In this document: one piece after another, positions 1 to 64,000 of the stretch | Numbering within the stretch: position 1 is the stretch's first letter | Layout: each line of letters begins with the position of its first letter | Assembly: GCA_030704615.1 (NCBI GenBank) | Contig: CM060733.1 | Span: forward strand, 54,560,001 to 54,624,000 | From: Takakia lepidozioides | Lineage: Eukaryota > Plantae > Bryophyta | Direction of reading: 5' to 3' | Length of the DNA stretch: 64,000 nt | Program-made: the position numbers and the translations under genes | The notes under the pieces: generated by a model | Database searches by the model: none | Seen by the model: the letters and a program-made list of their open reading frames with translations, nothing else | Told to the model about the DNA's origin: nothing

Positions 1-469
1 GGAAGAGTGACCGAAATGAGTCTCTTTTTGCATTCATTTGATACACGCGGAAGCCCTGTTCAATTTTGGACTCAAGGAAGAGGTGAGAGAGAGAGCGGCT
101 GAGCAAGAGAGGCAATGAGGTGGAGATCGAGTAAGCGAGAGAGTGAGGGATTCTTCTGTGGGCTGCAAAGATTGCAAGAAGGTAGAAGTTGCATGCTTGA
201 TTGATTGTTTGCTTGTTTTGATTGTTTTGATTGTTTTGATTGCTTGTTTTGATTTTTGGATTGATTCCAGAGTTAAAGAGGTAGGATGGTCGATAGAAGG
301 ATTGGGAATTGTAGAAGATTTCGGGATATGTATGCTTTCCTTGAGGAACGACTCCAGATTCGAGACATGAGAAATTCTGATTTCATAGGGTTCGTAGATA
401 CAGCTGGCAACTGTTTAGGGTTTGCAGCCTATGGTGTAGGCCTCAGTATAGGTACCATGACACAGTCCA

Positions 470-2050
470 TTCACGCGCGATCGCGCGTGAACTCATTTTA
501 CCATGTACAGGTTTGGATATCAAACTGTGTTTTTCGCTTGATTCGGTTATGCACATTATTTCCATGATCTGCATTACGTGCCTCTCGAAGTAGGGATTCC
601 TAGTGATTTCGTAAGCCGTAAAGAAACCTCGCGCGATCGCCCATGTTTATTTCAGTGATAGTATTGCGGAACATGGTTTAGTTAGGACTTGGAGCGAGGC
701 CAGTAAGCATTTTCATCAAAGGAATGATCTGAACAAAGCACACGCGATCGTGTGTGCTTCATTCAGTAAAAGTCGTCACCTACAAGAGCACTAACCAACA
801 GTAGGTAATACCAAACTGGGTTGAATAAATCATTCATTAGTAGGACAATAAACTTAGTGTTTTCAATTTTAAGGATTATGCAATTATTGAACCTTGCACA
901 ATCGCGCTAATTTGACTCCATAGTTTACTGCATTGGATGAGAAATTGAAGATGTGATGCGAAAGAATGCCCTGAAGAAGCACGCGCGATCGCGCGTGCTT
1001 CATTTGGTTGGTACTTGTATTCTAGCGACCAACAACAACACCATTGATACCCAGATGATTAGATGACACATATGAGGATATGTCTGAGTGCATACTCAAA
1101 ACTCTAAAGTGTTTCGGAAGACATTAGTTCACATTATACAATATCAACTAAAATCTTCCGTCGTACGCAGAATATGATAATTCACGTATGTCGTGACATG
1201 GTCACTCTTATGTATGATGGGTGGAGGTGTTCAGTGTGGACACAATAGTACACAATAGTATCCAAATATCAATCCGAAAGTCCAGGGCAGTTTGAAATAT
1301 TACTTGTCGTCAACATCGCTTAGGTTGTTCATCGATTATGTCGACCAATGTTTCTGATTAGACAATGAAGATGTGATGTCCATAAATGGTTAAAAAGAGC
1401 GCGCGCGATCGCGCGTGTTTCATTCAGTGCAAGTCGTCACCTACAGAAGCCCTATCGAACAGTGGCTAATACCTAACTGTACGTGGTCGAAGAAATCATT
1501 CATTAGTAAGACAATAAACTCAATGTTTTCAATTAAAATGATTATGCAATGATTGATCATTGTGCAATCGCGCGAATTTGACTCCGTAGTAAACTACATT
1601 CGATGAGAAATTGAAGATGTGATGCGAAAGAATGCCCTAAAGAAGCAGTCGTTTCAGTCTTATTCTAAATATAAATAAAAACGACTTTCAGTTGGATAAT
1701 CCTCAATGTTCTCAATGTACTTTAATAGTCCTTCCGGTAGACTTCTCGCAGCGGGATGAAATTAGTTCATCTGTGTGGTGTGTCCTCAACTCAATAACGC
1801 GCGATCACGCGTGGTTCTGATGTTTCTACAGCTCAGAAGAATTTTCTTGGGATAATAGATGTCAGGATACTCTTATATGAGTGAAAGAACAAAGTCATGT
1901 ATATGGACTCTGTTCGCCATGCTTAGCAACATCGTTGTTGCTTATAATCGGATTTAACGTTATTGGAGGGAAAATTGTGGACCAAATACACGCGATCACG
2001 CGTTCTTCGCGTGTCTCTTTCTATACATTCTGTATCTGAGCACGAGTTCT
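470..2050. repeat. Left part of degenerate large element A: dispersed CGCGCGATCGCGCG palindromes and a ~245-bp direct duplication (~735-980 / ~1395-1646)
   Basis: Perfect palindromes at 470-491 (TTCACGCGCGATCGCGCGTGAA) and 976-1001 (26 bp); variants near 630, 740, 1400, 1565, 1797 and 1990. Both duplicated blocks end in GAGAAATTGAAGATGTGATGCGAAAGAATGCCCT. Confidence 0.75.
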
Positions 2051-2959
2051 CACTACAACAGATGAGCGTTTTTATGACTGCACATATGACTATTTTTTCA
2101 GTCCTATATGTGTTCATGACTACATCACTTTATAGTGAAAAAAACCCTGTCATAGCGACTAGTCTTTAGGACTGCGTTTTGCAAGTCATAGCTGTGACTG
2201 CGTGCGTGGCACCTGGAGTCATGCATAAGAGAGTGATGTAGTCACAACACTATGACTTACATATGACTAACTATATGACTACATTGTCTGCTGAGGTTGC
2301 CTACATGGAGAGGCTCCAAAGGAACACGTGCACCACTGCGCAAGCGACACGTCACAACACCTGTTGCACTGCAGATGTGACATGTGGCACTTAGACAGAA
2401 TATATGACTAGCATATATGACTACTTATCTTTACACGTGGTGAAAATATGGATAAAAGAATGTCGTGTCATATAATGCCACGTATTCTAGTTCGAGCAGG
2501 GTTTATGTCACGTGTCATCAAGAATGTTCTTTGAAAATAACTTAATAGTTTATATTTATAATTTAAATTATTTTTTTATTTTATTTTATTTTTTTAAACA
2601 GGGGATAGCAGCTTGGAAATTTTTATTAAATGGTATTATTGTTTAATTTAATAATGTTATATAAAATAAAATAGATTAAATGATTTAAATTCTTCATTAC
2701 ATGGTGAAATTCCGATATAAAAACAGAATGGACCCCTCTTGCATACTAGCAACCACAATTACAGTCAAAATAGACAAGTATAAGGGAATACACGCCCTGT
2801 AAATTATATTACAAAAATCCAAATGAGACGACTGTCCCAATGGATACCTCAAAGGCCACAAGGTCCAAAAATCCATGCCTGAAAAGGTTCTGGTGCTACT
2901 AGAATCAAGGACCCTGTTAAACAGTGCAATACTTCTTGATACGGTCGATTCTGATAAGA

Positions 2960-5215
2960 GAGAAAAATAGGGTGAAATGTGTTGAAGAAGGTGCCTTGAT
3001 TAACAGTGCCTGATTTGATCAATCGTGCCGCTGTTGCTGCGGCTTCCAGTTGACCATCGACTCATGCAGGTTTCTTGTACCTATCCTTCCACAGGGAATC
3101 ATAGGTAATCTGGAGCTTGAAATCCGGCCCTCTTGGATGAATCTGGACCCACACTCTATCCCTGCTCCTTCAGTTATCCATGCCCCTGCACAAATCATGC
3201 ATACATCCTCGCCTTGCTGCTAGCAGCTGAGAATGATAGCTTAGAATTGCTTGAGCAAACACCCCAACCCTACTTATTACACTAGTTCCTATGCTGACTT
3301 ACGTTTGCTTCCAAAAAACATTCACCTTTTGCCTCGATTGTTCCACCATTGATTGAGGTCGGAAACGTATTCATTCCAGAGCTTCTCCTCGAGTCTCTGT
3401 TATCTATTTTTCAATACTTTCCTGTCGACCACATTGGCAGTAACATGTCAAAATCACTCCAAAACCACCATAGATCCACCAACGAGCTAACTTGCAGAAT
3501 TCAACATGAAAATTTAGGGACGACTCTGATAGCAGGGGAAAACAGGGTGAAATACGTTGAAAAATGTACCTTCATTAGCAGCACCTTATTCCATGAATTG
3601 CGCTGCTGCCGCTGCTGTTTCCAGTTGACCATCTACCCACTTGTAGCCGCTGTGCTATTGAAGAACGAGCCCACTTCCCCCATCATTTGCTCATAGGTCT
3701 CCAAAGCCTCCATCCCGCACCCCCTATCCTGTAAGCATCGCACTCCACGACACCACATCTCGTTCAGCCATAGTGTTGAACACTCCCTTGGCATCCTCGA
3801 TGCACCCACATTTGGCATACATGTCCACCAGGGCAGGGGCAGTGTTCAGAATCTAAACCGTGCACAAAGGTTGAGTATTGGAGGTTGGCAAAGTCTGAGT
3901 ATAGGTAGGAACAGTACTGTGGGCTCTGCCAGTCTTCTCGCACAAGAAAACGTCACCAATTTGATGGTACGTACAGGTTCTACCAGAGCACCAATGATCA
4001 CCAGCATATACGTCAGTCATGCTTTGGCTGCGCCGCCATGCTGTCACTTGGTCTGCAACCGATGTATCCACCACCACAAGATCATCATGTACCTGAGAAC
4101 TGAAAAAATCCACAAAACCATCTAGGTCTTTAGCTCTGTTGACCAGCAGAGACAGCCGAGATCAGAAGCATAAATGCCATGATCACAGCCCTAGACAGCA
4201 AAACCAAGGGGACAAAATGCTTTGGAAGGAAAACTTACAGCCTGCACCAGAGGGCCTCATCAGATGCAATGCTTCGTAGGAACCGGCACACACTTGAACA
4301 TGTAGAAAGATCTTGCACAAAGATGCAATCCCAACCAGGTCACACAACCTCCAAAATATGAAAAGTTCATTACTTTTACAGCGGAAAGCTAGACTTTCAG
4401 CACTGCCCTGCATGTCAGCCCAAGACAACAGGGCCTCGGGTTGCAACATGATTGGTGATCAAAATCATGACAGACATTCACCTTTTTGGCGGTTGTCCCA
4501 CCATTGACTGGGGTCAGAAAAGTATTCATTCCACAACTTCTCCTCATCTCTGTTACCTCTTTTTGGATACTTTCATGTTGTCACATTGGCAGTATCATGT
4601 CAAAGTCATTCCAAACTATCCCATGTTCACTCAACCAGCTAACTTGCAAAATTCAACATGAAAATTTAGGGCCGATTCTGATAAGAGGGAAAAACAGGGT
4701 GAAATGTGTTGAAGAAGGTGCCGTCATTAGCAGACCATCTTCTCATTAGCAGTCTTGTAGCTGTTGATCCACAGGGAATCAGAAGTAATCTTGTGTTTGA
4801 AATCCGGCCTTCTTGGATGAATCTGGACCTCTATCCCTGGTCCTTCAGCTATCCCTGCCTGTGTAGAAATCATGAATACTTGATGTAAGCAGCTGACACT
4901 GACGGCGTGAAGTTCTTCCAGCAAACACCCCAACCCTAATTATTACAGTAGTTCCAATTCTAAATTGCATCTGCTTCTCTCTAGTATAGTCCAATAGGCA
5001 TTCACAAAAGTGTTCATTCCAAAGCTTCTCCTCATCTCTGTTACTTATTTTTGGATACTTTCCTGCTGCTACATCGGCAGCAACTTGTCAAAGTCACTCT
5101 AAACCACCACAGATCCGCCCAACAAGCTAACTTACAGGATTCAATATGCATCTCAGGGCCGAGTCTGATGAGAGGGCAAAACAGGCTGAAATAGGTTGAA
5201 GAAGAAGGTGCCCTC
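2960..5215. repeat. Internal two-module repeat inside the CACTA element (A ~3365-3600, 4520-4740, 5010-5215; B ~3085-3300, 4770-4970)
   Basis: Recurring blocks such as TTCATTCC...CTTCTCCTC, AAAACAGG(G/C)TGAAAT..GTTGAA and CCACAGGGAATC...GGATGAATCTGGACC. Confidence 0.7.
3922..4312 (-). pseudogene. Captured exon fragments of a SKIP31-like F-box gene
   Basis: 4312-4239 reads DLSTCSSVCRFLRSIASDEALWCRL (F-box C-terminal half) followed by a GTAAG donor. 4092-3922 reads VHDDLVVVDTSVADQVTAWRRSQ...HWCSGRTCTYHQIGDVFLCEKTGRAH, matching the remembered SKIP31 C-terminal region. The intervening exon sequence is missing. Confidence 0.75.
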
Positions 5216-6649
5216 ACCACATTGTTCTTGACCTTGTGTCATGACCCATGGAGGATTTGACCGACCATCAACCCAAAAAGACCTCTTGTGTGTGTTGCTT
5301 GTGTCTGTAGTCAGGTGATGTCAGATTGGTATGTGAGATCGAACCACCACGGTGCAGCTGAGCAGGCAGAGATTGAAACACGGCCTGCTAAGACCAAGCT
5401 GACTCTCCCAAGAATGGCGAGCTTCTCCTCGTCTCGTCTCTCTCCCAAAAACGGCGAGCTCGCAAGAATATTGGGAGCTTCTCCTCCTCGACGAGATGAC
5501 GAGAGATGTCGGATGATGTCGGAGTTGTCTCGTCTCCTCCTCCTCTTCTCCTTCATTTGCTCAAGAGTGGGTAGGTCTGCAAAGCCTCCATCCCACGCTC
5601 CAGCATCATCACGTTCCATGACACAACATCTCTCGCAGGCGCAGGAGAAAAAAAAAAGCCCAAGTCCCAGGCCTTTGTTCAGGGAACCCTATAAGCAACT
5701 TTTTGATTTTTTTAAACCTTTTGCAAACCCTATAGGCAACTTTTTGAAAAAAAATTAACTTTTTGCACTTTGATTAATTCTAGTGGTCATAGGCTAAAAT
5801 CCTACTACCATCATCATCCCCTTCTATTGTTGCATTTGCCAAAACTCTCAGCCCGGACTTAAGCGAATTTGCTCATGAAGTTTGACATACTTAATCTTAA
5901 ACCGTTAGATCTTAAACAATCTAGACCGTTAGATCTTATACAATCTATAGATTCAAAATAATTTCCATGTACAACCATGACCATTGCGTATCTTAATCTC
6001 ATATATCTTGCGATGCTTGTTAAGCCACGTCCATCCAGGTCCAATTTATTCAAATCCCCACACATATTCAAAGCTGATAGGAATTTGTGGTAAACATGGA
6101 TGGATGAGCTCATCCAATGGATGGATCCATTCATGTATATGCCTTCAAAATGACACGTATAGTAATAGAATCATATAAATGCCTTTAAAATGACACGTGT
6201 AGTGATGTAGTCATATATATAGGGTTATGAAACAACCTGCACTTAGGCAGTCATAAGTTTACATGCCATGTCATGTTGTGGATGAACTCATCCAATGGAT
6301 GAATACATTCGTGTATGTGGCTTCAAAATGACTAGTCATATAATTAGAGCTGTGAAACCATCTTCACTCATGGAGTCATAAGATTCCATGAAACGTCGTC
6401 CACGTGTAGTCAAACATATCACACTAGTCATATAAACCATCCCTGTCATCGTGGTCAACAATGTTTGACCAATGCTCCCTAACTTTCCAGAGTCATGTAG
6501 TGATATCCATTACTACAGAGTGATAAAACTATGATTGCAACGCATTTCAGCAGTCTGTAGTCGTATACCTAATGCAGTTTTTATGACTCCGCCAAAGCCG
6601 TAGTCCTATAAACGCTCATCTCTTGTAGTGTCTTGATGATTCTTCCAAT

Positions 6650-7171
6650 GTGGTGGATTCGTGTTCGATGAGGGAGGAGAAGGAGATGGAACATACCGGA
6701 CACAAGGCAACGCTTTCACCCTCCTCACAAGGTGAATGCGGAGCTGCGGTTATTATGACGGGACCTTCCGAAGGAGTTCATGTTATATCATCTCCAGTTT
6801 CTACAATTCCATCCACAGAGGAGCCTGACACCTACTCCCCTGAATCAGACGATCATGACAATTATTCACCAATAGGATATTTTTGCGACGTTCCTCCCGG
6901 GTCAGCAGCTTTAAGTTCTTTTCTAGAACAATATTGTGGAGGGTCTTCCAAAGATCCTGAAGCTGAAGTATCGGCGGAATCAAATGATTTATGCACTATG
7001 TACCATGCGTATACGCCAGATACCCAAGATTATACACCCGGATCCCCGGAGTATACTCCCGTATAACCAGAGTACATTCCCTCAACCCCAGAGTACACTC
7101 CGGCATCCCCAAAGTATACACCCTCATCGCCAGGGTATACTCCGAGATCCCTAGAATACTCACCAATATGA
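6650..7171 (+). pseudogene. Degenerate ORF ending in RNA Pol II CTD-like heptad repeats
   Basis: 7010-7171 in frame: [52 protein letters not shown]. One internal TAA at 7064-7066. No RPB1 catalytic sequence nearby. Confidence 0.65.
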
Positions 7172-9229
7172 TACTTTAGCCACCTCAGACCCGGGTTGGC
7201 TGCATTGGCCTCATTTTTGGCACAATACACACCTACGTCAACTGTATGTTCCGACAATTCGGAATCATCAGAAAAATATTGATTCTTCATGGGCTCACAT
7301 GAGTGTACTTGAACCAGTTCAGAATCTCCACGTGGTTCCATCGAATACCCACAATAATCAGTAGGATCATGTCAAGTTATTTTACCACTAGTGTGAAACT
7401 AGCTAGGAAATAGCTAGCTTTTACATATTGACATTTGGGATTGGCCCAAGTGTCAATCCAGGGGTCAAGGCAGATTTAGGCCCTGGAGTGGTTATCTTCA
7501 CGGCAAGCGCGGGAGGCTCATCTTTCTCGAGTTGAGCCTCACCGCGCCTAGCTATGGCGCCGTAGTGTGGATTCCCCATGGCGTGGGGTGCACTTGGCTT
7601 GACTTGTATTTGAGTGATGAGGTTATATATGCATGAGTTTATGCTTCAGCTTTGTGAGCTCGCATGAGCTTGTGCTTGTATTCTTCTTCTTTATCACTCG
7701 AGAAAGATCAGCTCGTATCTATGAGTGCTAGATACGAGTTAGTTGTAGCACTTGTGGTTTTTGCTTGAGAATGAGAGAAACCAAGTTGTTATGCAAGGAG
7801 CACCGTGGAGCTCTTGGCTGTTAGAAGCGGAGGCGATGTGGGTTACGAGGTGGTAAACCTTGGCATTCGATCTTCAGCTTCAGAGATGAAAGCACCATAC
7901 TGTAGGTAATTCCAGAGCACCTTGATGGTTTCAGATTGTGTACATGCATGAGCAAGCACGATTGGGAAGAGGACCAGTCAAGAGCAGGTTATAGTGGCTT
8001 TGGTGGCAAAGTTGAGAACTGGACTTGGGAATGCGAGCTGTCATTGTGTGAAGGATTGCAAGACCAAGCGAAAGGGCTGATTTGGCTTGGGGCAAATCAG
8101 TGCACTTTGTGGAGTATGGTGAGATTGGGTTTCAATCTCGAGCTTCAGCATTGAGAGGGCTCTTGTCATGGCGAGAGCAGGGCTGGAACAAGAGCTAAGA
8201 GGTGCGGCAAGGCCATGGAATGTGCACCTAGGGTTTCAGAGCTTGGAAGAAAAGTTTTGGCACCACAAGAGGAGTGTCTTGTGGCTGGAAATGTAAGCCT
8301 TAGGGTTTCAGGAGCTTGGCAAGGGCTGTGGAGTGCTTAGTCTTGTCTTAGAGAGCATCAAGGAGCCAAGGAGCCAAGATAGGGGGCTGATATCTCTTGT
8401 GTGAAGAGGTTGCATGTGTGGAGCATGTATTCAGCTCATTGAAGCTTCCATCTTCAAGCTTGGAGGGCAAGCAAGGAAGAGGGAAGGGCTGACTTCCCTT
8501 ATGTGAGGGCAATGCATGTATGGAGCATGCTATCAGCCTGGTGAAGGCTTGCACTTTCAGGTGTGGGAGTGCAAGAAAGGAAGGAAGAGGCTGGTTTCCC
8601 TGTAGGGCATGTGGAGCATGCTTTCAGCCTGCTGAAGCTTGTATTTTCAGGTTTGTGGGTGCAAGAAATGAAGCAAAGGAGCTGATTCTCTTATGGTGAG
8701 AGTGGGGCATGTGTGGAGCATGCCTTCAGCCCATTGAGGCTCTTGTTTTCAAGCCTTAGTGAGCTAGAACGGAAGGTCTAGGGCTGGTTTCCACTTGGAG
8801 TGAAAGAACAGCACTTGTAGGGCCTATGTGAGTTGGGGTTTCAACTTCTAGCTTGAAGGGAGCGCAACTCTTGAAGCAACAGGTGTAGAGGGCTGGAATA
8901 GTCTCTAAGACAGATGCTATGGCCAAGGAGAGTGCTTGAATGAGTGCTCACAAGGGCTGGGAACCAGCAGGGCTTGGTTGTTTGCCATTGAGTTTAGTGG
9001 CGTGTTTGGGTAGGCTAAGTGAGAAAGAAGGCTTGGTTTGTGGCAACCACCTCATGGCTTAGGGCTACTATGGTGGTGTGTGGGAGCCGAAAGAGCAAGG
9101 ATACCTTGCTGATTTCCTCACAGCCACCATAGCTCGGTGGAAAGAAGCCTAGAGTCCAAGAGACACAAACCCTAGCTTGGCGTGGCTAAACCCCTTGGAG
9201 AAATGGCTAAACTGCCAGAGCGGCCATGT

Positions 9230-10625
9230 GTGGGGCTGTGACAGGCTGTGGCAAGCTGTGACAGGCTGTGATGGGCTGTGACAGGCTGTGCCCTGTGCCC
9301 TGTGGGGCTGTGACGGGCTGTGTCAGGCTGTGACAGGCTGTGCCCAGTGGCCTTTTGGGGCTGTGACGGGCTGTGCCCTGAGGCCTGTGGGGCTGTGACG
9401 GGTTGTGTCAGGCTGTGACAGGCTGTGCCCAGTGGCCTTTTGGGGCTGTGACGGGCTGTGACAGGCTGTGCCCATGGCCTTTGGGGCTGTGATGGGCTGT
9501 GAGGGGCTGTGACAGGCCGTGCCTGAGGCCTTTGAGGCTGTGATGGGCTGTGATGGGCTGTGACAGGTTGTGACAGGCTGTGCCCTGTGCCCTGTGGGGC
9601 TGTGACGGGCTGTGTCAGGCTGTGACAGGCTGTGCCCAGTGGCCTTTGGGGCTGTGACGGGCTGTGCGGGGCTGTGACAGGCTGTGCCCTGAGGCCTGTG
9701 GGGCTGTGACGGGCTGTGACAGGCTGTGCCCATGGCCTTTGGGGCTGTGACAGGCCGTGCCTGAGGCCTTCGGGGCTGTGATGGGCTGTGACAGGCCGTG
9801 CCTGAGGCCTTTGAGGCTGTGACGGGCTGTGAGGGGCTGTGACAGGCCGTGCCCAAGGCCTTTGGGGCTGTGACGGGCTGTGAGGGGCTGTGACAGGCCG
9901 TGCCCATGGCCTTTGGGGCTGTGACGGGCTGTGAGGGGCTGTGACAGGCCGTGCCTGAGGCCTTTGAGGCTGTGACGGGCTGTGAGGGGCTGTGACAGTC
10001 CGTGCCTGAGGCCTTTGAGGCTGTGACGGGCTGTGACGGGCTGTGACAGGCCGTGCCCATGGCCTTTGGGGCTGTGACGGGCTGTGAGGGGCTGTGACAG
10101 GCCGCGCCTGAGGCCTTTGGGGCTGTGACGGGCTGTGAGGGGCTGTGACAGGCCGTGCCTGAGGCCTTTGGGGCTGTGATGGGCTGTGACAGGCCGTGCC
10201 TGAGGCCTTTGAGGCTGTGACGGGCTGTGAGGGGCTGTGACAGGCCGTGCCCATGGCCTTTGGGGCTGTGACGGGCTGTGAGGGGCTGTGACAGGCCGCG
10301 CCTGAGGCCTTTGGGGCTGTGACGGGCTGTGACAGGCCGTGCCTGAGGCCTTTGGGGCTGTGATGGGCTGTGACAGGCCGTGCGTGAGGCCTTTGAGGCT
10401 GTGACGGGCTGTGAGGGGCTGTGACAGGCCGTGCCCATGGCCTTTGGGGCTGTGACGGGCTGTGAGGGGCTGTGACAGGCCGTGCCTGAGGCCTTTGGGG
10501 CTGTGACGGGCTGTGAGGGGCTGTGACAGGCTGTGCCTGAGGCCTTTGAGGCTGTGACGAGCTGTGAGGGGCTGTGACAGGCTGTGCCCAGTGGCCTGTG
10601 GGACTGTGACGGCTGTGACCAGTGA
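9230..10625. repeat. Minisatellite of (G/A)GGCTGTGAC 10-mers in ~40-60-bp higher-order units, in the retrotransposon 5' leader
   Basis: About 1.4 kb of GGCTGTGA units interspersed with GCCTGAGGCCTTTG / GCCCATGGCCTTTG linkers. Confidence 0.95.
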
Positions 10626-11166
10626 GCTGTGTGGGCCTGTGCTGGTCTGTGGTGGCCCGTGTTGACCCGTGGATGGCCTGTGCTGACTCGTGGAGGCACT
10701 GGTGGACTAAGGACTGGCATGTGGTCTGGAAGGCCGAATTTTGAAGCTCGTGGAGGGCGGTTTGAGGAGTATCTTCATGATATTCCCATGGTCATGCAAG
10801 TTCAGGTGTAGGCTATGTTAGGAACTTAGTATTCCAAACCATAAGCCGCAACAGGTTCTCTACCCGGTTACCTTGTGGAGATGGGGTTAGGGACATGTTC
10901 ATGACCGGTTGAGTGTCAACACGGAGGTGCCACTAGTTGCTAGGGACAGTGCCGGTTCGAGCACTAGCGATACTAGTGGGTACACAAGACGAGGTGTGCG
11001 GTTTAGGCCACCTTCACCTCCTGTGTCTTCCACGGAAGGTTCTGATTCGGATTGTGAATCAGGAGGGCTCATACCGGCGGTGCAAGTTGTTTCTTTGCCA
11101 TTATTGTGGGACACAATGGAGGAGATGTATGGAGCTACCAAGGGGCCATGAAGGTACTCTGGGGCG

Positions 11167-14100
11167 GTGGGCACCATCGAGTTGGATGATTTTATCCAAG
11201 AGTTTGATAGTTGGTGTGATTTGCAGCAAATGCGCAATCCACAACTATTTACGCCTTTCATGGCATGGAAGGGGCTGTTTCAGCACCTTGAGGGGCCGCC
11301 TATGGATGATTACCATGAGTTCAGGCGGGGGCATGAGGTTGAAATCGAGGAGTGGAGGATGTACTGGTCACCCGACTATGTCTCCATCACTAGGGGCACT
11401 AGAGCCACGAGGGCAGTGGCTACACCTGCCGCTGCACCGACAGCTTCAGCAAGCAGCAGTGGGACTGGTGGTACAGTAGCTACGACGTCCACCCAAGCCA
11501 CTACCGCACCAGCACTAGCACCCGTGCCTGCCTTCAACCCTGTTGTGGAGTTCTTCGAAGAGTTGAGAGGGAACTACCAAGGGGTGAGGACAGAGAAGTT
11601 GCGGAGCTTGCAAGAGTTCCAACGGAAGCCGACCGAGAGCTTGAGGGAGGCTTTCACTCGCATGAGGCGCTTGATAAATGTAACCCAAGGGGTTACGGAA
11701 GCTCAGGCAGTCCAATTCTGGTATGGGATATTGGACAAGGAGCTGAGGAGAAGGGTGCGGGATGCAACTCTCCTACAAGCGGCCCAACCTACCTTAGCAA
11801 ATGTGTTTTTGCTGGCAGAGCGGATAGAGCTCAACATGGTGGAGGAACGAGTGGTCATGGTGGGATTTGCTAAGGAGACACCACGGGGTAGTGGTGGTCC
11901 TAGCCAACCACTACCTCAACGTGCTCAAGGCAACAAGGGGGCTCAGGTGAAGCTCAGGGAAGGGCAGAGAGGACCTCAGATGCAGGGGTCTCTCCCTTCA
12001 TTTGCTGGCCAACAACGGGCGGATGTGGTGTGCTGGACATGTGGAGGACCCCATGTCAAGAAGGATTGTCCAGAGGGAGGCAAAGGGCCGGCACATGCAC
12101 AGCCTGCACAGTTACAGTGTGGGCATTGTGGCAAACACGGGCATGGAGAGGCTCAGTGTTATGGTTTGCATCCTGAGTTGCGCCCAGGCCAGTTCCAAGG
12201 GAACAATGGTGGCCGGGGGCGAGGTGGAGCAGCCCAGAGGGGACGAGGTGGCCAGCCACGAGGCCAAGGGCAAGCTCAACGTGGCCAAGGACGCGGAGGT
12301 CAGGGTGTTGACCAAGGCATGGCCAACCGGCTTCAGCAGCTAGAGCAGAGGCTCGCTGCCATGGCTACAGCTCAGGTGGTACCGGCTCTAAGGCCGGATG
12401 GTCCAGCTCCTGCTCCTGAGGGAGGAGATATGGGAGGCATGGGATTCATGTGTGGAGCAGCACTACCACTAGTGCAGGTGGAGTCTGCTGCAGCCGTGAC
12501 TCGAGGAGCAGCACGAGTTCCTGAGCCACGAGGTGCAGAGGTGGAGTTGGATCCACAGCGTGGGGAGGCAAGCCGTCAGGCTAGGCTTCCTCAGTCATTC
12601 ACATTGGCGGAGACAGTGTCGACGCCATCCATGGCACCTAGTTCTCGCCCGACTGTTACCGAGGCGGAGGTCACTATGCCATTGGGGAGAGCTACACGGG
12701 GAGCACCACTACCTAGTGTTGCCAAGGCTACGGCAGCTAGTGTGCTGCTAGGAGCGGCCACATCAGTGTGCCAGGCTCCATTGTTCTCGGCTACCATGAT
12801 TTTGACGCCGGGGGTAAGACCAGCTGAGGTGTTCAGGCTGGCAGCTACACTCTGTGAGAGTGGGGAGGTTACTTCATCTTCTGCGGAGATAGTGGGAGGT
12901 GTAGTGCCGGAGGGATCCTCGGATTTGAGGGTCAAGACTGCCACGGCGGCGCCATGGCAAGCTGCAGCTGCCAGGTTGATGGAGCTGCCAGCTAGGCCAG
13001 CCATTGAGCGCGCCATGGTGACACCTGGAGTTGTCATGTTAGACAACCAGGATGGCATTTTCTGTTTGAGTGGACCGGCAGGCAAGAGGTACCGGCCACT
13101 GCGAGTCTTGTTGGACTCGGGAGCTCAGCCACTGATGCTGGGCAGAGCTGCTATTGCAGGCTTGGGCCTCACGGAGGCGGATATGGAGCCTTGTCCTTTC
13201 CAGATACAGACGTCTCTCGGAGGATCGGAGCAGGCTCGGGGCATGACACGGCATGAGTTGGCTATCAGACTACGGCCGGATCACCCTACAGATGGCTCAG
13301 TGATGCGAGCCAAGGCCATTGTGACAGACGCAGTCTCATACGATGTCCTGGTTGGTGGGGCAGTGTTGTATCCCATGGGCTTCACCCTGGATTTTTGGGA
13401 GGAGTCAGCTTCCTATAGGCCTGCATGGCAGTCAGGGGAGGGCCGGCGTGTGCAGCTGCCTGTGACGTTCATAGGAGGAGTTGCGGTTGCCCAGCGAGGC
13501 AAGATGCCGACACTAGCAGCATTCACAGCGGCAGTGAGTTGGCCTAGAGAGTTGCTTGAGGGCAATGCTCATTCAGAGGATGTACCACCTCCGGGAGAGC
13601 AGGATGACATGTATGGTATGGCGGAGTTGCCTACCATGGTTGCTCAGACTCCATTGTGGGGCACGAGCAAGGATTTGCAGCGGGATGCTGATCGACGGGT
13701 GCAACAAGCCTGGGTGGAGGCTTTTGTACCGTCAGGAGAGGAGGAGAGTGTGGGGATTGCACCAGGACCACCTCAATTGTCTCCATTGGACACCACACCT
13801 ATTGTGTGGCAGTCTCCGGATGAAGGCATTTGTCTTCTGGACTTGTTTGGCGGGATCAGCACCGGATTGGCTGCTGTGTTACAGGCAGGTGTACGAGTTC
13901 GGCGTTACCTGTATGTGGAGAGGGATGAGACTGCACGACGTGTTTCACTTCGCCATGTTGCTCAGTTGGTGCAGCGGTACCCTGAGTTGTTGTCGGTGTC
14001 TGCAATTCGTGGATATCAGCAGGCCTTGCCAGCAGACATTTCGTTGCTGGGGGCGCAGGATTTGGAGCGGGTTGGCTCCATTGATCTGGTAGTGGCAGGT

Positions 14101-15075
14101 TGGCCCTGCCAAGGGCATTCATCAGCCGGGCATGGCAATGGATTGCGAGACTCGAGGTCGGGTCTGTTTTGGGAGATGGTGCGGGTTTTGCGCCACTTGC
14201 AGCTTCATCAAGCTGTATCTCCAGCATACATCTTGGAGAATGTGCCACTGATGGGCGATTCTCGGGCCAGGGTGATGGCCAGTGTGCATCAAGTCCGGTC
14301 GTGGCTTGGGTCAGCAGTGTTGCTGGATGCAGCTACAGTGGGGTCACGGGCTCATCGTCCACGGCTATGGTGGACTAACATGATGCCACCCGCACTGCTC
14401 AAGCGTGCATTTGATGGGGTGCAGCGGCCAGCACATCTCACAGTGGATAACATTCTGGACACAGGGAGGCAGTCTCAACGTGTGAGACACGATGACCGTT
14501 CGCCTTTGGCAGTGGTCAACAAGGTGGGTCAACCACGAGCAGCATTACCTACACTGCTCAGCTTCCCAGGATCGCATGCTTTCCGGGATAGTGGACCGGG
14601 CCTCCTGTGGGATGCTCAGTTGCAGCAGTTAGTGGAGCCTAATGCTGACGAGCGTGAGCGGGCAATGGGTTTTACCACTGGTACCACGGCGGTGTCGTCT
14701 CTTTCTGAGGCATCACGTCGTCAAGTGTTGGGGCAAGCAATGGATCTCAATTGCTTGACCTGGATTATCAGCTTGGCTCTAGCTGAGCAACGCAGAGTGC
14801 GGAATACACTTCCCTCAATGGTCTCTCTGCCTACCGAGACGGTACAGGCAGTGAGTGGGGGCGAGCATATGAGGACCACGGGGTGCATGCATCCATGGCA
14901 CACGTGGGAGGTGCTCGAGGTTCAGAGGGAGTTGGCAGCCAAGGCGGCTGTGATGGATGAGGGTGGGGATTCTTCTCGAGTTGAGGAGGTCCTCAAGGAT
15001 GAGATGATGGGGCAGGATGATGCCTTGTCATTGACTGAGCAGGTAGGGAGTACTGCTCAAGAGGTTGCAGCATAG
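11167..15075 (+). CDS. Gag - aspartic protease - DNMT3-like cytosine-C5 methyltransferase polyprotein (1302 aa ORF)
   Basis: Retrotransposon gag core; zinc knuckles CWTCGGPHVKKDC (12031) and CGHCGKHGHGEAQC (12118); protease LLDSGA (D at 13114). C5-MTase motifs: I LDLFGGISTG (~13837), IV GWPCQG (14098-14115), VI ILENV (E at 14236), VIII AHRPRLWWTN, IX ERERAMGF, X RRQVLGQAM. An in-frame upstream segment (10909-11148) is separated by a TGA at 11149. Confidence 0.92.
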   Translation: MGTIELDDFIQEFDSWCDLQQMRNPQLFTPFMAWKGLFQHLEGPPMDDYHEFRRGHEVEIEEWRMYWSPDYVSITRGTRATRAVATPAAAPTASASSSGTGGTVATTSTQATTAPALAPVPAFNPVVEFFEELRGNYQGVRTEKLRSLQEFQRKPTESLREAFTRMRRLINVTQGVTEAQAVQFWYGILDKELRRRVRDATLLQAAQPTLANVFLLAERIELNMVEERVVMVGFAKETPRGSGGPSQPLPQRAQGNKGAQVKLREGQRGPQMQGSLPSFAGQQRADVVCWTCGGPHVKKDCPEGGKGPAHAQPAQLQCGHCGKHGHGEAQCYGLHPELRPGQFQGNNGGRGRGGAAQRGRGGQPRGQGQAQRGQGRGGQGVDQGMANRLQQLEQRLAAMATAQVVPALRPDGPAPAPEGGDMGGMGFMCGAALPLVQVESAAAVTRGAARVPEPRGAEVELDPQRGEASRQARLPQSFTLAETVSTPSMAPSSRPTVTEAEVTMPLGRATRGAPLPSVAKATAASVLLGAATSVCQAPLFSATMILTPGVRPAEVFRLAATLCESGEVTSSSAEIVGGVVPEGSSDLRVKTATAAPWQAAAARLMELPARPAIERAMVTPGVVMLDNQDGIFCLSGPAGKRYRPLRVLLDSGAQPLMLGRAAIAGLGLTEADMEPCPFQIQTSLGGSEQARGMTRHELAIRLRPDHPTDGSVMRAKAIVTDAVSYDVLVGGAVLYPMGFTLDFWEESASYRPAWQSGEGRRVQLPVTFIGGVAVAQRGKMPTLAAFTAAVSWPRELLEGNAHSEDVPPPGEQDDMYGMAELPTMVAQTPLWGTSKDLQRDADRRVQQAWVEAFVPSGEEESVGIAPGPPQLSPLDTTPIVWQSPDEGICLLDLFGGISTGLAAVLQAGVRVRRYLYVERDETARRVSLRHVAQLVQRYPELLSVSAIRGYQQALPADISLLGAQDLERVGSIDLVVAGWPCQGHSSAGHGNGLRDSRSGLFWEMVRVLRHLQLHQAVSPAYILENVPLMGDSRARVMASVHQVRSWLGSAVLLDAATVGSRAHRPRLWWTNMMPPALLKRAFDGVQRPAHLTVDNILDTGRQSQRVRHDDRSPLAVVNKVGQPRAALPTLLSFPGSHAFRDSGPGLLWDAQLQQLVEPNADERERAMGFTTGTTAVSSLSEASRRQVLGQAMDLNCLTWIISLALAEQRRVRNTLPSMVSLPTETVQAVSGGEHMRTTGCMHPWHTWEVLEVQRELAAKAAVMDEGGDSSRVEEVLKDEMMGQDDALSLTEQVGSTAQEVAA

Positions 15076-15575
15076 CAACCACGGGACGCGTCCTCTACCT
15101 CTAAGCCCACTGGACTTAAGGTTGTAGTTACGGAGGACAATTGGGAGCCTGACATTGGACCCATTGTCACCGGAGGAGAGAGACGACGTATACGGCGGTT
15201 CCTGAGGGCTTACAGGAATTGCTTCGCCTTCAGTTTGAAGGACTTGGGAGCACTGAAGGGTCAAGAGATCCGTATTGAGTTGGCCACTGACACGCCAATC
15301 TTTCGGAGACCCTATAGATACAGTGACATGGAGAGGTCTTTGATTCAGATGAGGACTCAAGATCTCTCGGAGGCAGGTTTGGTGGAGCTCTCTGGTGGAG
15401 AGTATGCTTCAGCCACAGTGATGCCAGCCAAGAAGGATGTCTATGGCAATTGGACGGAGAGACGTATGTGCGGTGATTACCGGCCTGTAAATCGTCAGAC
15501 CAAGTCCGATAAGTATGCCATGCCAACACCAGAGGAGATCTTTGATGCCATCGGGCATGCTGAGGCCTTTAGCAT
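15076..15575 (+). pseudogene. N-terminal part of Ty3/Gypsy reverse transcriptase, in frame after the TAG at 15073
   Basis: YRNCFAFSLKDLG...RRPYRYS...YASATVMPAKKD...RRMCGDYRPVN...YAMPTPEEIFDAIGHAEAFS, then similarity breaks just before the expected LDL catalytic Asp. Confidence 0.9.
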
Positions 15576-15659
15576 CGGACTTCCTTTATTGTTTAATGTT
15601 TTGTTGTTTATTCACTAGAACTGTGTGTCCCTGTTGTGTGTTGGTCTGACATGATGTTC

Positions 15660-17560
15660 CTCTTGACCAGGAATTTTTGCAAGCCTCACAACTTATATTA
15701 GAAATGCTTAGCGTTAAGGAGGTCATGACCTTGGTCCTTTGCGATGATGATGTTTGGGAGAAGTGGCATGAGGTTTTCAGAAAGTGGGAGAAGGGAAACC
15801 TCTTGGACATTAACGGAAAGAAGCACAAAGGTGTACAATCGCAGCTAACAAAATCTGCAGTCTGCAAACTCCAGGGATTGAATCTCTTTCAAATGAAGAA
15901 GGTTGCGCAGAAGATTTTGGACTTGAAGATCTGCGTTCGTGGTCCTTACAAAGGGAAAAAACCCCAAGATTCTCTGCCTGTCCGATTACATCGATCGAAT
16001 AAAGGACAGGCGATTTATCATCGATGATATTATGGTGGTATTGGGATATGATGCCAGGAGCAAGCAGCATCTAGAGCCGTACACAAAAGCAGAATGGCTC
16101 GAAGTGAAGAAAAGGTACAAGTTCAACAAGTCGAAGTTCGAGACATTCCGATCGAAATTGGGGGCCAAATACATGAAAAGCAAAGTAAACATGAACATGA
16201 AGACCGAGAAAGTGAGTGACGCTTTCATCAAATACATGCTTTCATGCAAGAAAAGGGTTGAAGACATGGAGAAGGAAATGGGCAACCTCAAGGATACATT
16301 CAAGTCACATTACCAGTGCATTGGAGGGAAGCGGAGGTTCACGGATGCCAAAACACAGTTGAAAATTGTGAGAAAGAGGGATTTCGATAACATCGCAATG
16401 GTGTCCGTCAACACAGTCTGTGACAATGACTCAACTGTTTTCATGCAAAGAAATTACAAGAATATTTTCGATGCGTTCTTCGAACAGTAGCTAAGCCTCA
16501 ATGCATTTGTTTTCTTTTCGACGCAGAGGTCTTCTTCCAATCTCGTCTCGTACATAAGGTTTGGCGAGGGGCGGGACAAGTATATTCTGCTTCAGGGGTT
16601 GTATCTTCCTGGAGAGTTCGACAATCCTTACATGAGCCGGCCAAAGTCATTTTCAATGCCACTCATGTGCCTTGATTACGTATTTCCTGCTACAACTGCC
16701 CAGATTGAGAACCACGAGGAGCACCTGCAGGGAGTGCTGATGTTCAACCCCATTAAACTAGTGATTAAGGCTCCAGACATTGAGCTCACGGAACACGAGA
16801 AAGACTGTGCTGCTTATGAACACGAATTGCGGGCAGAGTCGAGCGACTACATTGCATCCTTGTTCTGTGATGAAGGGATGGTGGCTGTCAACGTTTTTGG
16901 AGGCGTAATGTTAACATCGGCTCTCCACGTAAGCATTTGATTTCCATTTCCATTCGATTTCCATTTCCATTTCCATTTCCAAAAGACATCTTTGGAACCT
17001 CGTGCGATCACGCGTTCATCATGTTTACTCAATGGTTGGCATCTTTTGCACGCTAGGAACGTCCATGTCCTCGATATAAATCACAACCTGAAAAAGAAAT
17101 TATGCGCGAATAAGGTTGCCGCTAACTACACACTCCTCCACACGGAGAATGAGGACGGAACCGAGGTTGGTGATGACACATTGGGAGGGCAGGAGACCCA
17201 CAGGCACAATGGCGAAGGAAATGACGATGACGATGACGATGACAGACAAAGAGATCTGGAGACAGAGCAAAACCAGGAAGAAGGTGACGGAAACGAAACG
17301 TTGGAGAAAAATGAAAGACATGAGGGAGGTGAGGAAGGCAAGGGCGACTACCAACACGATGATGCCGTCAACAATTTCTTGGAAGATGAGATAGAAAAAA
17401 TTGAGCAAGGCAGAAATCCACCAGTTGAACAAGCAGGGAGGGTAGTACCAAAAGAAAGCCACCATCCACAGGCCCAGACAAATACCCGTGAAGGAGACAA
17501 TCCCGAGACAATTGTGTTGTCTTCTTCTACTGAAAGAAGTGGGGGGAGACAATGTAAAGG
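15660..17560 (+). pseudogene. Degenerate multi-exon gene of element A: helical region, weak amino-MTase-like motif X/I/II remnant, acidic tail
   Basis: Fragmented ORFs 15677-16490, 16599-16940 and 16992-17564. ELRAESSDYIASLFCDEGMVAVNVFGG...RNVHVLD loosely resembles EKP..LI..FS.EGD.VLDPFGG...GR..IG.E. An element-A palindrome lies at ~17000, in a putative intron. Confidence 0.35.
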
Positions 17561-18349
17561 ATAACGCTGCTTCTAGAGACGTCTTCAATAAGGAGATTTC
17601 AGAAATAGACTCAGGGATGGGATTCAGTCCTGGGAGGGGGATATGCCATTACGGATGTCACCATATCAAGGTTTAAGCCAACGAGTTAGAGACATCGTTG
17701 ATGGTCAGGCTTCTAAGGCATTGGTTGACGATCAAAACTCTGTTGAAGTGAGTATTGCAGATTATGAGCTGTTCTGACACTTGTAAAACCCAATTTATAA
17801 CAAACTTGATATAACATCAAAATCTTTTACCAATGGAACTATTAACCTATTGCACAGTGATAGTCTCGTAAATGAATCGAAATTTATATGGAAGTCTAAT
17901 CGTCCGCATTTTCTGTAGATCCGCGAGTCCAATACGGAGGAAATGACACATACTAGAACAAACGACACACAACAGCGTACAATGACGAAACAATACGACT
18001 TGAGAGTGAGGATATCGTCGCCCAAGGTGACAGCTTCAGAAACCGCGGGCGATCGCGCGAGGTTACTTATGGGAAGAGTCGACAAAAACATACTGGACGG
18101 CGAAAGACCCATCGCCGGTGAAATTGGCGGCGAAACCTCATCCGGCTTGGAGCAAGTGCCGCCAAAGCTGGTACTTCATTCTCCGCCTTTTGCTTTCCTT
18201 TATGCATTCCATTGCGAAAAAATTCCAATGAATTAATAATGATTTCCTAATGGGCAGGATGATATGATCTATCCACCACACGACTATTCCCAAGATGTCC
18301 AACCCGCGGATTTCTTTGCTCTTCCAATGGGTCCAAATGGATGTCAGCC

Positions 18350-19390
18350 CGGATATTATGTCCTGGTTCTGGATGTCGGGTTCCTATGTGAGGTCTACCT
18401 CCAGAATGGGCCAAAAACCCCTCTCGCAACTCGGCCTTGTATATCCGCTGGAAGATTTAAGTTAGCAATGCGACATGAGGTGGGAAACTTCCTCAAATGG
18501 GTCGTCAAGAAGTTTTGGGTCATCTTATAGAACAGTGGCAAAGAAGAGACTGTCGTGGATTTCAAATCAGCCTTGTTCGGGAGGAATGCCCACAAGGTCA
18601 TCCATTACAGTTCCGACCAATGTGTGGAACATAGACTTACTTTCAACACATATTGGCCTACGCTACCTAAGGCCCCAATCTACTTCAAACGACTTTATGA
18701 CTTGTTCGTAGACCCCGACTCTAAAGCCTACAGGTCTAACACCCTGCTTATCGACGTCGTTGGGAACATGTACAAGTCTTTCCTCAATCCTCTGAGCCTG
18801 GTCATCTTCCTACCTAAATACGAAGCACTTGTAGATCCATACAAGGATGATTTTTTTATGGGTCATCTGAAGCCCCACCTGGAGAAGTTGAAGCCTTCAA
18901 AAATGGACACTTGGGCCTTCAATGAGCAGAACCCTTTTGGAATACCTAAGGATATCTACTTTCAGGATGCTATAGTGAAATTCATTAATCGTTGGGACTT
19001 TCCATGGCCTAAGAACAAGGAGGAATGGGATGCACAGCTGGACATATTAAGCCTGGAATAAAATATCTTATTAAAGATATTAAGAGTATTATCGTAAAAT
19101 TTAGTGGGAAAGAATTTGCTAGGCAGGGGCAAATTCTATTGGTCGACGATGACCCTTCCAAGGCACTCCGAAACCAAGTGAATACTGGAGTCTTCCCCAT
19201 CACATTCAAGGAATCAAGCAATTTGGAGGATTTGGTTGACCTCACCAAAGCTTTGTGGCATTTTCTCTCTGGCTTGATTGGAGCCCAGTCTGCTGTTGAT
19301 TACGTCGGCAAGAACTCTTGCAAATCTTCCTGCCCTCCGATAGGTCGAAATCACCTCTACAGTCTGGCCCTGGTTTGGAAGATTTATTGA
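18350..19390 (+). pseudogene. Two tandem FCP1/NIF-family (CTD-phosphatase-like, HAD fold) domains, degenerate
   Basis: First: VLVLDVG...MRHEVGNFLKWVVKKFWVIL*NS...SNTLLIDV..YKSFLNP...FNEQNPFG. Second: KYLIKDIK...QILLVDDDPSKALRNQVNTGVFP...FLSGL..AQSAVDYV. Both match the plant FCP1-homology pattern SNTLLLDDSPYKALxNPxxTAIFP...YVEQNPFG. Stop at 18528, frameshift ~19055. Confidence 0.7.
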
Positions 19391-21483
19391 TGCTTCTGTT
19401 TGGCACCCCCTTCAAAAAGATCCCGATTATCTGGGTACGTAGTTTAACATTGATCTATTTTGTGTGTAGTCCATCAGCTTTACTTCAACCTCCATTTGTA
19501 CTTATTCGTTTGTTGACTTCACATGACTTTTGTGAGATCAATGATATTTCAATGATCTTTGTATTTTCCTTAACAATTCCTTTCTGAGCTGCCTCCACAC
19601 AGTTATATTCCAGTGTCAAGTTCAGAATCAAACTCGACAGGAGAAGAAAGAGGAACGACAGCGAAAGGCTGAGCAGAGGGACCGCGAGGCTTTACATTTG
19701 TCAGGGTCATCAAGTACAGCTACCAGTGAGGTGTCTGGTCATATCTTACATCAATCTCCCACTGTATCCATCTCCTCGGGTGCACATAATTCCGCCATCA
19801 GTGGTAACCGACGGCGATCTCGAACATATGCATTGAGTGTGAGCCGTTTGGGAAGCAACTCTGTATTATTGATGAAATAAACTATGGCCGGCCTGTTCAT
19901 TACACACATACGTTATTTAACTTTGTCAATGTTATGCCAGATCCTTTCGGCTGCAATGTTAGTCATCGAAGTTTGAGAGAAATCACGCACGATCGCGCGT
20001 GGTTCTTTCATATATCCTCTTGTGGAGCTAGCATGGATCAGCAGTGCCATCAGATGCTATCAAAACAAGTTGACTTCATTGTCAGTTTAAGCAATAACAG
20101 ATCAGGCTGGAGGCTGGAGGAGGTTGGAGGAGAAGAAATTTTCCGATGTTTTCATATTACGATGGGGAACAAGTGGCACAATCATCGTCTATGACTGAAT
20201 TCGGGTTCCTATCTCATATTTCAAGCTCCCACGATGGTCGTCTCATTTGATCCTAAGCGAATTGTGAAGCTCTGTTAAAATCTCTCTTCAAATGGATTGA
20301 AGTAATTTTGGCGGCTTCGAAATTCCTCCCCTGACGAACTGATGGCCACCTTGTGGTTGATTGAAATCTGGATGCACTCGGCTCGTTGTGGTTCTCAATG
20401 GTGGTAGAGGCAGAGATCTGTCGCGTGATCACTCGTGGTTCGAAAAGCGGACTTCAGCATCGTCCTAGTTCTCCAGCCGACTGCCAAAGTGTTATATTAC
20501 CTCAACAGTGCCACATGTGATTGGTCAGAGTGATGTTTTTTCTATGCTCACGCATTCAACAACGAAAATGTTGTCATTTGAAGATGTGATGATTCTGCAG
20601 GCATAGTGAGTTACTTTAGGTCAGTTACAGCAAGGGAACTCAAGGTATTCGGATAATCCGTCCTAGAATATTTCACACCATCATCCTGGATGATTCATTG
20701 ATGTGTTTTAGAACATGCACTCAAATCATCGAGGCTGATGGTGTCACTTGTTCCCTGGCAGATTGTTCAAGTATCTTATAATCCTAGTCTTTAAGTTATT
20801 TGAAGTTAATCAAATCTCCAATAATTGACAGCATCCTCGTGGTGTTTTATTTGGTTCTTATATCCTTCGTTTGGAGATCCATTATTCTTTTGAGGACACC
20901 AATGATTAACATCGCGCGATCACGCGTGCTTTTCTAAGAGCTGACATGTTCTGATGTCCACATTGCACACCAAAATGGTGTTACAAGGAGGCAGAATGTC
21001 AGCAATTGAACGTCAATCTCCAGCCACATTCCCGTCATTTTCATGTGGACTGGACGCCAAAGGAGGAACACCGTCGCTAACAATCTCAACAATCATATGT
21101 ACTTCAAAGTGCTTGATACTGCGTATATTCATGTAGCTGATTTCTATAGGAGTCTTTTTGCTATTCCCATTCCAACAACATCAGATCCACTGAGACTGCC
21201 ATATTCCGAAATCGGAATCAGGCATAGGGTTGTAGAAAAAAGGGCTTCTGGGGACTCGCAAGAAACGATTTTCTGGCAAAGAATGGCGGATGCGATTTTG
21301 TCTCTTCCTCTGCAACAGGGTCCGATTCGGGCAAGTCTCCCAGCATTTCCTCATCAGACGACTCTGCAAGGCTGAGTGTATGCACAAACAGAGAATGAAG
21401 CACATTAGAACATTCAAACAGGGAATCATCGGCAGGTTGCATGGCCCCTATAACCGAAACCAATACACTTACTATGGTGCAAC

Positions 21484-24400
21484 TCACTCGAAGACAGGCA
21501 TTGCAGGAAGCGGCTTCGGGCGCCCCTGCATCGGACAAATTTCCTGGACTTCCTCCTCCTCCTTTTCCTCCTCCCCTTCCACGTACTGTTCTGCGTTGTT
21601 GGGATCCTCAGTAGGAGGCAGACGCTGTAGGCCCGCCAAATTAAAATCGTACAAGGCCGTATCCCCCTCAAATGAACACAAATCGGTTGGACATCATTCC
21701 CGCCCACATACAGGCACCTGCGAATTCATATGACACAACCAAAGCCAAAGTCAAGAATGACTCGCTTCCTCGCGCAAGCAAACAAAGACAATCGGAAACG
21801 GTGTCAATTTCGGTGCCGCAATCACGTAACGTTCTCACCTGTATTAGCAATGACGTCGAGGACCCTGCCTTCAACATCCGTACACATCTCCATGAGCGTC
21901 TGGATGAATGCAGGACTCCTAGTCCTGCCATACCTCCAAGGCTTGCCCAACAAATCACAAAGCATGTCCTTCTCTCCCACATGGTTGAACATGACGTTAT
22001 ACTCCAGTGGATCAACTGTGGAATCAACAAGTCTGCCTGCTTGACGTAATTTGAATTTCGAATGTTCCTTCACGAAGCGGAATGCCTGAAAGATAAGAGT
22101 CTGCAAAGAAGGAAAGGAGAACGTGAGAGGTGGCCTACACGTACATGGGCAATTTTGGCGCAGAAATTGGTAGAACAGAGGAAAACCGCAGCATACCTTT
22201 TGACTATCGTTGACAAGACCCTGCGTGTTGTTGCAAGTCCAGATCTTCTTCAGGATGGGTGCTGCACTTCTCCCCGTCCATACTTTGATATCATTCTCAA
22301 TGACTTATCTATCGGCTGCTAGCACAACAACACAGCCGTCGTCGTCCAACATGTTGGCTGCGAACCCGAATGTGTGGCTCCAGTATCTTTTGTCGTACTT
22401 GTTCCACCACGGTAGTGAGCCCAGCCCTAGTATCTCCTGCCCATCCGGGATATCCACAAGGATCATGTCGATGGAGGCTTTCACCGCCCTGCCCCCGACT
22501 GTGCTCTTTTTGCCGTGGCTCATCGCCACAAAATACTCCATCATCTTTGTGTAGCCGGGAGTGTCCTCGATATCATTGCCAGTGGCCTTCCTCTTCCCCT
22601 TCCCTTGGTGGGCCTCGATCGCCTTCCTCAATCTCGTTTTCTCCAGCCTTCTCGTCAGTGCAGTTAGGAAATTTTCATTAACACATTCCACAATTGTGGG
22701 TGTTTTGAGGACTTCCCTGCCCGCAATGTGTACCACACGGTAGGGTCTGCCAGGTGCATCCTCGTATAGTGATCTCTTCGCAGCTGAACCCTCGGAGCGC
22801 TGGCCCTTGTGAATTTTCGGACAAGGTGTGGCCCCCTGGGTGTTATCTTGCTGGAAATCGTCGTCAGAATCCTCGTCATCTGGCTGACTATGTTGCTGCT
22901 TCTTCTTCTTGGGTGTGGGGCTCTTCGTCTCTTGCCCCTGTTTGCGCGTTCTTTTCTTCTTGTCCTTGGGCTGCTCAGCTGCCTGCTTCTCCATCTGCTC
23001 CTTCGCCAACGTTGCCGCCTTGGCTTACTTTCTCAGTGCTTTCTGCTTTGCTGCCTCCTCTGCTTTCAGTTTTTCCGCATTCTCTGGTTGGGGATCCAAA
23101 TGCGCCTTCATAGCCCGGGCATTTGCTTCCTTCTTCAAGTTAACCTCCGAGAGGTCAACGGTCCCACTTGGGAGATCCACATACCAGGGACAATCTACCA
23201 AATGCTCGGCATGCCACTCCTTCGCCATTACTTCTGTGTACATCGTACCACAACCTCCAGGTGTCCTCCATGCTAGGAAGAATGGTGGAACCCTTTGAAT
23301 GGCTCCGGACGGAATGAGAGCAAAATTTATGTACCTGCAATCGCGAGTCACTTCAACAGAAATCATGCTATTGATGCATCATGCAAGAGGAAGTTCTGAA
23401 TGCAGAAGGTATTTTGGCACCGAAATACGCAATGGACTGTGCCCCAATTACCCAGCATTCACATCTTGCAGAGGGATATTTTGGCGCCGCAATATCCACC
23501 GTTTTTTGGCTAAATTCTCAAAACTGCAATTAGGGGGATGCATTGGCAGCAGATTACCTGAACAGGACTCGCATTGCCATTTTGTCGGCACCCTCCTGCT
23601 CTTCGATGTATATGCTGCGTCTTGCCTTTGCAATTTCTCTGAAAAAGAGGTTTGTGAAGCGCCCTCGCCAGGACTGCACGTAGTTCTCCATTGTCTCCGG
23701 TTTCATCCAGTCGATCTGTAACTTGAAAGTGGTGGTGTTGCAATCCAATTGCTCGTGGGCGTGGGTCAGTACCTGCAGCATTGCAGGTCTCCAAAACATT
23801 CATGAATTTAAAATTGCAATGATGTCCAACACACAGAAGAGGAGGACATTATACCTGATGCCACCAAGTCATCACATTTAGCCAGTCGTTCATTTTGTCG
23901 TCAGTTGGCTCGATGGGAAAGTGGTACAACAGTTTCGTGTTTGTATGGCCGTTCCAGATTCGCAGCCACTCGTCTGCATGGCCTAACATCGGTCAGACAA
24001 AAGAACCTCATCATGAGAATCGCGAAAAGACACAAAACAAGAACAAACACATACTAACCTTCTCCGCCGGCTCAACACAGGACACTGCGATGTCATGAAG
24101 TTTCTCCATGGACATTTCCGGTTTCATGGGTCTGGAGTAATGCAGTCATATTTCTGCTAGGAACTCGGCATCAAGACCAGGGTCAGCAGTTGCAACTTGC
24201 TTCACAAGTTTGGACCTGTACTTGGTCCGTGATTGCCTCCCTGCCTGCACAATGTGACTCTCTATCGACGTGTCCGCCTTGTTGGGGGCATCACTCTCAA
24301 AGAACTGCCTTTTGGCATAGGCCAAGTCATCCCTGATGTTCGTCTGCATTCCCATACCCAGCAGATACAGTCAGGCCACTGATCCCTGCAACAAATAGCA

Positions 24401-25950
24401 TTAAATCGGGAAATTTGAGATGAACCTCACTGAATAGAGGATCTCCACCATGGCGTCTAGTGTTGGTCGGTACCAGGTGCGATCCGCTTTCACAAGGGAC
24501 TTCATGTACAGCTTGGGATCGAGGGATTTTTGGAAGTTCGTCAGCGGTGCTGTGCCCACTTCTTGCACTCTGTAGAGCATATGTGCCAGGTGAGTTTCCA
24601 CGAAGGCCCTCTCTGTTACCCTACCATGGAGAAAAAAAAATGAACAACATGAAAATATGATACAAAAATAACCAGATTTCGGCACAACAATCCAATTTCC
24701 AGTTCATAGAGTGGATAACAGTCAAGAATATTGCCTATTTTGGCGCCGCAATAGGCACTACACAAGGATGTAGTAGTATACTTATAGATTTATATCCGCC
24801 ATGGCACCCTTCAGCAGTCCTCTGTCCCTCACGTCCACCTTCACGACAATGCAGTCCACCATGTAATGCCAATTGATATCTTGCGGATGCATTTCAGCAA
24901 TGTACTCTGTCTAGGCAAACATCCTGTGGTTCCCGTCCTATACGAAGAACATCTTCCCTGCCATGTGTGCGAATGTGGGATTACTTTTCAGAGAGGCTTC
25001 AAACTCGGCATTTACAGTGTGCCAGTGGGGGCTCCAATTCTGAAGCTCCTCTGTAGTGGGGCCCCTTGTGACATCCTGGTCATTCTCAATGGAAACGTAG
25101 AATGCTGCCGACCCCCGTCTGTACCCCTCTCTGAAGTTGTGCTTCAGTCGGTCGATGTCTCCTGGCAGTGCTTGCCTTACAACTGGAAGGCTAACCATGC
25201 AACACAAAGGAACTTTGAGGTTCTCCGGATACACCATGGAGCCCAAAACGCGGCCTATGTTGCTATATTCACAGGTTGCTATATTCATGTCTCGTGCGCT
25301 CATGAGCATACCCGCCACCAGTTTTTACTTCTACCACCTCTCTCACTAGCCTGTCTGCTGTCTTGGAGGTTTTGCTCCTCCGCAAGCTCCACCAGGTTCT
25401 GATCTCCTGGGAAGTCGTCAAGTCGCACCACGTTGTCGTCCTCAGCTTCTGTCAGCTCAATGGGCCGCCCTTCTGCAGATCCGAGTCCGATATCTCCAGC
25501 GGCCTCCACTGCATCCGTGTTTTGTGAAACTGCTTGCAAACCCAATATCTCGGCTTCCAGTCTCCCAAGTGGTTTTACAGGCAAAGCCATGGGCTCCTTT
25601 TGCTTTCTCGGCTTTTGGACTCTAGGTGGGCTTTTTCTGAGGCGATTTCTGAGGTGTTCTGTGAGGAGTTGCCTGCCTCGATGCACTTCCAGCTTGCAAG
25701 CGCAGCACCCAGGCAGGAGTATCCAAAGTTGGGTCGCCCCCTTGCGATCCCTCCCCAGCTCCTATGTCAAACAATAAGGAAAACATGACACACTGCACGC
25801 AAAAAAAAGGGTGTAAAAAGAATAGTGCGTATGGAGTGCTTTACATCCGCGAAGCACGAATCTCTCACTAGTAGGCGATTTGAGTCTCCGGATAACGAGG
25901 TATGCATTTCCTGCATGAGACGGAGCTTCAGTTGTGTCGTCGGCGGCTTC
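21484..25950 (-). pseudogene. Spliced gene encoding a ParB/Srx-like domain plus a C-terminal beta-class amino-(N6A/N4C) DNA methyltransferase-like domain
   Basis: ParB-like VRQALPGDIDRLKHNFREGY...FFV*DGNHR (~24925-24945). MTase motif IV-like DMILVDIPDG (~22440-22470); motif X/I RSPAFIQTLMEMCTDVEGRVLDVIANTG, spliced across a GT..AG intron (~21839-21718) to ACMWAGMMSNRFV..FEGD (motif II). Several stops and frameshifts; the 5' end is approximate. Confidence 0.65.
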
Positions 25951-26432
25951 CCAAAATCCCGCGTCCTTCTTCTCTGTGCCGGAGTCGCGTGACCTTCCAC
26001 AAACTCTATGCTATCACTATGCTGCATAAGGAGAGGAAACACAGGAGAATGTCACCGTAGAAGGGCAAGGAGCGAGAGAACGAAGCGGTGGAACATGCAA
26101 CCACTGTGCACGAGCAGATGCGCAAGCAACCATGTCTCCCCAAGCGTTGCCACCGTCCACCACTTTCCGCTGTATGGGTGATGAAGAGATTGTGACCCCT
26201 GACACGTTCGAACGGATGAATTCGCCTGGAACGCGACGCGTGCCTGTTCAAGCCACCAGTAGAAGACGCTTTATCCGAATTGCGACGCCGAAATACCGTT
26301 CCGTTCACCGGATGTTGTTCCCGGAGTAGCCGGCATTGAATGCACTATCCGCATATCATGAAACCCAACCGCCATGAAATCAAACCGCCAACCAACATTC
26401 AACAGTCAGTTCGGCACGTTTCATCAGCGGAC

Positions 26433-27706
26433 GGATGAATTTCGGCGCCAAAATTCATCCTATGCAAGTGATTTCATACACAAACATATGAATTTCGGCG
26501 CCGAAATTCATCGCTTCCCCAGTCATCATCCGTCATGAGCACACCTGTCAATCGGATATCGGATCCGGAATTAATTCCGGAACTGTGTAGAACGCTGCAC
26601 TGGGGCACATTTCATCCATATTTCGGTGCCGAAATTCATTAACAATATCTCCGTCCGCGAGCAAACGAGCTGAAATCATCCATATTTTGGCGCCGAAATA
26701 CATCTAGCCCGAACAGTAAACCGACACCATGCCCACGCTTTCCTGCCATCAGTGCCCCTCACGGTTGTTGTCCATGCCTGTTGGAAATGCCATGTTTGGA
26801 CTGTTAAATATAATTTCGGTGCCGAAATAATACTTTATTTGCGGCAACCTCATATACGAAAAATGACCACTTAATGGATATGGTCGGTTTCAAATGAAAA
26901 CAACGGCTAAAATGCAATTAATTTTCCCCTAACCTGAGAAAATATCCCCTTACGTCATTGGATAACGACCTTTTGAAAGACCTAAGGGGTTAAATGTGCC
27001 GATTTCTCCATTTAATGCAGAATATTCGTGTTTTCTCTGTCTGAATGGGTTATTTCATACGAATTTCGGAACCTTACATCATCCAGAAGCAAGAAGTAAG
27101 TATCGGGTTTGGATGAATTTCGGCGCCGAAATTTATCCGTCGCATGGAAAATATAATATTGGAGTTACCCTTTGCCGACAGTAGGGATGAATTTCGGCGC
27201 CGAAATTCATCGCTCGCAAGGAAAAAAAATTTGGAGGGAGGACTTCGGATGAATTTCGGCGTCGAAATTCATCGCTCGCAAAGAAAAAAAAATTATTGGA
27301 GGGAGGACTTTGGATGAATTTCGGCGCCGAAATTCATTGGAAGGACAACAAAAGACTTTCGAAAATACAGAAGAAGAATGAATTTCGGCGCCAAAAGTCA
27401 TCTACACTGTCCATTCAGGGTTACTGTCATCCGGATTTCGGCACCGAAATCCGTACACGTGGTGAATCATGACTGTAATGACAAACACATTCATCCGTAT
27501 TTCGGCGCCAAAATTCATCTTTGTGTAGAAAAAATTTCATGAAGAACATGTTCATCCGAATTTCGGCACCGAAATCCATCCGTTGGGTGCTAGCTCAGTT
27601 TCATGAGGTGAACTAATTCCGAATTCTGTCGCCGGAATTCATCCCGTGGCTTCCAAATCTGTTACATGACAGAGATGTTCATCCGGATTTCGGTGCCGAA
27701 ATTCAT
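26433..27706. repeat. Array of ~16 copies of a 24-bp palindrome ATGAATTTCGGCGCCGAAATTCAT with mostly unique spacers
   Basis: Centres at 26446, 26499, 26563 (degenerate), 26627, 26691, 26820, then 27124, 27198, 27260, 27325, 27389, 27442, 27506, 27567, 27630, 27694. Confidence 0.92.
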
Positions 27707-28169
27707 GAGAAGGCCTGATTTAGCCCAACTGGTGGTACATCACAATTCAGGCACCCAATTTCCGATGTGAATTTGTTGTGGTCGTCCGTATTTGTCACGT
27801 ACGTTACACACCTTCATCCATACGTGCACTGATCACCCATCCTCTTGGATACTGAATCCTCCAGAAAATGATTGTGGTATTATGTAGGACACACTCTTCT
27901 AATTGCAGGACTTCGCTGCGGAGCCTACCGAGAGTTGATGTCTTTAACATGAAGTCCCGTGTTTGGGTAATCGTGTACTTCCATCCTGATTCTCTGAAAG
28001 CTAAAATACCTTGCGACCAAGGATTTGCGATTGTCACTGAGCAGTACTTGTGTGTGTAGTTCGGGCTCCGCCCAGGAACGATGTTTTTGGAAGAGGAGAC
28101 GAATGATGCTTATGGGAAATTTCTGGAAAGTGCTGTCATTCTGCATGCAGATTTCGAAAAAGGCAAAGA

Positions 28170-29510
28170 GTGACGGCTCCCAGTTCTGAATCCATCCGGT
28201 ACAGTGCAATTGGTGAAATCGTGCCTAAAGAGTTCCCATGCTGGAACTTGGTTGATCCTCCTTCCACAAGAGGGTCTGGCGTGCAAGATGTGAAGTCTGC
28301 CATGAGGGATGTGGGCACCTCTTCACAAGCAGAGAAGCCCAAACATGTGAAAAGGGAAATCGAGGATTTGTCGCTCCATAGCTCGTCGGTGGGTGCACAT
28401 TCCAGGGAAACTGTCGTCCACAACTTATCCAGTGACGATGAAGACTGTATTGTCCTTCCATCATATGTTTCGAGGTCGTCCGTCACTAGGAGTGTTCAGA
28501 TGTCGGCAGACAATGAGCACACACCCTCGGACTCAACTTCCGTCCGTTCAGTAATCGACATATTTCGGAGGATAAAGACAGCGGGTTCCCGCTCCAGTGA
28601 CCTTCTTAGGCTTGATTACGACAAAACTCCAATCCATTCTGTGGAAACTTTGCCTGAAGTTGTGGATGGGAATGCTATCTACGAGTTCCCTCCAGTGCCG
28701 CCAGGCGCAGGCCCAGACGGCATGCTGGCAGGAATGAACAGGAAACATGACGGCCACCCATGGTGTATCACCAAAACTTCATCGTCCAATCTGGGTGATG
28801 GAGTTCGAGTCAGATATGTATTGTGTGCTGGACATCTTAAGCACATGTTACCACTACACGAGCAAAGGCACCCGGAATGAGACAGACTGGATTGGCAATT
28901 CGTCGACCCCATTTTGGCCTCAAGGTAGAATTCCTGCAGGGACCTTCAAGTGTGCCCATTGCAACGCAACCCCTACGTGCATGGCAGTGTGCAACGCCAA
29001 GTAGTACTACGTCGGGACCGTCGGCCCAGTGTGCACCGGAGCATGCATTCACATCGGAAAGCATGACCATCCCATCGCCAAAGGCAATTGCAGAGTTGCT
29101 TTTCAATAAGCCCACGATATTATCAAGGAGGAGGTGAGGTTGAGGCCGGGAGCAAAACCAAAGCAGATACAGCTCGCATCCGCACATAGAATTGCAATAG
29201 GCAGAATAATGTCGGAGGACGGAAGCACGAGAGAGAAGCTGGGCGAGGGGGCCATGAAGGAGCTACTGGAAGCTGTCTCCCATGTGTGAAGTCCCAATGT
29301 CAGGAACCACATTGTCGGCTGCAAGAAACAAATCGGAAGAGGATCAGACATGCACTCCATCTTGGAAGTGAAGCGCACATCCGGCTACGACTTCTTCTAG
29401 GGCAGCTTCTTTCCTGGTCAAGGCTCAGAGACGAACAGGTGCTTCATATTTAAGATGTCAACGTGCGGACCGGGGAGCGGTGTCGATTTGGTGAAGCGGA
29501 TGACCAGTGG
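28170..29510 (+). pseudogene. N-terminal part of a GCM-like Zn-finger / Mutator-type transposase, truncated
   Basis: HDGHPWCITKTS...CAGHLK...CAHCNATPTC..CNAK*YY...CIHIGKHDHP...FIFKMSTCGPGSGVDLVKRM. Contains stops and a frameshift; cut before the DDE core by the integrase fragment. Confidence 0.55.
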
Positions 29511-29519
29511 ACCTCCCAG

Positions 29520-30600
29520 CCTTACGAAAGTGCCAGTGAAAAGTTCTCTCCCTGTAATCTTTGCATTGTATCATGACTCAACTTTTGCTGGTAATTTTGG
29601 GGTGAAGAAGACTGTTGCCAGGATTAGAGAGAAGTTCTATTGGAAAGGCATGCGTAAGGATGTTGCCTTGTATATCTCTTTGTGTGTGGGCTGCAATGCC
29701 AAAACCAAGCTTCCTCGTGCTCCGGTGGTGCTAGAGTTACAATCTACTCCCGTAACCTCTGCCTTTGCTAGGATCTCGTAGGACCCTTGAATCTCACATT
29801 GAAGGGCCATAGTTACATAATTGTAGCTATGGATTATCTGACTAAGTGGGTAGAGGTCCAGCCACTGGTGTCTAAGGATAGTGATGGTGTGGCTCAGTTT
29901 TTCTTTGACGACATCATTTTGAGGCACGGATGTCATTTGGAAATCCTTATTGATCAGGGCAAGGAATTCTGTAATATTCTGATGTTGATGATTTGTCACA
30001 ACATAGGCATTCATCAAGCTACCACTCGACCTTATCACCCCCAATACAACGGACTAACGGAGCGTTTCAATCAAACCATGTGTCTCATGTTGGAGAAGTG
30101 TGGAGGTCTTGCCCAGGAATGGGACATGCTTCTTCCCCCTCTCATTTTTGCTTATAGGACTGCTGTGCATGCAAGTACCCGCCGCCCCTTTGAACTTTTC
30201 TATGGTCGCCCATGTATCTCTCCTATTCATCATACTCCCCTCAACCCGGTCATTGTGAAACCAGAAGATTGGGAATTGTTTGCGACTAATCTGCTGGCTC
30301 ATCTTCTCGAATCATAGATGAGGCTAAGTATAATATCTCCAAGGCTCAGCTAGCGCAAGCCAAGTAGTATAATAAGCGAGTTGTTTATTCATCCACGTTT
30401 GTTGCTGGTCAGACAGTCTGTATCAAGGTGCGGCATGGTGCTATAGAGTCCAAGGGTAAGACTCGCATAGAAGGGGCCCCATCTGATAATTTATGAAATG
30501 ACTGCTGGTAACATGGCTAGATTGTTGCCTCAGCATCCTTCAGTCAAGGAGATCCCTGGGGAAGTGCCTATTGCTGACCTATTTGAGACTGCAGTTTGAT
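29520..30600 (+). mobile_element. Ty3/Gypsy integrase fragment (degenerate)
   Basis: Zn-binding YHDSTFAGNFGVKKT...FYWKGMRKDV..Y...CVGC; core IIVAMDYLTKWVEV, IDQGKEF, YHPQYNGLTERFNQT, FAYRTAVHAST. Stops and a frameshift. Confidence 0.9.
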
Positions 30601-32555
30601 CTAACATGTGTGAATGTGGAGGAAATGACAATGGAGATGTCTCCCAAGAAGAAGGCTCGACGGTGATCTACAAGCGGTTTGCAGGTGTCCAAGCTGTGGC
30701 TTCATTCCAATTTGGCTTGTTTGCTGATTTGATTTATAGGTAGAGAGCTTAGCATTAAAGCTTGCTTTGGTTACCTTGTTTTAGCTTGTCTTGTTTATGA
30801 ACTAGCCATCTGTTTGTGAGGATTGGGGTTTTTCCTGCACAACAAGTTTTTTTCATCCCAATTCAGGCCTGGAGGTGGGGCATCTTGCAGCTCCCACTAT
30901 GACACTTAGACTACAGGTTACTGGTGACTTGATGTGCTCAAGCTTTTTGTTATGTTGTGCTATTTGAGAGCTCCTACATCACTTCTACTTATGTGGCTTC
31001 CAAGGTGTTGGTATCCATTGATCAAATTTGGATCTGAAAGTTCACTAGCAAACCAGAAGTAGCTTAAAGCTAAACGTTCATCCTACTTTTGAGTAGTTGT
31101 GTGGGTTGTTGGCTTCCTTACTATTGCTTTGTTTTCGTTGTGCAATTACTAGGTCTAGCTTCTTGGTAGCTGGTGGTCTGTTTCGGTATTCATGTGTTAG
31201 CTATGTGGACACTTGTAGCCCTGAAGTGGCCTTGCTTTGTACTCCTTATGGCCTCGATGTTATTTTTAAATCCTCATTATTAATTTGATTAAAAGGGCCT
31301 CCGTCCCCTTTCTTTAAAATAAAAATAAAAATGTCGAATTTCAATGTCGCCAATGTGCTGGAGGAGAAATCGGCTTTTTCCACACCATGGATAACTCACA
31401 CTTGACACATCTCATAGATATCTCACACATGTGTGGAATAACCCAAAGTGTGGCACCACATGAACCACTAATTGTGGGATGTGTCACACTTTGTTTGGCT
31501 TATGCCACACTGATATTGGAATTTGCTCATACCAATAAAGGTATTGGTATCTTATGTCAACAATATTGTAAGATCAGTTAGTCTACTTAATACTTCAAAT
31601 GTTTGAATTTACAGGTCATGACCTGATAGGGCATGAAGTAATGTTTGTTCATGACCTGATATGCCCTTTGGCTCAAGATACACCATAGTTTACTCTTCTT
31701 TTGGGAGGCATCATACATTTTTTGCACCTCACACTATGATCATGGTCATATGGTTCTTGATCGTGATCATATACCTAATTATGTTCTTGGTCATTTGAAT
31801 ACATCCCTATGAGACATTAGAGCACTTACGAAACTCCTTGGACTATAGTAGCTCTTTTGTTTCTTGATAGTACATTATGGTTCAATATGTGACTCATACA
31901 ATGTAGCTTCATGCATGTAGGTTAGTTGAGTACAGAGATACACAGATTATATTTTTAGCTCAATGTAATTCAGGCTTGTTTTCTGGTTCTATGGCCGCGC
32001 ACACGCTTCTTCCATTGTGGTTTAATCTTTTTTTTAAGCAAAAAAAAACCAAATGAATGTTGCGTTTGAGGCCAAAATAATTGCTACACTTCGTGGGAGC
32101 ACTTGTAGAACTTGCTGCACTTCTTGTGTGTTTGAGGCCAAAGAAATTGTTTTTCTTTGTTCTACACTTCTTCAGAGCTCATCCAACTCACTAGTAGCAA
32201 CGTATTGATATCACATTTGTAGTCTTCTCTAATTGCATGGGCATTTATGACAAAGTCCATCAAACTCCCGATTAGGCATCCTCCATCCTTGTTATGGTCA
32301 CTGTTGGGAGGTTCTTTCATTCCGCCACAAACCCCTGGAGGTTATCAAAAATGTTAGGTGGATATATAACCGCGGTTCTCAAAGAAACAAGGAACCGGCA
32401 AATGCTCGTAACCGCCAATTACGTAGTTTAGAAATAACCAGCCTAAAAACTGCCAAACCATGATAAAACCATGATAAAAACTGCCGGTCCTTTGGGGGGT
32501 CTTACAATTAACTGGACCGGTGGTTCTTTCCATAAGATATATATGCAAAACCGGG

Positions 32556-32709
32556 GACAACCAAGTTGTAGTGGTAATGGGCACATACCACCTTGGAAGT
32601 GGTTGTGGGTTCAATCCACCCTTGGTGTCACAACGGTGTCCACCTTCCGCTAGTCCTTCGGGGTGAAGAGACACCATAATTTACGCTTCCTTCAGGAGGC
32701 GTCAAATAT
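32556..32709 (+). mobile_element. tRNA-derived SINE, copy 1
   Basis: B-box GGTTCAATCC; A-box partly deleted; TSD-like TGCAAAACCGG on both flanks; inverted homologue at 32796-32964. Confidence 0.65.
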
Positions 32710-32782
32710 TATTTATTCTTTTTGCAAAACCGGAACCGGAGGTTCTTTGACTCTAAGATTTTCTTAAAATCGGAACTGAAGG

Positions 32783-32964
32783 ATATATATATATATATTT
32801 GATGCCTCCCGAAGGAACCGTAAATTATGGTGTCTCTTCACCCCGTAGAGTTAATGCCTTCCGCTAAGAAGGTGGATACCTTTGTGACACCAAGGGTGGA
32901 TTGAACCCAGAACCACTTCTGAGGTGGTATGTGCCCATTACCACTGGGCTACAACTTGGTTGTC
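32783..32964 (-). mobile_element. tRNA-derived SINE, copy 2, with (TA)n tail
   Basis: Minus strand GACAACCAAGTTGTAGCCCAGTGG (A box) ... GGTTCAATCC (B box); TSD-like GGAACTG(A/G)AGGATA at ~32772 and ~32967. Confidence 0.7.
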
Positions 32965-35900
32965 TAGGAACTGGAGGATATGAAACCTAAACCTTAAATC
33001 GTAAATCAATTAAATCCTAAATGCTTGTAGGCATACCTAGCTATGACCAGATGTAAAAACTTCATAATCATCCAAATTTTACATTGAAAAAGATGCAAAT
33101 GCCTTCATATCACAATTGATCACATGTAAAAAGTGTTAGTATGATGACAACAATGCTTATTTACAAGGGAATGGGCATATCCACCCTAGAGCCAGGGGGG
33201 GTTAATAGAACGTGAGCACAAACGGCATGAGCACAAGAAAACGTAGGCGTGAGCACAAAAACACGGCAAATAGGGTACACATGTTTTCACGGAAATAGGA
33301 TTCATGCAAATAGGGATCCAAAATAGCAAAAATGTTAGTTGTGTGCCTATGGTATCCTCCAAAAGAATAACACATTAGGGAAAAACAAAGTCCAACACAC
33401 ATAAATACCAGACAATAATTGAACAATTTAATATAATGAGGCAAACAACAAGTTTCGGTAGCGAAATAAATCAAGGTATCGGGTTTCGCCAGCGAAATAA
33501 TGGGTTTTGACAGCGAAGTTTCTAGGTTTTGCTGCGTAGGTCATTATCAATGGTTTCGTGGGCGAAACAAAATGTGTTGTGTTTGGTTTTGCATATAAGA
33601 GACGACGTGAGATTATTTTATTTCGCTCATGAATTGTTATGTGCTTATTGCAGTATGTCGGTACCCATGTTTTCGTGGGCGAAACAGAATGAAATAATTC
33701 TACTTTCGTGTATTACTGATTGCATTGAGCATCACCTGCACTTGACTAAATATGCAATTAAAAAATAAAATGCAACTATTAAGCAACGAAAATCCTTGAT
33801 AGAGACCGCACCCACCTGATATTCCTTATGCCCCAACATCGAGTGGCTTGCTTGAGCACAAATTTCACATTTTAGTTTAGCCATCGCATCTTTTCAAGAA
33901 TATTCTTGGAATTTCCGGTATATCCTCTTCTGCTTATGTGAGCAGGCGCAAAGAGGCGTGAGCCTGCTCACGTGCTACCCAACCTCGAGCCAGGTACCCC
34001 CAATAGCCTGGACTCAGTGCCCCACCCGGAGACATAATGTGTCGGAATTAGCCGTGACTACTAGGACGTGTGTACTTAGGATGTTGAAAAATTATGCATA
34101 GTTTTGGGTTTAGGGGCTGAACCGAATCCATGGTTAGGGTAGATTTTTCAATGAAGAAAATATGGGGAAACGGACAATGGATCATTTCAACTCCATGGAC
34201 AGTGGTTTTGTTATTGAAGCAGACATTGAATGAAAAGCTTGTTTGATTAGGAGGACATTGTTCAATTACTTGCATTCAGCTATGCACACTGAATATGACA
34301 TATGTGGTTTATTTACATTCACTAAACATCTCATTCAACAGAGTCATTTGAGGTGCACTGATCTAGATAGAGTGTTGTTTTTCATGCAGGTGCGGTTGAA
34401 GAAGCTGCTTGAACCAGTTCACTGGGGACTTGGGATGCCGGGTCAGGTTGTGGGCGTGGTCCACATAGTACAATCCGAACCGTTTGGAGAAGCCCTCAAG
34501 CCACTCAAAGTCGTCCAGCAGTGACCATACAAAGTACCCGCGCACATCACATCCATCCCTGCAGAACGGCACCATGAGTTTACAAAGCTTCCCTCCAAAT
34601 ATGCATGCACTACTTCCCTTGGCGTAACAACCATATTCTGGTCTTGGTCAGTGTGGGTGCCACAAAAAGTCACCTCATTACTGTGCTTCTCATAGGAGGT
34701 TATGAATCACAGCTTGTGAAACGTTTATGTGTAGAGCGTCTACACTCTAGGTGGATAAATAAGTCCTGGAACCGTTTACATTGCATAATAGATCAAGAGA
34801 AAAAGAATCTGTTCCTAACAGAGCAAGTCTCTCTTCTGCCTTAATAATTCACTTACAGATCATATTGCCCTCTGTTCTAGCCTCATGCCATACGTGTGTT
34901 GGAGATTAACTGAAGCTCAAACTCGTCACGCTGGCTGTCAGAACTATGGCATACTGAGATTGCCACTCATCTGCCAAGGTCATCTCATAGGTTCAAAGGC
35001 TTCTATGCTACGACATGTGTACAGTAGGCTAAGGAAAATACTTGATCCTTCAGTTGCCTGACAAATTTGGAGAGCAGCTTTTCCACCTTACTCAGTTCAT
35101 CAGAATGAGAGTGGGGCTGCTACGACTGGACCTGATTCAGTCTTTTTCCTCAACAAATAGTCTTAGTTTGTGATGCAAGAGCTGGGAGTTACCTGATGCT
35201 TGCAATCAGATAGGAAAGGTAGTCATGGTAAAACTGTATGCGGACATGATCTTCTAGACATTCTTCCATTGAAGTGCTGCCATCCTCATCCACACCTGAC
35301 AGCACAACATGTATAGTTCAAGGAGAGCCATGGAGAGGGCCAACTCACAGAGAAAGAGGATATGATAAGTGCAATTCTTTCTCTGGGGAGGTTCAGGATG
35401 GGCTCCCACTGTCTCCAGATAGAGACCAGAAGGTGGGAAAATCTGCCAACGTGAAGACTGACTATGCCCTAAAAGGGTCGGTAGAGGGGCTACCATTCTC
35501 AGTGATGTAAATAGGAGGGTTGTTGTAGCGCAGTCTGACATAGTCGAGAACCTTCTGTATGCCCCAGGGTACTACGGACATCCATGAGGATCCAGCCTGC
35601 AAACAGCCCTCAGTCCCCCAATCATTAAACAAGAGTAGCACTCCTGGTAAAGATGTGAGTAGACTGCTCTGCAAAGGTCTTCCTGGAGGAGCAGATTGTT
35701 TGTACCCTTTACTCTTTTTGCAGCATGGAATAAACATCCTCATTAGTTGAATGCCTTGCTATCAGGGGATGTCAAAGCCTTACCGCCTCTCACGCCTGCT
35801 GCTGGTGGGGTCTAATCTGTTATGGAACTGTGATAGCTCTCTCCCAAACTTACAACGTCCCATGTCCGAGTTTGAACTTGACTATGGCTGGTCTTAAATA

Positions 35901-37899
35901 TGGATGTGTTTACGTGGCCATACAAGAGAGAGTGCAAGAGAAAAACCATAACATTTACTCCACTCACAGACTCAGAGGGAGCAAGGAGGGGAGAAAAGGG
36001 AAAAAGAGGAAATCACAAGGTTTGGCCATAGAGAACCCATGAGCATATTGGCAAAGGCAAGGAGGTTGAAAGACGAGGGAACTACTGCCTGTCTGACTGG
36101 GATTTAACCAGACATCTCTTCATATTTGAGATTTATGAGTTCCTAATTCATAGCCAGGAGGCCAGGGCAACCATTTTTAGTGGATCCTCGTTGAAGTCTA
36201 CAATAGAGAGCCCTGTGCAATCCACCCAGCTTGGAAGGGGGTTAAGGCAGTACACTGAGCACTACTAGTGAATTCTTCCAGGATGAACCTTTTAACATCC
36301 TAGTAAAAAGCTGAACTCTTTGAAGGCGCCCTCTGTTCAGAACCGGATGAGTCCTAACCCTATGCTGGGATAATGGGGCCCTATTGCGTGGGTGGTCAAG
36401 ACAAAAGCACCCCTGAATCAATCTTCTTCAGTTTAACAAAGAAGTGTGCAAGTTGGTGGCTTAAAGATGCAAAAAGATTTCAGAGCAAGAGTATTGGGAA
36501 GTACCAAAGGGCCAATTGGAACGCCATTCTTCGATGCTGTCAAGGCCCCATCCCAACACATCATTAGGCCATGTCTCAGCAGGCACTCTCCTACTACATA
36601 TGATAGGATTGCATCAGAGCAGTACAATGATCTCCAAACAGTATATCCAAAGTCATCAACGACCAACAAACTGTCTTGAAATGCTTAGTCTTCACATAAA
36701 ATGGAATATGAAATCATGGTTCAACAACATTTCTTTCGTCCAACAATGTACTGGCTCAAGGTGAGAAATCTACAAGCGTGCAACGGATTCAGATATGAGA
36801 TAGACGAAGGAAAAAACAAGAATGACCATCCTAGGCCAGAAATGAAATGATAAGAAATACAATTAAACATAATAATGTGCATAAGACATGAAACGTTATG
36901 CGGCCACAGAGGGGGGAACGAGAGAGAGAGAGAGGCCATACAAGATAGTATGGCCTGCGTGTCCATGTATTCGTCCACAATGGTAGAGAAGCTGGACGAG
37001 TTTGGTTGATTTGATACCTAATGAGTGGTGTAGTGATTGATACCAATAAAATCCACAGACCCTTTTATAGCATGTGATTCGCTCTCTGAGAGAATAGGAA
37101 GGCGGTCCCCAAGGAGAACTTGCATGGCTGCAGGATATTTTCCAAAATAAATTGGGTCCAAAAACCTGCAAGCTTCCCAAGTACCTTCCAGTGAGAGAAG
37201 TATTTCACAGTTCTTTTCCTATTATTGTCTCCTCCCCCTATATCCATCCCCTTCCACTCCAGCCTAACTGAGTGCGTGGGGGTGGCACTTCATGTGATAC
37301 TCACCATTGCAATCCAAATGCTCGTACTCGCTCAGCAGCATCAATGTTCTCCACAGAGTCAGACATGGGTTCATATCACTGCATGTCCATGATGATGCCA
37401 ATAGAGCCCTTTTGCTGTGCCTGCCTTCCACAACAAAAGCACTATTAAATTGAAACACGCACATATTGGCAAAGAACCAGCTGATACAATCGCATTGATA
37501 CCGATGGAGCAGTGACCAGCTTTGAGCTCAATCAAGAGAATATTCCTCAGCGAGTAAGTGGCTCAGTAAAATGCTGGAGCTCTTTTGCTGTATAGTGACC
37601 CATGGGCTGGGTACCATTTAATCTTTTACAGTGCATTGTACTTACCATGATGTGCGCTTGACTACCTTTGTGCCTGTCTCCCACCCCCAACAGATGTCCA
37701 CTCTTTTGCTCACAGGCTATGAGTGTCCAAAGATAGACAGTTGTCTATCAGACCCTATATACTTTGTGGATTAAATCAGAGGCCTGCAAAACCCTCCACA
37801 AGCACCGGGGAGTGTAACCTGACGTTCTCTGAAGCCATTTTATGGGGAAAGAGATTTTAGATGAGGAAATTTTTATAGTATCCACAGGGAACACAGACA

Positions 37900-38950
37900 G
37901 AGAAATGAAATGAAATGAAATGGTGCTTTATAACGTCCACGGAAAGCTCATAGAGCTTATGGGACAAAATGGAAGAAAACATGAGAGAGGAACAAATCCA
38001 GAAACCAAGAATAACAATTAATGTTCTAGCGATTGTCTAAGGGTGAAGGCCTCGTGCAGGTGCCTGCCAATCATTTTTGATCCTCATAGTGGAAGACATC
38101 AGTGAGAGTTTAGGTTCCACTGAATAAACAGTGGAATCTCCCACAGATCTCGTAGTATAGAGGGCAGTAGAAGAAGTGTTCTTCAGTTTCAATTTCCTGG
38201 CTGCGCCCTATGCAAGCTGGACATAGGCGGTCCTCCCGTTGCAGGTTTTCCCATCTGCCAGTCTCTATCCGTAGGTTGTGGGAACCCACCCTGAACCGCC
38301 CCAATGCCCTCAGGAGGGAAGGAGATTCTGGGACAGCCAATCTTTGGCTGAGGTCTTCCATTTTATGAGGACCAGAAATGCTTGGGAGCATGTCTGCACA
38401 AGGCTTTCCATCTTAGAGAATCTCTGGACAAATAGTTGCTTTTGGGCTGCTTGTTGAGGGCCGCACTTTCTTTTTCCGTGTCCTTCTTTTGTCCCATCAG
38501 CTCTTTGAGAGTTCCTTGGACATTGCTTCCCTACTGCCCCAAAATACGGAGTTTGGAATTTTCTTCCAAACACGGCCACAACAAATGCATCAAGCAGGGG
38601 CTGATGGAACTTTGTGTTAGGCGGAGCTGGAAAGCAGTTTATCTTACAACAAAACTACAGTTCTATCGGGAGACATTCTTGGTCCTCCACAGCCCCATTA
38701 TTTGTCTGTGATTCTATCTCCATCTCTTCTAAGGGCATTAGGGAGGTTTCTAGTGTGTTGTCACACTGTCTGCAGATAGAGACTGGTAGGTGGGACAACC
38801 TGGATCTTTCTTTTTACAGGTGTAACCAGTTTTGTTCTTCCCCGGTCTTCCTGCAACGCCATCTCAAAATTTTAGGCAAGCTCTGCAAAGACTATGAGAT
38901 GCAAGTCAATCTTAGCAAGACCAAGATCATGGTCTTCAATGGCCAGGCTG
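37900..38950 (-). mobile_element. LINE 3' fragments in a GH1 intron: C-terminal Cys/His domain, 3' UTR and (TTTCA)n tail, plus an inverted RT-thumb piece
   Basis: RFRVGSHNLRIETGRW...RLCPAC...ETEEHFFYCPLY (38110-38391, minus); VNLSKTKIMVFNG on plus near 38900; (GAAAT)n at ~37901-37921. Confidence 0.75.
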
Positions 38951-39605
38951 ATCGTAAATAGGCAGCGAGAGGGGAGGGAGGGAAGCTGACCTGAAACCTT
39001 GTGCAATAGACTTCAACAGCAGCGGCATGTGAGAGAAGCATGTAATGGCCTGTCATGTAAGGCTGGGTCCTGCTATCCCCAGGTCCACAACTACCAGAAG
39101 GGCCATTGCAACCTACATTGAGGGTCAGGTGTGCTGCCTTCTGTGGCGCATTCAATGTAATCCAGTACTTCACCCGGTCTCCAAAGGCGAGAAAACATGC
39201 CTCTGCATAGTCTGAAAAGAGGGGCCTGCGGGGATGAAAATGAACCCACTGTGACACACTGTTTCATGAATTGAATGATGATACACAAAGGCAAGAGCCT
39301 GTGTCGCCACCACCAAGGCCAAGGAAATTGATCCTCATAGTTGGTTGTAATGTACAAGGTAAAATTGAGCTTCACCCCTGCTAGAAAAGTGACCCTGAGT
39401 TGCAAGTGGAGGTGTCTAAGCAAATCTGCATGTGTATTACACTAAGAACACTTCTGCAGTAGAGAATGACAAAATCCGTCTTGTGCTTTCAGGACAGTAC
39501 TTACATAATAAAGAAGAAGCTAGACATGAATTCCCAAGAAGCATGCCTGTCCAATCTCAGTAGAGAGGAGGCAGATGTAAAACAAATAAGATATGGAAGA
39601 TCTTA

Positions 39606-39767
<162 letters not shown>

Positions 39768-41745
39768 TTAACCCACATACACACTGGCTGTTGGTTTTTC
39801 CGTGCTGAAGGGAACCCATTTGCCCAAACGATTATATCAAGTGCTGGATACATCAAATGCCACCCAATGACGAAATGCCTTGTCAGATTTCTGCTATAGT
39901 TAGCAAGCATCATCAAGACAGGCTTTTCAACTCAGTTCACCACTCGGCTTTGTGTACGGGTACATTACCTATATTTATGGGTTGAATTGTGTGTTGAAAT
40001 CTACCCTGGCAAGGAAATGTGCCTACCGTGAGTAAGGAGGCCATCAATCAGACGGTTGTAGTAGGCCACACCTTCCTCATTAACTGCTGGACCTCTCCCA
40101 TCTGCATTAAGAAAATACATAATTGATTGTGATTCAACTAGAAAGTTTGAGGTTAATCTTGTTGCTTCACTCTTACTTCAACAGCACGAAAGGTATGACT
40201 CGGATAGATACCACGAGGAGAAGAAGACAAAGTGGGGATCCTTCAGCGACATTGAGCTAATAACCTCAAAAACTGTATAAGGTACTGATGTTGACATCAG
40301 TATGGCAAACACAAACAATTGTGACTTTGACCTTTTCCTTATCTCTGGAAGCACTTGTGGATGATAATAACTCTACCTGGGAATATGCGGGTCCAAGCGA
40401 TGGAGAAGCGATAGGCGTCCACACCCAGGTCCACCAGAAGTCCTATGTCCTCCTAAGTTCCCAGAACCCGATAATCCTCATCATTTGAGATTCAACTTAG
40501 ATTCACTGGCCAGTTTTCTTCCCAGAGCGATCACCTTGCATTTTAACCTTAGAATGACTAAAGCTACACAATCTCACATACTGCCAGATGAGTTTCAAAT
40601 GAGAGGGAGACTTCAAGAAGTATTGGGAGTACTTCACCCATGAAGGGTTTTTCATTTTAGTTTGTCGTCCACCAAGTGATGCCTAGTAGAGGCAAAGCTC
40701 CCGAATGCAACCTATGTTCCTTTGGTACATATCTTCGTTTTATAATGTAGCCTGGCTGTCCGAGATATGGATTGCCAATGCTGTTGCACCGAAGTGGATG
40801 GTGTAGAAACATCCTCTAAAACGTCAATTCTCTTGCACGTCTTGCACGTTATATGTTCATCTTCACTCTGAGGAACCAATGAGTAGACCCTTCTTCACTA
40901 TCCAGGGGTCGAGATGAAGGAGTCCCAGGGCATGTTTTCCACTTGGTCTTGCCTCTGCAAGCTTGAAGAAGAAGTGCACGCACTTCTACCCCCGCATACA
41001 TGTGTTCCATAATGCAATACCTGTACTGGGTCTGGGAACTCTTAAAAACCGAGAATCTCTAATATATATTCGAAGGAGATGCTTTTGATGGTGAAAGACT
41101 TCATCTGCAAATAGGTAGTTCGAACCTGATATCGGTGGTATTGATCAACGGCGACATCACCCGTGCTGTTGTCGTCGATTCTCCCTATAGACCCACCACC
41201 CATCTTCCTCTCAATCTGCTACAAAAGGGTTTCGGGAACGATCAGCAGCTCCAGGCTCGAGTGACCAGGAATTTCAATGTGAGTTCCTAGGATTCACTAC
41301 ATACAAGCAGGAGTCTTTAAAGCACTTGGTTGAAACAAGCTGGGAATCGAACCTGGAGTGTGAGTTTCAGTGTCCCAAACACTTGGTCCTCGGCCGCCAT
41401 CGTTCACACCACCTTCATACTGAAAGCAGAAGGATAGAAAGAGACACTGTGAGTCCCGGTTCAATTGGAACTTCTAGAACGATTGCCACTCCACAGTGAT
41501 GGACTGGGTCAGTAGTGAATGTTCATGGCCCCAGAGCTTTACAGTGAGTACTGTAAGGTGCCCTCCTTTGCTTCCTATCTTCATGAGCCATGTGACTTCT
41601 ATTGCCCGAATCATATAGTATATAACCCGAGGTGACGAGTCCTCGACATTCACTTGCAACCCATTCAGAGAAATCCAACCTCGAAAACCGCTGAATTGAA
41701 GTCTCTCGAATACAAAATTCCAGTTGTGTGAGTGTGTTTGTGTGT

Positions 41746-41753
<8 letters not shown>

Positions 41754-41795
<42 letters not shown>
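41754..41795. repeat. (GA)n microsatellite in GH1 intron 1
   Basis: Uninterrupted GA run. Confidence 0.95.
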
Positions 41796-41797
<2 letters not shown>

Positions 41798-42339
41798 ACC
41801 TGGTAGGCAGAAGAGGAAGCGCCGAACACAAATCCAGCGGGAAAGTCATTCCTGCCAAGCACGTTAGATCCCCCAACAGCCTGTGGTGTATCTGTTATTA
41901 ACATTTCTGAACCAATCCCCCCTTCATTGAGCCAGGGACGCGCCCCGGCCCAAGGGATCATTAGCATCACCATCACCATCACCATTGTAACTCTAACAGC
42001 TGACATGTCCATCTTTCTCAAACACAAGTCTGCAGCTGAGACAGATCTGTGCATGATTGCTTTCATTCTGTGCTTTCCTCCCCACTCCTCCCTCCCTGTG
42101 ACTGCAGTGACTGCGCTCCACCCACAATTGGGCTACGACTGTATGGCCTTCAATTGATCGCACATCTCAGTTCACATGCGATAATTCGATAAAATCCTGG
42201 ATATAACCAGTGTTGGACCCGTATATATGTCCAACCCGGGTATCAATACCGATACCAACCGGTGTAGGTAATACCAAGGTAGGTAGGGTGGCCAATACCA
42301 TATTAGGGGCAATACATACCTCACTCCATACTATGGTAT

Positions 42340-43685
42340 GTACCAGTGTTGTACTAGTCGGCGGGGGTATGTACAAAGGTATAGGTAAGGGTATGCCACA
42401 ACCCAACCTATACGGGGGGTGTGTGTAGAACTTAGGGTTTAGGGTTCCAAACATACCCAACTGATACCATACCAGAGTAGCTGGCGGAGCAACACTGCGA
42501 TTGCGAACCGTACTCAAGTGGGAGTGTTTCGAGAGTCATGGGAGGGGTAGCACTTATGGCATAAATTGGTCAGCGTACAAGGTACAATGTGTAGGATTTC
42601 TTCAGTTTTTGTCATGGCATCCAGCTTTTTTCCCATTTTTACAATCCAGCCTTACAATACAAAGACCTTCACTAGTTTATGAGCAGTACAAATTAGTTTG
42701 CATGGGTATGTGTGATTGCAATTGTTTTTTTACCTTTTGTATGTTGCCCTCAATGGGCCCAACAGGTAGCCTGGCCCAGTGTAGGTTAGGATCAGTGTTT
42801 TATTTTTCATATTTCCAAAATCGCTGCCAGGGCCACATGTGGATTCCACCCATTGCCCATGTGGCGAGAATATCGAGGTGACAAAGTTAGAAAAGTGGCT
42901 ATATTCCAGGTTTCACGTTTTCATTGGTCCATGTCGGCAAGATTAGGCTCCTGAATTTATCTCCCAGTGCTTTTTGGCGAAAATCTCGGACTTTACCCCC
43001 CATGATTCCTTTATACAAGTAGCTGACCGAATTTCCAAGTCGAATTTTTGCCAGAAAGAAACACACTGGTTAGGATTGGCCTGGATAGGTTATAAGAGGG
43101 GTATGGGTATTTCCAATTTTGAGATACCCAGGTCCTGGGCATGGGTATGGCAAAAACTCAAATGACATATTGGGGCAGCATATGGTATACTCAACAGTCA
43201 TCATACTGTAATCAAAGCTGAAAAAAACCAGATTGAGGGCAACAAAAAGGTAAAAAAGAAATTGCAATCACACATACCCATGCAAACTAACTTCCTAGCT
43301 CATATAAATTAGTGAAGGTCTTTGTATTGTAAGGCTGGATTGTAACAAATTGGAGAAAAGCTGGATGCCATGACAGAAACTGAAGAAATCCTACACATTG
43401 TACTTTGTATGCCATACCTTGTACGCTGACCAATTTATGCCATAAGTACTACCCTTCCCATCTGGAAACACTCCCGCCCCAGTTCGCATTCGCAGTATTG
43501 CTCCGCTAGCTACTGTGACTGGTATGGTGTTAGTTGGGTATGTTTGGAACCCTAAACCCTAAGTTCTACACACCCCCCGGGTCTAGGTTGCATCACATAC
43601 CAGCCGGGTTGGTTGTGGCATACCCTTACCTATACCCTTGTACATACCCCCACCGAGTGGCACATACCAGTACAACACTGGTTTA
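42340..43685. mobile_element. Foldback / long-TIR non-autonomous element
   Basis: ~420-bp inverted arms (~42340-42755 and ~43230-43685), e.g. GGTATAGGTAAGGGTATGCCACAACC vs GGTTGTGGCATACCCTTACCTATACC, around a ~470-bp spacer. Confidence 0.75.
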
Positions 43686-44303
43686 TACCCTCAGGAAGGT
43701 TGTTCCTATCACATTCCACATTGAAAAAATCCATACAACATTATTTACCTTACAAAAGGTTGTTCTTTATGAATTCTTATTAATTTTAGGCAAGTAATAG
43801 AAGAGGCCCTGGAGTTTAATGCGCCATCAGCGAGGCTGCCTACGTGGCCCTCCCCCCCTCACCCCCATGGCGGCTCCTGCGTTGGTCACGGTCGCTGCGA
43901 CGCGTCGCTCCCATCCGCCCGCTCGCCTCCGTTGCCGCTTCAAACCCGTCACACATGAATCATGTCACACAGCCATGCATGTTGAACATGTTCATCATCC
44001 CGGAGTTGCACATCACGCATGTAACAGAGGCATCCATCATCACCAAGATATGACACCTCCACATAGATGCATGGATCGTCACACATCGATTCAAAATTCA
44101 AATTTGAACTTCTAAATAAATATTTTAATCGATTGCACCGGATGATTTCTGTCATGTACCGGATGATTACTTTCGTACGGGCAATTGGCCACCTGTCTCC
44201 ATCTTCCTCCTCCTCATCATTGTCCTCAAAATTCTCCGATCACCATTGTAGCAGCGTTTGACACTCGTGCATGCAGTGTGAACCCGACTGCTACTGAAAC
44301 GAC

Positions 44304-47125
44304 ATGTCTGTACATGACAGAAGTGAAGAGTTTATCCCCCAAGTTGTCCCCCATCTTGTTTCGAATCTTCAAAATCAAGTGCAATCTCCGAACGCAGGTG
44401 CTTTCAATCACAATGTCTTACAATGGCGTTATCAATGGCATGGTATCCCTCCCGGTGAAGACAACGCTTCAGTGGCCTACATTCCATGGAGTCGTGTGAA
44501 TGATCTCCAAACTGGGGAATTATCCCGCCCTGATGGGCCATGCACTTTCCGCAAACATCGCCAAAGAGGTTGTCCACATGGATCACTCCTCGCTCACGCA
44601 CGAATAGTGCCTTAAGTCTAACAAGGTAAAACTATGTGAACTCCATGTAATACAGTATTATTTCGTGTCATCATTGGGGGCCCCTTGCTGTATGAGTCTT
44701 GGAGTCGCTCCATTGCAGTATGAGTAATGTACCATGGTTTCTTTCGTAGGTATCACTGCTCTAATGGGCCAGAGGACAAGATGACTACGCTCTTGGAGGT
44801 AACCTCCATGGTAGCCAAGAAATGGAAACCACGACCTCCCAAGAAGAAGGGGAGAAAGCCAAGTCTTGTGGAATCTGCCAGCGAGCAAAAACCAAAACAA
44901 ATGAGGACCACAAAAACGAAATCTGGGGAGGGCATAAAGAGGGGATGTGTATGTCGGTTTGTAGTGAAGCAATGCTATGTTGACCCTGAAATTGCAGAGT
45001 TGGTATATTACGAGAAGAGACACGTCAATGGAGCTGGAGAGATATGTCATGGGCCTGCACATGAAATTGGGCGTGCTGCATTAGCTCCCCACGTCAGTGA
45101 AGACATGAAAGCATGGGTAATGCACAACTTGCGGTTAGGGCTAAGCATCAATAGAATAATGGCGAAGCACACACAACGGGTAAAGGAGATGATGGATGCT
45201 GGATTGGAGGTCAACCGTGATACTTTCCTCCTTTCATGGGACATCCGGAATATTGCCAACAACTGTGATGAAGAAACATTCAAAAAACATTCAAATGATA
45301 CACGTAGTGTCCGCATGTGGGTGGAGGCCAATCCACATAGTGTTTTCTACTACCAGGAAGAATCGAACCACCCTGCATGGACTTCCAATGACAGAAAACT
45401 CGACCTCCCATTTGTGCTGTGCATACAAACTGAATGGCAGAAACAACAGATGGTGAACCATGGACATTCGCGAATAGTGGCGTGCGATGCAACTTTCAGG
45501 ACAAATGAAAAAAAGGTGAACTTCATTCTAATGCAATGTGTATTAGAAGACCTGCAAATGCACTTTACATCATAACATGTACATTCCATATGCATGAAAG
45601 AATTTGTAACATCTGTTTTACATGATTGTTGCTGCAGTATCCATTGTACACCATGATGGTGTTTGATGAGTGGTTGAATGGAATTCCAGTCGCGTACATT
45701 ATCATGGCTAGGTGCAAAACCAAAGATCTGCAACCTTGGATGGAGGCACTAAACGACCAAATGAAAGCCAAGAAAGTCGACTGGCGCCCCCAATGCGTTT
45801 ATTGTCAACGATGCAGATGCAAAAATTGCAGCCATCAGGTACCTGCAACTTTACAAAACAATTGCTTGGTCATTGCTTGCATGTAAATGTGTTTTATACT
45901 ACTTGAACCTGATAAGGAATAGATGTGTGTGGGGGGATTGTGCAATTTTCCTGTGCTTGTGGCATGTGAGGCGAGCTTGGCAAAAGAAAGTAGTCAGCAA
46001 GGTCAAAGATGTAGCAGTACGTGCGGCTGTGTTACAGGACCTTGCACAAATCATGTATGACAGATGAGACACCTCCGGGGATGCAGGTGAGGCATGGGCA
46101 GTATACAAGATAATTTCATTGCGGGAGAAGTATCCTTCTGAGACTGATTTCTGCAACTACATGGAGACCGAGTGGCTTCCCAAAGCTAAAATGTGGATCA
46201 CCGGAACACGGAACATTCCCCATGCCTCTCAAGATACTAATGCTGCCATTGAAGCTTATCATGGGAACCTTAAAGCGCAACTGAAGTGTACCAAAAGTGT
46301 CCTTACTAGTAGGCGGGTTGACTGGCTCATCTCAGAAGTGATGTCCTTACCCATTATTGGTACATGTCTCATGCGAAGGCTTATGGATTTGTTCGAAACA
46401 AGCGGCAAGAGGGATTTATTTGTAGTACCATATTGCTTGCCAAACACATTCCTAATGAGAACGTGACTCTGCCCGATAGACCCGGAGGCCCCGCAAAAGT
46501 TGAATATCATCGACATTTGGGTGACACGTTCATAGTTCACAATCCCGACTCAAAGTGGGCTTGTTGTGATTGCCCTTGGGCCCTCAAAGGCAATATGTGT
46601 GCACACCAAGTCAAGGTTTTGAAGATGTTGCACCCTCATCTCGAAGATGGGCTCATCGCAAAGTTCTGTGGATCTCTCATGGGCACATCAAAAGGTGGCC
46701 TTCAGAATTTGGTGACAGGTTCACAATCCCCCTCCCCTCCATGTGGTCTAACTCCTCCAAATTTGAAATCCCCTTCTATGTCTGTAAAAATCCCTCTTCA
46801 TGGAAGTCCCTTGCATATTAACCTCATGGCCTCAATTTCTACAGAATGGCAGAGTATTCTTGAATTGACACAGAAGAATGACTTCCTCCAGCAACATCTG
46901 CTTGCCCTCGTGAGAGCTGCAAAGGGAAAGATTTTGGACTTGACTGCCATGATGGAGGAGGGCCTTCAATACCCTGGTGAAGAGCCAGTTATGACTGTTG
47001 TTGATGATGGGAAGGGAAAGTCCCTCGTACGCTTCAAAGACTTTTTGGAGAGGCATGGGCACAATCACAATGGCAGGCCCGCACCCGCAAATTGTAGGAT
47101 GAGGAAGAGGCTATACACAGGGTGA
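44304..47125 (+). pseudogene. MULE DDE transposase with SWIM zinc finger (multi-exon, disrupted)
   Basis: KRGCVCRFVVK, PFVLCIQTEWQ, ACDATFRTN|YPLYTMMVFD...GIPVAYII, FLCLWHVRRAW, TNAAIEAYH, SWIM CDCPWALKGNMCAHQ. Stop at 46065; frameshifts near 45790 and 46340. Confidence 0.88.
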
Positions 47126-48143
47126 AAGGCATGAAGGTACTGCCCTACACTTCCTGAAATTCAGTTTGCAAAGTGCAATCCTGATGCAGATCCACTGACA
47201 GCATGAATTCGACCATTTCACTGTGCAGGGACAATGATGCCACCTCTCAGAGGGAAGATGGAAACTGTTGGATACGTGCTAACATATATGCCTTGTTCTG
47301 GCATGTGAGCTCTCATAGTTCCGTAATTTTGAAATTATGTGTTAGGTACTCTCCCTACAATCACAATTTGTATTGACTGATGCCTCTGCTGTTTAGAAGG
47401 GATTATACTCCCCGCTTTTCAATCCACATGCTATGGACTATGCTCTGGACGGCAGGGTTTACATGTTCAACATCTTTGTTAGCAACATAATTGGACCTCT
47501 TTCATCTCAGTTCAGAGTTTGTTTTCAAACGTGCACCGACACTCCATCATAAACGTACATTATAATGTACAATTTCAGTCACCAAGTAAGCTTTTGTTTC
47601 ACATTCGACCAGATTTCATGTCAGTTGAGGATCAGTTTGTAACGTGCACTGGCACTCCCCTATAAACTGAAACAAATTAAAGAACATCTTCAGTCATCAA
47701 GTAAGATCTTCTTCCCTTATCATGCACAGGTCCGTGCACCCCATGGACAACAACAATTGCTATGTATCGTGGTCATATTTGAACATGACACTTTTACATC
47801 AACACTAATTGGAAGTCAACACCATGTTTTCACCACACTGTAATTACCATAAAATGTGGGATAAGCAACATGTGTACACAAAGATCATTCTTCTACCACG
47901 TCAACCTGCTAAGGAAATGTTTGGCCCTCCGCTGGAATGTCCATTTTCCCGCTCCCTATCATGTACTACATTCAGAATGACCTGACTCAAACTAACACAA
48001 TATCATGAACCATGTAACTCATACATACATACAATTGAAACATACGTCGCAGCTCCATAGGAGTCCTGGATTCTAGCTCGTTTCTCAGTTGCCTCTTTCC
48101 ATCGCCCTCTCATTTCTTACTCCTTTGAGCTGCCCATCACATT

Positions 48144-48920
48144 GTGCTTCGGACTTCCCTCTCCTTGCAGTCTGCTTCCTTTTCAATGGCCGACCTTACC
48201 AGTTCTTCCTCCATTCCGTGGCTACAGGAGCAAGCTGAGGTTGATGAAGACACAATGAAGGAGGTGTTGGGTGACCTTGGCGGCATTGTGGGGTCCCGCA
48301 TTTCCATTCTCGAAGCTTTGGTGGACTGGTCACAACCAACAACAGGGGACATTATTCTCAGGGGACACGACTCTGCAGGTAGAGTGGCTTGGTGTGGTTT
48401 CTATGATGAAAGTACTATAGAGTGTTCAAAGCTTCCAAACACGATGGTTCTGAGGTCCAGATTCTTGTGTGCCCCCAATGAGGAGTGGGGTCCATATCAA
48501 CTAGGTTTGGATCAAGACAAGGAGAATGAATGCTTTCATGTTCTCACTGTATTCCAATGGATGGGCGGAGGTTGGGACTCCATCAATCTGATTGACGCTC
48601 TTCCCTCCCCTATTTGGATGCTTCAGCGAAGGCATACACCAGATAGGCCATGGACTGCTACTGGAGACATTTGTGTCACCCTTGAGGGTGACACAATGCA
48701 TGGGATGTTTGCATCACATATGCACATGCCAAAGAATGGCTCGTCAGTTTTCCTGCGTGTTGTACCTGACTGGGGGGGCAACCATTTCCATCACTCTGTT
48801 TATTTCTTTCGTTGGGATGGGCGAGTTTGTGTATGGAAGGAGCGAATGGTTAGGCTGCAGGTGGATGTTCCTTCATATGATTGGAACTTCAAGGAGGTGG
48901 ACTGGCTAGAGGCAGCATGA
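48144..48920 (+). CDS. Intronless 258-aa ORF of unknown function inside the MULE (first ATG at ~48186)
   Basis: Uninterrupted, complex, Trp-rich reading frame; no family recognised. Confidence 0.45.
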   Translation: MLRTSLSLQSASFSMADLTSSSSIPWLQEQAEVDEDTMKEVLGDLGGIVGSRISILEALVDWSQPTTGDIILRGHDSAGRVAWCGFYDESTIECSKLPNTMVLRSRFLCAPNEEWGPYQLGLDQDKENECFHVLTVFQWMGGGWDSINLIDALPSPIWMLQRRHTPDRPWTATGDICVTLEGDTMHGMFASHMHMPKNGSSVFLRVVPDWGGNHFHHSVYFFRWDGRVCVWKERMVRLQVDVPSYDWNFKEVDWLEAA

Positions 48921-50494
48921 AGGTAAAAGCATTGCAGGACTGGAGTTTGACGTGTTTTGCATTGGCCCCGGGTTTGAAGTAGTACATGTGCATGGCCTAG
49001 GGGTCTGATTTGCGGAATAAAGCGTCAAATGTGAATAAAAATTCATGTTCAATTTCAGAAGATGAATTGAGGTGTGTAATCTGCATGAAGTTTTGGTAAA
49101 CATTGCCCGGCTGTATCTGCATTATCACAGTTTGTTTTTGTCTTCAGTTTCAGTTTCAGTACTGTTAAACTCATGGGTGATATAATGTACCACCAACGTG
49201 AAAGTGAAACGCAATATGTATTTCCATGGTTTGGTTTTGAATATGCATATGGATGAAAACCGCATGTACATGTGAGACAAATGGAACGGTTGGTGACAGT
49301 GCCATTATGTAACGCACTTGTAACGCCTACACTGTCGGTGGCATGTCCCCGTCATTGTCTTGCCCAGGTTGTTGTCGCTCTGGCCGAGGGTTCATGTAAC
49401 ACAGGTTGTGCATCATTGGGAGGATATAAAGGGTTCTAGAATAGACAACTCTCGCACTTCTCCATTTCATTGTCTTCACTTTTTCCTGCTTGCACACCCA
49501 CTTGTGCCATACTGATTTCTTTGAGGTCATCATTGCCATAGTTTTCTTGGGTTTTCTGCCCACATGAGGTCTTTGTGTTGCAGGTGTTAGGGTCCTCTTG
49601 TACATCTCATATTATAAGTTTGCACTCTTGTTACTACTTCTGAATTTAGGCTGACTTTGTGTTGCAAGTTCGAGGGTTGTCATCTTTGCAGTTTCCCTCA
49701 CACTTTGCACAGTTCAGCATCCATTGTCCATGGATTCCACCCCAACATCCACTTTTCGGGCCAAGGTCTCTGAAATATTGTACAAAGCCCAGGCCACATT
49801 CTCACACCAATGTGTAGGTGCTGTAGCTATTCTGTAACTTAGAAATGATGTACATGTTGTTTTGTCGGTAGATAATGATTCATGTGGCACCCACTTTTCA
49901 TTGAGGGTTTTCATATCACGCGCACATGTAATTGACGCTTCTCATCAGTTTCATACATGCACTTTTATGCTGAAATGATCATTTTCTTCTCACTTGAACG
50001 TTGAAATACTTAATGAATCCTGGCCACGAATTTGCCCCCAAGGATTGTTTGTTTACATGCATATGACCCTGTGTCTTTCCATGGCTCAACAAACCATGTA
50101 CACCTGAAAGGGTGGATTCCAGCAGCGTCGTTTTGTCTTTGCTATGGCGTACACATCTGCCGCCACCGCTTCAGAGTTGCGGATAAAGAAGGGTGCACGG
50201 GCGTTGAACTCACATCATGTTTTCCATCGCCTCATGAATTCTGCGCATCCACGAACACAGTGCATTATGACAACAGCACAATCTGCATGACAGTTACATT
50301 GTATGGACCAAAGAAACATGTGCATGTGCAATGAATGCAAATGCATACCTGGACAATGATTTTTTCCCACGGGCTGCAACTACTTGATTATCGATGGATG
50401 GAAGTTGACATAGCGGAGGATTGTCTGCGCTGGCAGGTGAAGTGGTATGGGTGGCAATGGGATTGGCAAAGGTAACAGAGCGAGAGCGTTTAGG

Positions 50495-53400
50495 TCATTT
50501 GTGCACACTCCCATGCACATCGCCATCAAATCGTGTCGTGGCATATGTGCTGTTCGGAGTGTTCAGACCATCAAAAATCATCTTGCGACGAAGGGGGGAG
50601 GGCAAGGCCATAATGTGCCAATGCTGCGTATCATACTGTTCAAGCAGTTCACCATGAGGGGTTCTGGACGACCCAACATTGGTTACTGTAGGCACAATTA
50701 CACCCTCATCAGTGGGATCTCGGACATAAATAGGGGGAGGAATCACAAAGTTATGTGATGAAGTGAAAGACCCCATAGGGGGAGGCGGTCCACCAAAGTC
50801 AGGGAATACCTGACTGCAAGACAAGTCCATTTCAAGTTGAGTCAGGGGACCTGTTTCCGGACAAAGAAGGTCGGCACAGACTTCAGCAGATGGCACATTG
50901 TGTTCCAGGAAGTGGCTCAGAAGTCGTGATGCCTCATCATCAGACCGGCACACAATTGCTTTCCCACCATTGGTTGTGGATGCAAGGTCATCAGTATTGC
51001 CCTCTGAGGGCATGCCTACAATCCTTCGACACAGAGGACCTGTTCCCACCGCCTGCTGCACCTCATGTTCTTCATTTTCTGACTGAGGCATGGATTTGGT
51101 GGCAAGCTCAGCAGCATTACAGTGTTGCGATATTTGCATTCGCGGGGATGTCTACAAGGTGTGCGGTTGTTGCTGTGATGGGTGGTGTATGCCAGCCCAC
51201 TTGCCAACATCACCACCCGCTTTTGCAAAACGTGCTTCAGCCACCCCCTGCCTGGCCGTGATGAGAGCATCTGCACTGTGTTCCAAATTTTTCAAAGCTT
51301 GCAACACCGAGGATTCACCATAGTTAAAGCTGCCTAAAGTAGATGTTGCACATGAGGCCGGGTTAAGGATGGATTCAGCACCCTAAACATGGTGGACAAT
51401 ATTATTTGCTAATTCAATGAAATCTTGCAGCGTGGACATTCGAAAGCATTGAAATGACATACCTGGTGGGCAAGGAAGCCACCCCATGTCCAAGTCCTCG
51501 CGATACCTCAACATTTCAGTAAATTCAAGGATGGCTTTATCAACCCCCATTTCTGGTTGCCCCCCTCCACACCACAAGACCTCAAAAGCTGTACGATTAA
51601 CAATGGCAAGGTCATGGATAGTCCTGCATCTGACTTGTTGCATAAAAGCCTACAGCGACTGTATGACGCGGTCTTGGTCGTCTTTCTGTCTCTCCAGAAG
51701 GTCTGCCACAGAGTCCAGCACCTCCCTTCGAGCCTGCTCGTATGGTGCCATGCAACCATATAAAAGTATCCAATCTCAAGAAAATTATTGGCTGCATTTG
51801 TAATGGCCACGTGACCCTCGGGTGTGTCTAGAAGTTGGTGGAGGAGGTCGCGCAACACAAAGTTCCTTGGTGTGGACAGGGGAATTGTCTTCTGAACGTG
51901 ACACATCCAAATGAGACGCAACACCCGCATGAACTGCGGTGTTTTCAGAGGTGGTACTGTGTTTCGACTTCCTACCAGAATGGCCATGAACATGTGGGCT
52001 TCCTCCCGCGAATGTGTGAACATATTATTTGAGAGCTCTGGGATGTCGGCCGCCTTGATAATTTTGAAAAGTGGGGACCAGCCCCATTTACTCTCATGTA
52101 TTTCGTCATTGACCTGTCTGTCCCATTTATGCAATCCAGCCTCCACAAACTGAGTTCTTGTACTCTCCAATGCAGCCTGAGCAGCAACCTCCTTCATGTC
52201 ACAGTCCATGATGGCAGCCCTGTACTTGTGGTATTTGACAACATCATTGCACTCAGCGTATTGAGCTGCATGGTCAGGAGAAAAACCAGGACGTATTGAA
52301 AAGCATGCCAATGTCTTGCGAAGAAGTGCCTCCTCCTGCGGTGGTGCATCATGCTGCTACCACACCATGAAACAGATTTGTACTGACATTAGAACAGACC
52401 CCTCCCATAATGAAGGTCATGGACAGAAAAACAATCCAAACAGGCACATTACAATGCATGAAAACAAAACCCATGCAAAACAATATTTTCAAATTCAAAT
52501 GCATATAAGACAATGGTGCTTCAAATCTTGAGTTGTAAATGTCAATATTCTCACACCAATGTGCATGGTGAAGAGAATGCCACGGGCTTCAGCTACATGC
52601 GTATACATGTGCCTCCAAGAGGAACAACCTTACAATATATATGCTGGAATACAAATGCAGGAGAACATGACCATTCCACAGACTTAAATGCATGCTCACA
52701 GATGGAAAAACATGTATGACAGAAAAAAGAGGGCAGTCAGTGCAGGAGAGGATTAGAAGAGGTATTACCATGCGTCGGACGAACCATTGACCATACGCTT
52801 TACCCATCATACTATTAGCAAATTCCGCGCTCCCCACAAGTGCAGCAAGACTTTCTAAAAAGCAGGGATTGTCAGGTGAAGGGAACCCATCAGGCAACAA
52901 ATTGTAGTCCATGAGGTAGCTGAGACCTGGGCGTGCAACAGGTGCAGGTTTGGGGGGGGCACGACAATGTCAAATTTCTGTATCAGAGAAGCTGCCACAA
53001 AGGCTTGTTTGGCCTCTTCTCTAGTCGTGGATTGAAGCAAAGCAGACTTGATCAACTGATCCAGAGTTGGTGCCTCTGTATGTGTCCTCGTTGGTGGGTC
53101 TGGCAGTAGGATAGTTTCCTCGTCCATTGCCATGTCCCCCGCCTGAAGAGGTACATGGGAGTCCTTAGCTGGTAGCCGCAAATGCCTCCTCCGCTTCATT
53201 TCTGGCTGAAATTCGTCTTCACACCCACTGTCCTCCCGGCCCACCTTCGCCCGCGAGTTTTTGCGCGGCAGATGCCCATGGTCCTTCAGAACAGTCTCCA
53301 TCAACGCCCTCTGACCGGTTTCAAACACAGGGTACATTTTTAGTTTAGCCCCACCATTCCCAACATCGGCACACCCATTTATCCTGTGAACGTTTAATTT

Positions 53401-53580
53401 TTTTTTGTCTTTATACACATGTTTACAGTAGATACATATGAACGGCTTCCTGTTATTATCCCCGGGTTCATCAAGCCTCGCCCTCGTGTGAGCCTCGCAA
53501 ATCAGTGCTTCCCACTCATCAGTATCATATTCCTCATGGTATACCCGACGCGCTTCGAGCATGGTGGATTTTTTCACCAT
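50495..53580 (-). pseudogene. MULE accessory/cargo gene(s), unknown function, N-terminal C2H2-like finger
   Basis: ORFs 52855-53580 (CIYCKHVYKDKKKLNVH...C), 51508-52311 and 50495-51139 on the strand convergent with the transposase; fragmented. Confidence 0.45.
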
Positions 53581-56544
53581 TTCGGAAGTACAAGTAGACA
53601 GCGTAGACCACTCCTGCCCTGAAGAAGCCGACGTTCATGTTAAGGCACAAACTGAGAGTGCGAATGGGTACTAACATGGGCCCTCACAACGAAGTATAAG
53701 CCATTTCCATTATGGTCGCCACCATCTCGCATAACCGAAAGAAGCCATGCATTTGGCACACAAAGAATGCATTGGAGGGAAGAGCAAGACATTGGCAACA
53801 CAATGCCAATGGGAACACAATGCGACGACGTAAAAAAAATCCACAAAACTCACATTAATCTCTGAACCCTAAAGACAGACTTATGGAGGCCTTCTAGCTT
53901 CACCTGCAACACGAGAATGATATAGGCAGATCAACAGAAGCTCCCGAGCATGAGATGAGCAGTCGCGCAACAAAGCAAATGAAAAGGAAGGCGTTTCGGT
54001 ATACGTACACTTCCTTCCGAATCGTGTTGCACAAGATCCAAGCGCTACTTACATGAAAAAAGCGGGCGAAGGATATGTAACCAAAGCAAATGAGAAACAT
54101 GAAACAGGAAAGACTGACGCTGCTGAGAACCTCCTCCGAAAGCGCTTTCCTGCGGGGCATATCTTTCACTGAACTTGCCACAACGTCTGCACATGATGTT
54201 TCCAGAACACGCACTACGACATCGATAGAGACGGTGGCACGGTTCAAGCGATGTGGTTGAGGAGAGACGTTCCCTCGCATACAAAGCGTCGCCTTCAGCG
54301 TCTCTGTAAGCAGGTGACAATCACTTCCGCAAAGCACGATCACGTCCTAATCTGTATGCAATTATGAACAATGCATGTATGAGCAGACATGCATACATGT
54401 GGGACGACACATGCATGTATGACAACCTTCACATATGGATGCATGCATCGTGGTAATATAGTTGAAGTAAAACCCTTTCATGTATTACGTGGGTGACGGC
54501 CTCACAGGGGACGGAGGCTGGGCGGGGGAGACAGGAAGCCCAATCGCGGCGACTGCGGGCCGCGGCGTTGCCGCCAAGGGGGGTGGGGGGTGGGGGGTGG
54601 GAGGGGAGGGCCACGTAGGCAGCCCCGCTGATGGCGCATTAAACTCCATGGCCTCTTCTATTACTTGCCCACGTTTTATATAGGATTTTACCTAGCATGG
54701 TGGTATCCCCTTCGGAAGGTTGTTCTTGTCACATTCAACATTTTAAAAATCTATACAACAGTATTTACTTTACACAGGGTTGTGCCCATGCATTCAATTT
54801 TCGTAGTTCTCCCTCCGTGAGGGTGAGGTTGTACTCCCCCAAATCATGAGGGCTCATTTTTTGCCCTTGGGACCGATTTGAGGCTAAACTTATGAAGAAT
54901 AAAATATATTATTTCATTTCGGCCTCGACTCCTAGTGTAAAGGTCTGGGGCGGCCTTAAGCTCGACCATTAGGATCGCTCTATTTCCGACAACCCTTGGC
55001 CTCGACTCCTAGTGTAAAGGAGACCTTATCCATCCATAAGGGGTTGGTATCATGTGAACGCGGCGTTAACACAACCCACGGTCATGGGGGTTGTATGTTT
55101 TTAAACCGCGGTCATAGGAGTTACATATTTTGAGGCACGGTGCATTTATAGGGTACAATTGCACCAAAACGATAAACTATCTGATTTATCTATACATTCA
55201 TGAACATTCGATACATTTCAAATCATTACTTGTTCAAAATAAAAAAAATCATCACTTGTAAGCCAAAACATAATATACTAAGGGAATCATTTTAGTATTA
55301 AACTATTATGTATGATTCACCAACCTAACTAAAAACATCATCTATAAACCCTAATTCAACAAAAATTTCGCAAAACGAAACCATAGCCGTGAACCCTAAA
55401 CATGCGGCGGCGGGGTATGGCAACGAGAAAGCTTTGGTCATATAGCCACAAACATGAGAGGCGGCGGAATTCACATTAAGAAATGAAACCAACCGGAAAA
55501 AAACAGGTATCTGCAGTTTAATCCCTGCATAATCCGGGTATCTGCAGTTTATGCCCTACAAATTTTCAGTTTCGCATTGAGACTAAAATTAAAAAAGTAG
55601 TAGTTTCGGGAGTAGGAGTCTCGTCTTGATAAATTATCCATGGGACGTAACAACCTTTAAGGTCTTTTGGAGTCTCAGCACCCTTTCCGTATAATGGAAA
55701 CAGCCTAGTATTGGATGAGCATAACGTGAGGAAATCCCACGCCTATAGGATAACATGTTTATCATGTAGCGGGGTTACTTGTTTCTTAAGTGTTGTTATG
55801 AGGGCCTATGTGAGCAGATAACATAGTTTCGCAAATGTTTTAGTTTCTCAATTTTCGTTTTGCTGCCAAATATTCCGAAGGCATTGAGAATATTCAGAAT
55901 ATTCGCTTGCGCTCACATGACATGCTCCCGCGCTATCCAACCTCCATCCACACAACATCACAAGATTTTGTGGAGGAGCTTGCTCGTCCTGTACTTTGTG
56001 TACTTTTGTACTATTCAATAAAGTTATCCCGGTAAGTTTGGGGATGGAGGGTGAGTTAGGCCAATTTGGCCAAAAGAGAGGTTGAAGTGCAATAATGTCA
56101 AAAGAGCAGGGGATTAAAATACAAGGAAAAAAAAGACAGGACCAAACTCAAAATAGTACCAAAATGAAAGCAAAACGAGTTTCATCTTGCATTTGTTTTT
56201 TGGCTTTCCTCTGGGTCCACGCAGCTAGGGAGGCTGGGGGGCCACGCTGACTTAAGGAGACTACATGCGCACCTTTGGGTGGCCCCGCCGCTGATATCCC
56301 TAACAGCCCACTGAAGCGCTGTCAAAGGCGGATGTGCGACCTTTCGCGACACTTCTTCTCCATGTGCTTAGGACTAGAACCCTAGCCCAAGAACCCACAC
56401 CTCACATCTGCCCTACCAACCGCTCATAACCTTAGGTTATTAGACCCAAAATAGGTATAAGCTAATAACCCTTCATTTCAAAAAAAACACAACATGTTGT
56501 TTACATCTACTAGGGTAGCCTGTGCCACTGGCCCAAATGTCCAA

Positions 56545-56770
56545 TATGGTATGTCCAAGTGCAATCCCCTATGTATCCAAAGACCTTTGGAAGATCTAGG
56601 GTAGCATGTGCCATTGACCCATGTGTGAAGAATTGAAATCTAAGCCCAAGTGCAATCTCCTATGTATCCAAGTGCGTCTCCTATGTTAAGGCCCATCTAA
56701 GCCCAAGTGCAATCTCCTATGTATCCAAGTGCGTCTCCAATGTCCAATGCCACCTAAGTCCAAGTGCAAT
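56545..56770. repeat. Short tandem repeat with CCAAGTGCAAT(C)TCCTATGTAT units
   Basis: Several CCAAGTGC(A/G) units, including a near-exact duplication (from 56639 and from 56696). Confidence 0.75.
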
Positions 56771-57314
56771 CCCAAAGCCCACTTTGCTATTTTTCGCGAA
56801 TTTCTTGTGACCAAAAGCACTTGAAATTCCAGATATCCCACGTGAAGGGCCAATCATTGCCCACTTTGCTATTTTTGTGAATTTTCAGCTACCCAAAGTA
56901 CTTGGAATTCCACATCTCCCACACCGCTGGTCCAAAAATCATGAGACCAAATCATGAGACCAAGCTCGAGGGCTTTCAAGCACCAAGCACCAACGCTCTT
57001 GCGGTTTGGGCGATCTCAACGACGCTAACGATGCTACTAAACAACCGTCTCGCTTCATACATTGATTTTTAAAATTTTGGCCTCCGCTGGTTAATATTGG
57101 GATAGGTTATTTCAATTCTGTGGTTATACATATATATATATATATATATATAATGGGATAGACAACCACCTGTTATTAGAGACAAGAATAAATGGACGAT
57201 ATTCATCTCAAGAGGACGAAACCCTGTCTCTCATCGTCAAAGTGAGCGTCAGTCTTGAGAAGCCGCCTCTTTTCTTAGTTGCAGGACCGCAAATCGTCTG
57301 CACCGTAGGCAGCC

Positions 57315-58669
57315 ATGGTGACCCCGTTGATCAAGCGCGATGTGGTCAAGAAGCGCATCAAGAAGTTTAAGCGCATGCAGTCTGACCGGAAGATCTGTGT
57401 CAAGGTGCGTTGCTCTCATCCTGAAGCCACTGTCATCTTCCTCGTTTTGCACCACTCACTGTGCTGGCGAGGGTTTTGCATTTTCTCTTGTACTGTGCGG
57501 TGCTATTTTCTGTTGAATACACGTTCTGAGAGATGGTTTGAGCTGGAACGCATTTCTAGTACGATGGTTTCTTTTCTTATTGGATGGCTATCCAATCATC
57601 CGCCGGCGAAATCTCGCCGCGCCTCTGTTCCTCTGGTATAGTAGCTTACTGTCATCTGTCCAATTCCATGAACAGACCAACTGGAGGAGGCCCAAGGGTA
57701 TCGACTCTCGGGTTCGGCGCAAGTTCAAGGGCACCACACTGATGCCCAACATTGGTTATGGGTCAAACAAGAAGACAAGGCATGTTCTGCCAAGTGGTTT
57801 CGTCAAATTTTTGGTGCACAATGTGAAAGACCTAGAGCTCCTCCTCATGCACAACCGGTGAGTAGCCAACTTCATCTTCTAATCATATGTTGTGACAACT
57901 AATGGGTCGTAGGAATAAGCTTGAAAATTTCAGTGCTCTCTCAGTGGATGAGCTGAAATGCGAGACGGTTTTTTGGTGGTTTCGGTTCTCCTGCCTTGTT
58001 GTTACTACCATAGTCATCGATTAATTTCCTGTTTTAAGAGTTTTGCACTGCTCTGTGAACTTGTAAAATAAGGACCTTATGTGCCATGGGGCCGGACGAA
58101 GACCTTAGATTGTGATTTCTGCCGGGGTTTAGATTTCTCGATTAGGTTCAATGGAAAATGTCAGAGATTTTCTGTACACGAGCCACTTCAGACTCCAATG
58201 GCTGCATTGAAAAGTGAGATAGTGGTTATCTAATAAAAGGGCGGTGTTAAAATTTGATGTTTCATCCTATATTTGTTAATCATGATTGCCCGCATGTTGG
58301 CTGGTAACTTCAAGGCTGGTATGCATTGACAACAATCTGCTCCAAGGAGTGGAATGTTCTTTAGAGTCTGGCTTTCAAGTCATTCTAGAAAGCTGGATGA
58401 GCAAAGTTAACATACATGCTCAGCCTCATAGGTGGACAGATGAGCAGATTGTAGCTCACCGGCCAAGGCGACTAGGTGGCATATTGAGTCGAGTGCCAGT
58501 TAGGAACCCAAGATTTCATTGGAGATGTGGTGGTTGCAGGAAGTATAGTGCTGAAATTGCTCACAATGTGTCGACACTGAAGAGGAAAGCGATAGTGGAG
58601 CGTGCTGCACAGTTGAATGTCGCAGTAACCAATGGGAGCGCACGGCTTCGAAGCCAAGAGGACGAGTAG
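57315..58669 (+). CDS. RPL32: 60S ribosomal protein L32 (eL32); exons 57315-57404, 57676-57857, 58540-58669; 133 aa
   Basis: [25 protein letters not shown]...[17 protein letters not shown]...[14 protein letters not shown]...AEIAHNVS...[12 protein letters not shown] introns; 402 nt spliced CDS. Confidence 0.97.
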
Positions 58670-60186
58670 AATCCAAGATCTGTCTCACATCTGTTGTGTT
58701 GTCTTATTCTAGGATTGCTTTGACCAGTGTACCTTTCCCGAAATGGCAGACTTTGATTAAATCTTATCGTGTGCTTCATGAGGGGTTTTTTCCTATTTGT
58801 AATGTTTGTGCAAACGACATTGATCATTGTGCTTGGTTGAGATACATTGGTGATTGACACCCAAGATGGGAGAGGCTGAATTCGGGAAAGATCAACTTGT
58901 TGTGTCATGATAGTAGTTTCTTCCCTTTTTACTCAATGTAAGTATTACTCAATTACATTGATCTTCACTGGCAAGGTCTTCTCATTGCACTCGGCTGGGT
59001 GAGAACTCGGCTTCGGTGTGGAAGGAAGGCACTACTGGGAATGTTATTGTATGAAAGGGTTGGCTCTTAGAATCTTCTATCTATGGTCCATGGTTGAGCG
59101 GTCTAGGTGTGTCATGTAACAATTCTAGTGAAGGCGTTGTGCCCAAAAAATAGACAGTTCTTATTCTGCATTCCTACCTCTGGAGACTTTCCAAAACCTC
59201 CAGGGTTCTTTAATTGGATTCCAAGAATGCTTTTTTTGGGTATGATTGAGTCGCTCAGGAAAAGAGGAGTGCAGGCTTGGGCGCAGTGTGTGCTCTGCTT
59301 GATTTCCAAAGCAGGTGGTAGATGCCATCCCGCAGGCTTCATGATGCTGCAGTGGGGTCTTCGTTGAACCAAGTATCCTGTGTCATCTATCTTTCTAAAC
59401 CATAGCTGAAAGCTTGGTACCTGTAAATCGATGATATTACTTAATTAGATATACTGAAAGTGCCTACAAGACAGTAGTCTTGTACTTGCATTTACTTACC
59501 TGATATTTTCTTCAATAAGGCCAACTTCTCAATGTGTTTAGTACCTATTGTTGTACAGTCCCGCACTTAGTGACAACTGCTTCTCTACAACAACTCCACA
59601 GACGGTTTGTGAAAGTGTTATTTGTCGAGTATCTGCAGGCTGGAGTGTTAATACTGACATCATCTAGCCAATTGTTAGTGACAACAACATCCACTGGATG
59701 TGGAATCACAGGTGATGCAGGAGCTTCCTAAGGCGATGCAGAAGACTAGCTTGCTTTTTTCTATGCTTGCTGTGACTTACATAGAATCAGAGGCCTAATT
59801 GAAAGATACGTGACCATTGGAATTCACCCTGGGTTTGCCCTTAATTCACCCAACACCTCCATTTACAGAGTGATCAAATGCCGTGTACTTCAGGGCAGTG
59901 ACCCAAGAGCACTGACAGTCGAGGGTCTCAGTGACAGCAGGCCCCGAAACCACCTAAGTCCTTCTTAGGGGTGTACAACGTTTCAACAAGCCACTGAAGA
60001 TTCACACACTGTAAGCAGTTATTCTCCTTCTGAAATTACTAGTATGGGACCTGATTGACTGAGTGCTATCCGAGAGCACATTGCCTGGGAGTGCCTTCAT
60101 TTCTCGCCTCCCTCACCAAATACCGATGTCGGATGTATGCATAAGTTGGAGCAGAACTCACTTCCTTATCACTCATTATCTCAAAC

Positions 60187-61015
60187 TTAAGCTGACGTGT
60201 GAAAATTTGGCTCAAAGATAAATGCCAGTGGATTTAAACTGCCAACTCTTTTGCCTTGTCGATCGGGAGTTGTTGGTGGAGGTATGTTCGTACGAGAGAC
60301 ACTGTCCTTGTCCTGAAAGTCGTAGATGACCATGGTGTGTTCGACTGCATTGAAAATACATAGTTGATGATCCCCAAGTGCATTACATGTGGACTCTGGG
60401 TATTCCACAAGACCTCTGCATCGCCTTCTTCGCTCGTCCACTAACATTCTCCATGAGCGCCCATTTAACTCACGTTTGCAAATGCAAGTATACATATCTA
60501 TGCCATAAAACTCTAGCCCCAAGAAAAGGTACATTGCCCCCCCACCTGTGTAGTCGCGTAGTAGGCATCACGAATTAGCCTCAAGCTTGGGATGGTACAC
60601 CAGGCATGTTGTGACCAGATTCCTTTTTCTACATCGTATGCTAATACACCCTTACCCATGTCTGTTATCGCAAGGCAATACAGCACCCCATTGCAATATG
60701 CACCATTTTGATACTCGTTAAGTCCAAAATCTGGAGGAGGCAACACCCCCGTTTCCGTCCATTCCGATGTTTTAGAATCGTAAGCCTCTGTTCTCCTAGA
60801 AAGGTGCTCAGTTCCGGTTGTTGCACTCCCAGCCACAATGATCTTGTAACTGTTCGTGGACTTATCCGCCAGCACATGCATCAGAACAGGATGTCGTCGG
60901 TGGTTTAAGGGCGGCAGCCCTTTCCAGCATTGTCTTACGGGATTGCATACGAATAGCTTGTCCGTTTCAGGGAAATTTGCCACATCCACACACAGCAATC
61001 CCCCGCCTCCTGCGA
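60187..61015 (-). pseudogene. F-box/kelch-type beta-propeller gene fragment (F-box not seen; frameshift ~60540)
   Basis: GGGLLCV...LFVCNPVRQCWKGLPPL...YKIIVAG...TEAYDSKTSEW...GAYCNGVLYC...VLAYDVEKGIW...FIFEPNF; the two frames overlap at ~60513-60540. Confidence 0.8.
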
Positions 61016-61887
61016 CTAAATCCCCGCGTAGAAGCTAATGTTGAAATTTAGTTAGTTGAATCCGCAAGGGGAAGAGACTCTTATTTAGTGGAGTTATATC
61101 TCTCTCTCTCTTTCGTTCAATAATCATAAGGAGATCAGGCTGGCCAGCCAGAACCAGATATAAAATAAACATGGAGTAAAGTTGAAGATTAGATAGTGTA
61201 ATCTCAATATCAAAGCTTGAATCACTATTGTTCATGAGGTAGTTGCAAAACATGCTAGACAGTAAGGGGAAGTCAATCAACCACCAATTCATGCAAGTGA
61301 GCACGGAGCGGCAGGAGTGAAACAGATGGAACCCCAGCAAACCTGTTCGCCGCATGCCTAAGCCTTCCACATGCGCATTAAACTTCCATGCTATGTCTAG
61401 TATAAACCACTGAATTTTTTTGTACAGCCTCCTCGCAGAGGGGACAGCACCCTAACAGCGGAATCGAAAGATAAGTTTGTAGCACGATAGTCTACTGGTA
61501 AGAGCATGTCCCTATTAACAAGAGATTACAGGGGGGTTCCATTTCTAGTTGGTGCTGCTCTTCTGCTCCTGGGCCAGGTGCCGCAGTGAATAGAGGAGTA
61601 CAGATCCACTTCTAGGACTCTGAATGTTTTTTAGACATGTAAAAAGAAGATTACTACAGTTGTTTTATGAATTGCAGCCCAATGCACTGCACCATTCGAG
61701 ATTTCAATGCTCCCAGCCATTGTCCGTGGATTTGAAAAGCAGTTCGTTGGCACCAAATTGTATGTGAGAGATCCCATTGTGCTCGCTCAGGAAAGCAGCA
61801 TTGAAATGCCATCACTCAGGACCATTGAGAAGACAGAGAAGGATGGGTACAGCCAGAGCATCGTTTGATCTTTGCAGGGTTCCCGAT

Positions 61888-63322
<1,435 letters not shown>

Positions 63323-63734
63323 GCAAACAGCCCTCAGTCCCCCAATTGTTAAACAAGAGTAGCACTCCAGCTGAAGATGTGAGTAGACTGCTCTGCAAAG
63401 GTCTTCCTGGAGGAGCAGATTGTTTGTACCCTTTCCTCTTTTTGCAGCATGGAATAAACATCCTCACTAGTTGAATGCCTTGCTATCAGGGGATGTCAAA
63501 ACCTTAGAGCCTGTCACGCCTGCTGGTGGTGGGGTCTCAATCTAGTATGGAACTGTGATAGCTCTCTCATTTCAAGCTCGACTAACATGACATTGGGCTT
63601 AGCAAAAATATTACTAATGCTGGAAGAGGGCTGATGTGAACACCTTACAACGTCCCATGTCTGAGTTTGAACTTGACTATGGCTGGTCTTAAATATGGAT
63701 GTGTTTATGTGACCATACAAGAGAGAGTGCAAGA

Positions 63735-64000
63735 GAAATGAAATGAAATGAAATGGTACTTTATAACGTCCGCGGAAAGCTCATAGAGCTTATGGGACAA
63801 AATGGAAACATGAGAAATGAAATGAAATGAAATGGTGCTTTATAACGTCCGCGGAAAGCTCGTAGAGCTTATGGGACAAAATGGAAGAAAACATGAGAGA
63901 GGAACAAATCCAGAAACCACAATTAATGTTCTAGCGATTGTCTAAGGGTGAAGGCCTCGTGTAGGTAGGCTGCCACGCATTTTTTATCCTCATAGTGAAA
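63735..64000 (-). mobile_element. 3' end of the same LINE family as at 37900, with a tandemly duplicated tail
   Basis: (GAAAT)n GGT(A/G)CTTTATAACGTCCGCGGAAAGCTC occurs twice (~63735, ~63813) and matches 37901-38090. Confidence 0.8.

Follow-up and report, generated by a model that had tools for sequence, protein, structure and literature searches.

The window, which is the whole 64,000-nucleotide stretch of Takakia lepidozioides DNA analyzed here, contains a truncated Gypsy-type retrotransposon in which a DNMT3-like cytosine methyltransferase closes the first open reading frame (ORF1) at a conserved UAG in a TMV-type context. By family identity, the element is almost certainly one of the Gypsy-DNMT3 elements that de Mendoza et al. 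(2018) described. That kind is already known; what appears to be new is the TMV-type stop behind the methyltransferase, and no earlier report of a leaky stop in a methyltransferase-bearing retrotransposon was found in the literature searched. By analogy with characterized sites, the stop is likely leaky, with readthrough into the reverse transcriptase (RT). The explanation as a whole, a truncated multicopy Gypsy-type element with Gag, protease, and a DNMT3-like enzyme in ORF1, a leaky stop, and methylation of its cDNA, appears probable.

The preliminary description read the element as one polyprotein. Gag, two knuckles, the protease, motifs I to X, and the start of RT do follow one another in order (Table 1), but the frame is interrupted by a TGA at positions 11149 to 11151 (gag codon 12) and by the TAG at 15073 to 15075. 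Window ORF1 is 55% identical to protein P0002 over 1,286 columns. The Pfam Retrotrans_gag profile gave an E value of 0.009 on the window frame, below the cutoff, and Asp_protease_2 gave 0.064 in the window copy and 2e-4 in the relative L063. The first knuckle (12031 to 12069) reads CX2CX3HX4C and the second (12118 to 12159) is the canonical CX2CX4HX4C; neither matched Pfam zf-CCHC at an E value of 0.1. The RT is cut ahead of its YxDD motif, and the window contains neither RNase H nor integrase nor a terminal repeat belonging to the methyltransferase element. The window copy is broken and unable to make RT or integrase.

Table 1. Features of the methyltransferase-bearing element in the window
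Feature	Positions	Strand	Evidence
Retrotransposon remnant, cut at both ends	10794..15574	+	Loose ends at both positions in all four runs; depth falls steeply past the 3' cut
ORF1: Gag, two zinc knuckles, protease, DNMT3-like methyltransferase, linker	11116..15075	+	ATG at 11116 lines up with Marchantia protein starts
Two CCHC-type zinc knuckles	12031..12159	+	Sequence
Aspartic protease active-site motif (DSG), LLDSGA	13108..13125	+	Sequence
DNMT3-like C5 cytosine methyltransferase, motifs I to X in canonical order	13828..14781	+	PF00145, structure match, motifs
Conserved stop in putative TMV-type readthrough context, TAG CAA CCA	15073..15081	+	Sequence, host runs, relatives
ORF2 start: N-terminal reverse transcriptase, in frame with ORF1	15076..15574	+	62% identity to L063 ORF2 residues 22 to 167
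Predicted long-range RNA stem, 10 nt past the stop; arms ~15086-15102 and ~15172-15189	15086..15189	+	Fold z -1.97, duplex test

The methyltransferase motifs begin at 13843 (I), 14098 (IV), 14230 (VI), 14350 (VIII), 14650 (IX), and 14728 (X), and the catalytic Cys and Glu are both present. The domain matched PF00145 with an E value of 1.9e-12. Its best solved relatives were DNMT3A (1.3e-11), DRM (5e-6), and HhaI (4e-4), in that order, and the best Foldseek match of its predicted model (pLDDT, 78.7) was DNMT3A (2e-17). Judged by its sequence, the domain is DNMT3-like with intact catalytic motifs, in agreement with the resemblance noted earlier. The motifs of DRM enzymes are circularly permuted, with VI to X ahead of I to V; DRM identity was rejected for the domain because its motif order is canonical. 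Viral contigs yielded only phage-type methyltransferases, at 29 to 50% over short stretches, which were taken as the outgroup.

Among the domain copies compared, the catalytic Cys was kept in 71 of 73 and the motif VI Glu in 66 of 74, and a distant group has Glu in place of the motif IV Pro (36 of 73). Since the loci were found by motifs VIII and IX, counts for those two are biased, unlike those for I, IV, VI, and X. The dN/dS ratio of the domain was 0.09 to 0.19 in 6 of 16 pairs, 7 pairs were saturated at synonymous sites, and three close pairs had higher ratios (0.30 to 0.83). These substitution patterns indicate purifying selection on the domain between families. CG depletion gave no sign of self-methylation, the element being no more depleted than its flanks (0.53 versus 0.58 to 0.59).

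The DNMT3 domain is a family trait with many divergent copies in the host. Contigs of host run X1 mapping to 10700 to 15900 numbered 57,231, a contig depth that does not equal copy number, and two-thirds of them were less than 99% alike. The 68 homologous proteins include those of Marchantia (62 to 77%), Sphagnum fallax, and Closterium. A land-plant family, for which the preliminary description knew of no characterized example, is therefore real, and a relation to the Klebsormidium element is supported by 45% identity between the window element and K. nitens P0149. We take P0149, by its domains, to be a KnitGypsy-Dnmt3 copy; its domain order is PR-DNMT-RT-RH-IN in one continuous gene model. 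In FastTree trees of chosen subsets (56 and 46 rows; near-duplicates, partial domains, and host DNMT3/DRM rows left out), P0149 adjoins the stop-bearing clade with a branch support of 0.0 to 0.38. P0114, in which DNMT and RT are continuous, nests inside the RT clade of stop-bearing elements, as does P0106, which has no stop in the ~60 codons ahead of RT.

L063 is an intact relative with two in-frame ORFs, Gag-PR-DNMT and then RT-RH-IN-PHD. Its ORF1 is open for 1,369 codons and is followed by TAG CAGTTA and 1,047 codons in the same frame, with matches to rve and Integrase_H2C2. The position of the methyltransferase between protease and RT and the RT-RH-IN order can be followed as far as the RT start in the window and completely in L063 and P0149. 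Ordinary paired LTRs, which had been expected, were not found in full-length relatives; split repeats with an A-coding-B-A-B (DIRS-like) layout were present instead in L057, L069, L075, and L081. This layout was examined in 31 loci over 9 kb, and most of the others were decayed or too short on one side. L057, L069, and L075 have TG..CA termini and 4-bp target duplications (CATA, GGTC, and CCAA). A G-rich tract lies just ahead of repeat B1 in the relatives.

Three other classes were rejected. The integrase is of the DDE type and neither ORF of L063 matched a tyrosine recombinase, which excludes a DIRS-type element; a PHD finger and not a chromodomain follows the L063 integrase, which excludes a chromovirus; and the termini and duplications differ from those of Troyka, an animal group with CG..CG termini and 3-bp duplications. 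The passages on Phygy and Selgy in PMC6317226 mention neither a PHD nor a methyltransferase domain.

The TAG is the majority state in the host runs, and no alternative letter reached 5% at positions 15071 to 15082 in X1, X5, and X6. A stop followed by CAR lies 13, 19, or 20 codons ahead of RT in 27 of the 31 close loci with a readable RT downstream; 23 of these 27 come from one family, some being the same contig twice, and are off consensus at the last base (CAACCC), with an ATG three codons past the stop. Stop plus CAR was found in 0 of 33 loci of the distant group, and the algal relatives and a second family are without the stop. The junction hexamers of six families are CAACCA (window), CAACCC, CAACTA, CAGTTA, CAATTA, and CAATCA, so that five of the six (the window and four of the five others) have the UAG-CAR-YYA context. 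The second codon past the stop varies among Pro, Leu, and Ser yet keeps YY(A), with synonymous sites near saturation. Over the sequences compared, CARYYA follows 52 of 19,071 TAA/TAG triplets.

An RNA stem is also predicted downstream. In seven of nine stop-bearing loci, none of 120 other windows pairs as well with the arm past the stop as the RT-start arm does, the arms having been picked after the folds had been seen; L064 fails this test (30 of 120). The same pairing was obtained in none of 14 tests on seven stop-less loci. Against synonymous recoding, five of nine loci reach 25 of 500 or fewer, and fold z-scores at the junctions range from -0.6 to -2.7.

We propose that ORF1 ends at a leaky UAG and that RT, RNase H, integrase, and PHD would be made by rare readthrough. 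CAR-YYA is the published TMV signal, functioning in Arabidopsis at 6 to 10% and also with UAA (PMC2754532, PMC3159437); by analogy, ribosomes would pass the stop at a low rate, and the predicted 3' stem may help. The methyltransferase had been placed inside a Pol polyprotein with RT. Because it instead closes ORF1, its expected amount is at the Gag level, not the Pol level: each Gag subunit would carry one methyltransferase along into the particle, where the enzyme would outnumber RT and integrase, a ratio that favors a job inside the particle. There the protease would release it from Gag, and it would mark new cDNA ahead of insertion by integrase; the new copy would then arrive premarked. The target would most likely be CG, as for the dinoflagellate SymbioDIRS DNMT3 domains in yeast (PMC5890265). 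That the enzyme is active and works on the element's own cDNA is somewhat favored. Less likely than not is the fuller scenario, in which a land-plant lineage placed a viral-type leaky stop behind a captured DNMT3, making it a stoichiometric particle protein, the particle a methylation chamber, and the cDNA premethylated, with a DDE integrase inserting it from a circle that is opened within the repeat, and the PHD finger directing the insertion.

Readthrough might also hold while abundant ORF1 methyltransferase acts in trans on chromosomes, whether its target is the parent copy, competing transposons, or genes of the host. The stop uncouples the amount of enzyme from RT and integrase, and spillover onto the host methylome was discussed by de Mendoza et al. 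(PMC5890265). However, all full ORF1s examined keep the methyltransferase joined to Gag and protease, and the K. nitens methylome stays ordinary and plant-like (PMC5890265), so we regard trans action as unlikely. A domain that does not methylate but is kept for DNA or SAM binding, or as a particle component with a structural role, would agree with the Glu substitution in the distant group and with the lack of methylation by the K. nitens domain in yeast, an outcome that its authors regard as inconclusive (PMC5890265). This seems very improbable given that families already saturated at synonymous sites still share the catalytic Cys and Glu and that related dinoflagellate domains are active on CG.

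The stop could instead be the true end of ORF1, with ORF2 translated either after reinitiation at an AUG or GUG close behind it or from an RNA that is spliced or shorter. An ATG does occur at codon 3 (L031 family) or 5 (L064 and L093), and GTG occurs there in L050, L063, and L066. However, the first in-frame ATG of ORF2 is at codon 85 in the window family, where no variant of at least 5% creates an earlier one, and at codon 117 in L063. Gene models P0005, P0007, P0010, and P0034 (Marchantia and Sphagnum) join DNMT to RT across the junction, as splicing would, but each skips a different stretch, as expected of predictions around a stop, and 22 of the 68 homologous proteins end 100 to 200 amino acids past motif IX without RT. 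A conserved stop explains annotations that split or splice these genes. Neither reinitiation nor splicing requires a shared frame or CAR-YYA, and we consider both quite improbable. The damage elsewhere in the window copy (TGA in gag and both ends cut) might suggest a one-off chimera, misassembly, or a premature stop through decay, but the domain and the stop both turn up again in the host runs and in further families, among them an element that is otherwise open, leaving this a negligible probability.

The element most resembles KnitGypsy-Dnmt3, sharing the unpermuted DNMT3-like domain between protease and RT, the Gypsy enzyme order, the DIRS-like repeat layout, and purifying selection (PMC5890265). 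It differs in its land-plant host and in that the domain ends ORF1 at a stop, where that of KnitGypsy-Dnmt3 sits in the Pol ORF (PMC5890265); because the stop splits methyltransferase from RT, we class it as a variant and not as KnitGypsy-Dnmt3 proper. UAG-CAR-YYA in the window and four families, with the polymerase downstream in frame, is shared with TMV-type (type I) readthrough sites, and alphaviruses and benyviruses have been described with a 3' stem at the spacing predicted here, 8 to 10 nt past the stop (PMC2754532, PMC3159437). In contrast to those sites, this one lies in a retrotransposon after a DNA methyltransferase and is known here from sequence. An in-frame stop likewise sets the ratio of structural protein to RT/integrase in MuLV gag-pol (PMC3159437, PMC5009743) and Candida Tca2 gag-UGA-pol (PMC2194720), but their stop follows Gag, whereas here it comes after the protease and methyltransferase as well, and CAR-YYA takes the place of the MuLV pseudoknot as the signal. 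Retroelement-borne C5 methyltransferases also occur in SymbioDIRS-Dnmt3 (PMC5890265) and EpiLTRs (bioRxiv 10.64898/2026.05.21.726589), independent captures according to their papers; the former are tyrosine recombinase elements, and the latter combine a DNMT4-related domain with a DAM and a chromodomain. In plants, host-encoded DNMT3 and DRM share the DNMT3-type catalytic domain (PMC6453930), but that of the element lacks DUF3444 and introns and, unlike DRM, is unpermuted.

Why retrotransposons carry cytosine methyltransferases has been an open question since 2018, and activity of the streptophyte element's enzyme has yet to be demonstrated. The conserved stop indicates the amount of enzyme and its traveling partner, Gag, and with copies in Marchantia polymorpha the question can be asked in a genetic model for which methylome data exist. 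The element is also a predicted instance of TMV-type readthrough from a plant retrotransposon, with the stop unusually placed past the protease and an accessory enzyme. Elsewhere in the window is an F-box/kelch gene that points to a land plant, probably a non-seed one, as the host; its nearest relatives among named longer proteins are from Sphagnum (58 to 60%), followed by Ceratodon (47 to 48%).

In the truncated Gypsy-type copy in the window, the frame starting at 11116 encodes gag, two zinc knuckles, and a DSG protease, as read from the sequence. C5-methyltransferase motifs I, IV, VI, VIII, IX, and X follow in canonical order at the place where the preliminary description had put them. The methyltransferase domain matches PF00145 (E 1.9e-12), and the proposed likeness to DNMT3 held. 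Among solved structures, DNMT3A was the nearest by sequence (E 1.3e-11; DRM, 5e-6; HhaI, 4e-4), and it was also the closest fold to a predicted domain model (pLDDT 78.7; Foldseek E 2e-17). However, the element does not encode the single polyprotein that had been described, as the frame is broken by TGA at 11149 and TAG at 15073. The RT ends at 15574, upstream of YxDD. The TGA at 11149 probably reflects damage to this particular copy, since Marchantia proteins continue across the matching position. Loose ends at 10794 and 15574 were present in all four sequencing runs mapped onto 10700-15900, with a steep drop in depth 3' of 15574 (from about 1e6 to 1.5e3 in run X1 and from about 130 to 2 in run X8). 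A GC-rich tandem array (9231-10619) with periods of 10, 41, 51, and 102 bp lies shortly before the cut 5' end.

The methyltransferase-bearing element represents a family rather than an accident, as indicated by divergent host contigs, 68 domain homologues, and conservation of the domain between loci. In X1, 57,231 contigs map to 10700-15900, two thirds of them less than 99% alike; run depth on this interval does not measure copy number, and a single sample, perhaps the source of the window, underlies both X1 and X4. The homologues (718 to 2288 aa) include many Marchantia polymorpha proteins (62-77%), plus Sphagnum fallax and Closterium, and relatives of one element's RT-integrase frame occur in Calypogeia, Riccia, Closterium, and Klebsormidium nitens. 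The K. nitens protein P0149, taken as a KnitGypsy-Dnmt3 copy, has the order protease motif, methyltransferase, RT, RNase H, and integrase, with 45% domain identity to the window. At E 1e-30 or better, 267 clusters (50% identity) match the domain, and the methyltransferase clade therefore greatly exceeds the K. nitens copies in size. The database entry for one ORF2 relative, P0344, names an uncultured cyanobacterium as its source; this is probably a plant repeat that binning assigned to a bacterial genome.

For the methyltransferase domain, dN/dS was 0.09 to 0.19 in 6 of 16 locus pairs, and synonymous sites were saturated in another 7 (pN 0.17-0.41, pS 0.74-0.85). The three close pairs gave 0.30 to 0.83, the pattern that decay after insertion would produce. 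The RT pattern was similar. The catalytic Cys is retained by 71 of 73 sequences; for the motif VI Glu, the count is 66 of 74. The host is a land plant and probably a non-seed one.

The stop between methyltransferase and RT is conserved. In three DNA runs under narrow mapping, no alternative letter reached 5% at 15071-15082. From 236 confirmed metagenome loci, 80 were retained, 40 of them in a close group (47% or more). TAG or TAA followed by CAR was found in 27 of the 31 close loci with RT downstream, 13, 19, or 20 codons 5' of RT; the other four comprise two degenerate loci, one locus with TAG-TAA, and one with a Tyr codon. Among the 33 readable distant-group loci, none has this combination, and several have an uninterrupted frame from motif X to RT. 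Because 23 of the 27 loci belong to one family, with repeats among them, the independent stop-bearing families number six including the window. The bases 3' of their stops are CAACCA, CAACCC, CAACTA, CAGTTA, CAATTA, and CAATCA, with CAR-YYA matched by five of the six; the sequence of locus L093 stops short of RT. In the same sequences, CAR-YYA follows 0.27% of TAA/TAG triplets.

In locus L063, TAG CAGTTA is the sole separator of open frames of 1369 codons (Gag-protease-methyltransferase) and 1047 codons (RT-RNase H-integrase-PHD). Twenty-two of the 68 proteins, five named Marchantia, have no RT and end 100 to 200 aa beyond motif IX, as read at the protein level. In the domain tree, these 22 and all stop-bearing loci form a single clade (0.94) amid continuous algal forms. 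The stop-bearing clade of the RT tree (1.0) also contains the proteins P0114 (continuous) and P0106, so that either the stop was lost in these or the RT clade is impure. The same metagenomes also contain a second family (L067-L110, 40 loci) without the stop, in which the motif IV Pro is replaced by Glu.

Readthrough of the CAR-YYA type is found in SIRE1 ahead of the envelope-like gene. The readthrough consensus of TMV is UAG-CAR-YYA; in transgenic Arabidopsis the TMV signal gives 6 to 10% readthrough, UAA also works, and Tyr is inserted (PMC2754532). ORF2 might instead be reached by reinitiation after the stop, which L031, L040, L064, and L093 would permit through their ATG at codon 3 or 5. 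However, the first in-frame ATG lies only at codon 85 in the window family, 48 in L050, and 117 in L063. With regard to splicing, four annotated gene models bridge the junction, and each omits a different stretch. For readthrough, a predicted downstream stem is a moderate lead, because its arms were picked after inspection of folds and a synonymous-recoding control was passed at the 5% level by five of nine loci. In the window its predicted span begins 10 nt past the stop and reaches the opening codons of RT (fold z -1.97; -0.6 to -2.7 in other loci). In seven of nine stop-bearing loci, pairing between the arms is better than that of the 5' arm with each of 120 other windows (exceptions, L050 with 4 and L064 with 30 of 120), and the best result on seven stop-less loci (14 tests) was 8 of 120. 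By eye, one pair changes from G-C to A-U between L063 and L066. In alphaviruses, extended stems 8 to 9 nt 3' of the stop increase readthrough, and for benyviruses comparable stems have been predicted next to CAA-UUA (PMC3159437).

The family combines this architecture and intact motifs with conservation of both domain and stop. By analogy with other retroelements, readthrough would yield a low ratio of RT-integrase to Gag. Because protease and methyltransferase precede the stop, both would enter the particle with every Gag subunit. The protease could release the domains, and the methyltransferase may then encounter new cDNA and mark it, most likely at CG, since SymbioDIRS-Dnmt3 domains methylated CG in yeast (PMC5890265). 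In yeast, no activity was seen for the K. nitens domain, a result its authors call inconclusive; the candidate benefits of a mark that they list are passing as host DNA, protection, and self-restraint (de Mendoza et al., PMC5890265). No extra CG loss was seen in the window element.

The Gypsy-DNMT3 kind of element is already known (PMC5890265). The supplementary files of that source, as far as accessible, do not mention Marchantia, Sphagnum, stop codon, readthrough, or KnitGypsy. The available portions of PMC12344493 and bioRxiv 10.64898/2026.05.21.726589 give such elements only as streptophyte-derived, and those of PMC6317226 give GAG-PROT as the first ORF in some plant groups and mention no methyltransferase. 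A search mostly outside subscription journals and Repbase found no description of the land-plant family or its stop.

Four relatives have the repeat layout A-coding-B-A-B, and the three checked start with TG, end with CA, and have 4-bp target duplications. The layout equals that given for KnitGypsy-Dnmt3, which is described as DIRS-like (de Mendoza et al., PMC5890265, Fig. 4c legend). In loci L057 (3330-12539), L069 (3133-12447), and L075 (2770-12439), the B repeat begins directly after a G tract, and the sequence at the inner B-A junction is CA-NN-TG, resembling the joined ends of the element itself. This arrangement would be consistent with integration of a two-repeat circle after cutting within the repeat.

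The same domain has a second position in 12 of the 68 homologues, in which RT precedes it (P0038, P0041-P0044, P0046, P0047, P0052, P0057, P0058, P0060, and P0061); no description of this position was found in the accessible parts of the literature examined. In the three scanned, the methyltransferase lies between RNase H and integrase, and a PHD finger is present. These homologues form their own clade in the domain and RT trees (0.97 and 1.0, respectively).

Further features of the window, with positions and strand
Feature	Position	Strand	Remarks
Gypsy integrase fragment of another element	29590-30317	+	33% to L063 ORF2
Duplicated segment	34360-38014 and 61885-63926		85-97% alike, about 27.6 kb apart
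Long inverted repeats, MITE-like	42350-43664 and 32570-32945		
Palindromic 26-bp core	26433-27601		Eight copies, irregular spacing
Exons, presumably of a family-1 glycosidase	41665-42132	-	By motif; no Pfam match
F-box/kelch gene exons	60513-61034	-	Pfam PF24750
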